In this document: positions 1-64,000 of the stretch, one piece after another
How the letters are laid out: every line of letters begins with the position of its first letter
How positions within the stretch are numbered: position 1 is the stretch's first letter
Assembly: GCF_016903815.1 (NCBI RefSeq)
Contig: NZ_CP069973.1
Direction: 5' to 3' (one strand)
DNA from: Escherichia coli
GTDB taxonomy: Bacteria > Pseudomonadota > Gammaproteobacteria > Enterobacterales > Enterobacteriaceae
Length of the DNA stretch: 64,000 nt
The notes under the pieces: generated by a model
What the model was told of the DNA's origin: nothing
What the model saw: the letters and a program-made list of their open reading frames with translations, nothing else
The model's database searches: none
Program-made: the position numbers and the translations under genes

Positions 1-810
1 GGTTTTTACTGCGGGCTGGCGCTGTTTCTCATCATCACGCTGTTTCCATTTTTTGTGATGCTGATGACCTCGTTCAAGGGCGCGAAAGAGGCGATCTCAC
101 TGCATCCTACGCTGCTGCCGCAGCAGTGGACGCTGGAGCATTACGTCGACATTTTTAACCCGATGATTTTCCCGTTTGTCGACTACTTCCGTAACAGTCT
201 GGTGGTGTCGGTGGTTTCATCCGTGGTGGCGGTATTCCTCGGCATTCTTGGGGCTTACGCGCTTTCCCGCCTGCGCTTTAAAGGTCGGATGACCATCAAT
301 GCCAGCTTTTACACGGTGTATATGTTCTCTGGCATTTTGCTGGTGGTGCCGCTGTTCAAAATCATCACCGCGCTGGGCATTTACGACACCGAGATGGCGC
401 TGATCATCACCATGGTGACGCAAACTCTGCCCACCGCCGTGTTTATGCTGAAAAGCTACTTCGACACCATCCCCGATGAGATCGAAGAAGCGGCGATGAT
501 GGATGGCCTCAACCGTCTGCAAATTATCTTCCGCATCACCGTGCCGTTGGCGATGTCCGGGCTGATATCCGTGTTCGTCTACTGCTTTATGGTGGCGTGG
601 AACGACTATCTGTTTGCGTCGATTTTCCTCTCCAGCGCCAGCAATTTCACCTTACCGGTGGGCCTGAACGCGCTGTTCAGTACGCCAGATTACATCTGGG
701 GACGGATGATGGCGGCCTCACTGGTGACCGCATTGCCGGTGGTGATTATGTATGCGCTTTCGGAACGTTTTATTAAGAGTGGTTTGACCGCCGGTGGCGT
801 GAAGGGCTAA
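1..810 (+). CDS. ycjP: Sugar ABC transporter permease, 5' end cut by the window edge
   Basis: Frame 1 is open from base 1 (GFYCGLALFLIITLFPFF..) into listed ORF 55..810. It is a polytopic membrane protein with a MalG-type EAA loop (IEEAAMMDGLNRLQIIFRITVP). Gene order matches the E. coli ycjM-V operon. Confidence 0.92.
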   Translation, partial: GFYCGLALFLIITLFPFFVMLMTSFKGAKEAISLHPTLLPQQWTLEHYVDIFNPMIFPFVDYFRNSLVVSVVSSVVAVFLGILGAYALSRLRFKGRMTINASFYTVYMFSGILLVVPLFKIITALGIYDTEMALIITMVTQTLPTAVFMLKSYFDTIPDEIEEAAMMDGLNRLQIIFRITVPLAMSGLISVFVYCFMVAWNDYLFASIFLSSASNFTLPVGLNALFSTPDYIWGRMMAASLVTALPVVIMYALSERFIKSGLTAGGVKG

Positions 811-840
811 AGCGGCCAGTTTCTTTACAAGGAGTTTTAA

Positions 841-1893
841 ATGAAAAAGTTAGTAGCCACAGCACCGCGTGTTGCTGCGCTGGTTGAGTATGAAGATCGG
901 GCGATTTTAGCCAATGAAGTGAAAATCCGCGTGCGTTTCGGCGCACCGAAACACGGAACGGAAGTGGTCGACTTCCGCGCCGCCAGCCCGTTTATCGATG
1001 AAGACTTTAACGGCGAATGGCAGATGTTCACTCCGCGTCCGGCAGATGCGCCGCGCGGCATTGAGTTTGGCAAATTCCAGCTTGGCAACATGGTGGTTGG
1101 CGACATTATCGAGTGCGGCAGCGACGTTACCGACTACGCGGTGGGCGACAGCGTATGCGGCTACGGCCCGCTCTCCGAGACGGTCATCATTAACGCGGTG
1201 AATAACTACAAGCTGCGCAAAATGCCGGAAGGCAGCTCGTGGAAAAACGCCGTTTGTTACGACCCGGCGCAGTTTGCCATGAGCGGCGTGCGCGATGCCA
1301 ACGTGCGCGTGGGTGATTTTGTGGTGGTGGTAGGGCTTGGCGCGATTGGTCAAATAGCCATCCAACTGGCGAAACGCGCTGGCGCGTCGGTGGTGATTGG
1401 CGTCGATCCTATCGCCTATCGCTGTGATATTGCCCGTCGCCACGGCGCGGATTTCTGCCTTAACCCCATTGGCACTGACGTAGGCAAAGAGATCAAAACG
1501 CTAACCGGCAAGCAGGGTGCCGATGTGATTATCGAAACCAGCGGCTATGCCGACGCGCTGCAATCGGCGCTACGAGGTCTGGCTTATGGCGGCACCATCT
1601 CCTATGTCGCGTTTGCCAAACCGTTTGCCGAAGGTTTTAACCTCGGACGCGAAGCGCATTTCAATAACGCAAAAATTGTCTTCTCCCGCGCGTGCAGCGA
1701 ACCGAACCCGGATTATCCGCGCTGGAGCCGCAAGCGTATCGAAGAAACCTGCTGGGAACTGCTGATGAACGGTTATCTCAATTGCGAAGATTTAATCGAC
1801 CCGGTGGTGACCTTTGCCAATAGCCCGGAAAGCTACATGCAGTATGTCGACCAGCATCCGGAACTGAGCATCAAAATGGGCGTCACGTTTTAA
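841..1893 (+). CDS. ycjQ: Zn-dependent medium-chain sugar dehydrogenase (reported as D-guloside 3-dehydrogenase)
   Basis: 350-aa ORF with an SD (aaggag) 8 nt upstream. It has a Rossmann motif (VVVGLGAIGQ). The sequence is recognised as E. coli YcjQ. Confidence 0.93.
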   Translation: MKKLVATAPRVAALVEYEDRAILANEVKIRVRFGAPKHGTEVVDFRAASPFIDEDFNGEWQMFTPRPADAPRGIEFGKFQLGNMVVGDIIECGSDVTDYAVGDSVCGYGPLSETVIINAVNNYKLRKMPEGSSWKNAVCYDPAQFAMSGVRDANVRVGDFVVVVGLGAIGQIAIQLAKRAGASVVIGVDPIAYRCDIARRHGADFCLNPIGTDVGKEIKTLTGKQGADVIIETSGYADALQSALRGLAYGGTISYVAFAKPFAEGFNLGREAHFNNAKIVFSRACSEPNPDYPRWSRKRIEETCWELLMNGYLNCEDLIDPVVTFANSPESYMQYVDQHPELSIKMGVTF

Positions 1894-1911
1894 TTCAAAG
1901 GAATGAAAAAA

Positions 1912-2700
1912 ATGAAAATCGGCACACAGAATCAGGCGTTCTTTCCGGAAAATATTCTGGAGAAATTTCGTTATATCAAAGAGATGGGCTTCGATGGTTT
2001 TGAGATTGACGGCAAACTTCTGGTCAACAACATCGAAGAAGTCAAAGCGGCGATCAAAGAAACCGGTTTACCGGTGACCACCGCCTGCGGCGGCTATGAC
2101 GGCTGGATTGGCGACTTTATCGAAGAGCGTCGTCTTAATGGCTTAAAGCAGATCGAACGCATTCTTGAAGCGCTGGCCGAAGTGGGCGGTAAAGGTATCG
2201 TCGTTCCGGCAGCGTGGGGCATGTTTACCTTCCGTTTACCGCCGATGGCCTCGCCGCGCAGCCTGGATGGCGACCGCAAAATGGTGAGTGATTCCCTGCG
2301 CGTACTGGAACAGGTGGCAGCGCGTACCGGAACCGTGGTGTACCTCGAACCGTTAAACCGCTATCAGGATCACATGATCAACACCCTCGCCGATGCTCGT
2401 CGTTACATCGTCGAAAACGATCTTAAACATGTACAGATTATCGGCGATTTCTATCACATGAATATCGAAGAAGATAACCTGGCGCAGGCGCTGCATGACA
2501 ACCGCGACCTGCTCGGTCATGTGCATATTGCAGATAACCATCGCTACCAGCCGGGCAGCGGCACCCTGGATTTCCACGCGCTGTTTGAACAGCTGCGCGC
2601 GGATAACTATCAGGGCTATGTGGTGTACGAAGGGCGTATCCGGGCAGAAGATCCTGCCCAGGCGTACCGTGATTCTTTGGCCTGGTTGCGTACCTGCTAA
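1912..2700 (+). CDS. ycjR: Sugar isomerase/epimerase, TIM-barrel (3-keto-D-guloside epimerase)
   Basis: The ORF is 1903..2700. I use the internal ATG giving MKIGTQNQ (262 aa), as I recall for K-12 YcjR. The 1903 start is also possible. Confidence 0.9.
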   Translation: MKIGTQNQAFFPENILEKFRYIKEMGFDGFEIDGKLLVNNIEEVKAAIKETGLPVTTACGGYDGWIGDFIEERRLNGLKQIERILEALAEVGGKGIVVPAAWGMFTFRLPPMASPRSLDGDRKMVSDSLRVLEQVAARTGTVVYLEPLNRYQDHMINTLADARRYIVENDLKHVQIIGDFYHMNIEEDNLAQALHDNRDLLGHVHIADNHRYQPGSGTLDFHALFEQLRADNYQGYVVYEGRIRAEDPAQAYRDSLAWLRTC

Positions 2701-2709
2701 GAGGTCTTT

Positions 2710-3765
2710 GTGAAAAGTGCAATGACAAGCTCTCCGCTGCGGGTCGCGATCATAGGCGCGGGCCAGGTGGCGGATAAGGTTCATGCTTCGTACTACTGCA
2801 CCCGCAACGATCTGGAACTGGTGGCTGTCTGTGACAGCCGCCTTTCCCAGGCGCAGGCGCTGGCAGAAAAATACGGGAATGCATCCGTGTGGGACGATCC
2901 GCAGGCCATGCTGCTGGCGGTGAAACCTGATGTGGTTAGCGTCTGCTCACCTAACCGTTTTCATTACGAACATACCCTGATGGCGCTGGAAGCGGGCTGC
3001 CATGTGATGTGCGAAAAACCGCCCGCCATGACGCCAGAACAGGCGCGGGAAATGTGCGATACCGCGCGCAAACAGGGCAAGGTGCTGGCCTACGACTTTC
3101 ACCATCGTTTTGCGCTCGATACGCAACAGCTGCGTGAACAGGTGACCAACGGCGTTTTGGGAGAGATTTACGTTACCACCGCCCGCGCCCTGCGTCGTTG
3201 CGGTGTTCCCGGCTGGGGTGTCTTTACCAATAAAGAATTGCAGGGCGGTGGCCCGCTGATCGACATCGGCATTCATATGCTGGATGCGGCGATGTATGTG
3301 CTGGGTTTTCCAGCGGTGAAAAGCGTGACTGCGCATAGCTTTCAAAAGATCGGCACGCAAAAGAGCTGCGGTCAATTTGGCGAGTGGGACCCGGCAACTT
3401 ACAGCGTCGAAGATTCGCTGTTTGGCACCATTGAATTTCATAACGGCGGCATTCTGTGGCTGGAAACGTCATTTGCACTCAACATCCGCGAACAGTCGAT
3501 TATGAACGTCAGCTTTTGTGGCGATAAAGCAGGGGCGACGCTGTTTCCGGCGCATATCTATACCGATAACAACGGTGAGTTAATGACGCTGATGCAACGG
3601 GAAATGGCAGACGACAACCGCCATTTGCGCAGTATGGAAGCCTTTATCAATCACGTACAGGGCAAGCCCGTGATGATAGCCGACGCCGAGCAGGGGTACA
3701 TCATCCAGCAACTGGTGGCGGCGTTGTATCAATCCGCAGAAACAGGGACGCGTGTGGAATTATGA
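2710..3765 (+). CDS. ycjS: Gfo/Idh/MocA-family oxidoreductase (D-glucoside 3-dehydrogenase)
   Basis: 351 aa with a GTG start. The N-terminal Rossmann motif is VAIIGAGQVA. The sequence is recognised as YcjS. Confidence 0.92.
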   Translation: MKSAMTSSPLRVAIIGAGQVADKVHASYYCTRNDLELVAVCDSRLSQAQALAEKYGNASVWDDPQAMLLAVKPDVVSVCSPNRFHYEHTLMALEAGCHVMCEKPPAMTPEQAREMCDTARKQGKVLAYDFHHRFALDTQQLREQVTNGVLGEIYVTTARALRRCGVPGWGVFTNKELQGGGPLIDIGIHMLDAAMYVLGFPAVKSVTAHSFQKIGTQKSCGQFGEWDPATYSVEDSLFGTIEFHNGGILWLETSFALNIREQSIMNVSFCGDKAGATLFPAHIYTDNNGELMTLMQREMADDNRHLRSMEAFINHVQGKPVMIADAEQGYIIQQLVAALYQSAETGTRVEL

Positions 3766-6029
3766 CCAGGCCAGTAACGTTATCAGAACCCCATTTCAGC
3801 CAGCATACACTGAACAAATATGCTTCACTGATGGCGCAGGGGAACGGCTATCTTGGGCTTCGCGCCAGCCATGAAGAAGATTACACGCGCCAGACCCGTG
3901 GGATGTATCTGGCGGGGCTGTATCATCGGGCGGGTAAGGGTGAAATCAACGAACTGGTGAACCTGCCTGATGTCGTGGGGATGGAGATTGCCATAAATGG
4001 TGAGGTTTTTGCGTTATCCCGCGAAACATGGCAGCGTGAGCTTGACTTTGCCAGTGGCGAATTACGCCGCAACGTTGTCTGGTGTACCAGTAACGGCGCG
4101 CGTTACACAATCGTCAGCCGTCGCTTTGTTTCGGCAGACCAACTGCCGCTGATTGCGCTGGAAATCACTATTACTCCGCTGGACGCTGACGCGTCAGTGC
4201 TGATTTCAACAGGCATTGACGCCACGCAAACCAACCACGGACGACAACATCTCGACGAAACCCAGGTGCGGGTGTTTGGTCAGCATTTGATGCAGGGGAT
4301 CTATACCACTCAGGATGGACGCAGTGATGTGGCCATCAGCTGTTGCTGTAAGGTGAGCGGTGATGTGCAGCAATGCTATACCGCCAAAGAGCGCCGCTTG
4401 CTGCAACATACCAGTGCGCAACTTCACGCAGGCGAAACGCTGACGCTGCAAAAACTGGTGTGGTTCGACTGGCGGGACGACAGACACGTCGCTTTAGACG
4501 AGTGGGGCAGTGCATCGCTTCGTCAGCTTGAAATGTGTGTACAGCAGAGTTACGACCAACTTCTTGCAGCATCCACAGAAAACTGGCGTCAATGGTGGCA
4601 GAAACGTCGTATCACGGTAAAGAGTAACGATGAGCACAATCAGCAGGCGTTAGATTATGCGCTTTATCATCTGCGCATCATGACGCCTGCTCACGACGAG
4701 CGCAGCAGTATTGCGGCAAAAGGTTTGACCGGGGAAGGCTACAAAGGCCACGTTTTCTGGGATACAGAAGTATTTTTGCTACCGTTTCATCTGTTTAGCG
4801 ATCCGACGGTTGCCCGAAGTTTACTGCGTTATCGCTGGCACAACTTGCCAGGCGCGCAGGAGAAAGCGCGACGCAACGGCTGGCAGGGCGCGCTATTTCC
4901 GTGGGAAAGCGCGCGCAGCGGCGAAGAAGAGACGCCGGAATTTGCCGCCATTAACATTCGCACCGGGCTGCGGCAAAAAGTGGCCTCGGCGCAGGCGGAA
5001 CATCATCTGGTCGCCGATATCGCCTGGGCGGTTGTTCAATACTGGCAGACCACGGGGGATGAAAGTTTCATTGCTCATGAAGGCATGGCGCTACTTCTGG
5101 AAACTGCAAAGTTCTGGATTAGCCGCACGGTGAGGGTTAACGACCGTCTGGAAATTCATGATGTTATTGGGCCAGACGAATATACCGAACATGTCAATAA
5201 TAACGCCTTCACCAGCTATATGGCGTATTACAACGTCCAGCAGGCGCTGAACATCGCTCGTCAATTTGGCTGTAGCGACGATGCGTTTATCCATCGCGCC
5301 GAAATGTTCCTTAAAGAACTGCGGCTGCCAGAAATTCAGCCCGACGGCGTTTTGCCGCAGGATGATTCGTTTATGGCGAAACCAGCGATTAATCTGGCGA
5401 AATACAAAGCGGCGGCGGGGAAGCAAACCATTCTGCTGGATTATTCACGCGCAGAAGTGAACGAGATGCAGATCCTCAAACAAGCTGATGTGGTGATGCT
5501 CAATTACATGCTGCCGGAGCAGTACTCAGCGGCATCGTGTCTTGCCAATCTGCAATTTTATGAACCGCGCACCATTTACGACTCTTCACTGAGTAAAGCG
5601 ATCCACGACATTGTTGCCGCACGCTGTGGCCTGTTGGCGCAAAGTTATCAGTTCTGGCGGGAGGGGACTGAAATCGATCTCGGTGCTGACCCGCATAGCT
5701 GCGACGACGGTATCCATGCTGCCGCAACTGGCGCTATCTGGCTGGGGGCGATTCAGGGTTTTGCCGGGGTGAGCGTGCGTGACGGTGAATTAAATTTGAA
5801 TCCGGCGTTACCTGTGCAGTGGCAACAGTTGTCTTTCCCTCTGTTCTGGCAGGGCTGCGAATTACAGGTCACTCTCGACGCGCAGCGTATTGCGATTCGA
5901 ACTTCTGCGCCCGTTTCACTGCGTTTGAACGGGCAGCTTATATCTGTGGCTGAAGAATCTGTTTTCTGTTTGGGTGATTTTATTTTGCCCTTCAATGGGA
6001 CCGCTACCACGCATCAGGAGGATGAATGA
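3762..6029 (+). CDS. ycjT: GH65 kojibiose phosphorylase
   Basis: 755 aa, with a 4-nt overlap (ATGA) onto the ycjS stop. GH65-like sequence recognised as YcjT. Confidence 0.93.
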
Positions 6030-6685
6030 AACTGCAAGGGGTAATTTTCGATCTGGATGGTGTAATCACCGATACCGCGCATCTGCATTTCAAGGCGTGG
6101 CAGCAGATTGCCGCTGAAATTGGCATCAGCATTGATGCGCAGTTTAACGAATCCCTAAAAGGGATCAGCCGCGATGAGTCTCTGCGACGCATTCTGCAAC
6201 ACGGGGGCAAAGAGGGCGACTTTAACCCGCAGGAAAGGGCGCAACTGGCGTATCGCAAAAATCTGCTCTACGTCCACTCACTGCGCGAACTGACGGTTAA
6301 TGCTGTGCTGCCCGGCATTCGCTCTTTGCTGACAGATCTCTGCGCACAGCAGATCCCTATAGGGCTGGCTTCTGTCTCCCTGAATGCGCCGACGATTTTA
6401 GCAGCGCTGGAGCTGCGCGAGTTTTTCACCTTCTGCGCGGACGCTTCCCAACTTAAAAACTCGAAACCGGACCCGGAAATCTTTCTCGCCGCCTGTGCCG
6501 GACTGGGCGTGCCGCCGCAGGCATGTATCGGTATTGAAGATGCGCAGGCGGGCATTGACGCCATTAACGCCAGCGGTATGCGCTCGGTGGGGATCGGCGC
6601 GGGCTTAACCGGGGCGCAATTATTGTTGCCCTCAACGGACTCCCTGACCTGGCCGCGGTTATCGGCCTTCTGGCAAAACGTATAG
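6026..6685 (+). CDS. ycjU: Beta-phosphoglucomutase (HAD superfamily)
   Basis: 219 aa with the HAD motif [11 protein letters not shown]. Translationally coupled to ycjT by an ATGA overlap. Confidence 0.93.
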
Positions 6686-6698
6686 CAAAGGAATCAAC

Positions 6699-7781
6699 AT
6701 GGCTCAGCTTTCGTTACAACATATTCAAAAAATCTACGATAACCAGGTGCATGTGGTGAAGGACTTCAACCTGGAAATTGCCGATAAAGAGTTCATTGTC
6801 TTTGTCGGTCCGTCAGGCTGCGGTAAATCGACCACCCTGCGCATGATTGCCGGGCTTGAGGAGATCAGCGGCGGCGATCTGTTGATCGACGGCAAACGAA
6901 TGAATGACGTTCCAGCCAAAGCGCGCAATATTGCGATGGTGTTCCAGAACTACGCGCTGTATCCGCATATGACGGTCTACGACAACATGGCGTTTGGCCT
7001 GAAGATGCAAAAAATCGCCAAAGAGGTGATTGATGAGCGGGTGAACTGGGCGGCGCAAATTCTCGGCCTGCGTGAGTACCTGAAACGCAAGCCGGGGGCT
7101 CTTTCTGGCGGGCAACGCCAGCGTGTGGCGCTCGGGCGGGCGATTGTGCGTGAAGCGGGCGTGTTTTTAATGGATGAACCGCTCTCTAACCTTGATGCCA
7201 AGCTGCGCGTACAAATGCGCGCAGAGATCAGCAAGCTGCATCAGAAACTGAACACCACCATGATCTACGTGACCCACGATCAGACCGAAGCGATGACCAT
7301 GGCGACGCGGATTGTGATTATGAAGGATGGGATTGTTCAGCAAGTAGGTGCGCCGAAAACGGTTTATAACCAACCCGCGAATATGTTTGTTGCCGGATTT
7401 ATTGGATCACCGGCGATGAATTTTATTCGCGGCACGATCGATGGCGATAAATTCGTTACTGAAACGCTTAAATTAACCATTCCCGAAGAGAAATTAGCGG
7501 TTCTGAAAACACAGGAAAGTTTGCATAAGCCCATCGTGATGGGAATACGCCCGGAAGATATTCATCCGGACGCGCAAGAGGAAAATAACATTTCCGCCAA
7601 AATTAGCGTGGCAGAATTAACCGGTGCGGAATTTATGCTCTACACCACGGTTGGGGGGCACGAGTTAGTGGTCCGTGCTGGTGCGTTAAATGATTATCAT
7701 GCAGGAGAAAATATCACTATTCATTTTGATATGACTAAATGTCATTTCTTTGATGCAGAAACGGAAATAGCAATTCGCTAA
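6699..7781 (+). CDS. ycjV: ABC transporter ATP-binding protein (MalK-like), intact
   Basis: 360 aa with Walker A GPSGCGKST, signature LSGGQRQR and Walker B FLMDEP, plus a MalK-type C-terminal domain. Uninterrupted here. Confidence 0.92.
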   Translation: MAQLSLQHIQKIYDNQVHVVKDFNLEIADKEFIVFVGPSGCGKSTTLRMIAGLEEISGGDLLIDGKRMNDVPAKARNIAMVFQNYALYPHMTVYDNMAFGLKMQKIAKEVIDERVNWAAQILGLREYLKRKPGALSGGQRQRVALGRAIVREAGVFLMDEPLSNLDAKLRVQMRAEISKLHQKLNTTMIYVTHDQTEAMTMATRIVIMKDGIVQQVGAPKTVYNQPANMFVAGFIGSPAMNFIRGTIDGDKFVTETLKLTIPEEKLAVLKTQESLHKPIVMGIRPEDIHPDAQEENNISAKISVAELTGAEFMLYTTVGGHELVVRAGALNDYHAGENITIHFDMTKCHFFDAETEIAIR

Positions 7782-7825
7782 ATACAGGGGGAAGGCATTC
7801 CCCCAGGATAATACAAGGAACAATA

Positions 7826-8731
7826 ATGAAAAAGTTATTACCCTGTACCGCACTGGTGATGTGTGCGGGAATGGCCTGCGCACAGGCCGAGGAAAAGAAC
7901 GACTGGCACTTTAATATCGGCGCGATGTACGAAATAGAAAACGTCGAGGGTTATGGCGAAGATATGGATGGGCTCGCGGAGCCTTCTGTCTATTTTAATG
8001 CCGCCAACGGGCCGTGGAGAATTTCTCTGGCTTATTATCAGGAAGGGCCGGTAGATTATAGCGCGGGTAAACGTGGAACATGGTTTGATCGCCCGGAGCT
8101 GGAGGTGCATTATCAGTTCCTCGAAAGCGATGATTTCAGTTTCGGCCTGACCGGCGGTTTTCGTAATTATGGTTATCACTACGTTGATGAACCGGGTAAA
8201 GACACGGCGAATATGCAGCGCTGGAAAATCGCGCCAGACTGGGATGTGAAACTGACTGACGATTTACGTTTCAACGGTTGGTTATCGATGTATAAATTTG
8301 CCAACGATCTGAACACGACCGGTTACGCTGATACCCGAGTCGAAACGGAAACAGGTCTGCAATATACCTTCAACGAAACGGTTGCTTTGCGAGTGAACTA
8401 TTATCTCGAGCGCGGCTTCAATATGGACGACAGCCGCAATAACGGTGAGTTTTCCACGCAAGAAATTCGTGCCTATTTGCCGCTGACGCTCGGCAACCAC
8501 TCGGTGACGCCGTATACGCGCATTGGGCTGGATCGCTGGAGTAACTGGGACTGGCAGGATGATATTGAACGTGAAGGCCATGATTTTAACCGTGTGGGGT
8601 TATTTTACGGTTATGATTTCCAGAATGGTCTTTCCGTTTCGCTGGAATACGCGTTTGAGTGGCAGGATCACGACGAAGGCGACAGCGATAAATTCCATTA
8701 TGCAGGTGTCGGCGTAAATTACTCGTTCTGA
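7826..8731 (+). CDS. ompG: Outer-membrane porin OmpG
   Basis: 301 aa. It has a signal peptide (MKKLLPCTALVMCAGMACA) and a C-terminal aromatic residue (..GVNYSF). The sequence is recognised as OmpG. Confidence 0.95.
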   Translation: MKKLLPCTALVMCAGMACAQAEEKNDWHFNIGAMYEIENVEGYGEDMDGLAEPSVYFNAANGPWRISLAYYQEGPVDYSAGKRGTWFDRPELEVHYQFLESDDFSFGLTGGFRNYGYHYVDEPGKDTANMQRWKIAPDWDVKLTDDLRFNGWLSMYKFANDLNTTGYADTRVETETGLQYTFNETVALRVNYYLERGFNMDDSRNNGEFSTQEIRAYLPLTLGNHSVTPYTRIGLDRWSNWDWQDDIEREGHDFNRVGLFYGYDFQNGLSVSLEYAFEWQDHDEGDSDKFHYAGVGVNYSF

Positions 8732-8745
8732 TAATGGGTTAAATT

Positions 8746-8820
8746 GCCGGATGCGGCGCGAGTACTTTATCCGATCTATAAATGTAGGCCGGATAAGATG
8801 CGCTAGCATCGCATCCGGCA
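8746..8820. repeat. REP/BIME element (two inverted REP units)
   Basis: gccggatgcggcg...tatccg and gtaggccggataag...gcatccggca are the typical E. coli REP palindromes. They lie between convergent ompG and ycjW. Confidence 0.85.
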
Positions 8821-8841
8821 TTCAGGCAAGGTAGCTGGTAT

Positions 8842-9840
8842 TTATTTCAGCGTCATATGCGTGGCAACGGTAATATTCTGTGGTGACGGTTTTCCAGAAA
8901 TTAAGCGGAATAATAACTCGCAGCTTTGTTGCCCTAACTCCTGCGTCGGAACATCGATGCCGCCCGGTGCAGGCGTTAAAATAAATGACAGCGTTTCATT
9001 GCTATAACCCACCACCGCTAACTGCTGCGGAATAGCAATATTTTTCTCTGCTGCCGCACGATAAATGCTCATTAATTTCAGGCTGTCAGTGGCAAATACG
9101 GCTTCTGGCAACGGCGACTGGCTTAATAATTGCCGTGCGGCTTGCAAGGCTGTTTCATGGGTATAACCGCCGTCAACAATCCATTCATCACGCACTGCAA
9201 TATTATGCGCAGCCAGACTTTGCTTATAGCCATTAACGCGGTCAACCGAAACATGGACATCAAGCGGAGCATGCAGGCAGGCAATATTTTGATGCCCACT
9301 TTCAATTAACGCATCGGTCAACGCAATGCTGTCGCCAAAATTATCGGTATCGACAGAATAAACATGGGCATATTGACCTTCAACTTTGCCAATTACCACC
9401 ACCGGAATATCATATTTATCGAGTTGGGCAAAAAATGACTCATCCGCTGGCGAACTTAGCATAATAATGCCTTTAATCATTTTCTGCTTAATTTTGCTTT
9501 CGCATTTTTGTAAGTCTTCTGCCAGGTTGTGCGACGTCTGCAATATCACGTCGAAACCTTCTTCTTCAGCTTTGGCGGTGATGGCATGTAAAACTTCCGA
9601 GAAAAACGGATTACCCGCCGTAGTTTTGGTCGAACGGGTAGAAATCACCATAATGGCATCAAAACCCGAAGAGGTCAGCGCGCGTGCCAGCTTGTTTGGT
9701 TGATACTGTAATTCTTCAATGGCCCGTAACACTTTTTCGCGCGCTTCCGGGGAGATATTGGTTTGCTTATTCAGCACGCGTGATACGGTGGATTTTGATA
9801 CGCCTGCAACCCTGGCAATATCATAAATAGTAGGGGACAT
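8842..9840 (-). CDS. ycjW: LacI/GalR-family transcriptional repressor
   Basis: 332 aa. N-terminal HTH is [21 protein letters not shown], followed by a periplasmic-binding-protein-like sugar-binding core. Confidence 0.93.
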
Positions 9841-9994
9841 AGGTCAGGAACTCCGTCCGAACGTGAATGTTGCACATCTTATGGAGTTCGCCCGTCGATG
9901 ACAACACGGGCAGTTGATAATCAATGGCCTGGCCCCCACATTCATATCCTTACGAATGATTTTTTTCTGGTCTTCAGAGCAGCACAGGACAGCA

Positions 9995-11392
9995 ATGAAG
10001 CGACTTAAAAATGAACTTAATGCGCTGGTGAATCGGGGTGTCGACAGACATCTGCGCCTCGCTGTAACCGGACTTAGCCGCAGCGGCAAAACAGCGTTTA
10101 TCACCGCGATGGTTAATCAGTTGCTCAATATTCATGCCGGAGCACGTTTGCCGCTTTTAAGTGCGGTGCGTGAAGAGCGCCTGCTGGGCGTAAAACGCAT
10201 TCCCCAGCGTGACTTTGGCATTCCGCGCTTCACCTATGATGAAGGGTTGGCGCAGTTATATGGCGATCCTCCCGCCTGGCCGACGCCTACGCGCGGCGTC
10301 AGTGAAATTCGCCTGGCGTTACGTTTTAAATCGAACGATTCGCTGCTACGCCACTTTAAGGACACCTCCACGCTGTATCTGGAAATTGTGGATTACCCCG
10401 GCGAATGGTTGCTCGACCTGCCGATGCTGGCGCAGGACTATTTAAGCTGGTCGCGCCAGATGACGGGCTTACTCAATGGTCAGCGCGGCGAATGGTCGGC
10501 GAAATGGCGAATGATGTGCGAAGGGCTGGACCCGCTAGCGCCTGCCGACGAAAACCGGCTGGCAGACATTGCCGCCGCCTGGACCGAGTATCTCCACCAC
10601 TGCAAACAGCAGGGGTTGCACTTTATTCAGCCTGGGCGCTTTGTCTTGCCGGGAGATATGGCAGGAGCACCCGCGCTGCAATTCTTCCCGTGGCCGGATG
10701 TCGATGCCTGGGGCGAGTCCAAACTGGCGCAGGCCGATAAGCATACCAATGCCGGAATGCTGCGCGAGCGGTTTAATTATTACTGCGAGAAAGTGGTGAA
10801 GGGGTTCTATAAGAATCATTTTCTGCGCTTTGACCGCCAGATTGTGCTGGTGGATTGCCTGCAGCCTCTCAACAGTGGGCCACAGGCATTTAATGATATG
10901 CGTCTGGCGCTGACGCAGCTGATGCAAAGTTTCCACTACGGGCAGCGAACCCTGTTCCGGCGTTTGTTTTCGCCGGTTATCGATAAGCTATTGTTTGCTG
11001 CTACTAAAGCAGACCATGTGACCATCGATCAGCACGCCAATATGGTTTCATTACTGCAACAACTAATTCAGGATGCCTGGCAAAATGCGGCGTTCGAAGG
11101 GATCAGCATGGATTGCCTGGGGCTGGCGTCAGTTCAGGCGACCACCAGCGGCATTATTGATGTTAACGGTGAGAAAATCCCGGCGCTGCGCGGTAATCGA
11201 CTCAGCGATGGCGCACCGCTCACTGTTTATCCTGGCGAAGTTCCCGCACGTTTGCCTGGTCAGGCGTTCTGGGATAAGCAAGGCTTCCAGTTTGAGGCGT
11301 TTCGTCCGCAGGTGATGGATGTCGACAAACCGCTGCCGCATATTCGTCTTGATGCTGCGCTGGAATTTTTAATAGGAGATAAATTGCGATGA
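9995..11392 (+). CDS. ycjX: P-loop NTPase YcjX (DUF463)
   Basis: The ORF is 9914..11392. Start is set at [12 protein letters not shown] (465 aa), as recalled for K-12. Walker A is GLSRSGKT. Confidence 0.9.
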
Positions 11393-12450
11393 CCGAACCG
11401 TTAAAACCACGTATTGATTTCGACGGTCCACTGGAGGTCGATCAGAATCCAAAATTCAGGGCGCAGCAGACCTTTGACGAAAATCAGGCGCAAAATTTTG
11501 CCCCGGCCACGCTCGACGAAGCGCAGGAAGAAGAGGGGCAAGTTGAAGCGGTGATGGACGCAGCGTTACGTCCGAAACGCAGCCTGTGGCGCAAAATGGT
11601 GATGGGCGGGTTGGCTCTGTTTGGCGCAAGCGTTGTCGGGCAGGGCGTGCAGTGGACAATGAACGCCTGGCAAACTCAGGATTGGGTAGCGCTGGGTGGA
11701 TGTGCCGCTGGGGCATTGATTATCGGCGCTGGCGTAGGTTCTGTGGTAACAGAGTGGCGGCGCTTATGGCGCTTGCGACAGCGCGCCCATGAACGCGACG
11801 AAGCGCGCGATTTGTTGCACAGTCACGGTACGGGTAAAGGCCGCGCATTTTGCGAAAAACTGGCGCAGCAGGCGGGCATCGACCAGTCGCATCCGGCACT
11901 GCAACGCTGGTATGCCTCAATCCATGAAACGCAAAACGATCGTGAAGTGGTCAGCCTGTATGCTCATCTGGTCCAGCCGGTTTTAGATGCCCAGGCGCGG
12001 CGCGAAATCAGCCGTTCGGCGGCGGAATCAACGTTGATGATTGCGGTCAGCCCGCTGGCGCTGGTGGATATGGCATTTATCGCCTGGCGCAATCTGCGTT
12101 TGATCAATCGCATCGCCACGCTGTATGGCATTGAACTGGGATATTACAGCCGTTTGCGCCTGTTTAAGCTGGTATTGCTGAATATCGCTTTCGCCGGAGC
12201 CAGCGAACTGGTGCGCGAAGTGGGGATGGACTGGATGTCGCAAGATCTCGCTGCGCGTTTGTCTACCCGGGCAGCTCAGGGGATTGGTGCAGGACTTCTG
12301 ACGGCACGACTGGGGATTAAAGCTATGGAGCTTTGCCGCCCTCTGCCGTGGATTGACGATGACAAACCTCGCCTCGGGGATTTCCGTCGTCAGCTTATCG
12401 GTCAGGTGAAAGAGACGCTGCAAAAAGGCAAAACGCCCAGCGAAAAATAA
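11389..12450 (+). CDS. ycjF: Inner-membrane protein YcjF (UPF0283)
   Basis: 353 aa, coupled to ycjX by an ATGA overlap. It has central hydrophobic helices. Confidence 0.9.
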
Positions 12451-12509
12451 TGCAATATCGGGTGCTGATCGGATATCTTTACGCCGAAGTGCCCGTTTTT
12501 CCGTCTTTG

Positions 12510-12527
12510 TGTCAATGATTGTTGACA
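12510..12527. promoter_or_regulatory. TyrR box upstream of tyrR
   Basis: TGTCAA-tgattg-TTGACA fits the TyrR box consensus TGTAAA-N6-TTTACA. It lies about 70 bp upstream of the tyrR start. Confidence 0.7.
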
Positions 12528-12597
12528 GAAACCTTCCTGCTATCCAAATAGTGTCATATCATCATATTAATTGTTCTTTTTTCAGGTGAAGGTTCCC

Positions 12598-14139
12598 ATG
12601 CGTCTGGAAGTCTTTTGTGAAGACCGACTCGGTCTGACCCGCGAATTACTCGATCTACTCGTGCTAAGAGGCATTGATTTACGCGGTATTGAGATTGACC
12701 CCATTGGGCGAATCTACCTCAATTTTGCTGAACTGGAGTTTGAGAGTTTCAGCAGTCTGATGGCCGAAATACGCCGTATTGCAGGTGTTACCGATGTCCG
12801 TACTGTCCCGTGGATGCCTTCTGAACGTGAGCATCTGGCGTTGAGCGCGTTACTGGAAGCGTTGCCTGAACCTGTGCTCTCTGTCGATATGAAAAGCAAA
12901 GTGGATATGGCGAACCCGGCGAGCTGTCAGCTTTTTGGGCAAAAATTGGATCGCCTGCGCAACCATACCGCCGCGCAATTGATTAACGGCTTTAATTTTT
13001 TGCGTTGGCTGGAAAGCGAACCGCAGGATTCGCATAACGAGCATGTCGTTATTAATGGGCAGAATTTCCTGATGGAGATTACGCCTGTTTATCTTCAGGA
13101 TGAAAATGATCAACACGTCCTGACCGGTGCGGTGGTGATGTTGCGATCAACGATTCGTATGGGTCGTCAGTTGCAAAATGTCGCCGCCCAGGACGTCAGC
13201 GCCTTTAGTCAAATTGTCGCCGTCAGCCCGAAAATGAAGCATGTTGTCGAACAGGCGCAGAAACTGGCGATGCTAAGCGCGCCATTGCTGATAACCGGTG
13301 ATACCGGCACCGGAAAAGATCTCTTTGCGTATGCCTGTCATCAGGCAAGCCCACGCGCGGGCAAACCCTATCTGGCGCTGAACTGTGCTTCTATCCCGGA
13401 AGATGCGGTCGAGAGTGAACTGTTTGGTCATGCTCCGGAAGGGAAGAAAGGGTTCTTTGAGCAGGCGAACGGTGGTTCGGTACTGCTGGATGAAATAGGT
13501 GAGATGTCACCACGGATGCAGGCGAAATTACTGCGTTTCCTTAATGATGGCACTTTCCGTCGGGTTGGCGAAGACCATGAGGTGCATGTCGATGTGCGGG
13601 TGATTTGCGCTACGCAGAAGAATCTGGTCGAACTGGTGCAAAAAGGCGTGTTCCGTGAAGATCTCTATTATCGTCTGAACGTGTTGACGCTCAATCTGCC
13701 GCCGCTACGTGACTGTCCGCAGGACATCATGCCTTTAACCGAGCTGTTCGTCGCCCGCTTTGCCGACGAGCAGGGCGTGCCGCGTCCGAAACTGGCCGCT
13801 GACCTGAATACTGTACTTACGCGTTATGCGTGGCCGGGAAATGTGCGGCAGTTAAAGAACGCTATTTATCGCGCACTAACACAACTGGACGGTTATGAGC
13901 TGCGTCCTCAGGATATTTTGTTGCCGGATTATGACGCCGCAACGGTAGCCGTGGGCGAAGATGCGATGGAAGGTTCGCTGGACGAAATCACCAGCCGTTT
14001 TGAACGCTCGGTATTAACCCAGCTTTATCGCAATTATCCCAGCACGCGCAAACTGGCAAAACGTCTCGGCGTTTCGCATACCGCGATTGCCAATAAGTTG
14101 CGGGAATATGGTCTGAGTCAGAAGAAGAACGAAGAGTAA
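12598..14139 (+). CDS. tyrR: Aromatic amino-acid regulator TyrR (ACT-PAS-AAA+-HTH)
   Basis: Start is set at MRLEVFCEDRLG (513 aa). The AAA+ Walker A is GDTGTGKD, and there is a C-terminal HTH. Confidence 0.95.
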   Translation: MRLEVFCEDRLGLTRELLDLLVLRGIDLRGIEIDPIGRIYLNFAELEFESFSSLMAEIRRIAGVTDVRTVPWMPSEREHLALSALLEALPEPVLSVDMKSKVDMANPASCQLFGQKLDRLRNHTAAQLINGFNFLRWLESEPQDSHNEHVVINGQNFLMEITPVYLQDENDQHVLTGAVVMLRSTIRMGRQLQNVAAQDVSAFSQIVAVSPKMKHVVEQAQKLAMLSAPLLITGDTGTGKDLFAYACHQASPRAGKPYLALNCASIPEDAVESELFGHAPEGKKGFFEQANGGSVLLDEIGEMSPRMQAKLLRFLNDGTFRRVGEDHEVHVDVRVICATQKNLVELVQKGVFREDLYYRLNVLTLNLPPLRDCPQDIMPLTELFVARFADEQGVPRPKLAADLNTVLTRYAWPGNVRQLKNAIYRALTQLDGYELRPQDILLPDYDAATVAVGEDAMEGSLDEITSRFERSVLTQLYRNYPSTRKLAKRLGVSHTAIANKLREYGLSQKKNEE

Positions 14140-14144
14140 GCGCG

Positions 14145-14179
14145 AATATGCCTGATGGTGCAACACCATCAGGCATATT
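14145..14179. terminator. Perfect 16-bp-stem hairpin between convergent tyrR and tpx
   Basis: aatatgcctgatggtg-caa-caccatcaggcatatt. There is no clear U-tract on either side, so terminator function is inferred from position only. Confidence 0.55.
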
Positions 14180-14182
14180 AAC

Positions 14183-14689
14183 TTATGCTTTCAGTACAGC
14201 CAGAGCTGCTTCGTAATCCGGCTCGGTGGTGATTTCATCCACCAGTTGGCTGAAAATCACATTGTCATTTTCATCAATAACCACAACGGCACGCGCTGCC
14301 AGACCTTTCAGTGGGCCATCAGCAATTGCCACACCGTAGGCTTGCAGGAATTCAGCGTTACGGAAAGTGGAGAGGGTGATAACGTTGTTCAGACCTTCTG
14401 CGCCGCAGAAACGAGACTGGGCGAACGGCAGATCGGCAGAAATACACAGCACAACGGTGTTGTCGATCTCGGTTGCCAGTTGGTTAAACTTACGTACTGA
14501 TGCGGCGCAAACACCGGTATCAATACTCGGGAAAATGTTCAGCACTTTGCGTTTACCCGCAAACTGACCGAGGGTGACGTCAGACAGATCTTTTGCCACG
14601 AGAGTAAAAGTCTGCGCTTTGCTACCCGCCTGCGGGATGGAATTGGCGACTGTAACCGGGTTGCCCTGGAAATGAACGGTTTGTGACAT
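14183..14689 (-). CDS. tpx: Thiol peroxidase
   Basis: 168 aa, recognised as Tpx ([31 protein letters not shown]..). Confidence 0.96.
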
Positions 14690-14797
14690 GATTATCTTTC
14701 CTGTTTACATATAGTTAACGTCACACCTAGTTTATGCTAACTGTCAATAACACAGCAAACGCTATTTGCGCTTAATCCGCAGACCACCGCGACAACA

Positions 14798-15747
<950 letters not shown>

Positions 15748-15773
<26 letters not shown>

Positions 15774-16476
15774 GATGCCAGCGCAGCAAGTTTGCCATCG
15801 CAAAGAGATATTTTTCGCTGGCTTCGTCGGAGGAGATGGGTGGAAACTCTGCGGTGATGCAATGCAGGTTGAGATCCGCACACCAACTGCCGAAAGAGCC
15901 AGGCGTTTCATAACCGACGCTGGTTACCAGAGGCAATTCAAACGCCTGGGCCAGCCATTCACCTAATTCGCTGTGTCTGGGATCTTCAATACAGGCCAGC
16001 GGATCGTGGAATGAGACCACCCAGGCGGGTTGAATGCGGTGTATAAGCTGGCACAGCGCCTGGGTTTCAGGTTCAGAGCCAGGTTTGTCACCTGTCAGCA
16101 ATACGACATCACGTTCTTCAGCGGCGCTGTTCCAGCGATAAACGGTTTCACCTTCCTTCCAATTCGCCGCCGGAAAGTTTCTGTTTAAATCCACACCATT
16201 AGCATTGGCCCGTAACCCCAACTGGCAGCCGTCAGGATTCACACACAGCACCACATGATGACGGCGCAAAGAAGGTGTCAACGTCCGCAGAGCACAGGAG
16301 AGCGTGACGACCGAAGAGTTTTCATCACCGTGAGTGCCAGCCAGAATCAAACCACTTTCGCGGCTGGCTGCAGGGGCAGGAAACCAGATTAACGGCGCGC
16401 CCAATAATGAACGTCCGTAATGTTCTGTTCCGGGCGGAAATGCGCCGCGTTCGGCGCGTGGGCGGGTTACGGTCAT
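15748..16476 (-). CDS. mpaA: Murein tripeptide amidase (M14-like)
   Basis: Start is set at MTVTRPRAERG (242 aa). The metal-binding motif is GTHGDE. Confidence 0.92.
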
Positions 16477-16572
16477 GATCGTCTCTGGTTCAGGAAGTAT
16501 TACAGGCAGTGTTGTGCAAATTTTGCGGATTATCAAATCCTTTTCTTCAACGCTATGTCATCGATCTTGTAT

Positions 16573-16601
16573 CACTTTTTTGCCGGAAGTTGTTTGCATT
16601 T
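16573..16601. repeat. Copy A of a conserved 29-bp motif (upstream of mpaA)
   Basis: CACTTTTTTGccGGAAGTTGTTTGCATTT. 27 of 29 positions are identical to 19684-19712. Confidence 0.8.
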
Positions 16602-16766
16602 TCATTGATGTGCAGATATTAGAATTGTCGTAATGTTATATACATGGCGTATTTTATTCTTACTGGTTCTACACATGTTAATCGCATCTGATTGATCAGT
16701 TCACCTTAATAAGTTTAATAAATCGTACTGCACATAGTACAGTACGAAGGTAGCTATATAATTGAT

Positions 16767-17405
16767 TTACATGAAGAATGGCTTATCGCCATCAGTCCCG
16801 GGCTGATTGATGCCTATATTCTCACCAATGTGTTTCTCAGGTTTATCGATGATATCTGTAATTAATGCTGCGACACTCTTACGTGATACGATCGTACCTT
16901 TGAATGGTTCATTGCGTGAGGTAAGCTCATAATCAATAATATCTTCATCGGTCAGCCAGGCAGGGCGAAGAATTGTATATTCCAGTCCAGAAGCCTCAAT
17001 TGCATCCGCAGCCCTGCGGAATGGTTTTAGGGGCTCACAAATAACTGCATTATTCCATTCGCCAAATTTTCCTGGAACTTCATCATAAATACCGAGGGAA
17101 AGAACAAAGATCAGACGTTTAACATCACAGGCTTTCATCGCAGCGATCACTGAATTTGCCTGAATATCTAAATCTTCCCCCGTAAGGTTGGCATACACAA
17201 CATCCTGTCCCTGCATGGCCTGCTTCAGTGCTGCATGATTCAGTACATCCCCCATAATAATCTTGCTATTAGTTGGATAGGGTTTGTGGATTTTTGCTGG
17301 CTGACGGGCAAATAAAGTTTGTTTAATGGTTTGTTTATCTGCCAGTTGATTAATCACATGGCGGGCTATCTGACCGCCAGCACCAAGAATCAGTACATTT
17401 TTCAT
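16767..17405 (-). CDS. ymjC: NAD(P)-binding atypical SDR / NmrA-like protein (intact form of the K-12 ymjC/ymjD remnant)
   Basis: 212 aa with an N-terminal Rossmann motif (ILGAGGQIARH). It sits between mpaA and ycjY, where K-12 carries pseudogene fragments (from memory). Confidence 0.8.
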   Translation of the reverse strand: MKNVLILGAGGQIARHVINQLADKQTIKQTLFARQPAKIHKPYPTNSKIIMGDVLNHAALKQAMQGQDVVYANLTGEDLDIQANSVIAAMKACDVKRLIFVLSLGIYDEVPGKFGEWNNAVICEPLKPFRRAADAIEASGLEYTILRPAWLTDEDIIDYELTSRNEPFKGTIVSRKSVAALITDIIDKPEKHIGENIGINQPGTDGDKPFFM

Positions 17406-17475
17406 GAAACTTTTCCCAGATTATTGGCAGCAATATGCCAGGCCATATCACTATTACGGATTTGAATATGTTTCA

Positions 17476-18396
17476 TTACAGAGTTTCCTCAAAGAACGGC
17501 GCTAATACTGAAATTGCTTCAGCCACATAGACTTTGCCGTCATAAAGATCCATATGGTTTGCGCCTTCAACAATGTGATAGCGTTTATCCTGGCTTGATG
17601 CTCGATCGTACAGGTCGTCACTCATCCATTTGCTCCCTGCCTGGCTGCCCGCCACAATCTGTATCGGCTGAGTCAGGTACACTTCCGCCATATGGTAAGC
17701 ATCATAGGTAATAATCTGGTTAAGGCTGCGCAAAGTAGCGTAACCCGGTGCTGTTGGATACTGCGCGCGAGGGGTGTGGTAATACTCCCAGGCCTGACGC
17801 AGTTCTTCGTTCGGCGCATCGGACTCCTTCATTGGTGCCAGTGGCATGGTGGCGTATTCTCCGCTGCTAATATCGCTGGTTCGGGCGTTTGAACCCGCGT
17901 CAACGTATGGTAGGGCATCAATAGATTTCACATTGTTTTCCCAACCATTACGGAACATCGAACCAATATTGACCGCACTAACAGTACCGATGGCCTTGAT
18001 GCGGCGATCCTGAATTGCAGCATTGGCTGTATATCCTGCACCGGCACAAATTCCCATCGCACCAATTCGGCTATTGTCGACATAAGAAAGCGTTGTCAGA
18101 TAATCAATCACGGCACTGACGTCTTCAGTACGAATGTATGGGTTTTCTAACTGACGCGGCTCGCCGCCGCTTTCACCTTGATAAGATGCGTCATAAGCAA
18201 TAGTGACAAATCCCTTTTCCGCCAGTTTTTCGGCATAGGTTCCAGCCGTTTGCTCTTTAACGCCCCCACCTGGGTGAGATACCACAATTGCCGGATACTG
18301 ACGGGTTTCATCAAATTTTGGAGGGAAATAGATCACTGCAGACAAAGAGATGGTTGGATTATTGCTGTTAGTGAAGCTGACTTTATTATTCATCAT
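17476..18396 (-). CDS. ycjY: Alpha/beta hydrolase
   Basis: Start is set at MMNNKVSF (306 aa). It has an alpha/beta-hydrolase-like nucleophile elbow (GICAG). Confidence 0.88.
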   Translation of the reverse strand: MMNNKVSFTNSNNPTISLSAVIYFPPKFDETRQYPAIVVSHPGGGVKEQTAGTYAEKLAEKGFVTIAYDASYQGESGGEPRQLENPYIRTEDVSAVIDYLTTLSYVDNSRIGAMGICAGAGYTANAAIQDRRIKAIGTVSAVNIGSMFRNGWENNVKSIDALPYVDAGSNARTSDISSGEYATMPLAPMKESDAPNEELRQAWEYYHTPRAQYPTAPGYATLRSLNQIITYDAYHMAEVYLTQPIQIVAGSQAGSKWMSDDLYDRASSQDKRYHIVEGANHMDLYDGKVYVAEAISVLAPFFEETL

Positions 18397-18533
18397 TCCG
18401 TTCCTCATGGAGTTGTCGGTTCGTTTTAACGGTTGGTGATATCACTATAGATATTGATCATTAAGTTGATTAGACCCAAAATCATGATTAGACCTATCAT
18501 TTAAATGATTAATAGATTGTATGGAGATACTGA

Positions 18534-19433
18534 ATGAAGCGTGAAGAAATCGCTGATCTGATGGCGTTTGTCGTCGTTGCAGAGGAGCGTAGCTTCACTC
18601 GCGCAGCAGCCCGCCTGAGCATGGCGCAGTCAGCTTTAAGCCAGATAGTGCGCCGTATAGAAGAACGATTGGGATTGCGGCTTCTGACACGAACCACGCG
18701 CAGCGTTGTACCCACTGAAGCGGGCGAGCATCTTTTGTCTGTTCTTGGCCCTATGTTGCATGACATAGATTCTGCCCTGACATCCCTGAGCGATCTGCAG
18801 AACCGCCCATCCGGGACAATACGTATTACTACTGTAGAACATGCAGCAAAAACGATATTGTTACCAGCTATGCGCACATTCCTGAAATCGCATCCTGAAA
18901 TTGATATCCAGCTTACCATTGATTATGGTTTGACCGATGTCGTTTCTGAACGTTTTGATGCAGGCGTCCGTCTGGGTGGGGAGATGGATAAAGATATGAT
19001 CGCCATTCGAATCGGGCCAGATATACCAATGGCTATTGTTGGCTCACCGGATTATTTTTCTCGTCGAAGTGCTCCAACGTCAGTGTCACAATTAATAGAT
19101 CATCAGGCAATTAATTTGTATCTTCCCACATCGGGTACAGCAAATCGCTGGAGATTAATACGCGGTGGACGTGAAGTTCGTGTTCGCATGGAAGGTCAGC
19201 TTTTACTGAATACGATAGACCTGATCATTGATGCTGCAATTGATGGGCATGGATTGGCGTATCTACCTTATGATCAGGTTGAGCGGGCTATTAAAGAAAA
19301 AAAACTGATACGTGTTTTGGATAAATTCACACCAGATTTACCCGGTTATCACCTGTACTATCCACACCGTCGACATGCTGGCTCGGCATTCTCATTATTT
19401 ATAGATAGGCTGAAGTATAAAGGTGCTGTTTAG
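18534..19433 (+). CDS. pgrR: LysR-family regulator of murein peptide recycling genes
   Basis: 299 aa with a LysR N-terminal HTH (FVVVAEERSFTRAAARLSMAQSALSQIVRRIE). It is divergent from ycjY. Confidence 0.92.
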   Translation: MKREEIADLMAFVVVAEERSFTRAAARLSMAQSALSQIVRRIEERLGLRLLTRTTRSVVPTEAGEHLLSVLGPMLHDIDSALTSLSDLQNRPSGTIRITTVEHAAKTILLPAMRTFLKSHPEIDIQLTIDYGLTDVVSERFDAGVRLGGEMDKDMIAIRIGPDIPMAIVGSPDYFSRRSAPTSVSQLIDHQAINLYLPTSGTANRWRLIRGGREVRVRMEGQLLLNTIDLIIDAAIDGHGLAYLPYDQVERAIKEKKLIRVLDKFTPDLPGYHLYYPHRRHAGSAFSLFIDRLKYKGAV

Positions 19434-19683
19434 CACTACTTGCTGATACATTAATTTAATTCTTCTCTTAACGTATTCTCAGTTCCTTTCAACGTTTTGG
19501 TCATTTTTTATTCTTCGTACAATGGCGACAGATGCTGATTATGATACCGAAAACGGGTTTGAACGTGCGAAGCCCGAACGTAGTGTTCGGAGTTCTATGT
19601 GCTTTACCGCATTTTGGAGACTATTATTTACACTAAATCTGATTTGATATATTGATACTTAAAACATTTGATGCTTCCTTTGT

Positions 19684-19712
19684 CACTTTTTTGATGGAAG
19701 TTGTTTGCATTT
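19684..19712. repeat. Copy B of the conserved 29-bp motif (upstream of mppA)
   Basis: CACTTTTTTGatGGAAGTTGTTTGCATTT, 58-86 bp upstream of the mppA start. Confidence 0.8.
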
Positions 19713-19769
19713 CTTTAAGGCGAAACAAATAATTACGCATCAATTTTAATGTCGGTTAGAGGGAAACTT

Positions 19770-21383
19770 ATGAAGCACTCTGTTTCAGTCACGTGTTGTG
19801 CGCTGTTGGTCAGCAGCATTTCTCTTTCGTATGCTGCTGAAGTTCCGAGCGGCACAGTACTGGCAGAGAAGCAGGAGCTGGTGCGCCACATTAAAGATGA
19901 GCCAGCGTCTCTGGATCCCGCTAAAGCCGTGGGCCTGCCGGAGATTCAGGTCATTCGCGATCTGTTTGAAGGACTGGTGAATCAGAACGAGAAAGGGGAG
20001 ATTGTCCCCGGCGTTGCGACTCAGTGGAAAAGTAATGACAACCGTATTTGGACTTTTACCCTGCGCGATAACGCAAAATGGGCGGATGGCACACCGGTAA
20101 CGGCGCAAGATTTTGTCTACAGCTGGCAACGTCTGGTGGACCCAAAAACATTGTCGCCATTTGCATGGTTTGCCGCGCTGGCGGGAATCAACAACGCACA
20201 GGCGATTATTGATGGTAAAGCCACGCCTGACCAGCTTGGCGTCACCGCAGTTGATGCCCATACTTTGAAAATCCAGCTTGATAAACCGTTGCCGTGGTTT
20301 GTGAATTTAACCGCTAACTTTGCCTTCTTCCCGGTGCAAAAAGCCAACGTAGAAAGTAGTAAAGAGTGGACGAAACCCGGAAAACTGATCGGTAATGGCG
20401 CTTATGTTCTTAAAGAGCGCGTAGTCAATGAAAAACTGGTCGTGGTACCGAATACCCATTATTGGGATAACGCCAAAACGGTGCTGCAAAAAGTGACCTT
20501 CCTGCCAATTAATCAGGAATCCGCAGCCACTAAGCGTTATCTCGCGGGGGATATTGATATCACCGAATCCTTCCCGAAAAATATGTATCAGAAGCTGTTG
20601 AAGGATATTCCGGGGCAGGTTTATACGCCGCCGCAGCTCGGGACCTATTATTATGCGTTTAACACGCAAAAAGGGCCGACGGCCGATCAGCGTGTTCGCC
20701 TGGCATTAAGTATGACGATAGATCGCCGCCTGATGACCGAAAAAGTGTTGGGGACGGGGGAAAAGCCAGCGTGGCATTTTACACCAGATGTTACTGCCGG
20801 TTTTACGCCGGAGCCTTCGCCGTTTGAACAAATGAGTCAGGAAGAACTGAATGCGCAGGCAAAAACTTTGTTGAGCGCAGCTGGTTATGGTCCGCAAAAA
20901 CCGCTGAAGCTGACGCTTTTGTATAACACTTCAGAAAACCATCAAAAAATTGCGATTGCTGTAGCATCGATGTGGAAAAAGAACCTTGGCGTAGATGTTA
21001 AATTGCAGAATCAGGAATGGAAAACCTATATCGATAGCCGTAACACCGGCAATTTTGATGTTATCCGCGCCTCATGGGTAGGGGATTATAATGAACCCTC
21101 CACTTTCCTTACGTTGTTAACGTCAACGCATTCAGGGAATATTTCACGCTTTAACAATCCGGCATACGACAAAGTACTGGCCCAGGCATCAACGGAAAAT
21201 ACCGTTAAAGCGCGTAATGCCGATTACAATGCGGCAGAAAAAATCCTCATGGAGCAAGCACCGATTGCACCAATTTATCAATATACCAATGGACGATTAA
21301 TCAAGCCGTGGCTGAAAGGTTATCCCATTAATAACCCGGAAGATGTGGCGTACAGTCGGACTATGTATATTGTGAAGCATTGA
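19770..21383 (+). CDS. mppA: Periplasmic murein tripeptide-binding protein
   Basis: Start is set at MKHSVSVTCCALLVSSISLSYA (537 aa). It has a signal peptide and belongs to solute-binding protein (SBP) family 5 (OppA-like). Confidence 0.94.
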   Translation: MKHSVSVTCCALLVSSISLSYAAEVPSGTVLAEKQELVRHIKDEPASLDPAKAVGLPEIQVIRDLFEGLVNQNEKGEIVPGVATQWKSNDNRIWTFTLRDNAKWADGTPVTAQDFVYSWQRLVDPKTLSPFAWFAALAGINNAQAIIDGKATPDQLGVTAVDAHTLKIQLDKPLPWFVNLTANFAFFPVQKANVESSKEWTKPGKLIGNGAYVLKERVVNEKLVVVPNTHYWDNAKTVLQKVTFLPINQESAATKRYLAGDIDITESFPKNMYQKLLKDIPGQVYTPPQLGTYYYAFNTQKGPTADQRVRLALSMTIDRRLMTEKVLGTGEKPAWHFTPDVTAGFTPEPSPFEQMSQEELNAQAKTLLSAAGYGPQKPLKLTLLYNTSENHQKIAIAVASMWKKNLGVDVKLQNQEWKTYIDSRNTGNFDVIRASWVGDYNEPSTFLTLLTSTHSGNISRFNNPAYDKVLAQASTENTVKARNADYNAAEKILMEQAPIAPIYQYTNGRLIKPWLKGYPINNPEDVAYSRTMYIVKH

Positions 21384-21396
21384 TGTGATGGGAATT

Positions 21397-21420
21397 GGCG
21401 TTACCCTTGTGGATAACGCC
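21397..21420. terminator. Hairpin between convergent mppA and ynaI
   Basis: ggcgtta-cccttgtgga-taacgcc. Confidence 0.5.
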
Positions 21421-21433
21421 AGTGATGTCTGAT

Positions 21434-22465
21434 TTAGCGACCCTGGTCCGGCGGTGTAATGTTATCCATATACAGCGTCTGGCTGGGGAAGGCAAAGTCC
21501 GCGCCGTGTGACTGTACAATATCGATAATCTTCAAATAAACGTCTTGCTGTGCAGCAAGCCATTCAGCCCATACCGTGGTTTTGGTAAAGCAATAAACCA
21601 TAATATTCAATGAGGAGTCAGCAAACTGGTTGAAATAAACCAGTAAGGTTTGTCGCTGGTCAATGGCCGGGTGATTTTTCAGCATCTCACGTACGGCTTC
21701 GACAATAACGCCCACTTTTGCCGCATCCTCATAACGTAAACCAATGGTCGTGGTAATGCGCCGGTTGGTCATTCGTCCTGGGTTTTCTACGCTGATTGAC
21801 GAAAACAGCGAGTTCGGTACGTACAACGGACGATTATCAAAAGTCGTAATCTTGGTAATTCGCCAGCCAATTTCCGATACTGTACCTTCGATATTTCTGT
21901 CCGGTGAACGGATCCAGTCGCCAATACTAAAAGGACGGTCGAAATAGAGCATAATCCCGGAAAAGAAGTTACTCAGAATATCTTTACCGGCCATACCGAC
22001 AGCCAGACCACCAATACCACCAAAGGTCAACAAGCCAGAAAGGCTCATGCCGAAATGTTCGCCATAAAGCAGAACAAGCACCACAATAATGGTGATTTTG
22101 ATGATACGCGACATAATCCGCGCACTGGTGATATCGCGACCTTTTTTAATCTGCTGTTTTTCAAACTGATTTATCAGCAGAAATAGTTTAATCGTCAGAA
22201 TAACCGCAATCAGGGACGTACAGATAAAATCGATAACGCCTGGGGTGATAAATTTGAGTTTATAGTTTTCTATAACATAATTAATGATGCTACCAACAGC
22301 ACTGATAATTATGGTGTAGATTAAAAATTGCACCGCATGGAATAAAAATCCTTTTCTTTTACGATTTCCGCGGCGAAACCAAAAGCTCATCAGAATCAAT
22401 GCTGCGCAGCTACCGAAAATAATGACCAGATTAAGCGCATTATTTGTAAACAGTTCAGCGATCAT
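21434..22465 (-). CDS. ynaI: MscS-family mechanosensitive channel
   Basis: 343 aa with N-terminal TM helices and an MscS beta domain. Recognised as YnaI. Confidence 0.93.
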
Positions 22466-22708
22466 TGTTTTATCAGGCTCCTCCAGATAATTGTCGTCAT
22501 GCCGGAAACCCCTGGCGGGGCTATTTTACCGCGACAATTCATTCAGATCATCAATAGTCAGGGAAGGAAGTAGCAACATTAGCTAACTAATCAATGCGTT
22601 GATTGTAAATCCAGCTAAGAGGTGAGGTTTTCAGAGCAGACAACGGTAAAATGTCATGGTATTGTTATGTTTAGGTAACAAGAAATTTGTCTGCACAAGG
22701 ATTACATC

Positions 22709-22966
22709 ATGATTATGGCGAAACTGAAGTCAGCGAAAGGGAAGAAATTTCTCTTTGGTTTGTTGGCGGTTTTCATTATTGCGGCGTCGGTTGTGACTCG
22801 CGCGACCATCGGCGGCGTGATAGAACAGTACAATATTCCGCTGTCTGAGTGGACGACATCAATGTATGTGATTCAGTCATCGATGATTTTTGTTTATAGC
22901 CTGGTCTTTACTGTGTTACTGGCAATCCCGTTGGGAATTTATTTCCTTGGCGGCGAAGAGCAGTAA
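22709..22966 (+). CDS. ynaJ: Small 2-TM membrane protein
   Basis: 85 aa, recognised as YnaJ. Confidence 0.85.
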   Translation: MIMAKLKSAKGKKFLFGLLAVFIIAASVVTRATIGGVIEQYNIPLSEWTTSMYVIQSSMIFVYSLVFTVLLAIPLGIYFLGGEEQ

Positions 22967-22969
22967 GTA

Positions 22970-22995
22970 AAAAATAGGCCCGTTAACTCGGGCCT
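22970..22995 (-). terminator. Rho-independent terminator of uspE (the hairpin also follows ynaJ)
   Basis: Minus strand reads aggcccg-agttaa-cgggcct followed by tatttttt. Confidence 0.75.
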
Positions 22996-23015
22996 TGTCA
23001 GTTATTGAAGAGTCG

Positions 23016-23966
23016 TTAATCGTCTTCTTCGTCATCCAGTTCAACGGGTGTCTGATATTGGTCAGGTTTAATGACCAGCAGGTCGCAGCGAAGATGATCA
23101 ATCACCTGTTCCGCCGTGTTGCCGAGGAATGCTGCTGAAATACCGGTGCGTCCGACCGTGCCCAGAACCACAATCCCCGCCTGTAAATGCTCCGCCAAAT
23201 CAGGAATCACCTCTTCTGGCAGACCTTTTTCTACGTGCGTCATGTTTTCATTAATGCCGAATTTCTGCCGCAGGGCTTTCATTGCCAGCAAATGTTGCCC
23301 ACGAATGGCATCGTTATAAACGCTCGGATCAAATTCCGGCAGTTCAATCGCGATATTAATTGGCGTTACCGGATAAGCGCCAACCAGATGAACTTCGGTA
23401 TGGTTGACTTGTTCCGCCAGTTCGATCGTCTCTTTGACCAGTTTTTCATTGAGCGCATTATGGTACGGCTCTTCACTGGCGAGATTCACCGCCACCAGCG
23501 CCTTACCCCCTTCCGGCCACGGCTGGTCTTTCACCATCCACACCGGGCTTGGGCATTTGCGTAACAGATGCCAGTCCGTTGGCGTAAAAATCACCGCTTC
23601 CAGACGGTCATGTTGGTGCGCCATTTTTAGCACCAAATCGTGCCCGCCGCTGATCACTTCCTGAATGATGGCTTCGAAAGGACGGTTATGCCAGACCACT
23701 TTAATTTCAATGGGAACGCCAGCATTGAGATAATATTTTGCCTGCTCGTGGATCCAGGCTGTACGCTGGCTGATGACGCCCTGACGCATAGCGGTACGTT
23801 CGTCCGGGGAGAGCAGGGTAGTCATTTCGTATGAGAAGTCATAGATCGGCAAAAAGGCTTTAATTTTGCCACCAATCCGTTGATGTAAATAAACAGCTCG
23901 CCGCAATGCTGGTTGGTCGTCCTGGTTAGGATCGATAACAACGAGCATGTTCTGATACATAGCCAT
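23016..23966 (-). CDS. uspE: Tandem-domain universal stress protein E
   Basis: Start is set at [15 protein letters not shown] (316 aa). Confidence 0.94.
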
Positions 23967-24117
23967 ACAGGGTCTCCTTACAACAACTGTCAACGCAGTT
24001 TGTAATTAAAAGATTAACCCATATCTGGTGAATGAAACAGTGATGAACCTTCTGCCAGATCAATAAATCAGAAAAATTTAATGATATGACAGAAGGATAG
24101 TGAGTTATGCGGAAAAA

Positions 24118-24870
24118 TCAGGCAACGTTACGCGTATGACCAGCAAGCTGGGCCAGCGCGTCGTTATTTTCGATGGTGATGTATTTACCTTTGACTGCCA
24201 GCATACCGCTTTTCTGGAAGCGACCCAGCAGACGGCTGATGGTTTCTACCGTCAGGCCCAGATAGTTACCGATATCGCCACGAGTCATCGTCAGGCGGAA
24301 TTCACGAGGGGAGAAGCCGCGTTGGGCAAAACGACGGGACAGGTTGTAGATGAATGCTGCCAGACGTTCCTCGGCATTTTTCTTCGACAACAGCAGGATC
24401 ATGTCCTGATCGCCTTTGATTTCACCGCTCATCAGACGCATCATCTGCTGACGCAGATTCGGCATTTTACCAGACAAATCGTCCAGCGTTTCGAACGGGA
24501 TTTCACATACCATCGAGGTTTCCAGCGCCTGCGCGAAGCTCGGGTGATGACCGCTGCCGATAGCGTCAAATCCCACCAGGTCGCCTGCTAAATGGAAACC
24601 AGTGATTTGCTCGTCGCCTTGCTCAGTGATGGTATAACTTTTAATCGTACCGGAGCGGATGGCATAAAGCGATTTAAGTTCATCTCCAGCCTTAAACAGC
24701 GTCTGGCCTTTCTGAATAGGCTTCTTCCGCTCAATGATATTATCAAGCTGATCAAGCTCATGTTCGTTGAGTGTGAACGGGATGCAAAGCTGGCTGATGC
24801 TGCAATCCTGGCAATGGATAGCACAACCGCCAGACTGAATGCGCCGTATAATTCGCTTTTCCGGGATCAT
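24118..24870 (-). CDS. fnr: Oxygen-sensing global regulator FNR
   Basis: Start is set at [29 protein letters not shown] (250 aa). It has the N-terminal Fe-S cysteine cluster and a CRP-family HTH. Confidence 0.97.
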
Positions 24871-25064
24871 AGGTCTGCTCAAGCCGTAATTGATATTTGT
24901 CAATTTTAACATCTTTTTAGGGAGCAAGTAAGTCTAAGCAAACCTTAACAGCAGAGAATTCCGATATTAGATGTAAATATATGTCTATCTATTTGAAAAC
25001 CCTTAAGTTGTTAAGGGTAACTTTACATAAAAGTGTGAACAAGCTGGCACAAATTGTTTAATGT

Positions 25065-25580
25065 TTACAGCAAAAGATAACCTTCGTGGCGTAATAACCA
25101 CTCTTTTCGCTGAACTCCGCCTGCATATCCGGTCATGGTACCGTTTCTGCCAATGACCCGATGACAAGGCACAACAATGCTGATGGGATTCGATCCGTTA
25201 GCCGCACCAACGGCACGCGCCGCGCCAGGGCGACCCAATTGTTCGGCCAGTTGACCGTAATGCATTACCTGCCCGCAGGGGATAGTACGTAGTGTTTTCC
25301 AGACTTCGCGCTGAAATGGCGTCCCCCCCGTGGCAGTGGGAAGCGTATCAATAATGCTAAGATTACCGGCAAAATATTCACGAAGCTTGTCGCTTAAACC
25401 ACCTGGGTTGGTGGCAGAAATGCGTTCATAGCCTTCTTTGCGGTAATGGATGTCCAGCAGCTGCACCATGCGTTCGCTGTACTCTTCCCATTCAACCGCC
25501 CGCAGGCGAAATTGCTCATCGCAAATCACCCACAGTGGACCCAGTGGCGTGACAATTTTTTCTTCAAGTAATCTCAGCAT
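25065..25580 (-). CDS. ogt: O6-alkylguanine-DNA methyltransferase
   Basis: 171 aa with the active-site motif PCHRV. Confidence 0.95.
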
Positions 25581-25590
25581 CCGTTCTCTC

Positions 25591-27117
25591 TTAAGACAAA
25601 CGTGGGTAAATCCCCGGACCTATCGGCAGACCGACAAGATACCACGCCAGCAACATCAGCAGCCATACCACCAAAAAGATAAGTGGATAGGGCAAAACTA
25701 ACGAATAGTAAGTACCCAGTTTCGCGTCTGGTTTGTAGCGTTGCAGGAATCCAAGAAACAGTGGAACAAAAGGAGATACCGGCGCTAAAGGCAATACGGA
25801 TGAGTCGGCAATACGAAAGAGGATTTGCGCAAATGCCGGGTGAAAGCCAAGTAGCATAAACATCGGTACGAAAATGGGGGCCAGAATCGACCAGATTGCG
25901 GAACCGCTGGCGATAAACATGCATAAGAAAGAGGAAAGCAACGCCAGACCGACAAACGCCGGGATGCCGCTAAGCCCTGAACTTTCCAGTATATCGGTCA
26001 GCCCCACGGCGATGAATTTCCCCATGTTGCTCCAGTTAAACATGGCGACAAACTGGGCGAGGGGAAAAACCATCACGATAAATCCCGCCATCTCTTTCAT
26101 CGGTTCAATCATTAATTGCGGTAAATCCGCCTGACGTCGAATTGTGCGGGTAGCGATGCCATAAGCCAGCGAGACCACAAAGAAAAAAAGAATGATCAGT
26201 GGCACGATACCTTTAATAAAGGGTGATGGCATCACGGTGTGATTAATCGGATCGCGCAATATCCCGTTTTCCGGGATCACCATCAGCGCAATCGCAGCAA
26301 TAAAAAGTAGCGATACGACACCTGCTATGCGTAAACCAAAACGCTGACTTTCGGTCAATGTCTGCAGTTTCTCATCGCTGTTTCCCTGCCATTGACCTAA
26401 CCGTGGCTCGATGATTTTGTCGGTTATCAGGCCGCCAACAATCGTCAGTACGACTACGGAGCTGGCCATAAAATACCAGTTATCAATTACACTGACGTGC
26501 ATTTGCGGATTGAACGCAGCCGCCGCTTCCGTGCTGATCCCCGACAGCAACACGTCGGTTGTGACAATCAGTAAATTAGCCGTAAAGCCGCAACCTACGC
26601 CTGCAATGGCAGCCAGTAAACCTGCAACTGGATGCCTGCCCACCGCCAGAAAAATCAGTGCACCCATCGGTGGCATGATCACTAACGCCGCATCGGAAGA
26701 AATGTGGCTGAAAAAAGCAATAAACAGCACCATATAACTGGCGTAGCGGGCATTAACATGCGATGCCATTTTAACCATCAACGCTGGCAGTAAGCCGACG
26801 CGCTCCGCCAGACCGGCACCTAAAACCAGCGCCAGGATCGCGCCAAGTGGAGCAAAACCGCTAAAGTTTTTAATAACATTGGGTAAAAACCAGTGTAATC
26901 CTTCCACACTGAGCAGGTTTTTCACGACCACCGGCGTACCATCGGTCGGGTTTTTCGCACTGACGCCAAAGGCCGACAAAATTGCCGTCGTAACCATGAG
27001 TACGATAATCAAATAGATAAAGAGCAAAAAAGGATGGGGAACCTTGTTACCAATTCTTTCGACCCAGCCATAGAGCTTCCCGGATTGGGAGGACGACGGT
27101 ATGGATGACATACTCAT
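25591..27117 (-). CDS. abgT: p-Aminobenzoyl-glutamate transporter (AbgT family)
   Basis: Start is set at MSMSSIPSS (508 aa). Polytopic membrane protein. Confidence 0.93.
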
Positions 27118-27153
27118 GGGCATTCCTCGTTTGTTGTGTTTGCGTTGTTGTTG

Positions 27154-28599
27154 TTATTTTAAAGGTGACGGTGTCACGTTTTTCGGGATAGGGCAGTGAT
27201 ACGGTTGCGTGTCCGTAACTTGCTGATGCTCTTGTTGGCATTCTTGCAATAGCCCTGAATCAATGAAGAGATTAAGTGTGGTTGCTGCCATAGTTTTCGC
27301 CGCCAGCAGCATTCCTTTATGAGCAATAGATGTTCGCCCCTGGCTAACCAGTTGCCACGTATGTAGCGGGGTACCGACGGCAAAGCAGGGGCTGAAACAC
27401 TGGGCAACAGGCAGTTTCCAACTGACGTCGCCGACATCAGTCGATGCCGCAAGCACGTTATCGGTGGCGGCATATGGAGCGACTTCATTCGCCAGTACCG
27501 TTTCACGATGACGTAGTGCAAAAGCCTTGCCGTTTTCGCCACCGGTTGCAGCGATATTATTCAGACTGTTTTGCCGATCGTTGGGGGTGAGCGTAGCCTG
27601 AATTTGTTTCGCAAAAGCCAGTTCTTCGCAGTTCCATTCCGGGGTACCAAAATGGGATAGGGCTCGGTACATGGCATTTTCTAAGGTGCGATTCGGGAGA
27701 TAACTGGAACAGGCTTTGTCGAAGCGGCATTCAACCGTGGTTTCGGTCATCAATGCCGCACCTTCGGCGATTTTGGCGACCCGATCATAAATATGCTGCA
27801 CATCGGTCATTTCGGGGGCGCGGATAAGATAAAGCACTTCTGCCTGCGCCTGGACCACGTTGGGCGAGATCCCGCCGCTATCTGTGATGGCATAGTGTAC
27901 GCGCGCTTTTTCAATAATATGTTCGTTGAGGAAGTTGGTGCCAGTGGTCATCAACGTTACGGCATCAAGGGCGCTGCGTCCCAAATGAGGGGAATTCGCG
28001 GCATGTGCTGCGATCCCTTTAAAGCGCCATGATGCCTGAATGTTTGCCAGCGTGCGGGTATTGAACATACCGGCAAAGGCTTCCGGGTGCCAGGTGAGTG
28101 CCGCATCCACATCATCAAATACCCCCTCGCGGACCATGAACGTTTTACCCGAGCCGCCTTCTTCGCCAGGACAACCATAAAAGCGCACCGTGCCGCATTG
28201 CCCATATTGTTCCAGCCATTTCTTGACGGCTATTGCTGCGGCAAAGGCGGCGGTTCCCAGCAAATTGTGTCCGCAACCGTGACCATTTTCACCGGGCGTC
28301 GCGGATGTAGGTTGCGCGCAACCTGCTTGCTGACTTAAACCTGCCAGGGCGTCATATTCCCCCAGCAGGGCGATAACCGGTTTGCCTTGACCAAACGAAG
28401 CAATAAAGGCATTTGGGATATTGCCTACGTTGCGGGTAACGGTGAAGCCTGCAGACTCCAGCGCCGAAGCCAGATGCTCCGCTGACCAGAACTCTTCAAA
28501 ACGTGTTTCTGGATGATCCCAGATTTGATCGGCAATATCGGTATAACGTTGGCGATCGGCTTCAATCGCATCGTCGATAAAACGATAGATTTCCTGCAT
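27154..28599 (-). CDS. abgB: p-Aminobenzoyl-glutamate hydrolase subunit B (M20 peptidase)
   Basis: 481 aa M20-family sequence in the abg operon position. Confidence 0.93.
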   Translation of the reverse strand: MQEIYRFIDDAIEADRQRYTDIADQIWDHPETRFEEFWSAEHLASALESAGFTVTRNVGNIPNAFIASFGQGKPVIALLGEYDALAGLSQQAGCAQPTSATPGENGHGCGHNLLGTAAFAAAIAVKKWLEQYGQCGTVRFYGCPGEEGGSGKTFMVREGVFDDVDAALTWHPEAFAGMFNTRTLANIQASWRFKGIAAHAANSPHLGRSALDAVTLMTTGTNFLNEHIIEKARVHYAITDSGGISPNVVQAQAEVLYLIRAPEMTDVQHIYDRVAKIAEGAALMTETTVECRFDKACSSYLPNRTLENAMYRALSHFGTPEWNCEELAFAKQIQATLTPNDRQNSLNNIAATGGENGKAFALRHRETVLANEVAPYAATDNVLAASTDVGDVSWKLPVAQCFSPCFAVGTPLHTWQLVSQGRTSIAHKGMLLAAKTMAATTLNLFIDSGLLQECQQEHQQVTDTQPYHCPIPKNVTPSPLK

Positions 28600-29909
28600 C
28601 AGATACCTCGCGTCCAGGGAAAATTGAGCGCGGTGCGCGCCAGCGTTTCGACGGCAATAGCGAGAACCTGCTCGTCAAAATCGAATTTTTCGTTGTGATG
28701 ACCTGCCGCCAGCTGTGTGCCAAACACCATATAGGAGGCTTGCCCTTGATGTTGCTGCACGCGGGCCATCATTAATGTGGCATCTTCGGAACCCGCAGGC
28801 GCTTCAACACGTTCAATGGCTTGATTGACCCCCGGGACCTGAGCTGCCTGACTTTGCAACCATGCGACCCATTGCGGCGAAGGAGAACTGGCGGTAGCTG
28901 CACCCATCAGACGAGTTTCAACGCCGACACCATACATGGTTGCTGCGCCCTGAATCGCTTGTTGTGCACGTTCAAAAACATATTGATTAATGACGTCGCT
29001 GGCCCCGCGTGTTTCCACTTTCAGCAACGCTGAGGCGGGAACAACATTACGACCGCTTCCTGCCTGCATAACGCCCACGTTTACTCTGGAAGCGCCTTCG
29101 CTGTGCGGGGCGATTGCATGCAGTGCAAGAGTTGCTTGTGCTGCCGCCAACAAGGCATTGTGACCGTCTTCTGGTTTTGCGCCTGCGTGAGCGGCGGTCC
29201 CGGTGAAGTGCGCGTCAAATTTGGTGGTTGCCATAAAATTATCACTGCCGCACACCACGGTGCCCGCAGGTACGCCAGTGCCAATGTGCACGGCAGTAAA
29301 ATAATCAACATCATCCACTACACCTGCATCGACCATCGCCCGCGCGCCACGCGTACCTTCTTCTGCAGGTTGAAAAATCAGTTTGATGACGCCATGTAGT
29401 CCGGACTCGAACTGTTTAAGGGTATGCGCCAGCCCAAGTCCAATGGCGGTATGTCCATCATGACCACAGGCATGCATCATTCCGGCGTTACATGACGCAA
29501 AACCGTCGCGGTAGGGGCGATGGCTGACATCCCGTTCTTCACTGAGATCCAGCGCGTCCATATCGACACGGAAAGCCATCACCGGACCGGGGCGACCGGT
29601 ATCCAGGGTAGCGACGATGCCAGTGAAACCGCCTTCAAAAGCCGCAATCCATTGTTCTAGCGCACCCTGTTGACGAGCGCGCTCGAATTCGCGTTGTAGA
29701 GTGAATTCATCAGGTAATCCCATCCGGCTACTTTCATTAACTACTTCGCGGCCCAGCGCCAGTGAATAACCGAGCTGGTGCAATTCTTCCGCAACAAGGG
29801 TGGCAGTGCGGAATTCCACCCAGCCAGACTCTGCATAGTGGTGAAAATCACGTCGCCAGTGCGATAATTTTGGGGCAAACGAATTAACAAATTGATTCAA
29901 AGACTCCAT
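28599..29909 (-). CDS. abgA: p-Aminobenzoyl-glutamate hydrolase subunit A (M20 peptidase)
   Basis: Start is set at MESLNQFVNSFAPKL (436 aa). Confidence 0.92.
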   Translation of the reverse strand: MESLNQFVNSFAPKLSHWRRDFHHYAESGWVEFRTATLVAEELHQLGYSLALGREVVNESSRMGLPDEFTLQREFERARQQGALEQWIAAFEGGFTGIVATLDTGRPGPVMAFRVDMDALDLSEERDVSHRPYRDGFASCNAGMMHACGHDGHTAIGLGLAHTLKQFESGLHGVIKLIFQPAEEGTRGARAMVDAGVVDDVDYFTAVHIGTGVPAGTVVCGSDNFMATTKFDAHFTGTAAHAGAKPEDGHNALLAAAQATLALHAIAPHSEGASRVNVGVMQAGSGRNVVPASALLKVETRGASDVINQYVFERAQQAIQGAATMYGVGVETRLMGAATASSPSPQWVAWLQSQAAQVPGVNQAIERVEAPAGSEDATLMMARVQQHQGQASYMVFGTQLAAGHHNEKFDFDEQVLAIAVETLARTALNFPWTRGI

Positions 29910-30084
29910 AACCTTTCCCGTCATCAGTAAAAAGTGTGACCCGGTTCACGTAGCGATAGTTTTTACTTATCACTAACTGATTTTTCACAGTTTTAACCGT
30001 TCATAAATTACCCTGACACAATCATCTGCATTAAAGTAGATGCCAGTTTCTTTGGTCTGATAAATAACGGTTATCGGTGGCGTC

Positions 30085-30993
30085 ATGGCTTTTCAGGTAA
30101 AAATTCATCAAATTCGGGCTTTTGTTGAAGTGGCTCGTCAGGGCAGCATTCGCGGAGCGAGCCGAATGTTGAATATGTCGCAACCGGCACTGAGTAAATC
30201 TATTCAGGAGCTGGAAGAAGGGTTGGCGGCACAACTCTTTTTTCGCCGTAGTAAAGGCGTGACGTTAACTGATGCCGGTGAAAGTTTTTATCAGCACGCC
30301 AGTCTTATTCTTGAAGAGCTGCGCGCAGCGCAAGAGGATATTCGCCAACGACAAGGGCAACTGGCAGGGCAAATTAATATCGGCATGGGGGCCAGTATTT
30401 CCCGCAGTCTGATGCCAGCTGTCATATCTCGTTTTCATCAGCAGCATCCGCAGGTAAAAGTACGCATTATGGAAGGGCAACTGGTGTCGATGATTAATGA
30501 ATTGCGCCAGGGAGAACTGGATTTCACCATCAATACCTATTATCAGGGACCCTACGACCACGAATTTACTTTTGAGAAATTACTGGAAAAGCAATTCGCG
30601 ATCTTTTGCCGCCCGGGACATCCCGCCATTGGTGCCCGTTCGATCAAACAGTTACTGGACTACAGCTGGACAATGCCGACGCCACACGGCAGCTACTACA
30701 AACAGTTGAGTGAATTGCTTGACGATCAGGCGCAAACGCCACAGGTCGGTGTAGTCTGCGAGACGTTCTCAGCCTGTATCAGTCTGGTGGCAAAAAGCGA
30801 TTTTCTCAGCATACTACCTGAAGAAATGGGCTGCGATCCCTTGCACGGACAGGGGCTGGTGATGTTGCCGGTTAGCGAAATTTTACCGAAAGCGACCTAT
30901 TATTTGATTCAGCGGCGTGATAGTCGCCAGACACCACTGACCGCGTCATTAATCACGCAATTTCGGCGAGAATGCGGCTATCTGCAAAGTTAA
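30085..30993 (+). CDS. abgR: LysR-family regulator of the abg operon
   Basis: 302 aa with a LysR HTH. It is divergent from abgA. Confidence 0.93.
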   Translation: MAFQVKIHQIRAFVEVARQGSIRGASRMLNMSQPALSKSIQELEEGLAAQLFFRRSKGVTLTDAGESFYQHASLILEELRAAQEDIRQRQGQLAGQINIGMGASISRSLMPAVISRFHQQHPQVKVRIMEGQLVSMINELRQGELDFTINTYYQGPYDHEFTFEKLLEKQFAIFCRPGHPAIGARSIKQLLDYSWTMPTPHGSYYKQLSELLDDQAQTPQVGVVCETFSACISLVAKSDFLSILPEEMGCDPLHGQGLVMLPVSEILPKATYYLIQRRDSRQTPLTASLITQFRRECGYLQS

Positions 30994-30999
30994 AACTGC

Positions 31000-31095
31000 A
31001 TAAAAAAATAGAGCCTGTCGACATCCGCCAGACTCTACAGTACACACAGCAGTGCATCCTCGTCTTAAATCCGGCCTGGGGTCCTGGTGGCCGGT
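31000..31095 (-). ncRNA. mcaS: sRNA McaS (IsrA)
   Basis: Minus strand reads accggccaccaggaccccaggccggatttaagacgaggatgcactgctgtgtgtactgtagagtctggcggatgtcgacaggctctatttttttat. The 3' ~70 nt match my memory of K-12 McaS nearly exactly, including the terminator. The 5' stem-loop differs. Confidence 0.85.
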
Positions 31096-31165
31096 GACAG
31101 TGTTATAACGGTTTTACCCATCCGTTGCCAATTTTCTTCAGTGACAGATTTCACGAAAATATAAG

Positions 31166-31981
31166 TTAAATCATTTGTCTTGTGATTGCATAATCATGCA
31201 TCGTTAATCGACGAGTAAATTTACCGGGCGAGTAGCCCGTTCGACGCTTAAACATATTGCCGAACGATTCAGCTGAGGCATAGCCCAGACGATGGGCAAT
31301 TTTGGTCAACGAATATCCATCATCAAGAAGCGTCACTGCAGAAATAACGTGCATTTGCTGAACCCAGTGGCGAAATGTTAATCCCGTCTCTTTAACAAAT
31401 AAGCGCATGAGTGTACGGCTACTGACGTTAATTTTATCCGCTAGATTATCCAGTGTTGGCAGATACCCTTGGTTGTTTAGCAAATTCTCACAAAGCTGCT
31501 GTAGCCGCTCATCATTTGGCCAAGGGAGTTCAAGTGACATTTTCACCCCCATTTTTATTTCCTGAAGTATCAGTGTCTCGAGGGCTGAAAAACGTAACTG
31601 TTGTTTATCTGTGGTACTTTGCGACGGTGGAAGTTGGTTAATTGCAATTAGTAATTCCCTTAACAGGGGTGAAATACCCGTCATGAAGCAAACTTTTCCC
31701 AGCGTTTCACTTTCCGCTTCTGAAACCAGTACGGTTTTTAAAAGTACGTTGCCTGTCGCAACAAACTTATGCGGCATTTGTGGGGGCAGCCAAAGCGCGC
31801 TGCTGGCATGCACTAACCAGACGCTTTCTCCAGCCCATACACGAACGACTCCTTCAGCCGGGTAAAGCAACTGGGCATAGAGATGTTTATGCCAGGGAAC
31901 TGTGCCTCCATTCAGATGTTCCGAATCCAGTCCGATAATGTGATGCCCTGGTGATGCTTTGGGTTGCAGTGTGATTGTCAT
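31166..31981 (-). CDS. AraC/XylS-family regulator (cupin N-domain + 2x HTH)
   Basis: 271 aa. The C-terminal AraC HTH region is LADKINVSSRTLMRLFVKETG...IAHRLGYASAESFGNMFKRRTGYSPGKF. It is divergent from the efflux genes. Confidence 0.85.
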   Translation of the reverse strand: MTITLQPKASPGHHIIGLDSEHLNGGTVPWHKHLYAQLLYPAEGVVRVWAGESVWLVHASSALWLPPQMPHKFVATGNVLLKTVLVSEAESETLGKVCFMTGISPLLRELLIAINQLPPSQSTTDKQQLRFSALETLILQEIKMGVKMSLELPWPNDERLQQLCENLLNNQGYLPTLDNLADKINVSSRTLMRLFVKETGLTFRHWVQQMHVISAVTLLDDGYSLTKIAHRLGYASAESFGNMFKRRTGYSPGKFTRRLTMHDYAITRQMI

Positions 31982-32074
31982 TTACAGTAGGTATTTTGTC
32001 AGAAATCATCAAATAAGCCATGTTAAATTTTAAATATGACGAATGCAAGTTTCCGGATATATACGGTGTAAAGA

Positions 32075-33106
32075 GTGATGATAATTTCTAAAAAACAGCT
32101 TATTGGGGTGGTAGCGATCGGTATTATTTTGGCTGGCGTTGCCTTTTTTATCTGGTGGGTAAGCAAAGGAAGATTTATACAGACGACGGATGATGCTTAC
32201 ATTGGTGGTAATATCACCACGGTGGCAAGTAAAGTTTCTGGTTATATTTCTGCTATAGAGGTGCGCGATAATCAGAGCGTAAAAAAAGGCGATATTATCC
32301 TGCGTCTCGATGATCGGGATTATCGTGCAAATGTCGCCAGGCTTGAGGCAAAAATAAAAAGTAGCAAAGCCAATCTCGAAAGCATTCAAGCCACTATTAC
32401 GATGCAGCAGTCGATAATTCAAAGTGCCAGTGAAACATGGCAGGCAGTAAAACATGAGGAGCAAAAGCGCCTGCGAGATACTGAACGTTATGAAAAACTC
32501 GCACAATCAGCGGCAATATCGCAACAAGTTATTGATAACGCAAGGTTTGACTACCAGCAGGTCACAGCAAAGGAGCGCAAAGCCGCGAACGATTTCATGG
32601 TGGAGAAGCAACGGCTGGCAGTTTTATCTGCTCAGGAAGAAAACGTACGTGCAAGTATCGAAGAAGTTCAGGCCGCTTTGACTCAGGCACTACTGGATCT
32701 GGAATATACCCTTGTTCGTGCGCCGATTGATGGCATTGTCGCAAACCGCAGCGCCCATACAGGCAGTTGGGTGGAAGGCGGCACATCGTTAGTTTCACTA
32801 GTACCAGTCAGTGAGTTGTGGGTTGATGCAAATTATAAAGAAAACCAAATAGCGGGAATGAAGCCAGGAATGAAGGCTGAGATCCGTGCTGATATTCTCA
32901 AAGGGGAAGTGTTTCACGGTCACATTGAAAGCCTTTCCCCAGCGACAGGAGCCAGTTTCAGCTTGATTCCGATAGAAAATGCCACTGGCAATTTCACCAA
33001 AATTGTTCAGCGTGTCCCGGTACGGATTGCATTTGACGACGCAAAGGAATTAAAGCAACTTCTTCGCCCGGGGCTGTCCGTCACCGTCAGTGTTGATGAG
33101 AGATGA
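32075..33106 (+). CDS. HlyD/EmrA-type membrane fusion protein
   Basis: 343 aa. It has an N-terminal TM anchor, a long coiled-coil and HlyD barrel motifs (LVRAPIDGIVANR). Confidence 0.85.
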   Translation: MMIISKKQLIGVVAIGIILAGVAFFIWWVSKGRFIQTTDDAYIGGNITTVASKVSGYISAIEVRDNQSVKKGDIILRLDDRDYRANVARLEAKIKSSKANLESIQATITMQQSIIQSASETWQAVKHEEQKRLRDTERYEKLAQSAAISQQVIDNARFDYQQVTAKERKAANDFMVEKQRLAVLSAQEENVRASIEEVQAALTQALLDLEYTLVRAPIDGIVANRSAHTGSWVEGGTSLVSLVPVSELWVDANYKENQIAGMKPGMKAEIRADILKGEVFHGHIESLSPATGASFSLIPIENATGNFTKIVQRVPVRIAFDDAKELKQLLRPGLSVTVSVDER

Positions 33107-34617
33107 TGTCTATGCGTAAACATATTGCTTTCGCCAGTATGTGTATGGGATTATTTATTGCTCAGCTTGATATTCAAATTGTATCGTCATCCCTAAATGA
33201 AATAGGTGGTGGTCTGTCCGCAGGTAAAGACGAAATGGCCTGGCTTCAGACCAGCTATTTAATTGCTGAGATTATTGTTATTCCGCTCTCTGGGTGGCTG
33301 TCACGGGTATTTTCCACTCGTTGGCTTTTTACTCTATCCGCGGGAATATTTACTTTAATGAGTATCGCGTGTGGACTTGCATGGAATATTCAGATCATGA
33401 TTTTGTTTCGTGCTTTACAGGGAGCGGCTGGCGCATCCATGATCCCTTTAGTTTTCACGACGGCGTTTATTTATTACCAGGGTAAAGAGTTGGGGTTGGC
33501 TGCTGCGGTAGTCAGTGCGCTGGCCTCACTGTCACCGACGCTAGGGCCAACTCTGGGGGGCTGGATCACTGATAACCTCGACTGGCGATGGCTATTTTAT
33601 ATCAATATATTACCTGGCATATATTTAGTTTTGAGTATTCCTTTTCTGGTTAATTTTGATAAACCTGATCTCTCTTTACTGAAAGTTGCTGATTATCCGA
33701 GTATTATCCTGTTGGCCATGACACTGGGATGTCTGGAATATACCCTTGAAGAAGGAGCGCGCTGGGGATGGCTGGATGATAATACTATTTTGCTGACATC
33801 AGTTCTGGCATTGGTGAGTTTTATTTTATTTGCTGCGCGTACACTTACAATATCCAATCCGATAATGGATCTTCATGCTTTTAAGGATAAAAATTTCACG
33901 CTGGGATGTTTTTTTTCTTTTTCTGGAGGGGTTGGGATATTCTCTACTGTATATTTAATACCTATGTTTTTGGGGCAGGTTCGCGGATTAAATGCCGAAG
34001 AGATAGGTTTTGCCGTTTGCACAACAGGTATTTTCCAGTTATTTTCTGTTCCCTTTTACTTCTGGTTAAGTAAAAAAATAAATCTGCGATGGCTGTTGAT
34101 GGCGGGGCTGGGTGGGTTTGTGTTTTCAATGTATCTTTTTACCCCTATAACCCACGAATGGGGATGGCAGGAGTTACTGTTTCCACAGGCAATTAGAGGG
34201 ATTTCGCAGCAGTTTGCGATGGCCCCCATCGTAACATTAACGCTGGGGGGAACTCCAAAAGAACGGCTGAAGTTAGCCTCTGGTGTATTTAATTTAACAC
34301 GTAATCTTGGGGGCGCGATTGGTATTGCCCTGTGTGGCTCTATTCTCAATAATCGAACTAATTTTCATTTTTCGAGAATGGGTGAAAAAATGGTTTCTGT
34401 TCCCCATACGGTGAATGACTTCATTTCCAGAAGTGCTTTGTTTTTTAATCGCAGTGGAAGTGACCAGACATCGGAAATACTAGCTTCAACCAAATTATTG
34501 AGTCAATTGATGCTGAGGGAGGCGCAAACTATGGCATTTTCGGATACCTTTCTGCTAATCAGTGGTCTGTTATTTATCGCATTTTTGTTGGTTCCTGCTA
34601 TGAATAAATCATCCTGA
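33103..34617 (+). CDS. EmrB/QacA-type (DHA2, 14-TM) MFS efflux permease
   Basis: 504 aa, coupled by an ATGA overlap to the MFP gene. MFS motifs include LFRALQGAAGASMIPL. Confidence 0.85.
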   Translation: MMSMRKHIAFASMCMGLFIAQLDIQIVSSSLNEIGGGLSAGKDEMAWLQTSYLIAEIIVIPLSGWLSRVFSTRWLFTLSAGIFTLMSIACGLAWNIQIMILFRALQGAAGASMIPLVFTTAFIYYQGKELGLAAAVVSALASLSPTLGPTLGGWITDNLDWRWLFYINILPGIYLVLSIPFLVNFDKPDLSLLKVADYPSIILLAMTLGCLEYTLEEGARWGWLDDNTILLTSVLALVSFILFAARTLTISNPIMDLHAFKDKNFTLGCFFSFSGGVGIFSTVYLIPMFLGQVRGLNAEEIGFAVCTTGIFQLFSVPFYFWLSKKINLRWLLMAGLGGFVFSMYLFTPITHEWGWQELLFPQAIRGISQQFAMAPIVTLTLGGTPKERLKLASGVFNLTRNLGGAIGIALCGSILNNRTNFHFSRMGEKMVSVPHTVNDFISRSALFFNRSGSDQTSEILASTKLLSQLMLREAQTMAFSDTFLLISGLLFIAFLLVPAMNKSS

Positions 34618-44402: not shown

Positions 44403-46995
44403 TTGCATATTCCTTAGCCCAGCGGGGCAGTGATAACGTCTTAATAGCTGGCCATTCATCGGTATTGAGGCAGTCAGCCAGGGTTCGCAGATTGCGGTGA
44501 TATTCCAGCTGACCTGCCAGTTTTGCTTCTTCGCCCATCATGAAAATTTCAACCGGATAACGTCCGCATTCAATAGTTGTGCTGGCAACCAGAAAAACGA
44601 AAGTTGGCTGCACTCCAAACTGTGCTTCATAACCGTCACTGTAGAATGCATCCTGAACGTGATAGCGGTAGTCGTAATAAGCGGTTTTGAATCGTTGAAT
44701 ATCCGCCGTAGTTTTCACGTCCATGATCCAGTGAAATTCAGGGATAATTTTGTCCGGACGGCACCGACACAAAATTGCTGTTTCAGGATCTTCCCAGTAA
44801 ATTGATGATTCAGCGTGTCCGGCGCTTTCAACAAGCCATTGCCCCAGCGGCAAAGCCATAACGCTCTGATACATGAGTTCAATTTTCCGGCCTTCTTCGG
44901 CAGTGATAACCGTTTTTCCTGTGCTTGCGCATTCCCTCAGAAACGCTTTCTCTTCTTCTTTTCCGGAGTTTGTCCGGCGGTTAAATTCAGGTGCTACGAT
45001 AAAGCGGTTACTGAATTCTTCCGGCTCAAGTACCCGGCAGTGGAAAGCGGTTCCTAAATCGAGCGTTTTTGTCTTTGTGGTGTCCACGGGGGCATTTTTA
45101 CGCCACAAATACAGTGCCGGAGTATCAGCAATGTCATCGAGCTGAGACTTACTGACACCGGGACCCGCGTGGTAATTCTCATTCGAAATTCCGTAATAAA
45201 TACCTGGCTCTATGTCTTCTACGATTACGGGATCTGCGACTTCGCCAGTTTCATCACTGCAATCGCGATGCGGATCGCTGCCAGCATTCTCATTGTGCGG
45301 ATGTTCAGCGCCTTCCATTTCCTCCGGATCATTTTCCTTAGCTTCAACCTGACTCTCTTCATCGAATGTTTCCTGGTATGTTGCGTCGCCCATCACCGCA
45401 CCACAGTCAGGGCAGTTATCCCCGCCAGTCTGGCCGCAGGCATTGCAGGCTATTTCCGGTTCCTGTTGCACTACTGGCTCAGGTTGATTCATATCCGGGC
45501 TGGTTTTTTCCGTTTCTGGCTGGTTCTGGTACACACAATCGCGAGTCTGGATCCCCTTTACCCATTTCGGATCGTTCGGGTCGCTAATTCCGTCAACAAA
45601 TTCACCACGTGATGCAGCAAGCAATTTATCGGCATCGACAGGATTTTTTGATGGAATGTTTTTCCGGGCTTCATGGAGTTCTGCCCGCAGTTCCTGATAT
45701 TTCGCATCAACAGAATTTACCTGTGACTGAGCATCCAGCGGCTGCGTGTCCTGATGATGTTCAGTTGCGTCCGGTTCCATTGTTTCAGCCTCTCCCTGTT
45801 CAACTGCCGTTGTTCCAGATGGTTGCGGTTTTTCTTCATCATCCTGTTTTCCTTCTTCTGTTACTCGCTGCGGCATCGGGGCAGAGGAGCGACCGCAGGC
45901 AATATCCACGATTTCCGGATCAGGGTTGGCATGATCGGTTTCAGTCAGTACTTTGTTCAGATATTCAGTGACGTGCGCGGGGATGACCTCGATCCCAATT
46001 GGTGCTTCTTTTACGGACGCAACCACGATGGCGCGGGAATAATCCAGCCCGCCAGGCATGGTGATGAATTTGTCGCGGAAAACAGAAAAGGGCGGTTTAT
46101 TTTCAGCGATAATTTCCTCAATGCGTTTAGCGTGTGCCGGATGAAGGTTATAGATGTCCAGATCCATTGAACGGGCCAGTACGCCAGTGGCTACGTCGCG
46201 CGCCAGTGACGTCAGATCGTGTACGAAACCTTCGCCGCGATCGGTGAGGTTTCCGCCGCCAGCATTAGCACCGGAAGCCGTGCGAGTGATGTGTGAAACA
46301 CGATTACCCTTCATCCACTCTTTTGTCAGCAGTCCTCGATCGGTGTAGTCAGCGTTCAGGTATGCTTCGAAAAAAGCAGTTATCAGTCCCAGGTTTGAAT
46401 TACCAGGATTAGGGAAAACTTTGTCAGTGTCACGAACCAGTTTGTGGAGTTCGCGAATTTCCAGCGGGTCGAGCAGGCTGGTTTTGTGGGAAACAGCCAG
46501 GGCAGTAACAGCCGGTAGTTCTTCAGCCCGAGCAATGTGTAATGCCTGGAGTCCGTCGCGTGAAACGTGCGTTACCGGTTTTTCGCTGCCGTGTTGAGCA
46601 AGCCAACGAATGGGCAGTTCCTGGCCAGAAATTGGGAGTAGCATATTCTCCTCAATCTCAGTCATGTCTTCGCCGTTGACGTTGGTATTGCCTTGATAGT
46701 GAGCGTTGTCTGGTGCTGCTCCCGGTTTTAGTTCCCATGTCATGGAGTCTTTGCTGAGTTGATAGCGTTCACTCCAGGTAAAATCGATCTCACCTTCAGC
46801 GGGCAGGTCATTAACGACAGGAAAATTCGTGGCAACAGCTTTAAAATAGCTGCTCAGTTTTTTACCTGACTTAACGATCAGGTAGTCCAGAGTGGCACAG
46901 GTCGATTCAAAATCGTTGCTTGCCCACAGGACGACGTCAGGTTCACCGGATGATTTTTTCGCTTTCCGTAACAGGAAGAGTGGTTTTGTGCTCAT
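44395..46995 (-). CDS. recE: Exonuclease VIII (RecE), full length
   Basis: 866 aa. Recognised as RecE, with an acidic low-complexity middle and a C-terminal exonuclease domain. Confidence 0.95.
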
Positions 46996-47096
46996 TGTTT
47001 TTTAACCTCAACTCAGATTAAAATTCGTTTTGTTCAGTGAATGATCTTGCCGGATACACACTGTTCATAGCCTGCGTCATACGCAGGCTATTTCTT

Positions 47097-47372
47097 TCAG
47101 ATTTCACCTTTTAATTTCATTGCAATTAGAGTTGCCAGAAATTCGGCTTTTTTTTCTGTGGGCAGATTCTTTCCGATATGCACCAGGCACATTTTTTTGA
47201 CACCTTCATCAAGTGTTTTTACGTTGCCTGATGGACCATCGATATCAACCACAGTGAATGGGGTTTCTTTATTTTCTGTTTTAATTACGTAGCCAATGCG
47301 CTTTCCTTCCAGATTCACCTCGTGAACAATGTCATCGGTAGTTACAACAGTGGCTTCATAATTGGTAATCAT
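47097..47372 (-). CDS. racC: Rac protein RacC
   Basis: Start is set at MITNYEATVVTTDD (91 aa). Confidence 0.88.
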   Translation of the reverse strand: MITNYEATVVTTDDIVHEVNLEGKRIGYVIKTENKETPFTVVDIDGPSGNVKTLDEGVKKMCLVHIGKNLPTEKKAEFLATLIAMKLKGEI

Positions 47373-47446
47373 GTTTTTCTCCTTAATTAAGGTTGAGCGA
47401 ATACCTGCCATTTCTGGCATAAATTCAGTTTCGAATAGTCAATTAA

Positions 47447-47617
47447 TTAAAGTTCATGTGCCATCTGGTCTTTTTCGGCACAAGCTTCACTGCAATATTT
47501 TCTCGGTTCGTCTTTTGATAAAATCCCGTGCATGAAGTGAAGCATTCTTTCAATAGCTTTGCTTTCTTCAACGTCTTTTTTGCAAAGGTGGTAAGCACAT
47601 TTTATTTTCTTAGTCAT
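47447..47617 (-). CDS. ydaE: Small Cys-rich (zinc-binding) protein YdaE
   Basis: Hand-translated 56 aa: [56 protein letters not shown]. Its ATG overlaps the kilR stop by 1 nt. Below the ORF-track cutoff. Confidence 0.85.
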   Translation of the reverse strand: MTKKIKCAYHLCKKDVEESKAIERMLHFMHGILSKDEPRKYCSEACAEKDQMAHEL

Positions 47618-47838
47618 CACCATGACTCCGCCTTTACAGGTAAACCATCACGACCGAGGAAGACTTTAATCATGCGGTCAGTAATGCATGTTTTTGTGGT
47701 CAGGTTACGAATATATAGTTTTCGCTTTTTAATATTGTTTGCCGAGGCAATATATGTCCGGCCTTCATGAAGAACATAATCGCCAGGAGTCACACACTGA
47801 CGTGGTATTTCATCAGTTCCGAAGTGATGTGCAATCAT
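47617..47838 (-). CDS. kilR: FtsZ-inhibiting killing protein KilR
   Basis: Start is set at [15 protein letters not shown] (73 aa). Confidence 0.9.
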
Positions 47839-48279
47839 AATTATCTCCATTTTTACAAATGAACTTTGTTGATGCGGTGCCTGGTGCCTCCAGGTGACTG
47901 CAACCAGTTAACAATTACAGTCGGCTTTCCCACCCAAACCAATAAGGACTAACATGACTTTTAACTGTGCCACGTGCGCTTAGCCGCATTCACCGCATCA
48001 CAAAATTCACTTTAAAAAGGGCGGACATCAGCCGAACTTCAAGAAAAAAACTGATGCCGCCAGGACTACACACAGCAATGTCGTTATTTACAACCGGAGG
48101 CGCACTCCCACCATTTAAATTTAACAGACAAGACCGACTCTTTATGGATATCGGAAATGCGCCTTCGTGTTGTGCCCGGTTTTATTTCACCACCTCCGGG
48201 CTTCGGTGGTCTCGGCTATACCCCTACAGCGAGAGCTTGTGTTAACATTTCAATACCCTTACAGTTGAGAGTTATTGAT

Positions 48280-48768
48280 ATGTTGGATGTATTTACTCCA
48301 TTGTTGAAACTTTTTGCTAACGAGCCACTCGAAAGACTTATGTATACGATTATCATTTTTGGTCTCACTCTCTGGCTGATACCGAAAGAGTTTACTGTCG
48401 CATTCAATGCTTATACTGAAATACCTTGGCTCTTTCAGATTATCGTTTTTGCCTTTTCTTTCGTGGTCGCCATTTCCTTCTCAAGATTGCGAGCACATAT
48501 TCAAAAGCATTATTCATTACTACCAGAGCAACGAGTATTGCTTCGTTTATCTGAGAAAGAAATCGCTGTATTTAAAGATTTCCTTAAAACAGGAAATCTT
48601 ATTATCACTTCTCCTTGCCGTAACCCGGTTATGAAAAAATTAGAACGGAAGGGCATCATTCAACATCAGAGTGATAGCGCAAACTGTTCTTATTATCTCG
48701 TCACCGAAAAATACTCCCATTTTATGAAGTTATTCTGGAACAGCAGGAGTAGACGTTTTAATCGTTAG
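48280..48768 (+). CDS. sieB: Superinfection exclusion protein SieB
   Basis: Start is set at MLDVFTPLLKLFANEPLERL (162 aa). It has two TM helices. The upstream extension of ORF 48157 was rejected. Confidence 0.9.
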   Translation: MLDVFTPLLKLFANEPLERLMYTIIIFGLTLWLIPKEFTVAFNAYTEIPWLFQIIVFAFSFVVAISFSRLRAHIQKHYSLLPEQRVLLRLSEKEIAVFKDFLKTGNLIITSPCRNPVMKKLERKGIIQHQSDSANCSYYLVTEKYSHFMKLFWNSRSRRFNR

Positions 48769-48920
48769 CTTACTGTGTGCTTCTCCAACCATCGGCGCGC
48801 ACCAGTTTCGGTTTTAAATGTTTTGCTTTTGGTATACGTCATGGCAGTGAACGTTCCATCCTGGTTGGGGAACACGCCGCACACCAGGGATTCGTTGTTG
48901 CCGAGGTCGATTTTTTGCAT
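48765..48920 (-). CDS. ydaF: Rac small protein YdaF
   Basis: Hand-translated 51 aa: MQKIDLGNNESLVCGVFPNQDGTFTAMTYTKSKTFKTETGARRWLEKHTVS. It overlaps the sieB 3' end by 4 nt. Confidence 0.8.
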   Translation of the reverse strand: MQKIDLGNNESLVCGVFPNQDGTFTAMTYTKSKTFKTETGARRWLEKHTVS

Positions 48921-48930
48921 TTTGCGAATC

Positions 48931-49065
48931 TCACATCTTGTTGCTACGTATAGCGACTTCTGCCTGCCAGAGATCCCAGTCGTTGCTGCGTAAAGCCTGC
49001 ACAGCCTGGTTGTAAGTGATACCGCAACAATCCATCAAATACTGAACTACTTCGTAATGCACCAT
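48931..49065 (-). CDS. ydaG: Rac small protein YdaG
   Basis: Hand-translated 44 aa: MVHYEVVQYLMDCCGITYNQAVQALRSNDWDLWQAEVAIRSNKM. An SD (aagggga) lies upstream. Confidence 0.8.
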   Translation of the reverse strand: MVHYEVVQYLMDCCGITYNQAVQALRSNDWDLWQAEVAIRSNKM

Positions 49066-49233
49066 CTTATCTATCCCCTTAACGCCGGGTGGCGGAACTA
49101 ACTGCTGCACTGCAAAATTTGAATCCCGCCGTCATGTTCATACGCCTCGGGCTGGCTACTTAACCCCTGACCACTGCCTGGTAACTCGAAGTATTGCCCG
49201 GCGTTCTGTGGGGCGGGGTGGGTTGGTAGGTAT

Positions 49234-49278
49234 ATAATGTACTTTGTGTTCATCATTGTAAAGTACTTTAAGTACATT
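49234..49278 (-). promoter_or_regulatory. Candidate leftward early promoter (PL-like) with three GTAC-centred operator-like sites
   Basis: Minus strand reads TTTACA-17 nt-CATTAT (49262 down to 49234). The sites are AATGTACTTT (49236-45), the perfect palindrome AAAGTACTTT (49260-69) and TAAGTACATT (49269-78). Confidence 0.55.
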
Positions 49279-49352
49279 TTATGTATAAAAAAATGAGACG
49301 GGATAAAGTGAAGCACAAACCCGGAGGGGGACGCTACCGGATTTATGCTGGT

Positions 49353-49772
49353 TTAAGAGGCTTTTTGTTTTTTCTTTCGTGCTAACTCTTCGTAAATTGC
49401 ATTGTACTTCTGTTTTTTCTCCTCAAGAGTTTTTAAAAGTTCATCTGTCTCACTGTCAGGGAGCTCGTCCAGAAGGTCAATGATGATTTTTTGTCTTGGA
49501 TTTAACTCCTGATAGAAACGTATCTGTCCACTTTCTTCTGTATCCTCTCCCAAAAGATAGGTTGGTGTTGTTCCAATGAGTGTTGCTAATTCCCTTAATT
49601 TCTCTCGGCGAGGAATTGTTTCACCATTAAACCATTTGCTAACCGCTTTTGGTGTTAATTTCATTCGACGGGCAATTTCTGCCTGCCTTCCATGTTGTTC
49701 ATAACCAGCGTTTTCACAGGCTAGCGCAAGCCTACTGGCGAACTCTTTACGCGCTTTATCTTCATGAACCAT
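49353..49772 (-). CDS. CI-like prophage repressor (XRE HTH, no S24 peptidase domain), in the racR position
   Basis: 139 aa. The HTH is GRQAEIARRMKLTPKAVSKWFNGETIPRREKLRELATLIG. The C-terminus is an acidic/lysine-rich helical tail (..KTLEEKKQKYNAIYEELARKKKQKAS). I cannot confirm identity to K-12 RacR. Confidence 0.8.
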   Translation of the reverse strand: MVHEDKARKEFASRLALACENAGYEQHGRQAEIARRMKLTPKAVSKWFNGETIPRREKLRELATLIGTTPTYLLGEDTEESGQIRFYQELNPRQKIIIDLLDELPDSETDELLKTLEEKKQKYNAIYEELARKKKQKAS

Positions 49773-49792
49773 AAGTTCAATGATATTCGCTC

Positions 49793-49829
49793 TTGAATGT
49801 ACTGTCAGTTCTGTTATAGCATGTACTCA
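49793..49829 (+). promoter_or_regulatory. Candidate rightward early promoter (PR-like) with operator-like ATGTACT sites
   Basis: TTGAAT-16 nt-TATAGC (49793-49820). ATGTACT occurs at 49797-49803 and 49821-49827, the same heptamer as in the PL-like region. Confidence 0.5.
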
Positions 49830-49851
49830 AAGTTCACATTGTGAGGGTGAT

Positions 49852-50106
49852 ATGAACCAGAAAACACTTGAAGATGTAATCAAAACTGTTCGCGTTTCTG
49901 TTGTGGCCGACGTTTGTGGTGTCAGCCAAAGAGCAATCTACAAATGGATGGATAACGGAAAATTGCCTCGCACAGAATATACCGGCGAAACAAATTACGC
50001 TGAAAAAATCGCTCATGCATCAAACGGATTATTTTCTGCCGATGCAATTTTAACTATTGGCAGAAATAAAACTACTACGAAAAAGCTGATGGGAGTTGAT
50101 TCATGA
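49852..50106 (+). CDS. Cro-like HTH protein (ydaS position)
   Basis: Start is set at MNQKTLEDVIKT (84 aa), with an SD (gaggg) upstream. The HTH is VADVCGVSQRAIYKWMDNGKLP. Confidence 0.75.
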   Translation: MNQKTLEDVIKTVRVSVVADVCGVSQRAIYKWMDNGKLPRTEYTGETNYAEKIAHASNGLFSADAILTIGRNKTTTKKLMGVDS

Positions 50107-50525
50107 AAATCAAGCATGAGCACATCGAATCAGTGTTGTTAGCCCTGGCAGCCGAAAAAGGGCAGGCGTGGGTCGCTAACGCAATTACTGAAGAATATCT
50201 GCGCCAGGGGGGCGGCGAATTGCCCCTGGTACCAGGCAAGGACTGGAACAATCAGCAGAATATCTATCATCGTTGGTTGAAAGGTGAAACGAATGCGCAA
50301 AGGGAAAAAATTCAGAAACTGATCCCTGCGGTTCTGGCAATTCTTCCTCGCGAGCTGCGTCACCGACTCTGCATCTTCGATACCCTGGAACGCCGTGCAT
50401 TACTGGCGGCACAGGATGCACTGAGTACGGCAATTGATGCGCATGATGATGCAGTCCAGGCCGTTTACCGTAAAGCACATTTCAGCGGCGGCGGTTCTCC
50501 TAGCGATTCTGTCGTAGTGCATTGA
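50103..50525 (+). CDS. ydaT: YdaT (CII-like / YdaT-toxin domain protein)
   Basis: 140 aa, MKIKHEHIESVLLALAAEKGQAWVANAITEEYLRQGGGELPLVPGKDW... Recognised as Rac YdaT. Coupled to the upstream gene by an ATGA overlap. Confidence 0.85.
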   Translation: MKIKHEHIESVLLALAAEKGQAWVANAITEEYLRQGGGELPLVPGKDWNNQQNIYHRWLKGETNAQREKIQKLIPAVLAILPRELRHRLCIFDTLERRALLAAQDALSTAIDAHDDAVQAVYRKAHFSGGGSPSDSVVVH

Positions 50526-50569
50526 TTGAAATTAATCGTACCGAACTGTTTTGTTCGGTATCAGTTAAA

Positions 50570-50590
50570 TGTAACGCTGCGAGCGTTACA
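50570..50590. repeat. Iteron 1: perfect 21-bp palindrome TGTAACGCT-gcg-AGCGTTACA
   Basis: Read directly from the sequence. It ends 13 bp upstream of the initiator-gene ATG and abuts the SD. Confidence 0.9.
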
Positions 50591-50602
50591 AGGTGAAAAC
50601 AA

Positions 50603-51391
50603 ATGGCTTCAAACTGGATAAAGCTCGAAGTTATTACGCCGGATAAGCCGGAAATATTCAGGCTTGCTGAGATTCTGAATATTGATCCAGATGCCGCATT
50701 AGGGAAAGTCATTCGCTTCTGGGCATGGGCGGATCAACAAATGATAGACGGTAACGCAGAGTGTAACGCTCGCGGCGTTACAAAAAGTGCAATAGATCGC
50801 ATCACTTTTATGGCTGGTTTTGCTGATGCGTTAATTCAGGTTGGATGGCTGGTCGAAACTAATGGTGTGTTGTCGCTTCCTAACTTTGAGCGCCATAACG
50901 GGAAAAGCTCTAAAAAACGGGCGGTTACAAACGAGAGAGTAACAAAAATACGAGAACTGAAACGAAAAGGTAACGCTGCCAGCGTTACAAAAACGGATCA
51001 AAAAGCGTTACCAGAGGAAGAGAAAGAGGAAGATATAAATACTTATCTCCCCCTAAATCCCCCTCGCCAAAAACGAGCGTCTAAAAAATTCGAACCGGAG
51101 GCTATCGAGCTGCCTGACTGGTTGCCGGAAACACTCTGGCATGAGTGGGTTCAGTTCAGGCAGGCATTGCGAAAACCGATTCGAACGGAGCAGGGCGCTA
51201 ACGGGGCGATACGGGAGCTGGAAAAATTCCGCCAGCAGGGTTTTTCACCTGAGCAGGTGATTCGACACAGCATCGCCAACGAATACCAGGGCTTGTTCGC
51301 GCCGAAAGGTGTTCGACCTGAGACGTTACTCCGACAGGTTAACACCGTCTCGTTACCGGATAGTGCGATCCCGCCAGGCTTCAGGGGGTAA
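50603..51391 (+). CDS. Replication initiator / replisome-organiser-like protein (ydaU position)
   Basis: 262 aa with an SD (aaggtg). It lies immediately upstream of the DnaC-like ydaV. The C-terminal segment (LPDWLPETLWHEWVQFRQALRKPI..) resembles DnaT/phage O-type C-termini. It contains iterons. Confidence 0.7.
   Translation: MASNWIKLEVITPDKPEIFRLAEILNIDPDAALGKVIRFWAWADQQMIDGNAECNARGVTKSAIDRITFMAGFADALIQVGWLVETNGVLSLPNFERHNGKSSKKRAVTNERVTKIRELKRKGNAASVTKTDQKALPEEEKEEDINTYLPLNPPRQKRASKKFEPEAIELPDWLPETLWHEWVQFRQALRKPIRTEQGANGAIRELEKFRQQGFSPEQVIRHSIANEYQGLFAPKGVRPETLLRQVNTVSLPDSAIPPGFRG
50761..50781. repeat. Iteron 2: TGTAACGCT-cgc-GGCGTTACA
   Basis: Same 21-bp format with one arm mismatch. 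A half-site GGTAACGC lies at 50749-50756. Confidence 0.9.
50969..50989. repeat. Iteron 3: GGTAACGCT-gcc-AGCGTTACA
   Basis: Same 21-bp format with one outer mismatch. Half-sites lie at 50921-50929, 50939-50944 and 51004-51011. A 21-nt pure purine run lies at 51013-51033. Confidence 0.9.
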
Positions 51392-51397
51392 CTGACC

Positions 51398-52144
51398 ATG
51401 AAAAATATTGCGACAGGCGACGTTCTTGAACGTATCCGCAGACTGGCCCCGTCACATGTAACCGCGCCATTCAAGACGGTAGCGGAGTGGCGCGAGTGGC
51501 AACTTTCCGAAGGCCAGAAACGTTGTGAGGAGATCAACCGTCAGAATCGTCAGTTGCGGGTGGAAAAAATTCTGAATCACTCTGGCATCCAGCCATTGCA
51601 CCGCAAATGCTCGTTTTCGAATTACCAGGTGCAGAACGAAGGGCAGCGATACGCGTTGAGTCAGGCGAAATCCATCGCTGATGAACTGATGACCGGGTGT
51701 ACAAATTTTGCGTTCAGCGGAAAACCTGGTACCGGGAAGAACCACTTAGCGGCAGCTATCGGGAATCGCCTGCTGAAAGACGGTCAGACAGTGATTGTGG
51801 TTACCGTGGCTGATGTTATGAGTGCCCTGCACGCCAGCTATGACGACGGGCAGTCAGGCGAAAAATTTTTGCGGGAACTGTGCGAAGTGGATCTGCTGGT
51901 TCTTGATGAAATTGGCATTCAGCGCGAGACGAAAAACGAGCAGGTGGTACTGCACCAGATTGTTGATCGCCGGACAGCGTCGATGCGCAGCGTGGGGATG
52001 CTGACAAACCTGAACTATGAGGCCATGAAAACATTGCTTGGCGAGCGGATTATGGATCGCATGACCATGAACGGCGGGCGATGGGTGAATTTCAACTGGG
52101 AGAGCTGGCGTCCGAATGTCGTCCAGCCAGGAATTGCGAAGTAA
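51398..52144 (+). CDS. ydaV: DnaC/IstB-like helicase loader ATPase
   Basis: 248 aa with Walker [11 protein letters not shown] and Walker B LLVLDEIG. Recognised as YdaV. Confidence 0.92.
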
Positions 52145-52166
52145 TTTTTACCGGGAGAAAAATTTA

Positions 52167-52928
52167 ATGGAGACTGTTTTTGACGTACTGAAAGCAATGG
52201 GAAAAGCCACATCCATAGAACTTGCTGCGCGACTTGATATCAGTCGTGAAGAAGTGCTGAACGAACTATGGGAACTGAAAAAGGCTGGTTTCGTTGATAA
52301 AAGCGCGTACACCTGGCGTGTGGCTGATAACAACGTTCAGCAGGAACAGCCAGCGCCGGCAGAACTGCCGGAAGAAACTACCACGGCAACAGTCGCGAAA
52401 ATTTCAGAGAGCGATTTAACTGCGACGATTGAACAACGTGGACCACAAACGGCGGATGAGCTGGCTACATTGTTTGGTACCACATCACGCAAAGTGGCTT
52501 CAACGCTGGCAATGGCAATCAGCAAAGGTCGTCTGCTTCGCGTAAATCAGGGCGGTAAATTTCGTTACTGCATACCGGGCGATAATTTACCAGCAGAGCC
52601 GAAAGCAGCATCGGTAGCGGAAACTGCTGGTAAGGCCTTTCCTCAGCCCGCAGGTGTTGCGTTACCAGTACAGGAGGCTGCAACACAGGAAGATATTAAA
52701 ACAGAAACTGTGGCGGACATTGTGCAGTCGCTGCCATCGTTTACTGAAACGCGAGCGGATGACCTGGTTTTACCATCACTGCATATGGCAAACCGCGAAC
52801 TGCGTCGGGCGAAAAATCATGTCCAGAAGTGGGAGCGTGTCTGCGCCGCGCTGCGGGAGCTGAACAAGCACAGGGATATTGTACGACAGATTACTGATTC
52901 TTCCCGCCATGTTGCATCGGAAAAGTGA
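52167..52928 (+). CDS. ydaW: Winged-helix phage protein (DUF1627-like), full-length form of K-12 ydaW
   Basis: Start is set at [43 protein letters not shown] (253 aa), with an SD (gggaga). In K-12 only an N-terminal fragment is annotated (from memory). Confidence 0.7.
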
Positions 52929-52943
52929 TTGCCGGAGGCACCT

Positions 52944-53366
52944 ATGGCAAAAGTATTTACACCAGAAGAGCGGGAAAAAATTAAAGGGCAGGTTGTTGAA
53001 CTTGTACGTCTGAGCGGTCGCGAGACGTTACGGGCTCTGGAGGCTAAAACCGGTGCATCAAGGTATTACATAAGCACTCTCGCCAGAGAACTGGTCGCCA
53101 GTGGTGATGTTTACAATTCAGGCTACGGATTATTCCCGTCTGAGCAGGCGCGTAAAGACTGGCAAAACGCCCGCAAAAAACTATCGAGGGCAAAGGTGAA
53201 GAAACCTGCTGTAGTTGATCCGGACCTTATCTGGTCATTACCAGACGGAGAAATACGCCGCTATGACAGGCGTCTGAATATAATCTGTCGCGAGTGCCGG
53301 AAGAGCGAAGTCATGCAGCGTGTACTGGCGTTCTATCAGGGTAATTTTCAGGATGTGCTGTTGTGA
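52944..53366 (+). CDS. Hypothetical phage protein (possible wHTH)
   Basis: 140 aa from the ATG with a GGAGG SD 5 nt upstream: MAKVFTPEEREKIKGQVVELVRLSGRETLRALEAKTGASRYYISTLAREL.. Confidence 0.65.
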   Translation: MAKVFTPEEREKIKGQVVELVRLSGRETLRALEAKTGASRYYISTLARELVASGDVYNSGYGLFPSEQARKDWQNARKKLSRAKVKKPAVVDPDLIWSLPDGEIRRYDRRLNIICRECRKSEVMQRVLAFYQGNFQDVLL

Positions 53367-53527
53367 GCCAAATTAACAATCAGGGAACTGCGTGAACTGA
53401 AAGAGAAATCATAATCCAAATCTGAATAATTAAATTTAGCACTGTAAATAAAATTTAATCCTTAACCGGAGGGGGGGGCTGCACCCTCAAAATATTAGGA
53501 GGCGGCCCGAAAGGGCGGTAATGAAAA

Positions 53528-54031
53528 ATGACTGAATTAACCAAAAAGCAATTAATCGAAGAAGCTAAATTAAAAATAGCGATTGAGAAATGCCACCCCA
53601 ATTCAGGGATGGCACGGGTAGAGGGCGAATTATTCAAAATTGCTCTGGCATCGCTGGAAGCAGAGCCAGTTGGTGATTTTTATGAATACAAACCGGATGA
53701 CTGGTATCAGCGTTCGGCTGGAGATAAAGCGCCAAAATGGACGCCACCCTATGCCGTTTTTCCAGCGCCCGTAGTGCCGGAAGAAATGGATTTGCTTACA
53801 TGCCATCTCGATGGTGTAACTGAAACATATGCTGAGGGATGGAACGCTTGCCGCGCTGCCCTGCTTCAGGGCAAAGGGGAGCCCGGGAAACAAGTTCGCG
53901 AATTGACAATGCTGGTTAAACAATTGGTTAGTCAACTGAAGAAACCGAAACCGGGCTGCAAATTGCCGGATAAAGTGATGGACTACCTGGAGCGAAGCGG
54001 ACTTATAAGCGTGGAGGATGTTTTACGATGA
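53528..54031 (+). CDS. Hypothetical phage protein (ead/Ea22-like region protein)
   Basis: 167 aa. The motif ..AEGWNACRAALLQ.. is one I associate with ead/Ea22-type lambdoid accessory proteins. That family assignment is unverified. Confidence 0.6.
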   Translation: MTELTKKQLIEEAKLKIAIEKCHPNSGMARVEGELFKIALASLEAEPVGDFYEYKPDDWYQRSAGDKAPKWTPPYAVFPAPVVPEEMDLLTCHLDGVTETYAEGWNACRAALLQGKGEPGKQVRELTMLVKQLVSQLKKPKPGCKLPDKVMDYLERSGLISVEDVLR

Positions 54032-54111
54032 CCTGGCCTGAAGCATTCACAACGGTAGGAATTGCGATGGCGGTGGCGCTGGTGGTGTATTCGATTTGCC
54101 GCTGGGGTTGA
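54028..54111 (+). CDS. Candidate 27-aa single-TM peptide, translationally coupled
   Basis: Its ATG overlaps the upstream stop (ATGA). Translation is MTWPEAFTTVGIAMAVALVVYSICRWG. A hairpin at 54125-54143 follows. Confidence 0.4.
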   Translation: MTWPEAFTTVGIAMAVALVVYSICRWG

Positions 54112-54124
54112 TAATACTAAATAA

Positions 54125-54143
54125 CCAGCCCTTATGGGGCTGG
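54125..54143. terminator. Hairpin between the convergent rightward operon and the KilA-N gene
   Basis: ccagccc-ttatg-gggctgg. Confidence 0.5.
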
Positions 54144-54151
54144 CTAATCAT

Positions 54152-54925
54152 TTAGAACTGTTCATTGCCATCGAGGTTAGGTAGCATAATTTTTTCAATC
54201 AAGGCGAGAGCCTTTTTGTCCCGGTCAGCGAAGTATTTCGGGGCATATTGCGGCAACCAAATATTGTTAAAATGTTCTTTGAAATCTGCTAAATATTCAT
54301 TTGGGTACAGCCTTGCAGGGTATACGCGACCATCGGGATATTCATGGTCATAGGTAGGGAATGTTTTGGGTTCTACGTTTCTATTATCTCTTAACCATTG
54401 TGAAAATACTCTTCCTTGTGAAATGTCAGGAACCATTTTTTCTGGGAGTGTGTACCCTGCTTGTTCAAGAGGTGCAACCAAGTTGAATGTCAGTTCATTA
54501 AGAATAGAAAAGTGCGTGTGAGGAATTCTACTACGATTAACCATGTACCGTTTTAAATGTACAGGCATTTCTGCTGTAGTTCTTTCCCCTGACATCCATT
54601 CACGAACCCATCTTGAAACCTGGACTGCAAATTTGGGCGATAGCCACTGCGCTAGATTAATAGCGATGTCAGGATGCACCCATGTCCCTTGGTTTTCAGG
54701 TCTTCCACCTTTAAATGATTGAATTAACTCCGATATGGGAATTCCCATATCGCGTGATAATTCGTCAAAAAACTCTTGAGTAGTTTTGAGTCTAGTGTAA
54801 TCAGAGAGCAGTTTGCCCGCAGTTCTACACATTGATGTGGCGTTTATGTAACCATCTTTGGCACGTAAATGTATTATTTCGCCGTCAATTTCACGAGAAA
54901 TCAAAGATAATTGAAAGGATGTCAT
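54152..54925 (-). CDS. KilA-N domain-containing protein
   Basis: 257 aa. The N-terminal KilA-N/APSES-like region is IHLRAKDGYINATSMCRTAGKLLSDYTRLKTTQEFFDELS...GTWVHPDIAINLAQWLSPKFAVQVSRWV. It is oriented against the surrounding operon. Confidence 0.8.
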   Translation of the reverse strand: MTSFQLSLISREIDGEIIHLRAKDGYINATSMCRTAGKLLSDYTRLKTTQEFFDELSRDMGIPISELIQSFKGGRPENQGTWVHPDIAINLAQWLSPKFAVQVSRWVREWMSGERTTAEMPVHLKRYMVNRSRIPHTHFSILNELTFNLVAPLEQAGYTLPEKMVPDISQGRVFSQWLRDNRNVEPKTFPTYDHEYPDGRVYPARLYPNEYLADFKEHFNNIWLPQYAPKYFADRDKKALALIEKIMLPNLDGNEQF

Positions 54926-55447
54926 TGAAAATTCCTCAAGTTGGAGAGTTCTGGAACATTAAGGCGAGGTGGCAGTAATGCACCATCTGTAATCTTTTGA
55001 TACTGACGTAATCGGGCCTGATGTGCAACGCCTTGCAAGTATGTAACTCATTGAAAACGATCATTTTTATCTATTGACATCAAATGGCAAACTGTCATTG
55101 TGCGGCTATGGCAAGTGGCAAATGCTTATAAATCATATGGATATAAATAGTACAGAAAGAGTTGTTTTCTCTAGGATATGAGTATACGCCCAATGCTGAT
55201 TGGTTGAATTTTGTTCTTGTTTTAAAGGGTAAGAGTTTAAAGTGTTGGCAGTGATGTATTGGATAGTTAGAATTGCTGTGGGTGCTTGAGGCTATCTGCC
55301 TCGGGCATGAACACCAAAGGTAGATAGAGAAAAGCCCCAGTTAACATTACGCGTCCTGCAAGACGTTTAACATTAATCTGAGGCCATATCTATGCGACAC
55401 ATAGAGATTAGCCTCTTACGGACCGAAAGGTCAAGGAGAAGCAGGCT

Positions 55448-55573
55448 ATGAAGCAGCAAAAGGCGATGTTAATCGCCCTGATCGTCATCTGTTTAACCGT
55501 CATAGTGACGGCACTGGTAACGAGGAAAGACCTCTGCGAGGTACGAATCCGAACTGGCAGACGGAGGCTCTGA
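55448..55573 (+). pseudogene. hok-family type I toxin gene, divergent/truncated at the 3' end (41 codons)
   Basis: MKQQKAMLIALIVICLTVIVTALVTRKDLCEVRIRTG is identical to my memory of HokD/RelF. It then reads RRRL-stop instead of QTEVAVFTAYEPEE. The upstream leader (gcttgaggctatctgcctc..., gattagcctcttac..aaggagaag) resembles hok/sok leaders. Confidence 0.75.
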
Positions 55574-55655
55574 TTCGTAGACTACTAATCTGAGTAAAAG
55601 ACCCAGCGGGGAAAGAACCACGCCGGGACTAGTTAATAAGATATTTATAGCGTGG

Positions 55656-55997
55656 CTATTCTTTTTTTGCGGTATAGACTTTTTCGCCTGAGAAGTCTGG
55701 AGCTACCCAAAAGTTAATATTAAACTGAGCATCATCGCTTAGTTCAACACGGTGCCAGTATTGTGGTGGGCTTGTTGCAAAAGCGCCAGCATTAATGACT
55801 ACTTTTATCTCCGGTTCAGTAGCATTCTCATCAGCAAAACCATAATATGTTACAGTACCTTCCATCACGCATAACTGTCCAAAAACACCTGCTGCTGTAT
55901 TATGATGTGTTAATAACGCTGAAGGTACGTTCTCTTTTGTGAAGAACGGAGTTGAGCGTTTGATTACCCAGTCTTTAGGAATTCTCTTGTGTGTCAT
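55656..55997 (-). CDS. DUF1971 / YeaR-like (TehB-related) protein
   Basis: 113 aa from MTHKRIPKDWVIKRSTPFFTKENVPSALLTHHNT... It is alignable by eye to E. coli YeaR (..HTRSTPFWNK..YLGYADE..EP..FNIDFFVAP..). Confidence 0.7.
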   Translation of the reverse strand: MTHKRIPKDWVIKRSTPFFTKENVPSALLTHHNTAAGVFGQLCVMEGTVTYYGFADENATEPEIKVVINAGAFATSPPQYWHRVELSDDAQFNINFWVAPDFSGEKVYTAKKE

Positions 55998-56864
55998 AAC
56001 CACCTCCCATAAAACATGCATTATAAATGCACCTTTTTGAGGGTTATGTCAAGCTGTTATGAAACACATAATTGATATGTTGATTAGAGGAGAAGATAGA
56101 ATCAATATGGTTGTTTTTCGTATAACTATTTGTTTTACTTTTAGTTTGTGCATTCTGTGTGTTAGGAATAACTTATTAAAGTTTAACTAAAAAATCTCGA
56201 TATAGTCCGCATAGATTACTGTTACTGAATCTTATTGTGTGCATTAGTTGTGTTCTGAAATTTCAATTTAATTACTTATGATATATTTTTAACGATAAAT
56301 GTTTTCCGGGTTAAAGACAGTGGGGGATGAGATAAGCAATATATCATTAATCTTGATTATTTCCAGGATGCCTTTACTGTGCATATAAATAAATCATATA
56401 CGCATCAAATAATGTAAAGGCATCCTTTTAGATATATCTTATCAAATGTTAATGATTTGAGTGGGAAACATGATTCCAGAAACTAATCATGCGGCTACTT
56501 TATAAAAATAATGCCCATATAAAACAGCCAGCGAAAAGGATTACGGATAAAAAAGGAGCGAGATGTGCATAGTTGTTATTTTCCATGTTTAACCACCTTA
56601 AATAATTGATGATGACGGGATGTGCATCTGTAATGCTTTTGTTGAAATGTTATGATAAAAAAGAACTTTTTCATAACATTAAAATGTAATTTATCTAATC
56701 GTTTTTAATAATAAGTGTTGTATTTCTATCCTTGTATCAGCTATTTGATATGTAGTGTTTGTTCATGTTATGTGGAGCTTTACACCATAGCCAGTTTATT
56801 TATACTTTATTCGTCAGCCTGAACAACTGGCATCTGCTGCACTGCGCCATCGAGAGATTGAGAA

Positions 56865-57464
56865 ATGGCGCATATACAACTGGTCAAACAAACCTCTTCT
56901 GGACTACTTCTCCCGGCGACGCCGGAGAGTTGCGATTTTTTGCATCAAATCAAAATAGGCGAGTGGATACACGCAGACTTTAAGCGTGTGCGTAACTACG
57001 CATTCCACAAGCGTTTTTTCAAACTCCTGCAACTGGGATTCGATTACTGGACTCCGGTCGGTGGGGCGATCACGCCTCGCGAACGAAAGCTGGTTTCAGG
57101 ATTCGTTGATTACCTATGTGAATCAGTAGGCCGGGAACATACGCCAGCTCTGAGCGAAGCCGCAGAGCAATATCTGAATACAGTTGCGACACGCAGAACC
57201 CGGGATACGGCATTGCTAAAGTCGTTTGAGGCTTTCCGCGAGTGGGTAACCATTCAGGCCGGATTTTACACCGAGCATCTTTATCCTGATGGTAGCCATG
57301 GGCGTCGGGCGAAATCCATCGCTTTTGCGAATATGGACGAAACCGAGTTTCAGCAGGTTTATAAATCTGTTCTGAATGTGCTGTGGAACTGGATTCTGTT
57401 CCGTAAATTTTCCTCTCCGGAACAAGTCGAAAATGTGACCGCGCAGCTGCTGGAGTTTGCGTAA
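56865..57464 (+). CDS. DUF1367-family nin-region protein
   Basis: 199 aa, immediately upstream of and coupled to the YbcO-like gene. The family call is from memory of lambdoid nin regions. Confidence 0.65.
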   Translation: MAHIQLVKQTSSGLLLPATPESCDFLHQIKIGEWIHADFKRVRNYAFHKRFFKLLQLGFDYWTPVGGAITPRERKLVSGFVDYLCESVGREHTPALSEAAEQYLNTVATRRTRDTALLKSFEAFREWVTIQAGFYTEHLYPDGSHGRRAKSIAFANMDETEFQQVYKSVLNVLWNWILFRKFSSPEQVENVTAQLLEFA

Positions 57465-57754
57465 TGGTGGATTTACGTAAAGCGGCGCGGGGGCAGATGT
57501 GCACCGTCAGAATTCCTGGCTACTGCAATCACGATCCGGAAACGTCTGTGCTGGCGCATTACCGACTGGCGGGAACGTGCGGAACAGCGACAAAACCACA
57601 CGATATGCAGGCGGCGATTGCCTGTAGCTCATGCCACGATCTAATCGACGGGCGGGTAAAAACCAGCGATTACACCAAAGAAGAATTACGCCTGATGCAT
57701 GCAGAAGGTGTTTTTCGCACACAAGAAATCTGGAGAAAGGAGGGATATTTGTGA
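57464..57754 (+). CDS. YbcO-like (DUF1364) putative nuclease
   Basis: 96 aa, MVDLRKAARGQMCTVRIPGYCNHDPETSVLAHYRLAGTCGTATKPHDMQAAIACSSCHDLIDGR.. It is clearly homologous to DLP12 YbcO as I remember it. Confidence 0.8.
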   Translation: MVDLRKAARGQMCTVRIPGYCNHDPETSVLAHYRLAGTCGTATKPHDMQAAIACSSCHDLIDGRVKTSDYTKEELRLMHAEGVFRTQEIWRKEGYL

Positions 57755-58293
57755 TTTACCCAACGAATACAGGAAAAAGCGGAGAACACCTTCGTCTCGC
57801 CACGCTGGAAAGTGTCTGGATTCAGGGCAAACTGCGTATGTGGGGGCGCTGGTCGTATATTGGCGGTGGCAGGTCAGGAAATATGTTCAATCAGTTGTTG
57901 GCATCCAAAAAATTGACGAAAACAGCCATCAATGAAGCCCTGCGCAGAATGAAAAAAGCGGGAATAGAGAAAGCTGAGCTGGAAGCGTTTTTGCGAGAGA
58001 TGATCAACGGCAAGCAAAAGAGCTGGCTGGCGCATTGTACTGATGCAGAGGCGTTATGTATTGATCGAGTCATAAGTGAGGTGCTGGCAGAGCATCCTGG
58101 ATTGATTAGTGTCCTCCGGCAACGGTATGAAGGACGGGGGATGACTAAGCGCAAAATGGCTGAATTGCTAAATGATGCACATCCTGAGTGGTGTTTTAGC
58201 ACATGCGAAAAGCGAATTGCTAATTGGTTGGCTGTTGCTGAGTATGCCCTATATATTCCCATGCGAGAATCATTTGCTCAAAAAATAGCTTGA
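57751..58293 (+). CDS. Putative late-gene antiterminator (Q-like, DUF1133-type)
   Basis: GTG start overlapping the upstream stop (GTGA), with an AAGGAGGG SD. 180 aa. It lies directly before a promoter + terminator unit and the lysis cassette. Confidence 0.65.
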   Translation: MIYPTNTGKSGEHLRLATLESVWIQGKLRMWGRWSYIGGGRSGNMFNQLLASKKLTKTAINEALRRMKKAGIEKAELEAFLREMINGKQKSWLAHCTDAEALCIDRVISEVLAEHPGLISVLRQRYEGRGMTKRKMAELLNDAHPEWCFSTCEKRIANWLAVAEYALYIPMRESFAQKIA

Positions 58294-58318
58294 TTTTTTA
58301 CGCATAAACTGCTTCAAT
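58290..58318 (+). promoter_or_regulatory. Candidate late promoter (PR'-like)
   Basis: TTGATT-17 nt-TTCAAT, overlapping the Q-like stop codon. A -10-like TATGCT lies at 58324-58329, where lambdoid sigma-dependent pause elements sit. Confidence 0.45.
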
Positions 58319-58377
58319 TCCGGTATGCTTCGCAAAGCTGTATCGCGAGGCGAACCAAGCGCATGAACTTTACCAGA

Positions 58378-58405
58378 ACCCGCCATTGAGCGGGTTTTGT
58401 TGTTT
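58378..58405 (+). terminator. Rho-independent terminator (tR'-like)
   Basis: acccgc-cattga-gcgggt followed by tttgttgttt. Confidence 0.7.
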
Positions 58406-58477
58406 CTGGTACTGGTGAACCTGATGTTTCATTTCTGGAGCGCGATTCCTGGCGGAATACCTAGAATCGAGACATTC

Positions 58478-58486
58478 TGGTAAAAT
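58478..58486 (+). promoter_or_regulatory. Extended -10 promoter element for the moron gene
   Basis: TGgTAAAAT, 29 bp upstream of the ATG at 58515. There is no good -35. Confidence 0.4.
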
Positions 58487-58514
58487 TGTTTTCAGTACAG
58501 GATGTGGAGGTGAG

Positions 58515-59084
58515 ATGAGAGAACTACCTAAAGATTATTTTTTAGGAGTAGATGATGAGCTCGTCGATTATCTTGAAAAACAAGGGGAAGAGACGATACG
58601 AGAGATTCATCTTTCTAACAAAACCAATGTTGAGAATGGATACAAACTTCTGAACATTCAGATTGTTGGAATTGGTTCATCTTTTTTATTGCTGACACAG
58701 AAAACTAATTTCGATTTTCTCACCGCCGGAATTACCACATTTACATTACTATGGACATGGTGCGCCATTTACTTGGTATGTACTGGTTTATCTGTGAAGG
58801 TTAGGGGCCTGATCAATGCCCCTCCTGATCATCTATATCATGAAAAATATAAGGATATGGAGCCCTCGAGCTTTAAAATATTCGCTGATGCAGGATATTT
58901 AGGACCTGATAAGTTATTGCCGCTTATACGAAGGTATCGCCTTGTTGACTTGAGTGATACAGCAAGAGAGTTACTGTTGGAAAATGAGAAAATCCGCACG
59001 AGTCTCGATAAAGCAAGGATGTATACCATCCTTGCTCCGGTAGCGGCGATGTTTATCTCGGCTGTTTTTTTATATGTTCAATGA
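58515..59084 (+). CDS. Uncharacterised 189-aa membrane protein (3 predicted TM helices), a moron in the Q-holin gap
   Basis: GGAGG SD 5 nt upstream. Hydrophobic segments are LLNIQIVGIGSSFLLLT, ITTFTLLWTWCAIYLVCTGL and MYTILAPVAAMFISAVFLYV. AT-rich codon usage. I recognise no family. Confidence 0.7.
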   Translation: MRELPKDYFLGVDDELVDYLEKQGEETIREIHLSNKTNVENGYKLLNIQIVGIGSSFLLLTQKTNFDFLTAGITTFTLLWTWCAIYLVCTGLSVKVRGLINAPPDHLYHEKYKDMEPSSFKIFADAGYLGPDKLLPLIRRYRLVDLSDTARELLLENEKIRTSLDKARMYTILAPVAAMFISAVFLYVQ

Positions 59085-59214
59085 CTGAGTCGGCAGAATC
59101 TCCAACAAAAACACGACGTGTAGCAAAGTCTGTAGTACTTTGTGTTGGAGTTGGTTTTGGTGCCACGGGTTGCTGAGGTTTATTTTCACCTTGTGGTTTG
59201 TTTTTTTCAGACAT
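59053..59214 (-). CDS. Candidate 53-aa hydrophilic Pro/Lys/Gln-rich protein
   Basis: AAAGAGG SD 6 nt upstream of ATG 59214: MSEKNKPQGENKPQQPVAPKPTPTQSTTDFATRRVFVGDSADSVIEHIKKQPR. It overlaps the 3' end of 58515-59084 by 32 nt. Confidence 0.45.
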   Translation of the reverse strand: MSEKNKPQGENKPQQPVAPKPTPTQSTTDFATRRVFVGDSADSVIEHIKKQPR

Positions 59215-59308
59215 AAAAATCCTCTTTGTTTGAATTGTTACTTTTGGCGATTTAACGATATCAAACACGAGTATATACCGCCAGAAGCTTAATCTGGCAC
59301 TCCATCTG

Positions 59309-59333
59309 GCCCCGGCATGTCCCGGGGCTTTTT
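59309..59333 (+). terminator. Strong rho-independent terminator just upstream of the holin
   Basis: gccccgg-catgtc-ccggggc followed by ttttt. Confidence 0.8.
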
Positions 59334-59431
59334 CGTTGTTAGGCTCTGGAAACATCCTCGACTTCTTGTTAGCAAGCCTGAGAGCCTGAATCTTACACTT
59401 AGCACCATCCGAACTCTCGGAGGTGAGGCTT

Positions 59432-59773
59432 ATGAAAATGCACAATGCCCCTCATTCCTGGCCTGACTTACTGGAACTCTTACAAAGTTGGTGGCGTGGA
59501 GATACGCCGCTGGGTGCAGTGGTTATGTCAATTATTATGGCTGGTTTGCGCATTGCCTATTTTGGCGGTGGCGGCGGCTGGAAACGAAAAACGCTTGAGA
59601 TTCTGCTTTGTGGTGCTCTGACGCTGACCTTTGCATCCGCGCTTGAGTATGTCGGATGGCCTAAATCACTTTCTGTTGCCATTGGTGGTGGGGTGGGGCT
59701 GATTGGTGTTGATGCTATTCGTGGTGCGGCAATGAGGGTCATCGGTAACAAGTTCGGTGCCCATAAGGAGTAA
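59432..59773 (+). CDS. Class I (lambda S-like) holin with an MKM dual-start motif
   Basis: GGAGG at 59419-59423, with ATG at 59432 and 59438 (M-K-M). It has three hydrophobic helices and a charged C-terminus, and lies immediately upstream of the endolysin. Confidence 0.85.
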   Translation: MKMHNAPHSWPDLLELLQSWWRGDTPLGAVVMSIIMAGLRIAYFGGGGGWKRKTLEILLCGALTLTFASALEYVGWPKSLSVAIGGGVGLIGVDAIRGAAMRVIGNKFGAHKE

Positions 59774-59776
59774 TTA

Positions 59777-60253
59777 ATGCAGACACTTAATTCCCAGCGT
59801 AAAGCTTTCCTTGATATGGTGGCATGGTCAGAAGGAACAGATAACGGACGGCAGAAAACCAGAAATCACGGTTATGATGTTATTGTCGGTGGCGAACTGT
59901 TCACTGATTACTCCGATCACCCCCGCAAACTTGTCACGCTAAATCCGAAACTCAAATCAACAGCCGCTGGACGTTACCAGCTTCTTTCACGCTGGTGGGA
60001 TGCCTACCGCAAGCAACTTGGCCTGAAAGATTTTTCTCCAGAAAGTCAGGATGCTGTAGCGCTGCAGCAGATTAAAGAGCGTGGCGCTTTGCCGATGATT
60101 GATCGCGGTGATATCCGTCAGACTATCGACCGTTGCAGCAATATATGGGCTTCACTGCCGGGCGCTGGTTATGGTCAGTTCGAGCATAAGGCTGACAGTC
60201 TGATTGCAAAATTCAAAGAAGCTGGCGGAACGGTCAGAGAGATTGAGGTATGA
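59777..60253 (+). CDS. Endolysin, lambda R-type lytic transglycosylase
   Basis: 158 aa, ..[55 protein letters not shown].. Nearly identical to lambda R as remembered. Confidence 0.95.
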
Positions 60254-60714
60254 GCAGAGTAACCGCGATTATCTCCGCTCTGGTTATCTGCATCGTCGTC
60301 TGCCTGTCATGGGGTGTTAATCATTACCGTGATAACGCCATCGCCTACAAAGAACAGCGCGACAAAAATGCCAGAGAACTGAAGCTGGCGAACGCGGCAA
60401 TTACTGACATGCAGATGCGTCAGCGTGATGTTGCTGCGCTCGATGCAAAATACACGAAGGAGTTAGCTGATGCGAAAGCTGAAAATGATGCTCTGCGTGA
60501 TGATGTTGCCGCTGGTCGTCGTCGGTTGCACATCAAAGCAGTCTGTCAGTCAGTGCGTGAAGCCACCACCGCCTCCGGCGTGGATAATGCAGCCTCCCCC
60601 CGACTGGCAGACACCGCTGAACGGGATTATTTCACCCTCCGGGAACGACTGGTAATGATGCAGGCCCAACTTGAAGGTGCTCAGCAATACATAACCGAGC
60701 AGTGTTTAAAGTAA
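60250..60714 (+). CDS. i-spanin Rz, full length
   Basis: 154 aa, [31 protein letters not shown]... Near-identical to lambda Rz. K-12 rzpR is only a fragment (from memory). Confidence 0.93.
60470..60655 (+). CDS. rzoR: o-spanin Rz1 lipoprotein, embedded in the +1 frame of Rz
   Basis: 61 aa with lipobox LVVVGC and a proline-rich mature part. Matches RzoR/lambda Rz1. Confidence 0.9.
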
Positions 60715-60851
60715 AATCTTAACTACAATATGATTCATTTTGATGATTGTTTCATAAGGAACAGTGAAGTAAGATCTAAGAGGAGTTAAATTTTATACAG
60801 TATAATCATAATATTGCAGCAAGGTGGTTATAATTGAAAGAATATTTAGAT

Positions 60852-64000: not shown

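Follow-up and report, generated by a model that had tools for sequence, protein, structure and literature searches.

The window analyzed here is a stretch of 64,000 nucleotides from Escherichia coli. In it, the gene for the murein tripeptide amidase (mpaA, 15748..16476, minus strand) and that for the murein tripeptide-binding protein (mppA, 19770..21383, plus strand) lie on either side of a 3082-bp block (16602..19683) that is absent from the corresponding spacers of outgroup species and of the empty-site genomes described below. Reading from the mpaA side, the block holds a terminator-like hairpin (16723..16747, minus strand) downstream of an intact gene for an NmrA-like SDR protein of 212 amino acids (16767..17405, minus strand). 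The latter corresponds, at full length, to the K-12 ymjC/ymjD pseudogene, hence "ymjC" in this strain is intact, unlike its K-12 counterpart. There follow the remnant of a second alpha/beta-hydrolase gene (17406..17475, minus strand), left by a deletion of about 879 bp and still present as a gene in CX07/O157-type strains, the alpha/beta-hydrolase gene ycjY (17476..18396, minus strand), and pgrR (ycjZ; 18534..19433, plus strand), which encodes a LysR-type regulator. The right end of the block carries a decayed internal fragment of queH, the epoxyqueuosine reductase gene (19531..19605, plus strand), detected by tblastn (19/30 residues identical to QueH residues 79-108, E=1e-9) and called a pseudogene by PGAP in two other strains. 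Most of the block has a G+C content of 38-47%, compared to 52-55% in mpaA/ycjG.

The block comes in several lengths: the four-gene form measures about 3.96 kb, that of this strain 3082 bp and the K-12 form 2.42 kb. The 661-bp deletion of K-12-type strains covers about 16603-17263 and removes the hairpin; in the K-12-type locus L002 no terminator-like site remains. In all, the locus is known in at least five states (empty, four-gene, three-gene, K-12-type and excised), which make up a natural test set for how an insertion rewires two back-to-back promoters.

A short direct repeat brackets the SDR gene, ycjY and pgrR. Copy 1, CACTTTTTTGCCGGAAGTTGTTTGCATTT, occupies 16573-16601 and copy 2, CACTTTTTTGATGGAAGTTGTTTGCATTT, occupies 19684-19712, both on the plus strand. 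They agree at 27 of 29 bases, and the two mismatches stand side by side at motif positions 11-12 (CC vs AT), so that uninterrupted identity is confined to blocks of 10 and 17 bp. The copy on the mpaA side retains the ancestral "GCC" state and the one on the mppA side has the derived "GAT" state. The first-pass annotation had reported this pair, its degree of identity, its spacing and the genes between, and our search of the window bears it out on each point: copy 1 lies 97-125 bp upstream of the mpaA start codon (16476, minus strand), and copy 2 lies 58-86 bp upstream of the mppA ATG (19770). With a repeat finder the pair grows to 37 nt (86% identity), but just 5 of the 8 added nucleotides agree; the solid duplication is 29-30 bp.

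The same annotation had raised the alternative of a widespread repeat family. A dispersed short repeat of the REP, ERIC or MITE kind would have nothing to recommend it beyond the two copies themselves, and we regard its probability as negligible. These copies are the only matches to the motif in the window at up to 3 mismatches, and none of 100 dinucleotide shuffles of the window yielded any match. In 5418 E. coli genomes, a 53-bp query around copy 2 has a median of 2 matching places, and no genome has more than 4, a count that refutes a dispersed family. The repeat is confined to this locus. The motif and its flanks fold no better than shuffled sequence on either strand (z-scores +0.1 to +1.05), no hairpin is predicted, and an Rfam scan of 15500-20500 returned sub-threshold chance matches only.

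The origin of the repeat is seen in genomes that have no block at this position. In Escherichia sp. MOD1-EC7003, E. ruysiae, E. whittamii, Citrobacter, Enterobacter, Leclercia and others, mpaA and mppA are direct neighbors, transcribed away from each other across a spacer of about 183 bp, an arrangement that we checked directly on the sequences. The motif is single-copy in the cassette-free spacers of 72 other species. Within E. coli, a joined empty-site query places mpaA and mppA next to each other and divergent in 173 of 5418 complete genomes, and it aligned as one piece in all 25 genomes among the matches listed. About 159 of the empty E. coli sites are of the "GCC" type. When the left flank (96 bp, 16477..16572, minus strand, collinear with outgroup spacers), one copy of the motif (29 bp) and the right flank (57 bp, 19713..19769, plus strand, including a -10-like AATAAT at 19728-19733) are joined in the window, the resulting 182 bp recreate the empty-site spacer. 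This reconstruction is identical to the MOD1-EC7003 spacer at 172 of 183 positions, and to those of six empty-site E. coli at 178-181 of 182.

Empty sites thus carry exactly one motif and contiguous outer flanks, in outgroups as in the 173 E. coli genomes. The suggestion that the copies are direct repeats left by a 3.1-kb rearrangement was essentially right. We conclude with considerable confidence that the pair is an insertion scar, a single segment of the ancestral mpaA-mppA spacer that was duplicated when a foreign block carrying pgrR inserted. According to this model, the block would have entered just upstream of the mppA -35 element, early in the E. coli lineage, and would originally have comprised the NmrA-like SDR gene, a hydrolase gene, the hydrolase gene ycjY and the LysR-type regulator gene pgrR, with the queH fragment at one end; the event would have duplicated 29-30 bp of the ancestral divergent spacer. 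The converse, an occupied ancestor with loss everywhere else, was considered and rejected. At the mpaA-mppA site the cassette is confined to E. coli and Shigella, plus Escherichia sp. E1V33, where it is evidently an import. In addition, the spacer has diverged by about 30% between genera, far more than the two copies have from each other (27/29 identical).

The cassette itself has relatives elsewhere. PgrR homologues at 87-89% identity occur within the same four-gene module in three other contexts. In the first (a metagenome contig, with the PgrR homologue named by NCBI from Klebsiella variicola) the module adjoins genes for ParB, SSB and TacA, in the second (Salmonella) genes for AcaB and a topoisomerase, and in the third (Kluyvera) an integrase fragment. 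DNA homology to these modules is about 79% and limited to the genes. Judged from their sequence, the three contexts are plasmid- or island-like and the cassette is foreign to the E. coli locus, as the queH relic and the lower G+C content also indicate. The insertion is nonetheless old, since cassette diversity within E. coli (1.1-1.5%) equals that of the flanking genes (1.3-1.7%). The pgrR, ycjY and ymjC genes are not native to the murein-peptide neighborhood; they are part of a hydrolase/SDR/LysR module that moves horizontally and settled between two divergent genes.

At the left end of the insert, an adh_short gene is missing: homology to the longer module breaks off at about its start codon, and no adh_short relic was found in the left 94 bp. 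The right end is at the queH fragment. A donor search with the 250-bp right end gave just mislabelled E. coli chromosomes and weak chance matches in the plasmid collection, together with a 41-bp match to a plasmid queH gene that led to recognition of the queH relic. Neither the insert ends nor the motif are shared with the other module contexts fetched.

The location of pgrR between the two copies invites the reading put forward by the first-pass annotation, that the motif is a shared operator through which PgrR controls mpaA and mppA. LysR-type operators are T-N11-A dyads in the divergent spacer between regulator and target. The likeness here is that a LysR-type gene adjoins the repeats; the motif differs in having no dyad symmetry and no secondary structure, and in lying outside pgrR's own divergent spacer. 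It is also older than pgrR at the locus, as its single-copy presence in the 72 species without pgrR there attests. The sequences that do fit the regulator's own spacer are others. Two occurrences of TGATTAGACC and the palindrome TCATTTAAATGA are found in the window only at 18466-18508, they are unlike the motif, and this core of the ycjY-pgrR spacer has been preserved in the Klebsiella, Salmonella and Kluyvera cassettes, which are ~79% identical to that of E. coli. Because the core is conserved, unique in the window and coincident with a SELEX peak at ycjY/ycjZ (PMC5934670), we propose it as a candidate PgrR operator.

The published SELEX list for PgrR contains the ycjY/ycjZ spacer and ten other sites, none of them in the mpaA upstream region or in the pgrR-mppA spacer (PMC5934670), so the comparison that had been recommended for the two copies came out negative at both. 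Both genes had been described as reported PgrR targets. This holds for mpaA, whose expression in K-12 is, according to the literature, PgrR-dependent by way of a ycjY-ymjDC-mpaA operon and thereby lends the operator reading some support, but not for mppA, which is absent from the listed regulon (PMC5934670). Copy 1 is moreover polymorphic, and the insertion fully accounts for the duplication. A shared PgrR operator is thus very unlikely. The K-12 operon is probably lineage-specific, and it appears to follow from the further 661-bp deletion, which took out the terminator of the SDR gene. PgrR control of mpaA, and with it the name "peptidoglycan recycling regulator", may consequently not hold across the species or the family. 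Replacing the tempting shared-operator reading by a documented evolutionary one changes how the locus is to be interpreted.

Copy 2 overlaps a promoter-like site for mppA, TTTGCA (19704-19709) followed after 18 nt by AATAAT. The stretch CGAAACAAATAATTACGCAT is near-invariant across the 72 species. The block AAG..TTTGCATTTC and the mppA -10 block are each at least 80-90% conserved over the same set, in which the two variable motif positions are unconserved. With hexamers at a 16-18 bp spacing and both blocks near-invariant in 72 species, the site has the features of a sigma-70 promoter, and the 3' part of copy 2 would contain its conserved -35 region, an assignment made solely by consensus match and conservation. 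On the minus strand, a putative mpaA promoter has TTGATA (16536-16531) as -35, a 17-nt spacer and AACACT (16513-16508) as -10; it matches the consensus at 8 of 12 positions, below the threshold of the scanner. The blocks GCAGTGTTGTGCAAA and ATCAAAT of the mpaA-proximal spacer are conserved in the 72 species. Copy 1 is located about 37 bp upstream of the putative mpaA -35. The supplements of PMC7815308 and PMC10301672 that we searched gave no transcription start sites for mppA or mpaA, and those of PMC7815308 gave only 3' ends near the two genes.

The 12 E. coli loci in which copy 2 was read showed no variation in it. Copy 1 was compared in 15 Escherichia loci (14 of E. coli/Shigella and that of Escherichia sp. 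E1V33), a set of loci and not a population sample; it varies in 5 of them, and its variants include a recurrent change of TTTGCA to TTTGTA. We infer that copy 1 is probably a relic, left over from the duplication of the segment upstream of mppA. In terms of the model, the native mppA promoter would still have its -35 and upstream part in copy 2, which selection would hold constant, and copy 1 would be a leftover upstream of the mpaA promoter, free to drift. Of the promoter module first proposed, the part that stands is the conserved mppA -35 region in copy 2; the polymorphism of copy 1 speaks against a shared module.

A related possibility is that the segment was a bidirectional regulatory module serving both of the ancestral divergent promoters, for instance as an activator site or UP element, and that both copies were kept because each gene still needs it. 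This would be compatible with an insertional origin. The segment does sit between the two predicted back-to-back promoters, it shows partial conservation across genera (ATCA.TTTT..G, then AAGTT.TTTGCATTTC), and the 661-bp deletion in K-12 ends exactly at the 3' edge of copy 1, sparing that copy. Yet the substitutions or indel in copy 1 at the 5 of 15 loci extend to its best-conserved element, TTTGCA, and copy 2 showed no change in the 12 E. coli loci read. The distance of copy 1 from the predicted mpaA -35 is beyond that of a typical UP element, and no transcription factor is known or was identified for the segment. We consider dual retention of this kind unlikely.

How the duplication arose is a separate matter, and it is here that the insertion model meets a difficulty, since the insert comes without a transposase, an integrase, terminal inverted repeats or a tRNA target. 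All of its genes are of the SDR, hydrolase or LysR classes, with no transposase, integrase or excisionase annotated. Target-site duplications of insertion sequences and transposons are 2-14 bp. The present case resembles them in that the target is duplicated on both sides of the insert in direct orientation, and differs in its 29-30 bp and in the lack of transposase and inverted repeats, which sets it apart from a classical transposon. Most likely, the duplication resulted from illegitimate insertion, either at a staggered break or through a template switch that re-copied 29 bp. Template-switch and microhomology-repair junctions likewise join non-homologous DNA to a short re-copied stretch of target, and a mechanism of this kind is proposed here.

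Integration at an att-like site is the alternative route. The copies would then be the attL and attR of a site-specific island whose recombinase acted in trans or was later deleted, with the segment upstream of mppA as attB. The resemblance is considerable: a foreign block lies between identical or near-identical direct repeats some tens of bp long, empty sites have a single copy, and precise loss regenerates a single copy. A 29-30-bp direct repeat is in the size range of att sites and far above that of transposon target duplications, excision is precise, and the two differences are side by side in one arm, which is what a difference between attP and attB would produce. The queH relic shows that the insert lost internal DNA, the Kluyvera module abuts an integrase fragment, and the cdtABC islet of Salmonella arizonae/diarizonae has a junction inside the same segment. 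However, neither inside nor beside the insert is there an annotated gene for a tyrosine or serine recombinase, the insert has no integrase or excisionase relic (tblastn with the Kluyvera integrase fragment gave no match), and no tRNA or other usual target is present. Its ends look arbitrary, and the other module contexts fetched do not share them. The motif has no exact match in 2.9 million viral contigs, just one lineage in the 80 species loci fetched shows the insertion, the Salmonella islet has no second copy to match, and excision is apparently rare. On balance an att origin is improbable.

A broader version, to which we likewise assign a low probability, holds that integration recurs in the ~30-bp segment just upstream of the mppA -35, a hotspot or cryptic attB used through a non-canonical, recombinase-in-trans or staggered-break mechanism and loaded with different cargo in each genus, namely the pgrR cassette in E. 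coli and cdtABC in Salmonella arizonae/diarizonae. Such a mechanism would leave an unusually long target duplication of 29-30 bp. If it were true, the repeat would turn the pgrR cassette into a reversible switch by which the murein-peptide genes are coupled to, or uncoupled from, a foreign LysR regulator.

Under the insertion-scar model, the copies would also allow the cassette to be excised precisely, on rare occasions, with the ancestral spacer restored. In 14 E. coli genomes the empty site is chimeric: its only motif is of the "GAT" type but adjoins the left flank of copy 1. One of these, CP131_Sichuan, has no differences in 1271 bp of flank from the occupied, K-12-like strain BAP1. Because a chimeric single copy is found here within flanks identical to those of an occupied strain, the sequences show that the cassette was lost precisely, by recombination between the copies. 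Excision appears to be rare, with 14 chimeric empty sites in 5418 genomes. The threshold for efficient RecA recombination is about 25 bp, and as uninterrupted identity between the copies amounts to only 10 + 17 bp, the loss was probably by RecA-independent slippage, similar to known deletions between short repeats under that threshold. The three "GAT"-type empty sites that were examined had three different flank haplotypes.

The 29-bp motif lies on the plus strand at both 16573–16601 (copy 1) and 19684–19712 (copy 2), with identity at 27 of 29 positions and the two mismatches adjacent (GCC versus GAT). Our search of the window confirmed these values as the first-pass annotation had given them, and its distances to mpaA (97–125 bp) and mppA (58–86 bp) are correct. 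No third copy was found in the window at three or fewer mismatches, and none in 100 shuffles. The window sequence is that of E. coli, with 100% identity to strain 7/2 over 6 kb. Upstream of copy 1 are ycjG (14808–15773, +) and mpaA (15748–16476, −); between the copies are an intact SDR gene of 212 aa (16767–17405, −), of which K-12 ymjC/ymjD are remnants, ycjY (17476–18396, −) and pgrR (18534–19433, +); and mppA (19770–21383, +) follows copy 2. Among 5418 E. coli genomes, the median number of places matching the motif region is two, and the motif therefore does not belong to a widespread repeat family, a possibility raised at first.

For 80 species-representative loci with an MpaA homologue, we determined which genes lie next to it. 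The mppA and mpaA genes are adjacent, divergent and ~183 bp apart in all lineages except E. coli, Shigella and Escherichia sp. E1V33; this holds for Escherichia sp. MOD1-EC7003, E. ruysiae, E. whittamii and ~20 Citrobacter, and likewise for many Enterobacter, Leclercia, Lelliottia and others. In the window, the 96 bp from mpaA to copy 1, one 29-bp copy and the 57 bp from copy 2 to mppA make a 182-bp composite that is collinear end to end with these uninterrupted spacers (172/183 identical to MOD1-EC7003). The same joined sequence, used as a synthetic empty-site query, is present in 173 of 5418 complete E. coli genomes, matching as a single uninterrupted piece in all 25 matches listed, including IAI39, CE10 and ST648, which we take to be phylogroup F. 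Six such loci that we fetched are 178–181/182 identical to the composite. The two copies are therefore a single segment of the ancestral spacer that was duplicated and now flanks a 3082-bp insert (16602–19683). Though real and not due to chance, the repeat is an insertion scar, and the pair adds one more example to a familiar class, genomic islets flanked by direct repeats. Of the two initial readings, a shared PgrR operator or promoter module and direct repeats from a rearrangement, the latter was thus right.

The operator reading is very unlikely. The published SELEX list for PgrR names the ycjY/ycjZ spacer and ten other sites, with neither motif-bearing spacer among them, and the regulon is given as ycjG, ycjXF-tyrR and ycjY-ymjDC-mpaA (PMC5934670); of the two genes described at first as reported targets, mpaA is included by way of its operon and mppA is absent (PMC5934670). 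PgrR has been reported to regulate itself negatively through its own promoter region. The core of the ycjY-pgrR spacer (18466–18508) contains two copies of TGATTAGACC spaced 18 bp apart and then a perfect palindrome, TCATTTAAATGA; it is almost unchanged in the cassettes of other genera, which are ~79% identical overall to that of E. coli. As the actual operator of PgrR, this core is a strong candidate. It is unique in the window and unrelated to the motif, and the motif is present in species without the cassette, both of which weigh against a shared operator.

The insert is foreign. PgrR homologues of 87–89% identity are found in Klebsiella, Raoultella, Kluyvera, Salmonella and Citrobacter, and the genes for an NmrA-like SDR, two hydrolases and a LysR protein stand together in the three contexts examined, sometimes extended by adh_short and OYE genes. 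This four-gene module adjoins ParB, SSB and TacA genes in a metagenome contig (its PgrR homologue NCBI-named from Klebsiella variicola), AcaB, topoisomerase and ParE-like genes in Salmonella, and an integrase fragment in Kluyvera; the ~79% DNA homology to the E. coli version is limited to the genes and the SDR-distal spacer. The G+C content of the insert is mostly 38–47%, versus 52–55% in mpaA and ycjG. Its right 250 bp include, between pgrR and copy 2, a decayed fragment from the interior of queH (encoding residues ~79–108 of epoxyqueuosine reductase) at 19531–19605 (+), and PGAP flags a queH piece in other strains too. A terminator-like hairpin (19574–19590) lies within this fragment. Across ten E. 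coli loci, nucleotide diversity is 1.1–1.5% in ycjY and pgrR and 1.3–1.7% in mpaA and mppA; this parity argues that the insertion is old within the species.

A search of the insert for terminal inverted repeats, an integrase relic or an Rfam family found none. To our knowledge, a duplication of 29–30 bp is too long for known transposases, and with inverted repeats absent we rejected a transposase-type target duplication. The ends of the insert look arbitrary, one near the start of the missing adh_short gene and the other at the queH fragment. We favour illegitimate insertion of a donor fragment, in which a staggered break or template switch would have re-copied the 29 bp. An att-like integration is improbable: our searches turned up neither a recombinase nor a tRNA target nor an attP-like copy, although the duplication falls within the size range of att sites. 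This alternative is kept alive by Salmonella enterica subsp. arizonae and diarizonae (loci L027, 4848–8000, and L028, 4562–8000), where an islet of the cytolethal distending toxin genes cdtA-cdtB-cdtC lies between mpaA and an mppA-like gene. There the match to the ancestral spacer breaks off within the segment corresponding to the E. coli motif (in diarizonae after ...CTGCCGGA), and the putative ancestral mppA promoter is gone. The islet appears to have entered these same ~30 bp independently of the E. coli cassette, as a second insertion.

In every occupied E. coli locus copy 1 reads GCC, the ancestral state shared with outgroups, and copy 2 reads GAT. The empty sites of 14 E. coli genomes have a single GAT-type copy joined to the left flank of copy 1, the signature of precise deletion by crossing over within the repeat's first 10 bp. 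One of these, CP131_Sichuan, shows no differences from the occupied, K-12-like BAP1 in 1271 bp of flanks. The three GAT-type empties examined represent three different flank haplotypes; deletion between the copies probably occurred more than once. A crossover within the right block of 17 bp would yield a GCC-type empty site indistinguishable from an ancestral one, and so the ~159 GCC-type empties may be a mixture of ancestral and excised sites. Uninterrupted identity between the copies is only 10 + 17 bp, shorter than generally needed for efficient RecA-dependent exchange, from which we infer that cassette loss probably proceeds by RecA-independent slippage.

In an alignment of 72 uninterrupted mpaA-mppA spacers, two stretches on the mppA side are highly conserved, AAG..TTTGCATTTC, which is the motif's 3' half, and CGAAACAAATAATTACGCAT, with a variable gap between them. 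They coincide with the region's only promoter-like hit, TTTGCA(19704)-18-AATAAT(19733), and on this ground the best reading of copy 2 is that it supplies the −35 and the sequence upstream of it in a putative native mppA promoter. Conservation is among the lowest at the two columns where the copies disagree. Copy 2 was read at 12 E. coli loci and is the same in all of them. Copy 1 varies in 5 of 15 loci (14 E. coli/Shigella and E1V33): TTTGCA is TTTGTA in four, T is replaced by C in two and by A in one, and the fifth has an extra T. Towards mpaA, conservation of GCAGTGTTGTGCAAA and ATCAAAT suggests an mpaA promoter, TTGATA-17-AACACT (16536–16508), below the scanner threshold. With copy 1 ~37 bp farther upstream, we read it as a relic; a residual upstream role for mpaA is conceivable. 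The mpaA-proximal conserved block AGTGTTGTGCAAAT (16508–16522) matches AGTTGTTTGCATTT of the motif (16586–16601) at ~10/14 positions in the same orientation, ~80 bp apart in the ancestral spacer, and the pair may be two sites for one factor, or chance. In K-12, an RNA 3' end has been mapped to coordinate 1390559 (−), 39 nt into the mpaA coding sequence (PMC7815308 supplement), a hint that transcripts are terminated early or processed near the beginning of the gene.

The cassette has since diversified. Strains of the CX07 and O157 types retain the full four-gene form. The window-type cassette has lost most of the first hydrolase gene through a ~879-bp deletion, leaving a short remnant at 17406–17475 (the gene itself at 3424–4356 of locus L003). 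This second alpha/beta-hydrolase, 42% identical to YcjY, occurs in CX07- and O157-type strains and in all foreign versions of the module; its gene is frameshifted in O157:H7 FRIK1989. K-12-type strains have an additional 661-bp deletion (window ~16603–17263; junction at 2603 of the K-12-type locus L002), which starts immediately 3' of copy 1 and takes the 3' three quarters of the SDR gene together with a terminator-like hairpin (16723–16747). No terminator-like site is then left between ycjY and mpaA, and the junction yields a promoter-like TCCACA-16-TAAAAT on the mpaA strand that incorporates the last bases of the motif. Given this terminator loss, the ycjY-ymjDC-mpaA operon described in the literature may be confined to K-12-type strains, and with it the control of mpaA by PgrR. 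The insertion scar bears on the way in which mpaA came under PgrR in K-12. One strain, the chicken isolate VTB96929v, has truncated ycjY and pgrR fused by a deletion. In E. coli O121 strain 201805972, pgrR is split by an IS2 insertion. Escherichia sp. E1V33 (locus L009, 5459–7905) has a K-12-type cassette with PgrR 99% identical, flanking genes at 94–97%, and a copy 2 of the native type (GCC...ATTTGC); it looks as if homologous recombination brought in the E. coli cassette, crossing over on the right at copy 2 or close to it.

What the first reader, a model, noticed from the sequence alone, without database searches (positions are those of the whole stretch)
50539..51045. Three 21-bp palindromic iterons plus half-sites and a polypurine tract in and around the replication initiator gene: a candidate prophage origin (oriJ-type)
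- **Iterons.** TGTAACGCT-N3-AGCGTTACA occurs three times, at 50570-90 (perfect), 50761-81 and 50969-89 (one mismatch each).
- **Half-sites.** Four GTAAC(G/A)/GCGTTAC half-sites lie at 50749-56, 50921-29, 50939-44 and 51004-11.
- **Adjacent features.** The last site is followed by a 21-nt pure purine run (51013-51033) and an A/T-rich patch. An 8-bp-stem hairpin at 50539-50560 precedes the first iteron.
- **Position.** The first iteron abuts the SD of the initiator gene, which would permit autoregulation. The others lie inside the coding sequence and impose repeated peptide motifs (NARGVTK / NAASVTK).
- **Comparison.** Lambda places ori iterons plus an asymmetric AT-rich region inside gene O. 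The motif and the wide spacing here (about 190-210 bp) are different.
Basis: partly seen in the sequence, partly recalled or inferred. Interest (0 to 1): 0.6.

Follow-up and report, generated by a model that had tools for sequence, protein, structure and literature searches.

The report
Replication origin inside prophage initiator gene
The repeated palindromes and the purine run are real, and they are most likely the replication origin of this Rac-like prophage, written into its own initiator gene as in phage lambda; the initiator belongs to a large, undescribed family whose binding sites have shaped its amino-acid sequence across several bacterial phyla.

Summary
TGTAACGCT-N3-AGCGTTACA occurs three times (50570-90, 50762-82, 50969-89) and nowhere else in 64 kb, where 0.02 matches are expected by chance. 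The gene (50603-51391) encodes a 262-aa replication initiator (PHROG 2509, no Pfam match) and sits upstream of a DnaC-like loader.

Comparison of about 160 related loci shows four things:
- The two intragenic sites, a further half-site (51005-11) and the adjoining polypurine tract (51013-33) are conserved at the DNA level from Enterobacterales to Pseudomonas, Planctomycetota and Akkermansia. Single codons are used almost exclusively at these positions (GGT, AAC, AGC, GTT, GCG, TTA).
- The same motif is read in two reading frames in different lineages.
- The arms change without compensation, so this is not a hairpin under pairing selection.
- Divergent initiator clades keep the architecture but use other half-sites (GTCCGC in epsilon15-like phages, GTAGAC in a Ralstonia phage, GTCAC in two MAGs).

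This covariation points to the initiator's N-terminal domain as the binder. The layout of binding sites, purine-rich AT patch and domain junction parallels lambda ori.

K-12 Rac ydaU has a different N-domain and lacks the motif, so "oriJ-type" holds only by position. Binding and replication are untested. I rate it a new variant of a known kind.

The parts
50570..50590 (.). Site 1: perfect palindrome TGTAACGCT-GCG-AGCGTTACA in the ydaT-initiator intergenic region, ending at the first base of the Shine-Dalgarno (AAGGTG 50590-95).
   Evidence: A palindrome at -32 to -44 from the ATG is present in 9 of 12 Enterobacterales loci, inside intergenic DNA that is otherwise unalignable. It is absent outside Enterobacterales.
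50751..50757 (+). Half-site GTAACGC, 12 nt upstream of the left arm of site 2. It was created by a 12-nt (4-codon) insertion specific to the enterobacterial genes.
   Evidence: TAACG is found at +149/+150 in the Enterobacterales loci that carry the 12-nt insertion (L006-L008, L010-L012, L014, L015; not L009).
50762..50782 (.). Site 2 (cluster A): palindrome TGTAACGCT-CGC-GGCGTTACA, encoding CNARGVT in a low-confidence loop of the N-domain (aa 54-60).
   Evidence: An equivalent site lies at +148/+160 in 72 of 80 genome loci at up to 2 mismatches. Codons there are GGT 93%, AAC 100%, AGC 100%, GTT 94%. The loop has pLDDT about 60.
50959..50965 (+). Degenerate half-site GAAACGA, 11 nt before the left arm of site 3.
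   Evidence: Read. Relatives carry GTAACGC, GAAACGC or CTAACGC at -12, and often at -24, from the palindrome.
50969..50989 (.). Site 3 (cluster B core): palindrome GGTAACGCT-GCC-AGCGTTACA, encoding GNAASVT in the disordered interdomain linker.
   Evidence: It lies at +337 to +412 in most of the 80 loci. Codons are GGT 100%, AAC 100%, AGC 100%, GTT 98%. Thirteen of 54 copies are in another reading frame, giving the peptide VTxxAL.
51005..51011 (-). Terminal half-site GCGTTAC (GTAACGC on the minus strand), directly abutting CC and then the polypurine tract. It encodes Ala-Leu-Pro.
   Evidence: Ala is GCG in 49 of 49 genes and Leu is TTA in 98% of 60 genes, including hosts of 55-67% GC. The consensus GCGTTACC is invariant in the anchored alignment.
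51013..51033 (+). 21-nt pure purine tract (GAR)n encoding EEEKEED. Candidate DNA-unwinding or loader-entry element.
   Evidence: In 63 relatives a purine tract starts right after the last half-site: median 80% purine over 30 nt, 60% AT against 43% for the locus, usually (GAGAA)n, and in the top 0.5% of 30-mers of the locus. This stretch is the GC minimum of the gene, with the strongest purine skew.
51034..51048 (.). AT-rich patch TATAAATACTTATCT between the purine tract and the C-tracts.
   Evidence: The flanks form an imperfect inverted repeat, 51025-51054.
51049..51063 (+). C-tract pair CCCCC-TAAAT-CCCCC at the start of the C-terminal module. Possibly the right boundary of the origin.
   Evidence: K-12 ydaU has C7-TAAAT-C7-G5 at the same place. 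Similar elements occur in L006, L008, L016, L027, L032, L066 and L087. Its function is not tested.
50603..51391 (+). Initiator gene (262 aa). The parts are an N-terminal winged-helix-like domain plus basic helix (aa 1-123), a disordered linker (aa 125-150), and a C-terminal domain shared with K-12 YdaU (aa 139-262).
   Evidence: PHROG 2509 'replication initiation protein', E = 4.7e-88. No Pfam match. C-terminus 81% identical to K-12 YdaU and N-terminus unrelated. AlphaFold model. The family has 6411 clusters at E <= 1e-3.
51398..52144 (+). ydaV, a DnaC-like helicase loader. Presumed partner of the initiator's C-terminal domain.
   Evidence: NCBIfam PRK12377 E = 6e-152 and DnaC E = 2e-91. Pfam IstB_IS21. 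In other clades the gene in this position is DnaB, DnaC/IstB-like or lambda-P-like.

Best explanation
The region 50.57-51.06 kb is the cis-acting replication origin of this Rac-family lambdoid prophage, embedded in and just upstream of its own initiator gene.

Proposed mechanism (inferred):
1. Dimers of the initiator's N-terminal domain (a winged-helix-like fold plus an invariant basic HNGxxAKxR helix) bind the GTAACGC-N5-GCGTTAC palindromes.
2. Further protomers fill the flanking half-sites, which are phased at 11-12 bp.
3. The assembly at cluster B (50959-51011) abuts the purine-rich, AT-rich tract (51013-48), where the duplex is opened.
4. The C-terminal domain, a separate mosaic module that begins right after this tract, recruits the DnaC-like YdaV with host DnaB.
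5. Cluster A (50751-82) and the Enterobacterales-specific upstream site 1 (50570-90) act as additional anchors, and site 1 possibly also in autoregulation.

Shown here by computation:
- The motif is non-random and local.
- It is under DNA-level selection independent of the protein code.
- It changes in concert at all sites when the initiator clade changes.
- It always sits in a replication module.

Not shown: binding, unwinding at the tract, loader recruitment, origin activity.
For: 1. Specificity. There are three hits in 64 kb against 0.02 expected. Across 80 related 6-kb loci only 4 hits at up to 2 mismatches fall outside the -400..+700 zone. TAACG/CGTTA density is about 0.05 per 50 nt in the background but 2.5 per locus at +100..200 and about 4 per locus at +250..450.

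2. DNA-level selection. In 69 non-redundant genes (<88% nucleotide identity, hosts 43-67% GC) the site columns use one codon almost exclusively: GGT 93-100%, AAC 100%, AGC 100%, GTT 94-98%, GCG 100%, TTA 98%, AGA 100%. Other conserved Gly, Val, Leu and Ser columns of the same genes have a top codon at 30-59%.

3. Two reading frames. The motif is read as GNAxSVT in 41 copies and as VTxxAL in 13. GCGTTAC is read as SVT in 83 copies and as ALP in 49.

4. Not a hairpin. Of 88 deviating arm positions, 87 are asymmetric. Rfam has no match.

5. Covariation with the initiator.
- The epsilon15 clade uses GTCCGC/GCGGAC in two clusters. It is the top 6-mer, or tied for top, in 76 of 78 distinct genes, and part of the top 6-mer (CGGACA) in the other two. 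In most genes there are 6-9 copies in 480 nt (range 4-10) against 0-5, mostly 0-3, in the 1.4-3.0 kb of flanks held per locus.
- In that clade the last half-site again abuts a 17-38-nt purine run, 23 nt or more in 76 of 78 genes.
- Ralstonia phage Raharianne uses GTAGAC/GTCTAC.
- L079 has GTCAC..GTGAC at both sites.

6. Context. The downstream gene is a DnaC-like loader here and DnaB, DnaC-like or lambda-P-like elsewhere.

7. Modularity. The N- and C-domains recombine, with the joint right after the tract. K-12 ydaU, with a different N-domain, has different repeats in the equivalent place followed by an A-rich tract and the same C-tract element.

8. Parallel with lambda. Its origin lies in the middle of gene O, with 19-bp inverted-repeat iterons next to an AT-rich tract, and the two proximal iterons plus that tract suffice for unwinding (PMC7466680).

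9. The identical module is present in deposited complete phage genomes (vB_EcoS-666R9 and others).
Against: - No experiment. Neither binding nor origin function is shown for any member of this family in the literature I could search.
- The sites lie in two or three clusters 190-230 bp apart, not in one compact array, and the spacing is not helically phased. This is unlike lambda.
- The purine tract is only moderately AT-rich (about 60%).
- The clade-level covariation involves few independent switches (about four). The site A versus site B association (Fisher p = 1e-5) is confounded by phylogeny.
- Rac of K-12 is described as replication-defective after excision (PMC11014345). That is a different ydaU allele.
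Confidence: 0.8

Rival explanations
1. The palindromes are operators used only for regulation. The initiator, or another phage regulator, binds them to repress or roadblock transcription of the replication operon, and the true origin lies elsewhere.
For: Site 1 ends at the first base of the Shine-Dalgarno and is conserved as an island in unalignable intergenic DNA in Enterobacterales. Intragenic roadblock sites are known in other systems (general knowledge).
Against: Site 1 is missing outside Enterobacterales, whereas the intragenic clusters and the abutting purine tract are universal. No promoter-like site lies next to site 1. The neighbouring regulator YdaT has a different known motif, which is found elsewhere in the window at 50096-50113 (PMC9986795). 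Regulation alone does not explain the fixed junction of the last half-site with a 17-39-nt purine run, usually 20 nt or more.
Confidence: 0.1
2. The sites are bound by some other factor, either a host protein or another phage protein, and not by the initiator N-domain.
For: Binding was not tested. The fold search does not place the N-domain in a characterised DNA-binding family.
Against: The only element that always accompanies the sites is the N-domain. C-terminal domains, downstream partners and upstream genes all vary. The hosts span several phyla, so a shared host factor with this specificity is unlikely. The motif switches with the N-domain clade. There are no DnaA boxes nearby.
Confidence: 0.05
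3. The palindromes act as RNA or single-stranded-DNA hairpins, for example in mRNA stability, translational control of the initiator, or as priming signals.
For: Each palindrome can form a 9-bp stem. As RNA, the hairpin at 50539-60 and site 1 fold at z = -4.1 just before the Shine-Dalgarno.
Against: Of 88 deviating arm positions, 87 are uncompensated. The sequence is conserved, not the pairing. Unpaired half-sites of the same sequence flank the palindromes. All sites in a genome share one motif. Rfam has no match.
Confidence: 0.03
4. The DNA repeats are a by-product of a repeated peptide (GNAxSVT) or of recent horizontal spread, with no cis function.
For: The peptides NARGVTK and NAASVTK do recur, and GNAxSVT is conserved in the N-domain.
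Against: Synonymous positions are frozen only at the motif, in genes whose other conserved columns are saturated with synonymous change. The motif occurs in two frames with different peptides. It also occurs in non-coding DNA, as site 1. It falls in a low-confidence loop and a disordered linker.
Confidence: 0.02

Closest known systems
Phage lambda ori-lambda within gene O, with the O and P proteins
   Same: - The origin lies inside the initiator gene, in the segment that encodes the interdomain linker.
- The binding repeats have dyad symmetry.
- They adjoin an AT-rich tract with one purine-rich strand (the strand asymmetry of lambda is from my own knowledge).
- The N-domain gives origin specificity, and the C-domain is matched to the helicase-loading partner encoded just downstream.
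- The two domains are exchanged as modules between phages.
(PMC7466680.)
   Different: - There is no sequence similarity to lambda O: no Pfam hit, including Phage_rep_O.
- The half-site sequence is different.
- The sites are split into two or three clusters 190-230 bp apart, with 11-12-bp phased half-sites, and do not form four to six adjacent 19-bp iterons.
- One cluster lies within the folded N-domain coding region, and in Enterobacterales one lies upstream of the gene.
- The partner here is DnaC-like, not P.
K-12 Rac prophage ydaU-ydaV region (oriJ)
   Same: - The same prophage family and gene order: racR/ydaS/ydaT-like genes, then the initiator, then ydaV.
- The C-terminal 124 aa are 81% identical.
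- The same C-tract element follows an A-rich tract.
   Different: - K-12 YdaU has an unrelated DUF1376 N-domain.
- The K-12 region has no GTAAC palindrome at up to 3 mismatches.
- It carries GTTCAAAC x2 and GTTTGAAC at the equivalent place.
- oriJ has not, to my knowledge, been mapped to sequence resolution, so identity with it cannot be claimed.
Replication protein of Salmonella phage epsilon15 (AAO06105) and relatives (phiPSA1, Cobetia phage Carin1)
   Same: - The same initiator family: 30-33% identity in the N-domain, with the same invariant W, HNG, K and R positions.
- The same two-cluster architecture, with the last half-site abutting a (GAGAA)n purine run.
   Different: - The half-site is GTCCGC/GCGGAC.
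- The first cluster lies at +54..100, not +148.
- No origin is annotated in the epsilon15 record.
Iteron plasmids (RepA/Rep_3-type winged-helix initiators) and oriC (high-affinity DnaA boxes next to an unwinding element)
   Same: A sequence-specific initiator binds repeated sites next to an easily opened tract. Strong anchor sites about 200 bp apart, with weaker sites near them, resemble oriC R1/R4 (from my own knowledge; a resemblance, not a test).
   Different: There are no tandem 17-22-bp direct iterons, no DnaA boxes within the region, and no sequence or significant fold match to Rep_3 or DnaA.

Membership tests
Lambda-type phage origin (ori embedded in the initiator gene) | The cis-element lies inside the initiator gene, in the region encoding the linker between the DNA-binding and partner-binding domains. 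| tested here: met
   Cluster B and the purine tract (50959-51048) encode aa 119-149, which is a linker with pLDDT < 50. The mosaic joint with the K-12 YdaU C-domain starts at aa 139.
Lambda-type phage origin (ori embedded in the initiator gene) | Several repeated initiator-binding sites with dyad symmetry. | tested here: met
   There are three 21-bp palindromes plus half-sites. They are conserved at the DNA level. Physical binding was not tested.
Lambda-type phage origin (ori embedded in the initiator gene) | An adjacent AT-rich tract with purine/pyrimidine strand asymmetry. | tested here: met
   51013-51048 has GC 0.35 with strong purine skew. The tract is conserved in 63 relatives and in the epsilon15 clade.
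Lambda-type phage origin (ori embedded in the initiator gene) | The initiator's own N-domain recognises the repeats. | tested here: inconclusive
   There is only indirect support. The motif switches with the N-domain clade, and the N-domain is the only constant neighbour.
Lambda-type phage origin (ori embedded in the initiator gene) | The fragment supports autonomous replication when the initiator and its partner are present. | not testable with these tools
   This needs a minireplicon or marker-frequency experiment.
Lambda O protein family (Pfam Phage_rep_O) | Sequence match to the family model. | tested here: not met
   No Pfam family at E <= 0.01. No PDB sequence match.
K-12 Rac oriJ / YdaU (DUF1376) replicon | The same initiator DNA-binding domain and the same repeats. 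| tested here: not met
   The N-domains are unrelated (BLASTP, hhalign). No palindrome at up to 3 mismatches in 7 kb of K-12 Rac. Only the C-domain and ydaV are shared.
PHROG 2509 / HNG-motif initiator family (no Pfam model) | Full-length match to the family profile, with the invariant W5, W40, W42, H98-N99-G100, K104, R106 and R112. | tested here: met
   phrog_2509 E = 4.7e-88 over residues 1-262. Invariant columns are listed. There are 6411 clusters at E <= 1e-3.
Structured RNA element | Pairing maintained by compensatory change, or a match to an Rfam model. | tested here: not met
   1 symmetric against 87 asymmetric deviations. No Rfam hit at E <= 1.
Iteron-plasmid origin (Rep_3-type) | Tandem direct iterons, DnaA boxes and a Rep_3-family initiator. 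| tested here: not met
   The repeats are inverted or mixed in orientation and lie in separate clusters. There are no DnaA boxes in the region. No Rep_3 match.

The most novel reading that the evidence does not exclude
This is the first recognised example of a phylum-spanning class of phage and prophage origins, belonging to a Pfam-less initiator family of more than 6000 clusters at 50% identity. It has a fixed bipartite layout, and its cis-code has dictated part of the initiator's amino-acid sequence. In this reading the invariant junction 'last half-site-CC-(GAGAA)n' is more than an easily melted AT patch. It would be a specific element read in single-stranded form by the initiator or its (often DnaT-like) C-terminal domain to position helicase loading, in the manner of the DnaA-box/DnaA-trio unit of bacterial oriC.
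Probability: 0.25. Interest if true: 0.75.

Novelty: new variant of a known kind. Interest (0 to 1): 0.6.

Why it matters
- It gives a concrete, testable origin for a replication module carried by roughly one in eight complete E. coli genomes: 678 of 5426 hold at least 80% of the 1.1-kb query. The same family occurs in phages such as epsilon15, the Stx phage TL-2011b and Xanthomonas CP2-like phages, for none of which I found an annotated or published origin.
- It defines a large initiator family that current domain libraries miss, together with its recognition code. At least four half-site variants are available for specificity-swap experiments.
- It is a clear case of a cis-element constraining a protein sequence over very long evolutionary distance, which matters for annotation, for codon-based selection tests and for recoding of phage genomes.
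- It shows that 'Rac' prophages carry at least two non-homologous origin and initiator specificities. This bears on incompatibility and on recombination between resident prophages.

Tried and rejected
- RNA. Rfam gave nothing at E <= 1.
- Literature. oriJ + Rac gave two papers that only mention oriJ. ydaU + ydaV + replication gave none. The motif as text gave only unrelated primer hits. epsilon15 + iterons gave none. ydaU alone gave no functional study.
- YdaT as the binder. Rejected, because its published site TTGATT-N6-AATCAA is different and is present elsewhere in the window.
- DnaA boxes. None lie near the region.
- Promoter and terminator scan. No promoter next to site 1, and the terminator-like calls are the palindromes themselves read on the minus strand.
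- The hairpin 50539-60 as part of the element. It is not conserved in other Enterobacterales, so I leave it unassigned.
- Helical phasing between clusters. The spacings (189-264 bp in steps of 3) show none.
- Site A versus site B variant association. It is significant but confounded by phylogeny, so I use it only as a hint.
Full report
**1. The observation**

I read 50300-51500 directly. The pattern TGTAACGCT-N3-AGCGTTACA, searched with up to three mismatches on both strands of the 64-kb window, gives exactly three hits:
- 50570-90, perfect
- 50969-89, one mismatch

Shuffles give 0.02 expected, and none of 100 shuffles reached three.

The 7-mer GTAACGC occurs 20 times in the window against 7.3 expected, and eight of those copies lie between 50571 and 51011.

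Other features:
- The 21-nt pure purine run 51013-33, the AT patch after it and the 8-bp-stem hairpin 50539-60 are as described.
- Of the four half-sites, 50751-57 and 51005-11 are exact.
- 50940-45 (GTAACA) is a loose match.
- 50921-29 is GCGGTTACA, which is not a match.

**2. Gene context**

The gene order is typical of a lambdoid immunity and replication region:
- a repressor on the minus strand (49353-49772)
- a Cro/YdaS-like gene
- a YdaT/CII-like gene (50103-50525)
- the 262-aa protein in question (50603-51391)
- a DnaC-like loader, YdaV (51398-52144)
- DUF1627 and DUF977 genes

The 262-aa protein matches PHROG 2509 'replication initiation protein' (E = 4.7e-88) but no Pfam or NCBIfam family.

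The DNA is 100% identical in many E. coli chromosomes and in three deposited phage genomes (vB_EcoS-666R9 and relatives). It is 94% identical to a record named 'phage Rac', where the gene is called ydaU.

K-12 Rac is different. Only the C-terminal 124 residues are shared (81% identity). The K-12 N-terminus is DUF1376 and is unrelated. The joint between the unshared and shared parts falls at aa 139, which is exactly at the purine tract.

**3. Relatives**

The N-terminal 115-120 residues have homologues at 30-75% identity fused to various C-termini (alignments A1 and A2). A phmmer scan of 1.84 billion cluster representatives finds 6411 clusters at E <= 1e-3.

I fetched two sets of loci:
- 80 loci from one genome per species, covering Enterobacterales, Pseudomonas, other Gamma- and Betaproteobacteria, Planctomycetota and Verrucomicrobiota including Akkermansia
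- 80 loci of the epsilon15 clade from IMG/VR, plus six named phages

In ten diverse loci the downstream gene is a DnaC/IstB-like loader, a DnaB helicase or a lambda-P-like protein in nine; the tenth has no Pfam match. The protein is therefore the initiator of a replication module throughout.

**4. The sites are conserved as DNA, not as protein**

Position. At up to two mismatches, GTAACGC-N5-GCGTTAC is found at +148/+160 from the start codon in 72 of the 80 loci. Most also have a second copy at +337 to +412. Only four such hits in all lie outside the -400..+700 zone. The core pentamers TAACG/CGTTA have a background of about 0.05 per 50 nt, but 2.5 per locus at +100..200 and about 4 per locus at +250..450.

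Codons. I made a codon alignment of 69 non-redundant genes from hosts of 43-67% GC. The motif columns use essentially one codon:

| Residue | Codon | Share |
|---|---|---|
| Gly | GGT | 93% and 100% |
| Asn | AAC | 100% |
| Ser | AGC | 100% |
| Val | GTT | 94% and 98% |

Other conserved Gly, Val, Leu and Ser columns of the same genes have a top codon at only 30-59%.

The same freezing extends beyond site 3:
- Ala GCG in 49 of 49 genes
- Leu TTA in 98%
- then GAA, GAG and AGA codons

This stretch is the half-site GCGTTAC followed by the purine tract.

Reading frames. The palindrome is read as GNAxSVT in 41 copies and as VTxxAL in 13. GCGTTAC is read as SVT in 83 copies and as ALP in 49.

Non-coding copy. 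In Enterobacterales a third copy sits in non-coding DNA, 32-44 nt before the ATG. It is an island of identity in intergenic sequence that otherwise cannot be aligned.

Together these results exclude the 'repeated peptide' and 'recent transfer' explanations.

**5. Not a hairpin**

Of 88 arm positions that deviate from the consensus, 87 are asymmetric. Isolated half-sites of the same sequence flank the palindromes. Rfam finds nothing. What is kept is a sequence, not a pairing.

**6. Architecture**

Anchoring the loci on the last half-site shows a common plan for cluster B:
- one to three left-facing half-sites at 11-12-nt spacing
- the palindrome
- one right-facing half-site 12 or 23 nt on
- then CC and a purine run

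The purine run has a median of 80% purine over 30 nt. It is 60% AT against 43% for the locus, is usually (GAGAA)n, and ranks in the top 0.5% of 30-mers in its locus.

In the window, cluster B reads:
- GAAACGA (50959-65)
- GTAACGC (50970-76)
- GCGTTAC (50982-88)
- GCGTTAC (51005-11)
- purines 51013-33

Cluster A is the palindrome with, in 27 of the 69 non-redundant genes (about 40%, none of them from Enterobacterales), a half-site 33 nt downstream. In Enterobacterales a 12-nt insertion instead adds a half-site upstream (50751-57).

The AlphaFold model (mean pLDDT 75) puts cluster A in a low-confidence loop between helices. It puts cluster B and the tract in a disordered linker. These are the places in the protein that can tolerate a sequence dictated by DNA.

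**7. Covariation with the initiator**

Distant members keep the plan but change the word.
- epsilon15, phiPSA1 and Cobetia phage Carin1 have GTCCGC-N7-GCGGAC near +344/+365; epsilon15 and phiPSA1 have a second copy at +65. In epsilon15 and phiPSA1 the last GCGGAC abuts CC and then (AGAGA)n; in Carin1 no clear purine run follows.
- A de novo 6-mer count in 78 distinct genes of the epsilon15 clade returns GCGGAC as the top word, or tied for top, in 76 of them. In the other two the top word, CGGACA, overlaps it.
- In most of these genes it occurs 6-9 times in 480 nt (range 4-10), against 0-5 times, mostly 0-3, in the 1.4-3.0 kb of flanks held per locus.
- The purine run (17-38 nt; 23 nt or more in 76 of 78) starts right after the last copy.
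- Ralstonia phage Raharianne uses GTAGAC/GTCTAC at both positions.
- A Rhodanobacteraceae MAG (L079) has GTCAC..GTGAC at both sites.

All half-sites of a genome change together and follow the N-domain lineage. C-domains, partners and neighbours vary freely. The simplest reading is that the N-domain is the protein that reads them.

**8. Mechanism and comparison**

The arrangement parallels lambda ori. That origin lies in the middle of gene O, has inverted-repeat iterons next to an AT-rich tract, and its two proximal iterons plus the tract suffice for unwinding (PMC7466680). That the lambda tract is purine-rich on one strand is from my own knowledge.

I therefore propose the following steps:
1. 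Initiator dimers and further protomers assemble on cluster B.
2. They open the adjacent purine/AT tract.
3. The C-domain brings in YdaV-DnaB.
4. Cluster A and site 1 serve as extra anchors or in autoregulation.

Differences from lambda:
- no sequence relation to O
- split clusters 190-230 bp apart, without helical phasing
- phased half-sites, not four adjacent iterons
- a cluster inside the folded-domain coding region

K-12 Rac ydaU shows the same overall plan with other repeats: GTTCAAAC twice and GTTTGAAC once, then an A-rich tract, then C7-TAAAT-C7-G5. This supports modular, domain-matched origins. It also shows that the window's element is not the K-12 oriJ sequence.

**9. Limits**

Everything above is comparative. 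No binding, unwinding or replication assay exists for this family in the literature I could search. The fold search gives only generic winged-helix similarity. The number of independent motif switches is small.

The following remain unexplained:
- the role of site 1
- the two-cluster layout
- the hairpin 50539-60
- the C-tract pair 51049-63

**10. Verdict**

I rate it a new variant of a known kind, the lambda-type origin inside the initiator gene, in a large uncharacterised initiator family. Interest is 0.6.

Noticed in passing
window 50096-50113 and 50522-50539: There is a perfect copy of the published YdaT (CP-933P) operator TTGATT-N6-AATCAA (TTGATTCATGAAAATCAA) at the end of the Cro/YdaS-like ORF and the start of the ydaT-like ORF. 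This is the same position as the main YdaT operator OM in CP-933P. A 2-mismatch copy overlaps the ydaT stop codon, just before the hairpin. The 2-mismatch level is within chance for the window as a whole.
   Followed up: partly
window 51049-51063; L001 3633-3656: A C-tract pair, CCCCC-TAAAT-CCCCC, lies right after the purine/AT patch, at the start of the shared C-terminal module. K-12 ydaU has C7-TAAAT-C7-G5 there. Similar C6..C6..G4-6 elements occur in Enterobacterales, Pseudomonas, Pseudohongiella, Planctomycetota and a Ralstonia phage. They are built from rare CCC proline codons, so they look like a further DNA-level element, possibly the right boundary of the origin.
   Followed up: partly
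L001 3513-3576 (K-12 Rac ydaU): K-12 ydaU, which has a DUF1376 N-domain, has its own repeats (GTTCAAAC twice, GTTTGAAC once) in the linker-coding region, ahead of an A-rich tract. They are candidate iterons of the K-12 oriJ, and the plan parallels that of the window's element.
   Followed up: partly
window 50539-50560 (extended pairing 50532-50568): A stable hairpin lies immediately after the ydaT stop codon. It has no T-run on the plus strand and is not conserved in other Enterobacterales loci. Its function is unknown. It could be a processing or termination signal between ydaT and the initiator gene.
   Followed up: partly
window 51025-51054: An imperfect 11-pair inverted repeat (AGAGGAAGATA...TATCTCCCCCT) bridges the end of the purine tract and the first C-tract. 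The terminator scan flagged it on the minus strand.
   Followed up: no
L084-L087, L090-L169: Other clades of the same initiator family use different half-sites in the same architecture: GTCCGC in epsilon15-like phages, GTAGAC in Ralstonia phage Raharianne, and GTCAC in L079 and L074. The first cluster of the epsilon15 clade lies at +54..100, not +148.
   Followed up: yes
window 52116-52144: The listed DUF1627 (ydaW-like) ORF (52116-52928) overlaps the end of ydaV (51398-52144) by 29 nt. An overlap at this junction is also annotated in the related phage records.
   Followed up: no

Follow-up and report, generated by a model that had tools for sequence, protein, structure and literature searches.

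[quoted passage not shown] An Rfam scan of the whole window, which also detected McaS, FnrS and the RalA antitoxin RNA, placed a plus-strand match to RF01794 ('sok') at 55280-55450 with 101.5 bits (gathering score 59, E = 7e-22), spanning the full model (positions 1-157); intact hok loci score 106.7-122.3 bits against the same model. Consistent with this, the Pfam HOK_GEF profile (PF01848) matched a 41-aa open reading frame with 59.1 bits (cut-off 22) over profile positions 1-34 of 42, as compared with 81.1 bits over positions 1-42 for intact HokW. Together, the two matches bear out the first-pass annotation, which had called a hok/sok-type locus here, and the leader similarity on which that call partly depended was upheld by proper comparison with the RF01794 model. 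The same annotation had described the locus as invisible in the ORF track; it does go unannotated in three GenBank prophage records, but RefSeq/PGAP lists it as a 'Hok/Gef family protein' (WP_001445775.1). PGAP attaches no pseudogene flag to this protein, which speaks against reading the locus as a relic. E. coli 7/2 and three deposited prophage records show this same arrangement of genes; we considered these three identical 'phage' records as proof of an active phage and rejected them as such, as they are PHASTER-predicted prophages of clinical isolates and not isolated virions.

Table 1. Features of the hok/sok locus and its right-hand neighborhood (positions in the window).
Feature	Position	Strand	Description and basis
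hok/mok promoter	55245-55273	+	-35 TTGGCA, 17-nt spacer, -10 TAGAAT; 10 of 12 consensus matches in promoter scan
hok mRNA 5' leader	55280-55450	+	Holds 5' tac element and Sok target region; RF01794
5' tac element	55280-55291	+	GGGTGCTTGAGG, within the hok leader
Predicted Sok antisense RNA, ~70 nt	55330-55399	-	Short 5' target-recognition part, long terminator stem-loop, UUUU
mok leader ORF, 19 codons	55392-55451	+	MRHIEISLLRTERSRRSRL, then stop; translation
Sok promoter	55405-55434	-	-35 TTGACC (55434-55429), 18-nt spacer, -10 TAATCT (55410-55405); read from sequence
Truncated hok ORF, 41 aa	55448-55573	+	MKQQKAMLIALIVICLTVIVTALVTRKDLCEVRIRTGRRRL; ORF list, HOK_GEF, RefSeq WP_001445775.1
Lesion cluster and HokW-type C-terminal codon remnant	55555-55598	+	Pairwise and multiple alignments, translation
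Lesion: C>T	55555
Lesion: 1-nt deletion in GG(C/T)CAG	at 'ggcag', 55556-55560
Lesion: scrambled block	55568-55573		Net 2-nt deletion, creates TGA
Lesion: GAA>TAA	55586		Nonsense
Lesion: 3-nt deletion	within 55555-55598
Lesion: G>A	55598
Junction hairpin	55599-55630		Left arm AGACCCAGCGGGG, the last hok 3' UTR homology; right arm, flank of the DUF1971 cassette
DUF1971 (YeaR/TehB-like) gene	55656-55997	-	Convergent with hok; Pfam PF09313; PGAP coordinates from identical locus
AT-rich cassette spacer, ~800 nt	55998-56814		Composition profile, 25-33% G+C over 56000-56800

The 5' half of the locus is intact, as had been proposed at first pass: the promoter, the leader, mok, the Sok promoter and terminator, and 37 Hok codons are all present, along with the hok ribosome-binding site, and these elements are essentially those of intact hokD/hokW loci. 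Transcription of hok is predicted to start near 55280, which is also the first base of the Rfam match, and the flank around the promoter differs from that of the Rac-type phage Rac-SA53 at 12 positions in 50 nt as compared with 23-24 differences from each of the other three references. Downstream of the predicted start, we located at 55285-55303 the leader string gcttgaggctatctgcctc that had originally drawn attention to the region, confirmed that the mok-like ORF noted at ATG 55392 is an ORF of 19 codons, and found the aaggagaag motif (55433-55441) upstream of the start codon of hok, which is at 55448. Because the TGA of mok overlaps the ATG of hok in the tetranucleotide ATGA, the sequence suggests that translation of mok is coupled to that of hok. 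CFT073 and strain 3059, whose hokD loci are intact, have an identical mok sequence.

On the opposite strand, the locus carries a predicted Sok antisense gene. A Sok-type promoter had been read there as TTGACC (55434-55429) and CTAATC (55411-55406) separated by 17 nt, and these elements are present as described, although a reading with an 18-nt spacer and TAATCT as the -10 hexamer fits the consensus better. A strict consensus promoter scan did not flag the site, yet it lies where the annotated sokW RNA of phage 933W has its 5' end. The predicted Sok RNA folds with -26.7 kcal/mol (z = -4.3), is collinear with sokW and has the same architecture as annotated 933W SokW (-29.9 kcal/mol), and the Sok region is that of CFT073-type loci except for a single base, 55366, in the terminator stem.

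The toxin ORF was confirmed to end after 41 codons, and its first 37 residues are identical to HokD, whose sequence we checked against CFT073 and a published supplement. It retains the transmembrane helix and Cys30, and residues 38-41 (RRRL) derive from a shifted frame. A full-length Hok/Gef toxin, which comprises approximately 49-55 aa with an N-terminal transmembrane helix and a periplasmic C-terminal tail, is thus not encoded in the window. The departure from HokD at 'ggcag' was likewise confirmed; intact loci read ggccag or ggtcag at this position. We did not, however, find the normal C-terminus to be absent in every frame, as had been stated, since a HokW-type remnant (FVDY..SE) survives in frame past the premature stop. 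Read in the hok frame, the window gives ...RIRTG-RRRL-stop-FVDY-stop-SE-stop, which is to say a frameshifted patch and two in-frame stops, as compared with the HokW tail ...RIRTGQTEVAVFVDYESEK-stop, that is, ...RIRTG QTEVAV FVDY E SEK-stop. The remnant codons TTCGTAGACTAC encode FVDY, which is the HokW type and unlike the FTAY of the HokD type, and the C-terminus of the HokD/RelF subtype, ...GQTEVAVFTAYEPEE, does not occur in the ORF. For a repaired version of the 41-aa ORF, the intact-type tail sequence would be ...GQTEVAVFVDYESEK.

The lesions responsible for this disruption lie close together. Three small deletions, 6 nt in total, fall within the cluster, and at least six allele-private events occur in its 44 nt (55555-55598) as compared with two in the 275 nt that precede it (55280-55554; Fisher p = 1e-4). 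The decay of the 3' half that had been noted at first pass, namely a truncated toxin and a missing fold-back (fbi) region, was borne out. In each of the four intact loci used for comparison, a conserved 3' segment, TCTGATGTG.CAGGCAT.CTCAA.GCACCCG, pairs with the opening 25 nt of the mRNA at -27.6 to -28.7 kcal/mol. By contrast, the best partner that the window offers to its own 5' end is a non-homologous site inside the DUF1971 gene with -23.9 kcal/mol, a value at noise level because shuffled sequences give -20.9 +/- 2.6 kcal/mol. A search for the fbi motif (...CTCAA.GCACCCG) downstream of the ORF and across the window found none near the locus, and a terminator scan found no plus-strand terminator for hok. 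Also missing from the window is the 3' terminal stem-loop that stabilizes processed hok mRNA: phage 933W forms a hairpin of -17.7 kcal/mol just past the hokW stop, of which the window keeps the left arm only. Overall, of the features that define a hok/sok system, the locus retains the leader/Sok region (RF01794) and mok, whereas three are gone: the complete toxin, fbi and the stem-loop at the 3' end.

What remains of the 3' end runs into a hairpin formed across the junction between the locus and its neighbor. On the minus strand this junction hairpin has -17.5 kcal/mol (z = -4.3) and is followed by UCUUUUAC, whereas on the plus strand it reaches only -13 kcal/mol and has no U tract; it is probably the terminator of the minus-strand DUF1971 gene, the product of which matches PF09313 with 91.5 bits (cut-off 23.1). 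Homology to hok loci stops near 55612, inside the hairpin, and we place the cassette junction within 55599-55630, such that the hok 3' UTR is severed approximately 40 nt past the original stop codon. In agreement with the estimate of about 80 nt made at first pass, 82 nt separate the hok stop from the convergent DUF1971 stop at 55656.

At first pass, the breakpoint of the ORF had been said to coincide with the start of the adjacent insertion, from which it was suggested that a moron insertion truncated the locus. Our alignments contradict both points. The segment 55558-55612 is 83% identical to the 3' end of hokW, with an alignment score of 64 as compared with 15.2 +/- 2.3 for shuffled sequences (z ~21), so that hok homology runs about 55 nt beyond the frameshift, and because it continues in this way to ~55612 the ORF was not cut by the cassette. 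It was instead truncated by small deletions and point changes located 40-60 nt upstream of the cassette junction. A model in which one moron insertion severed the hok ORF where the frameshift lies, so that truncation and insertion points are the same, does account for a cassette that abuts the locus and for a 3' UTR that is cut short. Nonetheless, we regard it as extremely improbable given the hokW-like sequence between frameshift and junction, the small size of the ORF lesions and their position 40-57 nt upstream of the junction, and the fact that 55558-55612 is not part of the cassette in other contexts. The broader idea that the locus was cut by an insertion holds insofar as the cassette abuts it and its 3' UTR is shortened, but what took place was a replacement and not a simple insertion.

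This replacement is apparent from comparison with Rac-SA53. Homology to hok-rem-DUF1367 phages restarts at ~56815, with DUF1367 itself beginning 50 nt further on, at 56865, a right-hand junction that we obtained from the Rac-SA53 alignment and from BLAST matches starting at query position 1276-1277. A cassette of approximately 1.2 kb, composed of the DUF1971 gene and the AT-rich spacer, therefore occupies the place taken in Rac-SA53 by the 3' UTR of hok together with rem (~0.5 kb), and this exchange of ~0.5 kb for ~1.2 kb removed fbi, the adjacent rem gene and, from the 3' terminal stem-loop, its right arm. The DUF1971 gene and AT-rich spacer occur beside DUF1367 in 448 genomes, mostly without hok on the left, and the cassette is found in many other prophages with 94.7% identity from window position 55660 onward. 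We also considered, and rejected, the idea that in other prophages (L005-L007) an older and more decayed hok relic borders the DUF1971 cassette on the left: similarity is marginal there (55599-55648, 72%, z ~3), Pfam returned nothing for the small hydrophobic ORF on that flank, and Rfam returned nothing above noise.

Among characterized systems, hokW-sokW of Stx2 phage 933W and Sakai prophage Sp5 shares with the window locus the same leader, Sok region and Hok N-terminus, with 91% identity over 55268-55611. Both loci lie in lambdoid prophages, and the remnant codons of the window (FVDY, SE) are of the HokW type. The two differ in that hokW is an intact gene of 51 aa with fbi and a 3' stem-loop, whereas the window has a 41-aa ORF and no fbi, and in that mok of hokW is annotated as an in-frame 70-codon ORF, whereas that of the window spans 19 codons and ends in ATGA. 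HokW is experimentally toxic and assists the release of Sp5 (PMC8621323). The intact prophage hokD loci of the CFT073 and strain 3059 type, whose product PGAP names 'type I toxin-antitoxin system toxin HokD' (WP_000813254.1), differ from the window by a single nucleotide over 55366-55554 and are identical to it over 55367-55554, a segment that comprises the Sok promoter, most of the Sok RNA, mok, the hok ribosome-binding site and codons 1-36. These CFT073-type loci have a short ATGA-coupled mok as in the window; unlike the window, they encode the full 51-aa HokD (...QTEVAVFTAYEPEE), possess a 3' UTR with fbi and have a different promoter flank. Finally, the hok-rem-DUF1367 region of Rac-SA53 occupies the same slot in a Rac-type phage and its downstream DUF1367-YbcO-Q genes match those of the window, but its hok is intact and is followed by a full 3' UTR and then rem.

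The hok loci of K-12 resemble that of the window in being chromosomal or cryptic-prophage loci that are missing parts required for regulated killing. In K-12 hokD/relF, mok, sok and the leader are missing, and in 1999 Pedersen and Gerdes reportedly described the K-12 chromosomal hok loci as inactivated by IS elements and rearrangements. K-12 hokD is thus a mirror image of the window locus: its toxin ORF is intact and its 5' regulatory half is lost, whereas the window keeps the 5' half and has lost the tail and 3' UTR. In line with this, BLAST against K-12-type genomes covers only window positions 55434-55611. More generally, chromosomal hok/sok systems are described in the introduction of a recent preprint as unable to mediate post-segregational killing (bioRxiv 10.1101/2025.08.07.668861). 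The window locus is a pseudogenized member of a very well-known family and, as decayed hok loci are familiar, it is nothing new in kind.

We then examined how the broken allele is distributed. Of 5,426 complete E. coli genomes, 4,717 contain hok-like loci (median two per genome among those that have any), and the segment that includes the lesions and the junction (55535-55665) is found in 103. In all but one of these 103 carriers it has at least 99% nucleotide identity to the window, and the matches that follow are to ordinary hok genes and do not exceed 84%. An assembly artefact as the source of the broken allele was rejected, given that the same allele occurs in 103 complete genomes. Across the same 5,426 genomes we found no intermediates, that is, neither the cassette next to an intact hok nor a partial set of lesions. 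The exact 41-aa protein is encoded on at least 1000 contigs of a large contig collection; the junction motif is absent among GTDB species representatives. These data show that the allele is near-clonal, and the possibility left open at first pass, that a conserved family of 41-aa Hok variants shares this C-terminus, is answered by a single near-identical allele and no diverged family.

Seven contigs in IMG/VR contain the junction motif, all of which carry the full set of lesions and five of which are identical to the window. The remaining two are informative about the history of the locus. In contig L013, the same 3' lesions and cassette are joined to a leader of the CFT073 type and to another upstream flank; the point of exchange lies between 55321 and 55366, and this mosaic indicates recombination inside the locus. 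Contig L015 has an extra deletion of 93 nt (window positions 55371-55463) that takes out the Sok promoter and the starts of both mok and hok; this deletion suggests continuing decay, with the qualification that L015 is a metagenomic assembly and the deletion could be an assembly artefact.

Based on these observations, we consider it very probable that the locus is a decayed relic in which the 5' control half is intact, the toxin tail and the 3' control element of the mRNA are destroyed, and the module is non-functional. The expected consequences follow from work on hok/sok of plasmid R1, in which, according to PMC9841398, pairing of the tac and fbi ends keeps the full-length mRNA inert and slow 3' processing converts it to a translatable, Sok-sensitive form. 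In the window, the hok/mok mRNA and Sok RNA are probably still transcribed. An mRNA that lacks fbi could not, however, adopt the inert, long-lived fold that serves as the reservoir for post-segregational killing, and without the terminal hairpin it should also be unstable; in R1 hok, weakening of the 3' terminal stem is reported to eliminate the active mRNA. The 41-aa product, devoid of the periplasmic tail and with it of the Tyr/Cys-46-equivalent residue, should be non-toxic or much less toxic. In R1 hok, 18 of 20 possible single-step stop codons are loss-of-function, and toxicity is abolished by Y48N, by loss of the stop codon or by a C-terminal FLAG tag (PMC9841398). As described in the preprint cited above (bioRxiv 10.1101/2025.08.07.668861), toxicity of HokB requires a C29-C46 disulfide and the codon for position 46 of hokD is edited to Cys. 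With fbi, the terminal hairpin and the periplasmic tail lost, the module would no longer act in addiction through post-segregational killing, nor in lysis assistance of the kind provided by hokW-sokW, and its remaining output would at most consist of Sok RNA plus some transcripts that read through in antisense to the DUF1971 gene.

Although these considerations favor a relic, the 5' half of the locus, with its 37 codons, translation signals and both promoters, is unusually conserved for a dead gene, and this could reflect retained function. One way in which function might be retained is that the 41-aa peptide is a short Hok, in which the transmembrane helix suffices for activity and control is exerted by mok coupling and Sok with no need for fold-back. 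The identity of the N-terminal 37 codons and upstream expression signals to those of intact hokD loci would fit this proposal, as would the abundance of the exact protein on contigs and its annotation as a protein. The literature, too, offers some encouragement, in that toxicity of R1 Hok survived single changes of conserved residues to alanine, E41A and E49A among them. Truncation at residue 37 may not abolish activity in this Hok subtype. We nevertheless judge a functional short Hok to be very unlikely. A frameshifted patch and two stops followed by recognizable remnant codons are a sign of decay and not of a new C-terminus, and since all carriers share one near-identical allele they provide no evidence of purifying selection. 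In addition, L015 has lost the hok start codon; premature stops, Y48N and C-terminal changes abolish R1 toxicity, and a truncated Hok control was non-toxic; and the RRRL variant does not appear in the available part of the catalogue of the Hok-diversity preprint.

Alternatively, the locus could be an antitoxin-only module whose Sok silences co-resident loci of the hokD or hokW type and thereby provides anti-addiction or cross-immunity, which would explain the pristine 5' half. The Sok promoter and terminator are intact and the region is that of CFT073-type loci bar one base, and targets for such a Sok would be available, given how many E. coli genomes contain hok-like loci. Against this stands the fact that recent recombination or gene conversion explains the 5' conservation equally well, with L013 showing that such exchange occurs, and that the Sok promoter is lost in L015. 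We therefore hold an antitoxin-only role to be very unlikely, and we give a similarly slim chance to the more general proposition that the broken locus has been co-opted for regulation, be it as a Sok-only anti-addiction module or as a promoter driving regulated transcription antisense to DUF1971. Nothing in the data favors selection for either Sok or the N-terminal peptide, and L015 counts against such selection.

On the relic reading, an unblemished 5' half next to a 3' end full of lesions is best explained by recombination of the 5' half with intact hok loci. We envisage that it is swapped among phages through homologous recombination or gene conversion within hok, as far as homology allows, and that the lesion cluster and the cassette move together as one unit. 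[quoted passage not shown] Beyond annotation its significance is little. Within annotation, the 'Hok/Gef family protein' that RefSeq lists here is almost certainly a pseudogene remnant and should for this reason be left out when functional hok toxins of E. coli prophages are counted and when defense or addiction is predicted from such counts. Any Sok that the relic may still produce could affect further hok loci of that cell.

Outside the dense lesion block, the decayed hok/sok allele carries four private point changes (window 55279, 55321, 55366 and 55555), found in this allele and not in the intact comparison hok loci, and all four are C>T transitions on the plus strand. At 55321, a G-C pair in the first hairpin of the leader becomes G-U, and the transition at 55366 costs the Sok terminator stem one pair. 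In the IMG/VR viral contig L015 (IMGVR_UViG_3300007747_000074), the same decayed allele lacks another 93 nt, a deletion that may be an artefact of metagenomic assembly. This deletion is bordered by TTAA-like microhomology. Lost with it are the start of mok, the promoter and 5' end of Sok, and both the ribosome-binding site and the ATG of hok.

The mok frame of the window allele comprises 19 codons, and its end overlaps the start of hok (ATGA), as in intact CFT073-type hokD loci. By contrast, mokW of phage 933W is annotated as 70 codons in frame with hokW. This difference in length is due to 2-nt and 1-nt indels in the leader and indicates that two mok architectures exist side by side among very close hok loci.

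We found no plus-strand terminator 3' of the hok relic (window 55574-55700), so that transcripts started at the strong hok promoter would continue into the convergent DUF1971 gene in antisense orientation. Between this gene and the DUF1367 gene lies a very AT-rich spacer of approximately 800 nt (25-33% G+C over window 56000-56800) that holds short ORFs only and might serve the DUF1971 gene as its promoter or as a silencing region. Spacer and DUF1971 gene move together as a cassette. A total of 448 E. coli genomes carry it, and one copy, that of prophage L007, is flanked by IS3-family elements.

In other Rac-like prophages, including L005 and L006, a hydrophobic 37-aa ORF (MRLIQGVVVLVLKCALAIAAVMAIYCLAVVLMERLSD) is located approximately 200 nt left of the DUF1971 gene. 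The same ORF adjoins the decayed hok locus in the IMG/VR contig L013, where it sits directly upstream of the hok promoter. A Pfam search of the ORF returned no match and an Rfam search none in its vicinity; this ORF may encode an unrelated small membrane peptide or toxin.

Coordinates and strands of the features discussed
Feature	Location	Strand	Source
McaS/IsrA	window 31000-31095	-	Rfam
FnrS	window 38739-38856	+	Rfam
RalA antitoxin RNA	window 43166-43344	+	Rfam
93-nt deletion of L015	window 55371-55463		
mok, 19 codons	window 55392-55451		
AT-rich spacer	window 55998-56814		
mokW, phage 933W	L002 1625-1837		
37-aa ORF	L005 2174-2287		

Matches to McaS/IsrA, FnrS and RalA locate the window at the E. 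coli Rac prophage region. Since RalA belongs to the type I system RalR/RalA and this prophage also carries hok/sok, RalR/RalA constitutes a second type I toxin-antitoxin system there.

What the first reader, a model, noticed from the sequence alone, without database searches (positions are those of the whole stretch)
55656..56864. YeaR-like (DUF1971) moron followed by an 0.8-kb AT-rich ORF-poor tract with two long hairpins and small hydrophobic ORFs
A reverse-oriented DUF1971/YeaR-like gene sits between the hok remnant and the nin-type genes. In E. coli, yeaR is nitrate/NO-responsive and TehB-related. The gene is followed by about 840 bp of very AT-rich DNA with no ORF of 60 aa or more.

The tract contains:
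- a 12-bp perfect inverted repeat, ggatgcctttac...gtaaaggcatcc (56366-56425), followed by TTTT on the plus strand;
- a near-perfect 33-bp palindrome, atgttatga-N15-tcataacat (56647-56679);
- a 28-codon ORF on the minus strand (56586-56500, MENNNYAHLAPFLSVILFAGCFIWALFL) with an AAGGTGG SD 7 nt upstream;
- a 43-codon plus-strand ORF (56059-56190, MKHIIDMLIRGEDRINMVVFRITICFTFSLCILCVRNNLLKFN) with a weak SD.

Short hydrophobic peptides next to long hairpins are the signature of type I toxin-antitoxin or small membrane-protein loci. The tract could also be H-NS-silenced regulatory DNA.
Basis: partly seen in the sequence, partly recalled or inferred. Interest (0 to 1): 0.55.

Follow-up and report, generated by a model that had tools for sequence, protein, structure and literature searches.

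The report
NO-responsive prophage moron plus unannotated 28-codon gene
This stretch of a Rac-like E. coli prophage joins two units: an inserted cargo gene that is probably switched on by nitric oxide, and an older prophage segment with an unannotated 28-codon membrane-peptide ORF found in about a fifth of complete E. coli genomes.

Summary
The features are all at the stated coordinates, but the tract is two units joined at 56498/56499.

**Unit 1, about 55598-56498: a moron.**
- It holds a DUF1971 gene with its own terminator. The protein is 44% identical to E. coli YeaR but about 80% identical to a Salmonella/Klebsiella/Vibrio subfamily.
- A near-consensus NsrR operator (26 bits; next best in 64 kb is 13.8) overlaps the predicted promoter. 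Orthologues in four other loci carry the same kind of site.
- About 440 bp of AT-rich DNA follows, with no detectable constraint, ending in hairpin 1.
- The 43-codon ORF here shows no purifying selection (4 synonymous, 14 non-synonymous changes; variable stop).

**Unit 2, 56499-56864: prophage backbone.**
- The part holding the small ORF is present in 1177 of 5426 complete E. coli genomes, with or without the moron.
- The 28-codon minus-strand ORF keeps its ATG, stop, length and Shine-Dalgarno sequence in all 127 complete copies examined. All its replacements are hydrophobic or small.
- It is unannotated in every record shown and absent from a 15-billion-protein collection.
- Hairpin 2 lies in the ORF's likely leader.

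A type I toxin-antitoxin role is possible but unsupported: no convincing antisense RNA, no structured leader, no homology to a known toxin. Overall this is a new member of known kinds, of moderate interest.

The parts
55280..55450 (+). Intact sok antisense-RNA/hok leader region. Context only, not part of the tract.
   Evidence: Rfam RF01794 at 101.5 bits, E = 6.8e-23, full-length match.
55448..55597 (+). hok pseudogene. It has a 1-nt deletion near 55558 and a decayed 3' part, and the old stop codon GAGTAA is still recognisable.
   Evidence: Alignment with intact hokD of L005 and of K-12 Qin. The open frame now ends at 55573, giving 41 aa.
55598..55630 (-). Predicted intrinsic terminator of the DUF1971 gene and left end of the moron. 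It is partly built from the old hok 3'-UTR hairpin.
   Evidence: On the minus strand a stem of seven pairs (one of them a G.U pair) is followed by UCUUUU. Fold energy is -21.9 kcal/mol, z = -3.9. The segment travels with the gene in L002, L003 and L007, where the left neighbours differ.
55656..55997 (-). DUF1971 protein of 113 aa. It is an orthologue of the dsbB-linked (Salmonella, Klebsiella) and norVW-linked (Vibrio) subfamily, not of E. coli YeaR.
   Evidence: PF09313 at E = 3e-26. 44% identity to K-12 YeaR. 75-81% identity to Salmonella, Klebsiella, Vibrio and Aliivibrio proteins, with their gene contexts. Close solved homologue: PDB 3DL3.
56013..56035 (.). Predicted NsrR operator, an 11-1-11 inverted repeat: AACATGCATTATAAATGCACCTT.
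   Evidence: 26.0 bits on a weight matrix built from 27 published CFT073 NsrR sites (PMC5320621, Table 4). The next best site in the 64-kb window scores 13.8, and 0 of 2000 shuffles of the tract reach 26. It is conserved in L002, L003 and L007, and equivalent sites lie before the orthologues in Salmonella (25.5 bits), Klebsiella (29.7 bits) and metagenome loci L159 and L160.
56020..56052 (-). Predicted promoter of the DUF1971 gene. The -35 hexamer TTGACA is at 56047-56052. After a 17-bp spacer comes CATTTA at 56024-56029, inside the NsrR site. A perfect TATAAT at 56020-56025 lies 21 bp from the -35 hexamer.
   Evidence: Read directly from the sequence. L159 and L160 have the same geometry: TTTACA, 17 bp, then TATTTT inside the NsrR site. 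Klebsiella has TTGACG, 17 bp, then CATATT. This is inferred, not measured.
56059..56190 (+). 43-codon ORF. Probably not a gene.
   Evidence: Across 18 distinct variants there are 4 synonymous and 14 non-synonymous events, close to the share of about one in five expected without selection. The stop moves, giving 43, 48, 51 or 73 codons. One phage record calls it a hypothetical protein.
56090..56364 (.). AT-rich spacer of the moron with no detectable constraint. It includes a stretch of about 57 bp (roughly 56304-56360) that is deleted in many variants.
   Evidence: Variable sites are spread evenly, no reading frame shows a coding signal, and L002 and L007 carry the deletion.
56365..56426 (+). 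Hairpin 1, a 62-nt stem-loop followed by TTTT. It is probably a rightward terminator or insulator at the right edge of the moron.
   Evidence: 13-bp perfect arms. z = -5.0 on the + strand and -6.1 on the - strand. The L002 class keeps the hairpin with a different, perfect inner stem, z = -6.4. The U-run is on the + strand only. The terminator role is inferred from position: the arrangements without the moron (L004, L005, L006) have a canonical rightward terminator at the same place.
56499..56499 (.). Junction between moron and backbone. Homology to prophages without the moron starts here, 1 nt outside the stop codon of the small ORF.
   Evidence: blastn hits cover query positions 478-843 of 56022-56864. 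Alignment A1.
56500..56586 (-). Conserved, unannotated 28-codon ORF, MENNNYAHLAPFLSVILFAGCFIWALFL. It has a polar N-terminal octapeptide followed by a 20-residue hydrophobic segment.
   Evidence: All 127 complete copies reached through a non-coding anchor keep ATG, 28 codons and TAA, in 17 distinct coding sequences. The ORF has no indels, while both flanks do. Pairwise dN/dS is 0.08-0.50. All 13 replacements in the hydrophobic part stay hydrophobic or small, P = 0.024 under neutrality. The region is in 1177 of 5426 complete E. coli genomes, with no annotated feature in any row shown. It is absent from Pfam, NCBIfam and PHROGs and from a 15-billion-protein collection.
56593..56599 (-). Shine-Dalgarno sequence AAGGTGG, 6 nt before the ATG of the small ORF.
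   Evidence: Read from the sequence. It is kept as AAGGTGG, AAGGTGAG or AAAGTGAG in the other clades.
56646..56680 (-). Hairpin 2, in the probable 5' leader of the small-ORF transcript. The 8-bp stem is ATGTTATG / CATAACAT around a 17-nt spacer.
   Evidence: Stem and spacer length are conserved between the two clades, but the spacer sequence is unrelated. In clade B, 30 of 38 distinct sequences have a G.U pair if read on the minus strand, which would be an A.C mismatch on the plus strand. Paired cells: 303 of 304 (minus) against 274 of 304 (plus). This is a weak indication of strand.
56668..56716 (.). Highly conserved non-coding block A. It contains an invariant TATTAT on the minus strand (56708-56713), a candidate -10 element for the small ORF.
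   Evidence: Conservation profile of 0.89-0.98. The promoter-like match scores only 8 of 12 but sits at the same place in all five loci scanned. Low confidence.
56779..56831 (+). Conserved rightward sigma-70-type promoter for the nin/Q-type genes: TTTACA, 16 bp, then TATACT at 56801-56806. It is bracketed by a 7-bp inverted repeat, GCCAGTT (56790-56796) and AACTGGC (56825-56831).
   Evidence: 10 of 12 consensus matches in the window, L004 and L006. Identical in all six loci of alignment A1, including L005, where the downstream gene is different.

Best explanation
The interval is a mosaic of two independent units in a Rac-like lambdoid prophage.

**Unit 1, about 55598-56498: a moron inserted leftward at the hok 3' end.**
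- It carries a DUF1971 protein whose chromosomal orthologue in Salmonella lies in the order nhaB-dsbB-DUF1971. From memory that gene is STM1808, a member of the NsrR regulon.
- An 11-1-11 NsrR palindrome covers the -10 region of its promoter.
- Inferred mechanism: in a lysogen, NsrR holding its iron-sulfur cluster sits on the operator and blocks RNA polymerase. Nitric oxide nitrosylates the cluster, NsrR leaves, and the gene is transcribed and stops at its own terminator.
- E. coli does not appear to have this paralogue at the dsbB locus (from memory, not checked here), so the prophage would add an NO-inducible nitrosative-stress gene.
- The roughly 440 bp upstream show no detectable constraint. 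They end in a long hairpin plus U4, which probably replaces the rightward terminator that lies at this spot in the arrangements without the moron.

**Unit 2, 56499-56864: prophage backbone.**
- It lies at the border between a variable cargo region and the nin/Q genes.
- It encodes, leftward and so antisense to the lytic early-right operon, a 28-residue peptide. The polar head is MENNK/N and the rest is a single hydrophobic helix that should insert into the inner membrane.
- Its leader contains hairpin 2.
- A strongly conserved rightward promoter for the nin genes follows.

**What is shown and what is inferred.**
- Shown: the mosaic structure, the family assignment, the operator match and its conservation, and the conservation of the ORF.
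- Inferred: NsrR binding and NO induction, translation and membrane insertion of the peptide, the terminator role of hairpin 1, and both small-ORF promoters.
For: **Mosaic structure.**
- Homology to prophages without the moron starts at 56499 and runs to the DUF1367 gene.
- The DUF1971 unit always lies directly left of it, while its own left neighbours vary: hok remnant, QueH, SIR2, a hypothetical protein.
- Among 130 copies of the small ORF, the left context is hok in 65, the DUF1971 moron in 30 and something else in 35.

**DUF1971 unit.**
- Pfam hit. 44% identity to YeaR against about 80% to the Salmonella/Klebsiella/Vibrio subfamily.
- In Vibrio and Aliivibrio the orthologue follows norV-norW directly.
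- The NsrR matrix gives 26.0 bits; the next best in the window is 13.8 and 0 of 2000 shuffles reach it.
- Equivalent sites lie before the orthologues at 25.5 and 29.7 bits, the only strong sites in 5 kb, and in L159 and L160 with the same -35/17-bp geometry.
- STM1808 is listed as an NsrR-regulon gene with a role in virulence in PMC7527575, which cites Karlinsey 2012.
- The terminator folds with z = -3.9.

**Small ORF.**
- 127 of 127 complete copies are intact, in 17 distinct coding sequences. The Shine-Dalgarno sequence is kept.
- There are no indels in the ORF, but there are in its flanks.
- dN/dS is below 0.5 in all pairs.
- Hydrophobicity is preserved, P = 0.024.
- It is present in 1177 of 5426 genomes.

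**Hairpin 1.** Stable in all variants.
Against: - There are no expression data of any kind.
- The excess of synonymous changes in the small ORF (12 of 31 events, against 20% expected) is only slightly better than in two other frames (10 and 11 of 31), so the substitution test does not single out the frame.
- Conservation of its start region could partly reflect a plus-strand promoter-like element that overlaps it.
- No good promoter was found for the small ORF. The best match is 8 of 12, in AT-rich DNA where such matches are expected by chance.
- In the DUF1971 promoter, the hexamer at the proper 17-bp spacing is poor (CATTTA), and the perfect TATAAT is 21 bp from the -35 hexamer.
- Hairpin 1 has only four U residues and a long internal loop, and the terminator scan did not call it. 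Its stem changes between variants are not compensatory.
- That the Salmonella locus is STM1808 rests on gene order and my memory, not on a tool result.
Confidence: 0.6

Rival explanations
1. Type I toxin-antitoxin locus. The 28-residue peptide is a membrane toxin. A cis-antisense RNA is transcribed rightward from a promoter overlapping the ORF start (TTTCCA 56580-56585, 15 bp, AATAAT 56601-56606), runs through hairpin 2 and ends near block A. It pairs with the toxin leader, with the palindromic hairpin 2 giving a loop-loop contact.
For: - The peptide is short and hydrophobic, with a strong Shine-Dalgarno sequence.
- A 9-of-12 plus-strand promoter-like site sits at the same position in both clades although the -10 hexamer differs: AATAAT, TATGAT or CATAAT.
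- In clade B a terminator-like hairpin with a T-rich tail lies about 110 nt downstream.
- The ORF is oriented against the lytic operon and, in the commonest arrangement, sits next to hok/sok.
Against: - There is no homology to any known toxin family and no Rfam RNA in the tract.
- Neither the predicted leader nor the putative antisense RNA folds better than shuffles, with z from -2.0 to +0.2, and the Shine-Dalgarno sequence is not clearly sequestered.
- Promoter-like matches are at chance frequency in this AT-rich DNA (5 found, 6.1 expected).
- The clade-A version of the putative terminator is very weak.
- The wobble pairs in hairpin 2 favour the minus strand, which is the mRNA, not the antisense RNA.
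- Toxicity is untested.
Confidence: 0.15
2. The 28-codon ORF is not translated. The conserved 56499-56720 segment works as RNA or DNA: a leftward or rightward small RNA, a promoter or operator, or a terminator region of the prophage. The open frame is then incidental.
For: - Non-coding block A is as conserved as the ORF.
- Two other frames over the same 87 nt are also free of stops in the consensus, and they show similar counts of synonymous-type changes.
- The ORF start overlaps a promoter-like site.
- The peptide has never been annotated.
Against: - ATG, stop, exact length and the Shine-Dalgarno sequence at the correct spacing are kept in 127 of 127 copies across about 25% DNA divergence.
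- The mosaic breakpoint respects the stop codon in all the left contexts examined.
- Amino-acid replacements keep a 20-residue hydrophobic helix.
- The overlapping plus-strand frame has no conserved start.
- No RNA structure over the ORF stands out.
Confidence: 0.2
3. The whole AT-rich tract is mainly H-NS-silenced foreign DNA. The hairpins and small ORFs are by-products of low-complexity AT-rich sequence.
For: - GC is 30.8% over 843 bp against 48.2% for the window.
- The 56090-56364 part shows no detectable constraint, and the 43-codon ORF shows no selection.
- Hairpin 2 alone is within chance.
Against: - This does not explain the 26-bit NsrR site and its conservation in orthologues.
- It does not explain the conservation of the 28-codon ORF.
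- It does not explain the 13-bp perfect inverted repeat, reached by 2 of 300 shuffles.
- It does not explain blocks A and B, which are nearly invariant.
- H-NS binding is compatible with the best explanation rather than an alternative to it.
Confidence: 0.05

Closest known systems
Salmonella STM1808-type DUF1971 proteins (NsrR regulon) and their Vibrio orthologues downstream of norVW
   Same: - About 80% protein identity.
- The same 11-1-11 NsrR palindrome immediately upstream, overlapping the promoter.
- The same size, 111-114 aa.
- Close solved homologue: PDB 3DL3.
   Different: - Here the gene is carried on a prophage as a moron with its own terminator, in E. coli, which as far as I recall lacks the chromosomal copy at dsbB.
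- The operator ends 15 nt before the start codon, against 26-28 nt in the chromosomal copies.
- That the Salmonella locus is STM1808 is from memory.
E. coli yeaR-yoaG operon
   Same: - DUF1971 fold family.
- NsrR-type operator in the promoter (23.7 bits in K-12).
- Nitrate/NO-responsive according to PMC5320621.
   Different: - Only 44% identity.
- No yoaG partner.
- A NarL site was not examined.
Lambdoid-phage morons (for example lambda bor and lom, and the HK97 morons); general concept recalled from the literature
   Same: - An autonomous promoter-gene-terminator unit.
- Lower GC than its surroundings.
- Present or absent among otherwise collinear prophages.
- Oriented against the lytic operon.
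   Different: - Its regulation is tied to a host stress repressor (NsrR).
- It carries about 440 bp of extra DNA, with no detectable constraint, that ends in a long hairpin.
Type I toxins and small membrane proteins of E. coli (Hok, Ibs, ShoB, TisB, ZorO; YohP-like small proteins); recalled from the literature
   Same: - 28 residues.
- One hydrophobic helix running to the C-terminus.
- A good Shine-Dalgarno sequence.
- In half the copies it lies next to a hok/sok locus.
   Different: - No sequence similarity to any of them.
- No demonstrated antisense RNA.
- One copy per prophage.
- Found only in Escherichia and Shigella prophages with the pattern used.

Membership tests
DUF1971 / TehB-N-terminal-like (Pfam PF09313) | Match to the family HMM above the gathering score | tested here: met
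   91.6 bits against a cut-off of 23.1, E = 3e-26, covering model positions 1-80 of 80. PDB relatives are 3DL3, 3BB6 and 3M70.
YeaR orthologue (E. coli yeaR-yoaG) | High identity to YeaR and a downstream yoaG gene | tested here: not met
   44% identity over 101 residues. No yoaG: the decayed hok gene lies downstream. The closest relatives belong to a different subfamily at about 80% identity.
NsrR regulon | An 11-1-11 inverted repeat matching the NsrR weight matrix in the promoter region | tested here: met
   26.0 bits, higher than every one of the 27 published sites except ytfE. The site lies 15 nt before the start codon.
NsrR regulon | The site is conserved upstream of orthologous genes in other species | tested here: met
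   Salmonella 25.5 bits and Klebsiella 29.7 bits. L159 and L160 carry AAGATGTATTTTAAATGCATGTT and AAGATGTATTTTAAATGCATCTT. The site is absent in Vibrio, where the gene follows norVW.
NsrR regulon | NsrR binds the site, and the gene is derepressed by NO or in an nsrR mutant | not testable with these tools
   This needs EMSA or ChIP, and qRT-PCR in a lysogen.
Moron | A self-contained promoter-gene-terminator unit that is present or absent between conserved flanks of related prophages and has a different base composition | tested here: met
   Presence or absence next to the same backbone module. Predicted promoter and terminator. GC is 30-41% against 48% for the window. Promoter and terminator activity were not measured.
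Type I toxin-antitoxin system | A small hydrophobic peptide gene with a ribosome-binding site | tested here: met
   28 codons, AAGGTGG, and mean hydropathy of 2.2-2.5 over residues 9-28.
Type I toxin-antitoxin system | An antisense RNA gene complementary to the toxin mRNA | tested here: inconclusive
   Only a 9-of-12 plus-strand promoter-like site, conserved in position, and a weak terminator-like hairpin. No Rfam family. Folds are no better than shuffles.
Type I toxin-antitoxin system | The peptide is toxic when overexpressed, and the RNA neutralises it | not testable with these tools
   This needs expression experiments.
Intrinsic (Rho-independent) terminator (hairpin 1) | A stable GC-containing stem directly followed by a U-run | tested here: inconclusive
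   The stem is stable, at -22.7 kcal/mol with z = -5.0. It is followed by only four U residues and has a 36-nt interior, and the consensus scan did not call it.

The most novel reading that the evidence does not exclude
The 28-codon ORF and a cis-antisense RNA through hairpin 2 form a previously undescribed type I toxin-antitoxin (or small membrane-effector) family. It would be a fixed part of the backbone of Rac-like prophages, marking the border of their cargo and defence hot-spot, and present in about 22% of complete E. coli genomes without ever having been annotated.
Probability: 0.15. Interest if true: 0.6.

Novelty: new member of a known kind. Interest (0 to 1): 0.42.

Why it matters
- **Prophage-borne NO-stress gene.** If NsrR control is real, about 460 of 5426 sequenced E. 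coli strains carry an extra, NO-inducible nitrosative-stress gene on a prophage. Its Salmonella counterpart has been linked to virulence (PMC7527575, citing Karlinsey 2012). That would be lysogenic conversion wired into a host stress regulon.
- **Unannotated small ORF.** The 28-codon ORF is conserved in about 22% of complete E. coli genomes, yet gene callers miss it and it is absent from a 15-billion-protein collection. It is a clean, testable candidate for a new prophage small membrane protein.
- **Annotation landmark.** The ORF sits at a fixed border next to a variable region that holds hok/sok, IteAS, SIR2, QueH and other cargo. That makes it a useful landmark for annotating this hot-spot.

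Tried and rejected
- **Arms of hairpin 1 as NsrR half-sites.** They look like AAGATGCATTT by eye but score only 3.95 bits, against 15.3 for the ytfE half-site. Rejected.
- **The 43-codon ORF as a gene.** It shows neutral substitution and a variable stop. Rejected.
- **A longer two-helix ancestor of that ORF.** The fused 73-codon form occurs in only 1 of 18 distinct variants (L007). The downstream frame has 7 synonymous and 6 non-synonymous events, not significant after testing six frames. Not supported.
- **Lipoprotein reading of the peptide.** FAGC in the window looks like a lipobox, and there is a weak PHROG match to an Rz-like spanin (E = 0.009). Other variants have VLCC, VFCC, ACCF or VSCC, which do not fit a lipobox. 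Rejected.
- **Known small protein of K-12.** K-12 Qin has rem in this position and lacks the ORF.
- **Known RNA family.** Nothing in 53000-59000 except sok at E up to 1.
- **Global consensus folding of the leader.** Both strands give about the same energy (-20.9 and -20.5), with doubtful long-range pairs. A small hairpin just 5' of the Shine-Dalgarno sequence shows mixed, strand-ambiguous variation.
- **Distant homologues.** A degenerate codon pattern over 185,579 species genomes found only Shigella flexneri and Escherichia ruysiae, plus one chance hit.
- **Literature.** No paper contains the peptide motif. Searches for DUF1971 or yeaR together with prophage found nothing describing such a gene on a prophage. 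Karlinsey 2012 could not be opened.
Full report
**1. Where we are.**
- The window matches at 100% a prophage of E. coli strain 7/2. This prophage carries ydaT, ydaV, DUF1627 and DUF977 genes, a lambda-type lysis cassette and trkG, so it is a Rac-like lambdoid prophage.
- The local gene order is as follows:
  - KilA-N gene (54152-54925, minus strand)
  - sok/hok
  - DUF1971 gene (minus strand)
  - the AT-rich tract
  - DUF1367, DUF1364 and DUF1133 genes (nin/Q-type)
- Three induced-phage records carry the identical 1.3 kb.

**2.
- The tract has 30.8% GC, against 48.2% for the window.
- Hairpin 1 is beyond chance. Only 2 of 300 shuffles reach a 13-bp perfect inverted repeat, and folding z-scores are -5.0 and -6.1.
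- Hairpin 2 alone is not beyond chance.

**3. The tract is two units.**
- A sensitive DNA search of 56022-56864 against 5426 complete E. coli genomes gave 462 genomes covering at least 80% of it. A larger group matched only query positions 478-843, at 73-77% identity.
- Query position 478 is window position 56499, 1 nt outside the stop codon of the 28-codon ORF.
- In those genomes the segment lies directly after an intact hok gene (L004, L005) or after the anti-phage gene iteS (L006), with no DUF1971 gene. It lies directly before either DUF1367 or a different nin-type gene.
- Conversely, the unit of DUF1971 gene plus about 500 bp upstream always sits directly left of this segment, while its own left neighbours vary.
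- So 56499-56864 is prophage backbone, and about 55598-56498 is an insertion. The insertion replaced the distal hok 3' UTR and its terminator. What is left of hok is a decayed pseudogene.

**4. The inserted gene and its control.**
- The protein is a DUF1971 domain protein.
- It is only 44% identical to E. coli YeaR. It is 75-81% identical to a subfamily found in Salmonella, Klebsiella, Raoultella, Vibrio, Aliivibrio and others.
- In Salmonella and Klebsiella that gene lies after nhaB-dsbB. In Aliivibrio and V. parahaemolyticus it follows the NO-reductase genes norV-norW, with a hemerythrin-domain gene nearby in the latter.
- I built a weight matrix from the 27 NsrR sites in Table 4 of PMC5320621 and scanned the window.
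  - 56013-56035 (AACATGCATTATAAATGCACCTT) scores 26.0 bits.
  - The next best site in 64 kb scores 13.8.
  - None of 2000 shuffles of the tract reaches 26.
- The site is kept in the other prophage variants at 20.6-25.6 bits. Equivalent palindromes are the only strong sites in the 5-kb Salmonella (25.5 bits) and Klebsiella (29.7 bits) loci, ending 26-28 nt before the start codon.
- Two orthologues at 82-83% identity from metagenomes carry the same kind of site. A -35 hexamer lies 17 bp before a hexamer inside it.
- The window has the same geometry: TTGACA at 56047-56052, 17 bp, then CATTTA.
- It is established knowledge that NsrR is an NO-sensitive repressor that binds 11-1-11 repeats in target promoters (PMC5320621).
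- The Salmonella gene in this position is, from my memory of the locus numbering, STM1808. PMC7527575, citing Karlinsey 2012, lists it as an NsrR-regulon gene with a role in virulence. I could not open the primary paper.
- A minus-strand hairpin followed by UCUUUU at 55598-55630 is the likely terminator.

**5. The rest of the insertion.**
- Across 18 distinct variants, variable sites are spread evenly over 56090-56498 and no frame shows a coding signal.
- The 43-codon ORF keeps its start. However, it has 4 synonymous and 14 non-synonymous events, and its stop falls at 43, 48, 51 or 73 codons.
- A block of about 57 bp is deleted in many variants.
- Hairpin 1 survives in all variants, with different details. 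The L002 class has a mismatch and a G.U pair in the outer stem but a perfect 10-bp inner stem, z = -6.4.
- Only the plus strand has a U-run after the hairpin.
- In the arrangements without the moron (L004, L005, L006), a canonical rightward terminator lies 15-25 nt from the small-ORF stop. After iteS it is bidirectional.
- I therefore read hairpin 1 as the functional replacement for that terminator. This is an inference from position, held at about 0.4.

**6. The 28-codon ORF.**
- To avoid selecting for the ORF itself, I fetched loci through the non-coding promoter block on its right.
  - Of 132 loci, 127 had a complete copy, and all 127 had ATG, 28 codons and TAA.
  - The other five were two IS insertions and three contig ends.
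- There are 17 distinct coding sequences and 14 peptide variants.
- The Shine-Dalgarno sequence is kept as AAGGTGG, AAGGTGAG or AAAGTGAG.
- The ORF has no indels, while both flanks do.
- Pairwise dN/dS is 0.08-0.50.
- Synonymous events are 12 of 31 against 20% expected. Two other frames give 10 and 11, so this test is weak.
- All 13 replacement events in residues 9-28 stay hydrophobic or small, while 25% of random changes would give a charged or polar residue, proline or a stop (P = 0.024).
- The ORF region is in 1177 of 5426 complete genomes, with no feature annotated under the match in any row shown.
- The peptide has no Pfam, NCBIfam or PHROG family. It is absent in six variants from a 15-billion-protein collection. 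No paper in the library contains its core motif.
- K-12 lacks it. Outside E. coli, the codon pattern found it only in Shigella flexneri and E. ruysiae.
- I rate it a real translated gene at about 0.65.

**7. Around the small ORF.**
- Hairpin 2 keeps an 8-bp stem and a 17-nt spacer in both clades, although the spacer sequences are unrelated.
- Its two variable pairs are G.U on the minus strand and A.C on the plus strand. This weakly favours a minus-strand RNA, meaning the leader of the small ORF.
- Block A (56668-56716) is almost invariant. It holds a minus-strand TATTAT that could be the -10 element, which would give a leader of about 114 nt.
- A plus-strand promoter-like site overlapping the ORF start is conserved in position. 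It would give a cis-antisense RNA, which is the one piece of evidence for a type I toxin-antitoxin reading.
- Both promoter calls are 8-9 of 12 matches in DNA where such matches occur at chance frequency. Neither RNA folds better than shuffles.

**8. Verdict.**
- The best-supported picture has two parts:
  - an NsrR-controlled, STM1808-type DUF1971 moron
  - a backbone module with a conserved, unannotated 28-codon gene for a membrane peptide, next to the nin promoter
- Both are new members of known kinds. The type I toxin-antitoxin reading remains open at about 0.15.

Noticed in passing
window 56779-56831: A rightward promoter (TTTACA, 16 bp, TATACT) is identical in all six aligned loci, even where the downstream gene differs. 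It is bracketed by an invariant 7-bp inverted repeat, GCCAGTT-N28-AACTGGC, that spans the -10 element and the start region. This could be an operator.
   Followed up: partly
window 55280-55597: The sok RNA and the hok 5' part are intact and identical to those of functional hokD loci. The hok coding region carries a 1-nt deletion and a decayed 3' end, so this is an antitoxin RNA gene left beside a dead toxin gene.
   Followed up: partly
L002 166-3239; L003 2721-3389; L004 1-2594; L006 1-2947: The region directly left of the small-ORF module is a cargo hot-spot. In different prophages it holds a SIR2-family deacylase gene, QueH, a cytosine methyltransferase plus an ATP-dependent nuclease, or the anti-phage pair IteA/IteS.
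   Followed up: no
L159 205-232; L160 141-168: The two closest non-prophage orthologues have a Fur-box-like palindrome, GATAATGAGATTTATTATC, just upstream of the -35 hexamer, in addition to the NsrR site. The prophage copy has no obvious counterpart.
   Followed up: no
window 56059-56088: This 30-nt stretch, just upstream of the -35 hexamer of the DUF1971 promoter, has no variable site among 18 distinct variants, although the tract varies elsewhere. It contains the direct repeat TTGATATG / TTGATTAG and could be an activator site.
   Followed up: no
L157 1-2845; L155 1-2836: In V. parahaemolyticus the DUF1971 orthologue starts 40 bp after norW and has no NsrR-type site. In Aliivibrio an 830-bp gap separates it from norW. 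Regulation of this subfamily therefore differs between genera.
   Followed up: partly
L134 and L147 (IMG/VR loci): In two loci an IS element with a transposase gene has replaced everything left of about window position 56745, including the small ORF. These were the only disrupted copies seen.
   Followed up: no
window 56759-56983: A 74-aa TTG-initiated plus-strand ORF overlaps the promoter block and the start of the DUF1367 gene in another frame. It is probably spurious.
   Followed up: no

Follow-up and report, generated by a model that had tools for sequence, protein, structure and literature searches.

As the interval between the antiterminator gene Q and the holin gene S of lambdoid prophages also carries stx and other host-directed cargo, the question arises what function is served by two convergent genes that occupy this interval in a Rac-type Escherichia coli prophage, located in a window of 64,000 nucleotides (i.e., the whole stretch of DNA analyzed; contig NZ_CP069973.1). 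In Stx phages the slot holds the toxin genes, and its cargo is therefore switched on massively at induction. Among complete E. coli genomes approx. 4% (222 of 5426) have the cassette, which also occurs in many other Enterobacterales, yet neither of its proteins is annotated. The features of the locus are as follows:

57751-58293, + strand: Q-like late antiterminator gene, left border of the slot (PF06576 DUF1133, E 1.4e-107; PHROG 753)
58374-58399, + strand: tR'-like intrinsic terminator (terminator scan)
58472-58486, + strand: putative ORF189 promoter, conserved ACATTcTGGTAAAAT with -10-like TAAAAT at 58481-58486 (sequence reading, comparison of upstream regions)
58515-59084, + strand: ORF189, a 189-aa predicted inner-membrane protein (ORF list; RefSeq WP_001208722, "hypothetical protein"; phrog_11870, unknown)
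59053-59214, - strand: small convergent gene for a 53-aa hydrophilic, Pro/Lys/Gln-rich protein, overlapping ORF189 by 32 nt (phrog_14506, unknown)
59222-59271, + strand: hairpin A, with the 18-nt block GGCGATTTAACGATATCA at 59246-59263 (alignment, fold)
59280-59298, + strand: hairpin B, GCCAGA...TCTGGC (consensus fold with compensatory changes; single-sequence fold)
59308-59334, + strand: intrinsic terminator C with T-run, stem at 59308-59329 (terminator scan; covariation across genera)
59432-59773, + strand: lambda-family holin S, right border of the slot (PF05106, E 1.9e-27)

The Q-like gene falls in a PHROG described as "anti-termination protein Q-like" and matches PF06530 (Phage_antitermQ) weakly; downstream of holin S follow R, Rz and trkG. 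Compared to related Rac-type prophages, the Q/tR' region is common up to position ~58408 and similarity returns at ~59418, on the holin side. As cassette-free prophages of this type are still similar up to ~58408-58418, the tR'-like terminator is part of the phage backbone and lies outside the cassette. The Q-to-holin interval of the related prophages is filled by tRNAs, other genes or another convergent pair, and relatives whose Q/tR' or holin is the same have other content there, in agreement with an initial annotation, made from the letters alone, that had described self-contained cargo in this slot. The sequence features which that annotation listed were all found where it had placed them, and the AT-richness it had noted is reflected in a GC content of 0.37-0.43 for the cassette, as compared to 0.48-0.53 for the flanks. 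The two-gene unit is an add-on cargo cassette in the Q/tR'-to-holin S slot, with the hallmarks of a moron (in the sense of Juhala and Hendrix), i.e., extra DNA that is differently filled in relatives, a terminator, and a base composition unlike that of its neighbours. Like the stx cassette and other cargo of this slot, it is inserted downstream of PR'/tR' and upstream of S and would be co-transcribed with the late genes after Q action; the cargo itself is unrelated, and it is set apart by a gene on the opposite strand and by a platform for antisense RNA.

In the promoter-gene-terminator unit originally proposed, the promoter of ORF189 is putative. ORF189 is preceded by a GGAGG Shine-Dalgarno sequence (58506-58510) and by TGGTAAAAT, which reads as an extended -10, at 58478-58486. 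Of 57 distinct upstream regions from homologous loci, 45 contain a hexamer of the form TA[AG][AG]AT at a distance of 28-35 nt from the ATG (shuffle mean, 1.4); no recognisable -35 was found for ORF189, and a consensus promoter scan did not call the element. The hexamer is missing in Pantoea, Morganella and some other loci. In the Pantoea and Morganella loci ORF189 lies directly 3' of a terminator and, lacking a -10 of its own, would therefore be Q-dependent there.

We then ask whether the two genes belong together. The loci span Enterobacterales, Pasteurella and Oxalobacter-type prophages, with 60 distinct pairs; of the 101 intact loci, 100 have an uninterrupted small ORF and one has a frameshift in it. 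Its dN/dS (0.03-0.18, over 43 non-overlapping codons) is similar to that of ORF189 (0.06-0.11), and for the same pairs it evolves more slowly (dN 0.10-0.14 vs. 0.18-0.20). The start codon used by RefSeq/PGAP (GTG at 59268, giving 71 aa) is not conserved; the ATG at 59214 is conserved across genera, with an RBS at 59220-59224 and an extended -10, TGATATCGT, on the minus strand at 59263-59255. The small protein (approx. 50 aa) is intrinsically disordered and basic, ends in a C-terminal motif F-x-x-x-R-x-phi-V-G-D-S-A-D/E, and belongs to a family confined, among the taxa found in the search, to those carrying ORF189. Sequence comparison indicates that the small ORF is a genuine protein-coding gene, far beyond chance. 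The convergent 53-aa ORF with its 32-nt overlap, as first described, is real, coding and co-inherited, so that the doubt raised at the time, i.e., that it may not be conserved, falls away.

The pair occupies three kinds of accessory slot, i.e., the interval from antiterminator to holin, a place downstream of cI, and one ahead of terminase, and its neighbours include three antiterminator families and several holin and endolysin families. The initial annotation had asked whether ORF189 always sits in the Q-to-holin slot; in Enterobacterales it is always immediately upstream of the holin, within the Q-dependent transcript, but remote homologues (28-35% identity) lie in the other slots, far from lysis genes, and are still paired with a small gene, in some cases without the right-hand platform described below. 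Among them, the cassettes L022/L023 and L107 are located downstream of a cI-like repressor gene and on its strand, the position in which lambda carries rexAB. By these comparisons, the cassette is mobile two-gene prophage cargo, both genes of which are under purifying selection and inherited together across backbones.

The ORF189 protein has 104 homologues, nearly all of 189 aa. An AF2 model (pLDDT 82.7) places helices at residues 14-62, 68-92 and 134-188, and the predicted layout starts with an acidic helix at the N-terminus, followed by TM1 and TM2 as a hairpin, some 75 aa of cytoplasmic sequence and a last TM at the C-terminus. Apart from these membrane helices the predicted protein is mostly cytoplasmic, with a helical stalk on that side. 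The three-TM layout first suggested is matched by the modelled helices and, by hydropathy, is clear for TM2 and TM3, but TM1 (residues 45-62, GxGSS) is weaker, being weakly hydrophobic. No signal peptide, enzyme domain or transporter fold was found in ORF189.

Every library tried gave no known family for ORF189, which the first reading had not recognised either. Neither cassette protein matched Pfam, NCBIfam, PADLOC, PDB or BFVD, neither showed detectable homology to toxin, antitoxin or defence families in the libraries searched, and PHROGs placed both in families of "unknown function" only. A profile search of 1.84 billion representatives yielded 98 relatives and no domain fusions (two long sequences were repeat junk), and the top match of a PDB profile search (GpsB, E 0.11) was noise. 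The resemblance to SieB, RexB and 2TM SLATT proteins proposed at the outset did not hold at the level of detectable homology. ORF189 matched no SieB, RexB or RexA profile in Pfam, NCBIfam or PADLOC and had no Pfam match, SLATT included, at E up to 1; SLATT was also absent among the 25 Pfam families listed (E up to 10) for 74 family members. These distant relatives gave only scattered sub-threshold matches in TM regions (DUF2207_C, 8xMP, YLATT, Phage_holin_3_6). The Pycsar effector PycTM (PF18967) fared likewise: one remote member, P0129, scored 16.1 bits (E 0.016) over 40 residues of TM2, as compared to a gathering threshold of 27.2; its precomputed "PycTM" label was not reproduced, and ORF189 of the window had no PycTM match. 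No pyrimidine cyclase PycC was found in any locus examined, and no nucleotide-signal enzyme (SMODS, cyclase, TIR) lies beside the cassette, whose neighbours are confined to phage genes for regulation, lysis and packaging.

The region to the right of the small gene suggests how the two genes may be connected. Hairpin A lies opposite the RBS, the predicted 5' end and the extended -10 of the small gene. Its + strand version folds more stably in 35 of 36 versions, and its covarying pairs count C-G 17, U-A 11, U.G 5 and C.A 0; because of this strand asymmetry in stability and covariation, we rejected a reading of hairpin A as a minus-strand 5'UTR structure. Hairpin A is a conserved + strand RNA structure, antisense to the 5' end of the small gene. 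Its left arm occurs in two registers, so that a single column structure does not fit. Terminator C, retained with compensatory changes in other genera, would stop + strand transcripts that lack Q modification. The terminator first assigned to ORF189 is present (59308-59329 plus T-run), but it does not follow ORF189 directly; it is placed beyond the small gene and its promoter, and a + strand transcript would therefore be antisense to the entire small gene. The mutual antisense relationship predicted earlier is built into the layout, with a conserved + strand hairpin opposite the small gene's 5' end.

This right-hand platform is not confined to the cassette. The segment 59222-59334 (the promoter/RBS region of the small gene, the next hairpin and the terminator) is common to other minus-strand cargo genes and cargo types, and an IMG/VR scan ruled out the 18-nt block as a promoter private to the cassette. 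As the antisense platform is common to unrelated cargo genes, it may represent general regulation of the slot rather than logic specific to this pair. Rfam gave no RNA family match at E up to 10, and a promoter dedicated to a short antisense RNA was not found; such an RNA would be the 3'-terminal part of longer + strand transcripts.

A search of the literature by accession or PHROG id gave no paper on either protein, and general searching gave one precedent only, phi80 tai/ati (He et al., Nat Commun 2024, PMC11364771), where late transcription driven by Q reduces the expression of an immune gene that lies within the late operon on the opposite strand. As in phi80 (PMC11364771), an opposite-strand accessory gene stands beside a sense-strand partner in a Q-dependent late operon of a lambdoid phage; the phi80 pair is antagonistic, a relation that we infer for the window cassette. 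The proteins are unrelated (Tai is a 26 kDa soluble protein, as compared to a three-TM protein and a 53-aa peptide here), the phi80 pair lies upstream of the packaging genes, whereas the window pair lies between Q and S, and the window genes converge and overlap. The window cassette has the layout of a noncontiguous operon (Saenz-Lahoya 2019), i.e., a minus-strand small gene between tR' and S that must be crossed by the late transcript. The precedent suggests that the minus-strand gene may be expressed in the lysogen and the + strand gene late, which would partly reverse the roles originally assigned.

We tentatively favor, at somewhat less than an even chance, a reciprocally expressed antagonistic pair of a membrane effector and a small antidote, in a noncontiguous-operon layout like that of tai/ati. 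Transcripts of the + strand would start at the -10 before ORF189 or at the Q-modified late promoter, and any such transcript would cross the small gene in antisense over its full length, along with its RBS and promoter. The 3' end of this transcript would fold into three conserved hairpins, and the small mRNA has a predicted 5' end to which the loop of hairpin A is complementary. As long as the lysogen is quiescent the small protein would be produced, and a rise in + strand transcription would bring production of the membrane protein. The small protein, probably a labile one, would restrain the membrane protein, in a relationship of the toxin-antidote or defence/self-immunity type; the membrane protein would have the inner membrane as its site of action, and would either permeabilise it or block entry. 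The prophage would benefit through exclusion or abortive infection of other phages, or through addiction; on this reading, one of these three would probably be the function of the pair.

Points counted in favor of the antagonistic pair were co-inheritance, remote pairing, selection, varied backbones, the moron signature, membrane architecture, the antisense element, tai/ati and the Rex-like position. Those counted against it were the missing toxin, antitoxin or defence homology, an ORF189 promoter consisting of a -10 only, the weak TM1 and the shared platform, to which can be added that toxin-antitoxin genes are usually co-directional. If the antagonistic pair is real, it would be a new prophage module for defence or addiction, and a very compact one. 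A wider proposal is possible, if doubtful: a new toxin-antidote or defence pair (three-TM effector, ~50-aa disordered antidote) would be switched by an undescribed + strand antisense RNA platform (hairpins A, B and the terminator) that lambdoid prophages reuse, in the slot between Q and the lysis genes, for several minus-strand cargo genes unrelated to one another, with cargo expression inverse to late transcription. Should the shared + strand hairpin act as an antisense regulator, it would explain the silencing of several cargo genes of the slot once the phage turns lytic, and would amount to a general rule for the slot, beyond a single-gene curiosity.

Four other readings compete with the antagonistic pair. 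It is unlikely, though worth weighing, that roles are distributed more closely as in tai/ati, with the small minus-strand protein acting in the lysogen (e.g., inhibiting incoming phages or a host process) and ORF189 serving as a late counter-measure or self-immunity factor. The noncontiguous-operon layout described for tai/ati, an expression platform that the small gene has in common with other minus-strand cargo of the slot, the slower evolution of the small protein, and the Q-dependence expected of ORF189 in Pantoea and Morganella all fit this distribution. However, a disordered peptide of ~50 aa would be an unusual defence effector, the -10-like element before ORF189 is kept in most loci, and the cI-downstream slots (L022, L107) put ORF189 on the lysogenic strand.

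Lysogenic conversion aimed at the host or its environment, e.g., through a membrane protein that alters the physiology of the envelope or tolerance to stress and is regulated by the small protein, is improbable. The slot does carry stx and other host-directed cargo, trkG (a host-type transporter gene) is nearby cargo in the window prophage, and a defence signature was not found in the cassette; but the mostly cytoplasmic ORF189 protein, with its membrane helices, lacks signal peptide, enzyme domain and transporter fold, and strict pairing with a tiny antagonist-like gene is atypical for conversion genes. We consider it quite improbable that ORF189 is a lysis accessory, i.e., a late inner-membrane tuner of holin timing (antiholin- or pro-holin-like) restrained by the small gene. 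Its invariable place immediately upstream of the holin in Enterobacterales, inside the Q-dependent transcript, and its small membrane helices with a Gly/Ser-rich TM1 would suit such a role, but the holins and endolysins beside it are unrelated, it is missing from related phages that have the same holin, its remote homologues are distant from lysis genes, and it matched no holin family in Pfam or PHROGs (Phage_holin_3_6 was sub-threshold in 3 of 74 relatives). That the two are unrelated neighbours, with the small ORF or its antisense RNA alone functionally separate from ORF189, is hardly credible: other, unrelated genes do use the promoter/RBS platform of the small gene, but the small gene accompanies ORF189 in essentially all intact loci, platform-free remote homologues included, its family was found only in ORF189-carrying taxa, it is under protein-level selection, and, one frameshift apart, genomes with one gene alone were not seen.

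Other known systems resemble the proposed antagonistic pair in part. Lambda RexA/RexB is likewise a two-gene accessory unit of a prophage with an inner-membrane component, in the cI-downstream position of L022 and L107, whereas it differs in its co-directional genes, in a RexB with four TM helices and in RexA, a cytoplasmic sensor of 279 aa; no sequence similarity was found. In P22 sieB/esc/sas, Ranade and Poteete (1993) reportedly described a membrane-associated exclusion gene whose expression is switched by an antisense RNA from the same locus. The layout here is similar, i.e., a predicted membrane protein gene of a prophage with a predicted antisense RNA from its own locus; there is no Pfam SieB match here, and the antagonist esc is initiated inside sieB itself, whereas the small gene here is separate and convergent. 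The complementarity of the hairpin A loop to the 5' end/RBS region of the opposing mRNA recalls the stem-loop antisense RNA of IS10 RNA-OUT/RNA-IN, whose sequence is unrelated; here the transcript ends are predictions, and a dedicated short-antisense promoter was not found. Finally, type I toxin-antitoxin systems with 3' overlap (txpA/RatA and bsrG/SR4 of B. subtilis prophages) also consist of convergent units with overlapping 3' ends and one membrane-acting product, but their toxins are hydrophobic peptides of <60 aa and their antitoxin is a non-coding RNA. The window cassette does not fit the type I pattern, as its membrane protein has 189 aa and the opposing gene is protein-coding (dN/dS 0.03-0.18).

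The region belongs to a lambdoid E. coli prophage of the Rac type, in which genes for DUF1367, a YbcO nuclease and a Q-like antiterminator follow one another upstream of the slot. Strain 7/2 is 100% identical to this region and lists both ORFs as hypothetical proteins. The features are:

57751-58293, Q-like antiterminator (DUF1133, E 1.4e-107; PHROG 'Q-like')
58374-58399, tR'-like terminator
58515-59084 (+), ORF189
59214-59053 (-), small ORF, convergent on ORF189
59222-59271 (+), hairpin A
59280-59298 (+), hairpin B
59308-59329 (+), terminator C
59432-59773, lambda-family holin S, then R, Rz and trkG

The initial annotation had described the slot as holding a moron, and the Shine-Dalgarno sequence (GGAGG, 58506-58510), the proposed extended -10 element (TGGTAAAAT, 58478-58486) and the 32-nt overlap of the two ORFs were all read directly in the sequence, while the AT-richness of the cassette was borne out (GC 0.37-0.43 versus 0.48-0.53 in the surroundings). 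At least 80% of 58300-59430 is present in 222 of 5426 complete E. coli genomes, and the flanks alone are shared by many more of these. In comparisons with other prophages, similarity stops at approx. 58408-58418 on the Q side and starts again at approx. 59418 on the holin side. Among relatives with the same Q, L025 carries tRNA-Thr/Gly and a different lysis cassette in the slot and L024 has a deletion instead of the cassette; L026 shares the holin but differs in Q and in cargo. As the flanks are shared while the contents differ, the cassette is indeed cargo in a variable slot, the position of stx in Stx phages. Structurally it is a moron, with a putative promoter and putative expression in the lysogen. 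The deletion in L024 (E. coli 2015-01-2097) runs from just inside the TGGTAAAAT element (equivalent of 58482) into Rz, so that the cassette is missing along with S and R; the loss of lysis genes from K-12 Rac is much alike.

All intact loci of other genera have a convergent ORF of 41-64 aa facing the ORF189 homologue, usually with an overlap of 20 nt. This small ORF was detected automatically in 95 of 101 intact loci; in 5 more it is longer or holds an ambiguous base, and in only 1 is it frameshifted. Common to the small proteins are an N-terminus (MS-x-x-N-K), a low-complexity centre that is rich in Pro/Gln/Lys and has in-frame indels, and the motif F-(S/T)-x-x-R-x-phi-V-G-D-S-A-(D/E), after which come basic residues. 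Compared over the same pairs of genomes, dN/dS was 0.03-0.18 for the small gene (43 codons outside the overlap) and 0.06-0.11 for the large gene. A profile search with the small protein retrieved only hypothetical proteins, all from taxa carrying ORF189. The convergent ORF first noted is thus conserved, and these sequence comparisons indicate that it is a real gene and the partner of ORF189. The PGAP/RefSeq start, GTG 59268 (71 aa, WP_152948782), was rejected since the start conserved across genera is ATG 59214, preceded by GAGGA; the upstream extension of that gene model (59215-59268, -) would overlie the promoter/hairpin region.

In the pPE4 phage and in Serratia, Pantoea, Yersinia, Morganella and Trabulsiella, the pair sits between antiterminator and lysis genes, next to antiterminators of three families (DUF1133, PF06530, PF03589), holins of PF05106 or PF04971, and endolysins that are PF00959, GH19 or a peptidase. 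Remote ORF189 homologues (28-35% identity) retain a small convergent partner at other sites. In the metagenomic prophage L022/L023 and in Pasteurella multocida L107, the homologue lies 3' of a cI-like repressor and on its strand, where lambda has rexAB; in the Oxalobacter-type L020/L021, it lies between the terminase genes and a HicB/HTH pair. Both positions are classic ones for accessory genes, and this, together with the varied antiterminators and lysis genes, speaks for a self-contained function and against a role dedicated to lysis. In two Serratia prophages (L011 and L012), the PF03589 antiterminator and the cassette are separated by a gene for a 61-aa Ogr/Delta-type zinc finger (5754-5939), which lies directly 5' of the ORF189 homologue.

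ORF189 showed no match in Pfam, NCBIfam or PADLOC and was assigned by PHROGs to phrog_11870, of unknown function, in agreement with the unrecognized family first reported. In a word-indexed search, 104 relatives came up, almost all of them with exactly 189 aa, in Escherichia, Klebsiella, Citrobacter, Enterobacter, Serratia, Yersinia, Providencia, Proteus, Morganella, Pantoea and Salmonella, and one further relative is in a phage deposited as Actinobacillus phage. When 1.84 billion representatives were searched exhaustively with a profile, only 98 relatives (160-200 aa) were retrieved, none with a domain fusion, and none of 74 relatives scanned reached a Pfam threshold. One remote member carried a precomputed PycTM label, which was not reproduced (16.1 bits on rerun versus a cut-off of 27.2, TM2 only). 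Both protein families are uncharacterized; a literature search by accession or PHROG id found no papers mentioning either. The AF2 model of ORF189 is confident (pLDDT 82.7, 42-sequence alignment) and has helices at 14-62, 68-92 and 134-188, whose membrane-distal halves make a stalk. Of the three TM segments originally proposed, TM2 and TM3 are clearly backed by hydropathy and the layout by the three long helices; TM1 (LLNIQIVGIGSSFLLLTQ), the most conserved stretch of the protein, is weaker. Segment 93-167 is K/R-rich, which favours a cytoplasmic position, and the topology is likely N-in, hairpin, cytoplasmic segment and C-terminal TM.

In 45 of 57 distinct upstream regions, a TA[AG][AG]AT hexamer precedes the start codon of ORF189 by 28-35 nt (shuffles: mean 1.4, maximum 7), often within ACATTnAGGTAAAAT and usually 35-50 nt past a terminator hairpin. 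ORF189 has no recognisable -35, and a consensus promoter scan makes no call at this -10-like hexamer. The hexamer is missing in Pantoea, Morganella and some other loci; ORF189 in all of these would rely on late-promoter read-through. The sole consensus sigma-70 match within 58200-59500, TTGGCT-18-TATATT at 58228-58257 (+), falls within the Q gene at its 3' end and may represent the PR'-like late promoter, which the initial annotation had put slightly downstream.

On the right side, the interval between the ATG of the small gene and the terminator is more conserved than coding DNA. The + strand of 59215-59335 folds into three hairpins (-38.2 kcal/mol, z -4.2), and no Rfam family matched this region. 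Pairing in hairpins B and C is maintained via compensatory changes. Hairpin A is stabler on the + strand in 35 of 36 distinct versions (mean -11.2 versus -6.1 kcal/mol on the other strand), with 2-4 G.U pairs on the + strand. One position of its stem covaries (C-G 17, U-A 11, U.G 5, C.A 0); as the five U.G wobbles would be A.C mismatches on the minus strand, it is the + strand RNA that is under selection. An extended -10 (TGATATCGT, 59263-59255) can be read on the minus strand, and if transcription began approx. 7 nt past it, the small mRNA would have its 5' end facing the hairpin A loop. With transcript ends that are predicted here, this arrangement recalls IS10 RNA-OUT/RNA-IN, in which a loop likewise faces an mRNA 5' end.

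The core of this platform, GGCGATTTAACRATATCA (59246-59263), is present in at least 120 IMG/VR stretches. Among 118 examined, 59 have the ORF189 pair, 1 has a small-ORF match only and 44 have neither gene (a few of these being chance matches in coding regions of unrelated phages); in the other 14 the contig end is too close to judge. In most of the 44, GGCGATTTAACRATATCA lies at equal RBS distance 5' of other minus-strand genes. These encode a 92-99-aa protein (MxxFTVRVEL...) with a near-threshold match to GhoS (PF11080, E 9e-4, 19.6 bits versus a cut-off of 21), a 67-aa zinc ribbon, a DUF2441-like protein and further kinds. GhoS is a type V antitoxin. The GhoS-like gene is convergent and overlapping with a + strand ORF of 61-84 aa (MKFxEL...) in L162 (2075-2305, +, and 2291-2569, -, in the oriented sub-region), L160 and L138, and convergent pairs may be a recurring design of the slot. 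In the E. coli prophage L162/L119, the block, next hairpin, terminator and holin are the same as here and Q and YbcO are closely related, not identical; the GhoS-like pair replaces the ORF189 pair. Platform-type hairpins also occur in L112, L117, L163 and other loci, and downstream of the hairpin with the GGCGATTTAACRATATCA core there is usually a second hairpin with a terminator, or else there are tRNA genes. As the platform precedes other cargo too, the terminator and the promoter/RBS region of the small gene form a shared platform and recombination junction. The terminator first described as the cassette's own is thus a strong + strand terminator common to other cargo types, and the promoter/RBS region was ruled out as a private part since it precedes unrelated minus-strand genes. 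This antisense platform possibly serves the Q-to-holin slot as a control element that is general and of an undescribed kind.

Transcripts of the + strand can reach neither terminator C nor S without antisense passage over the small gene, its RBS and its promoter, and they end as structured RNA opposed to the predicted 5' end of the small mRNA. The transcripts are thus mutually antisense, as anticipated from the layout, and the two genes would be expressed reciprocally, with late or cassette-own + strand transcription as the switch. In phi80, whose noncontiguous tai/ati operon is alike in layout, the Q-dependent late operon contains the immune gene tai on the opposite strand, beside the counter-defence gene ati; tai is expressed in the lysogen, and its level drops once Q is supplied (PMC11364771). 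Given this direct precedent for reciprocal expression, we tentatively read the cassette as an antagonistic pair, possibly an effector acting on the membrane and an antidote that is small, disordered and probably labile, for phage exclusion, abortive infection or addiction. With the roles reversed, the small protein would be the lysogen function and ORF189 a late self-protection, which is a serious rival, if a less probable one. A lysis accessory, as the neighbouring holins might suggest, is less likely given the accessory positions of remote pairs; so is a host-directed conversion factor in this cargo slot, and so are mere neighbours, the pairing of ORF189 with the small gene being very strict. 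In composition, the cassette is reminiscent of membrane exclusion by RexAB or SieB-type proteins and of type I toxin-antitoxin pairs that overlap at their 3' ends; sequence or composition tests for each of these families were negative, and the resemblance to SieB/RexB first seen in the architecture has no counterpart in sequence.

The holin begins with MKM (ATG 59432, Lys, Met), the same dual-start arrangement as lambda S107/S105, and has an in-frame GTG at 59423 (59423-59440). A 61-aa ORF at 60470-60655 (+) is embedded in Rz in another frame; its N-terminal start resembles a lipoprotein signal, so that it looks like an Rz1-type o-spanin. The potassium transporter gene trkG, classic Rac prophage cargo, follows Rz at 60834-62309, and the region of its 5' end is strongly AT-rich (GC approx. 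0.29 for 60700-60999).
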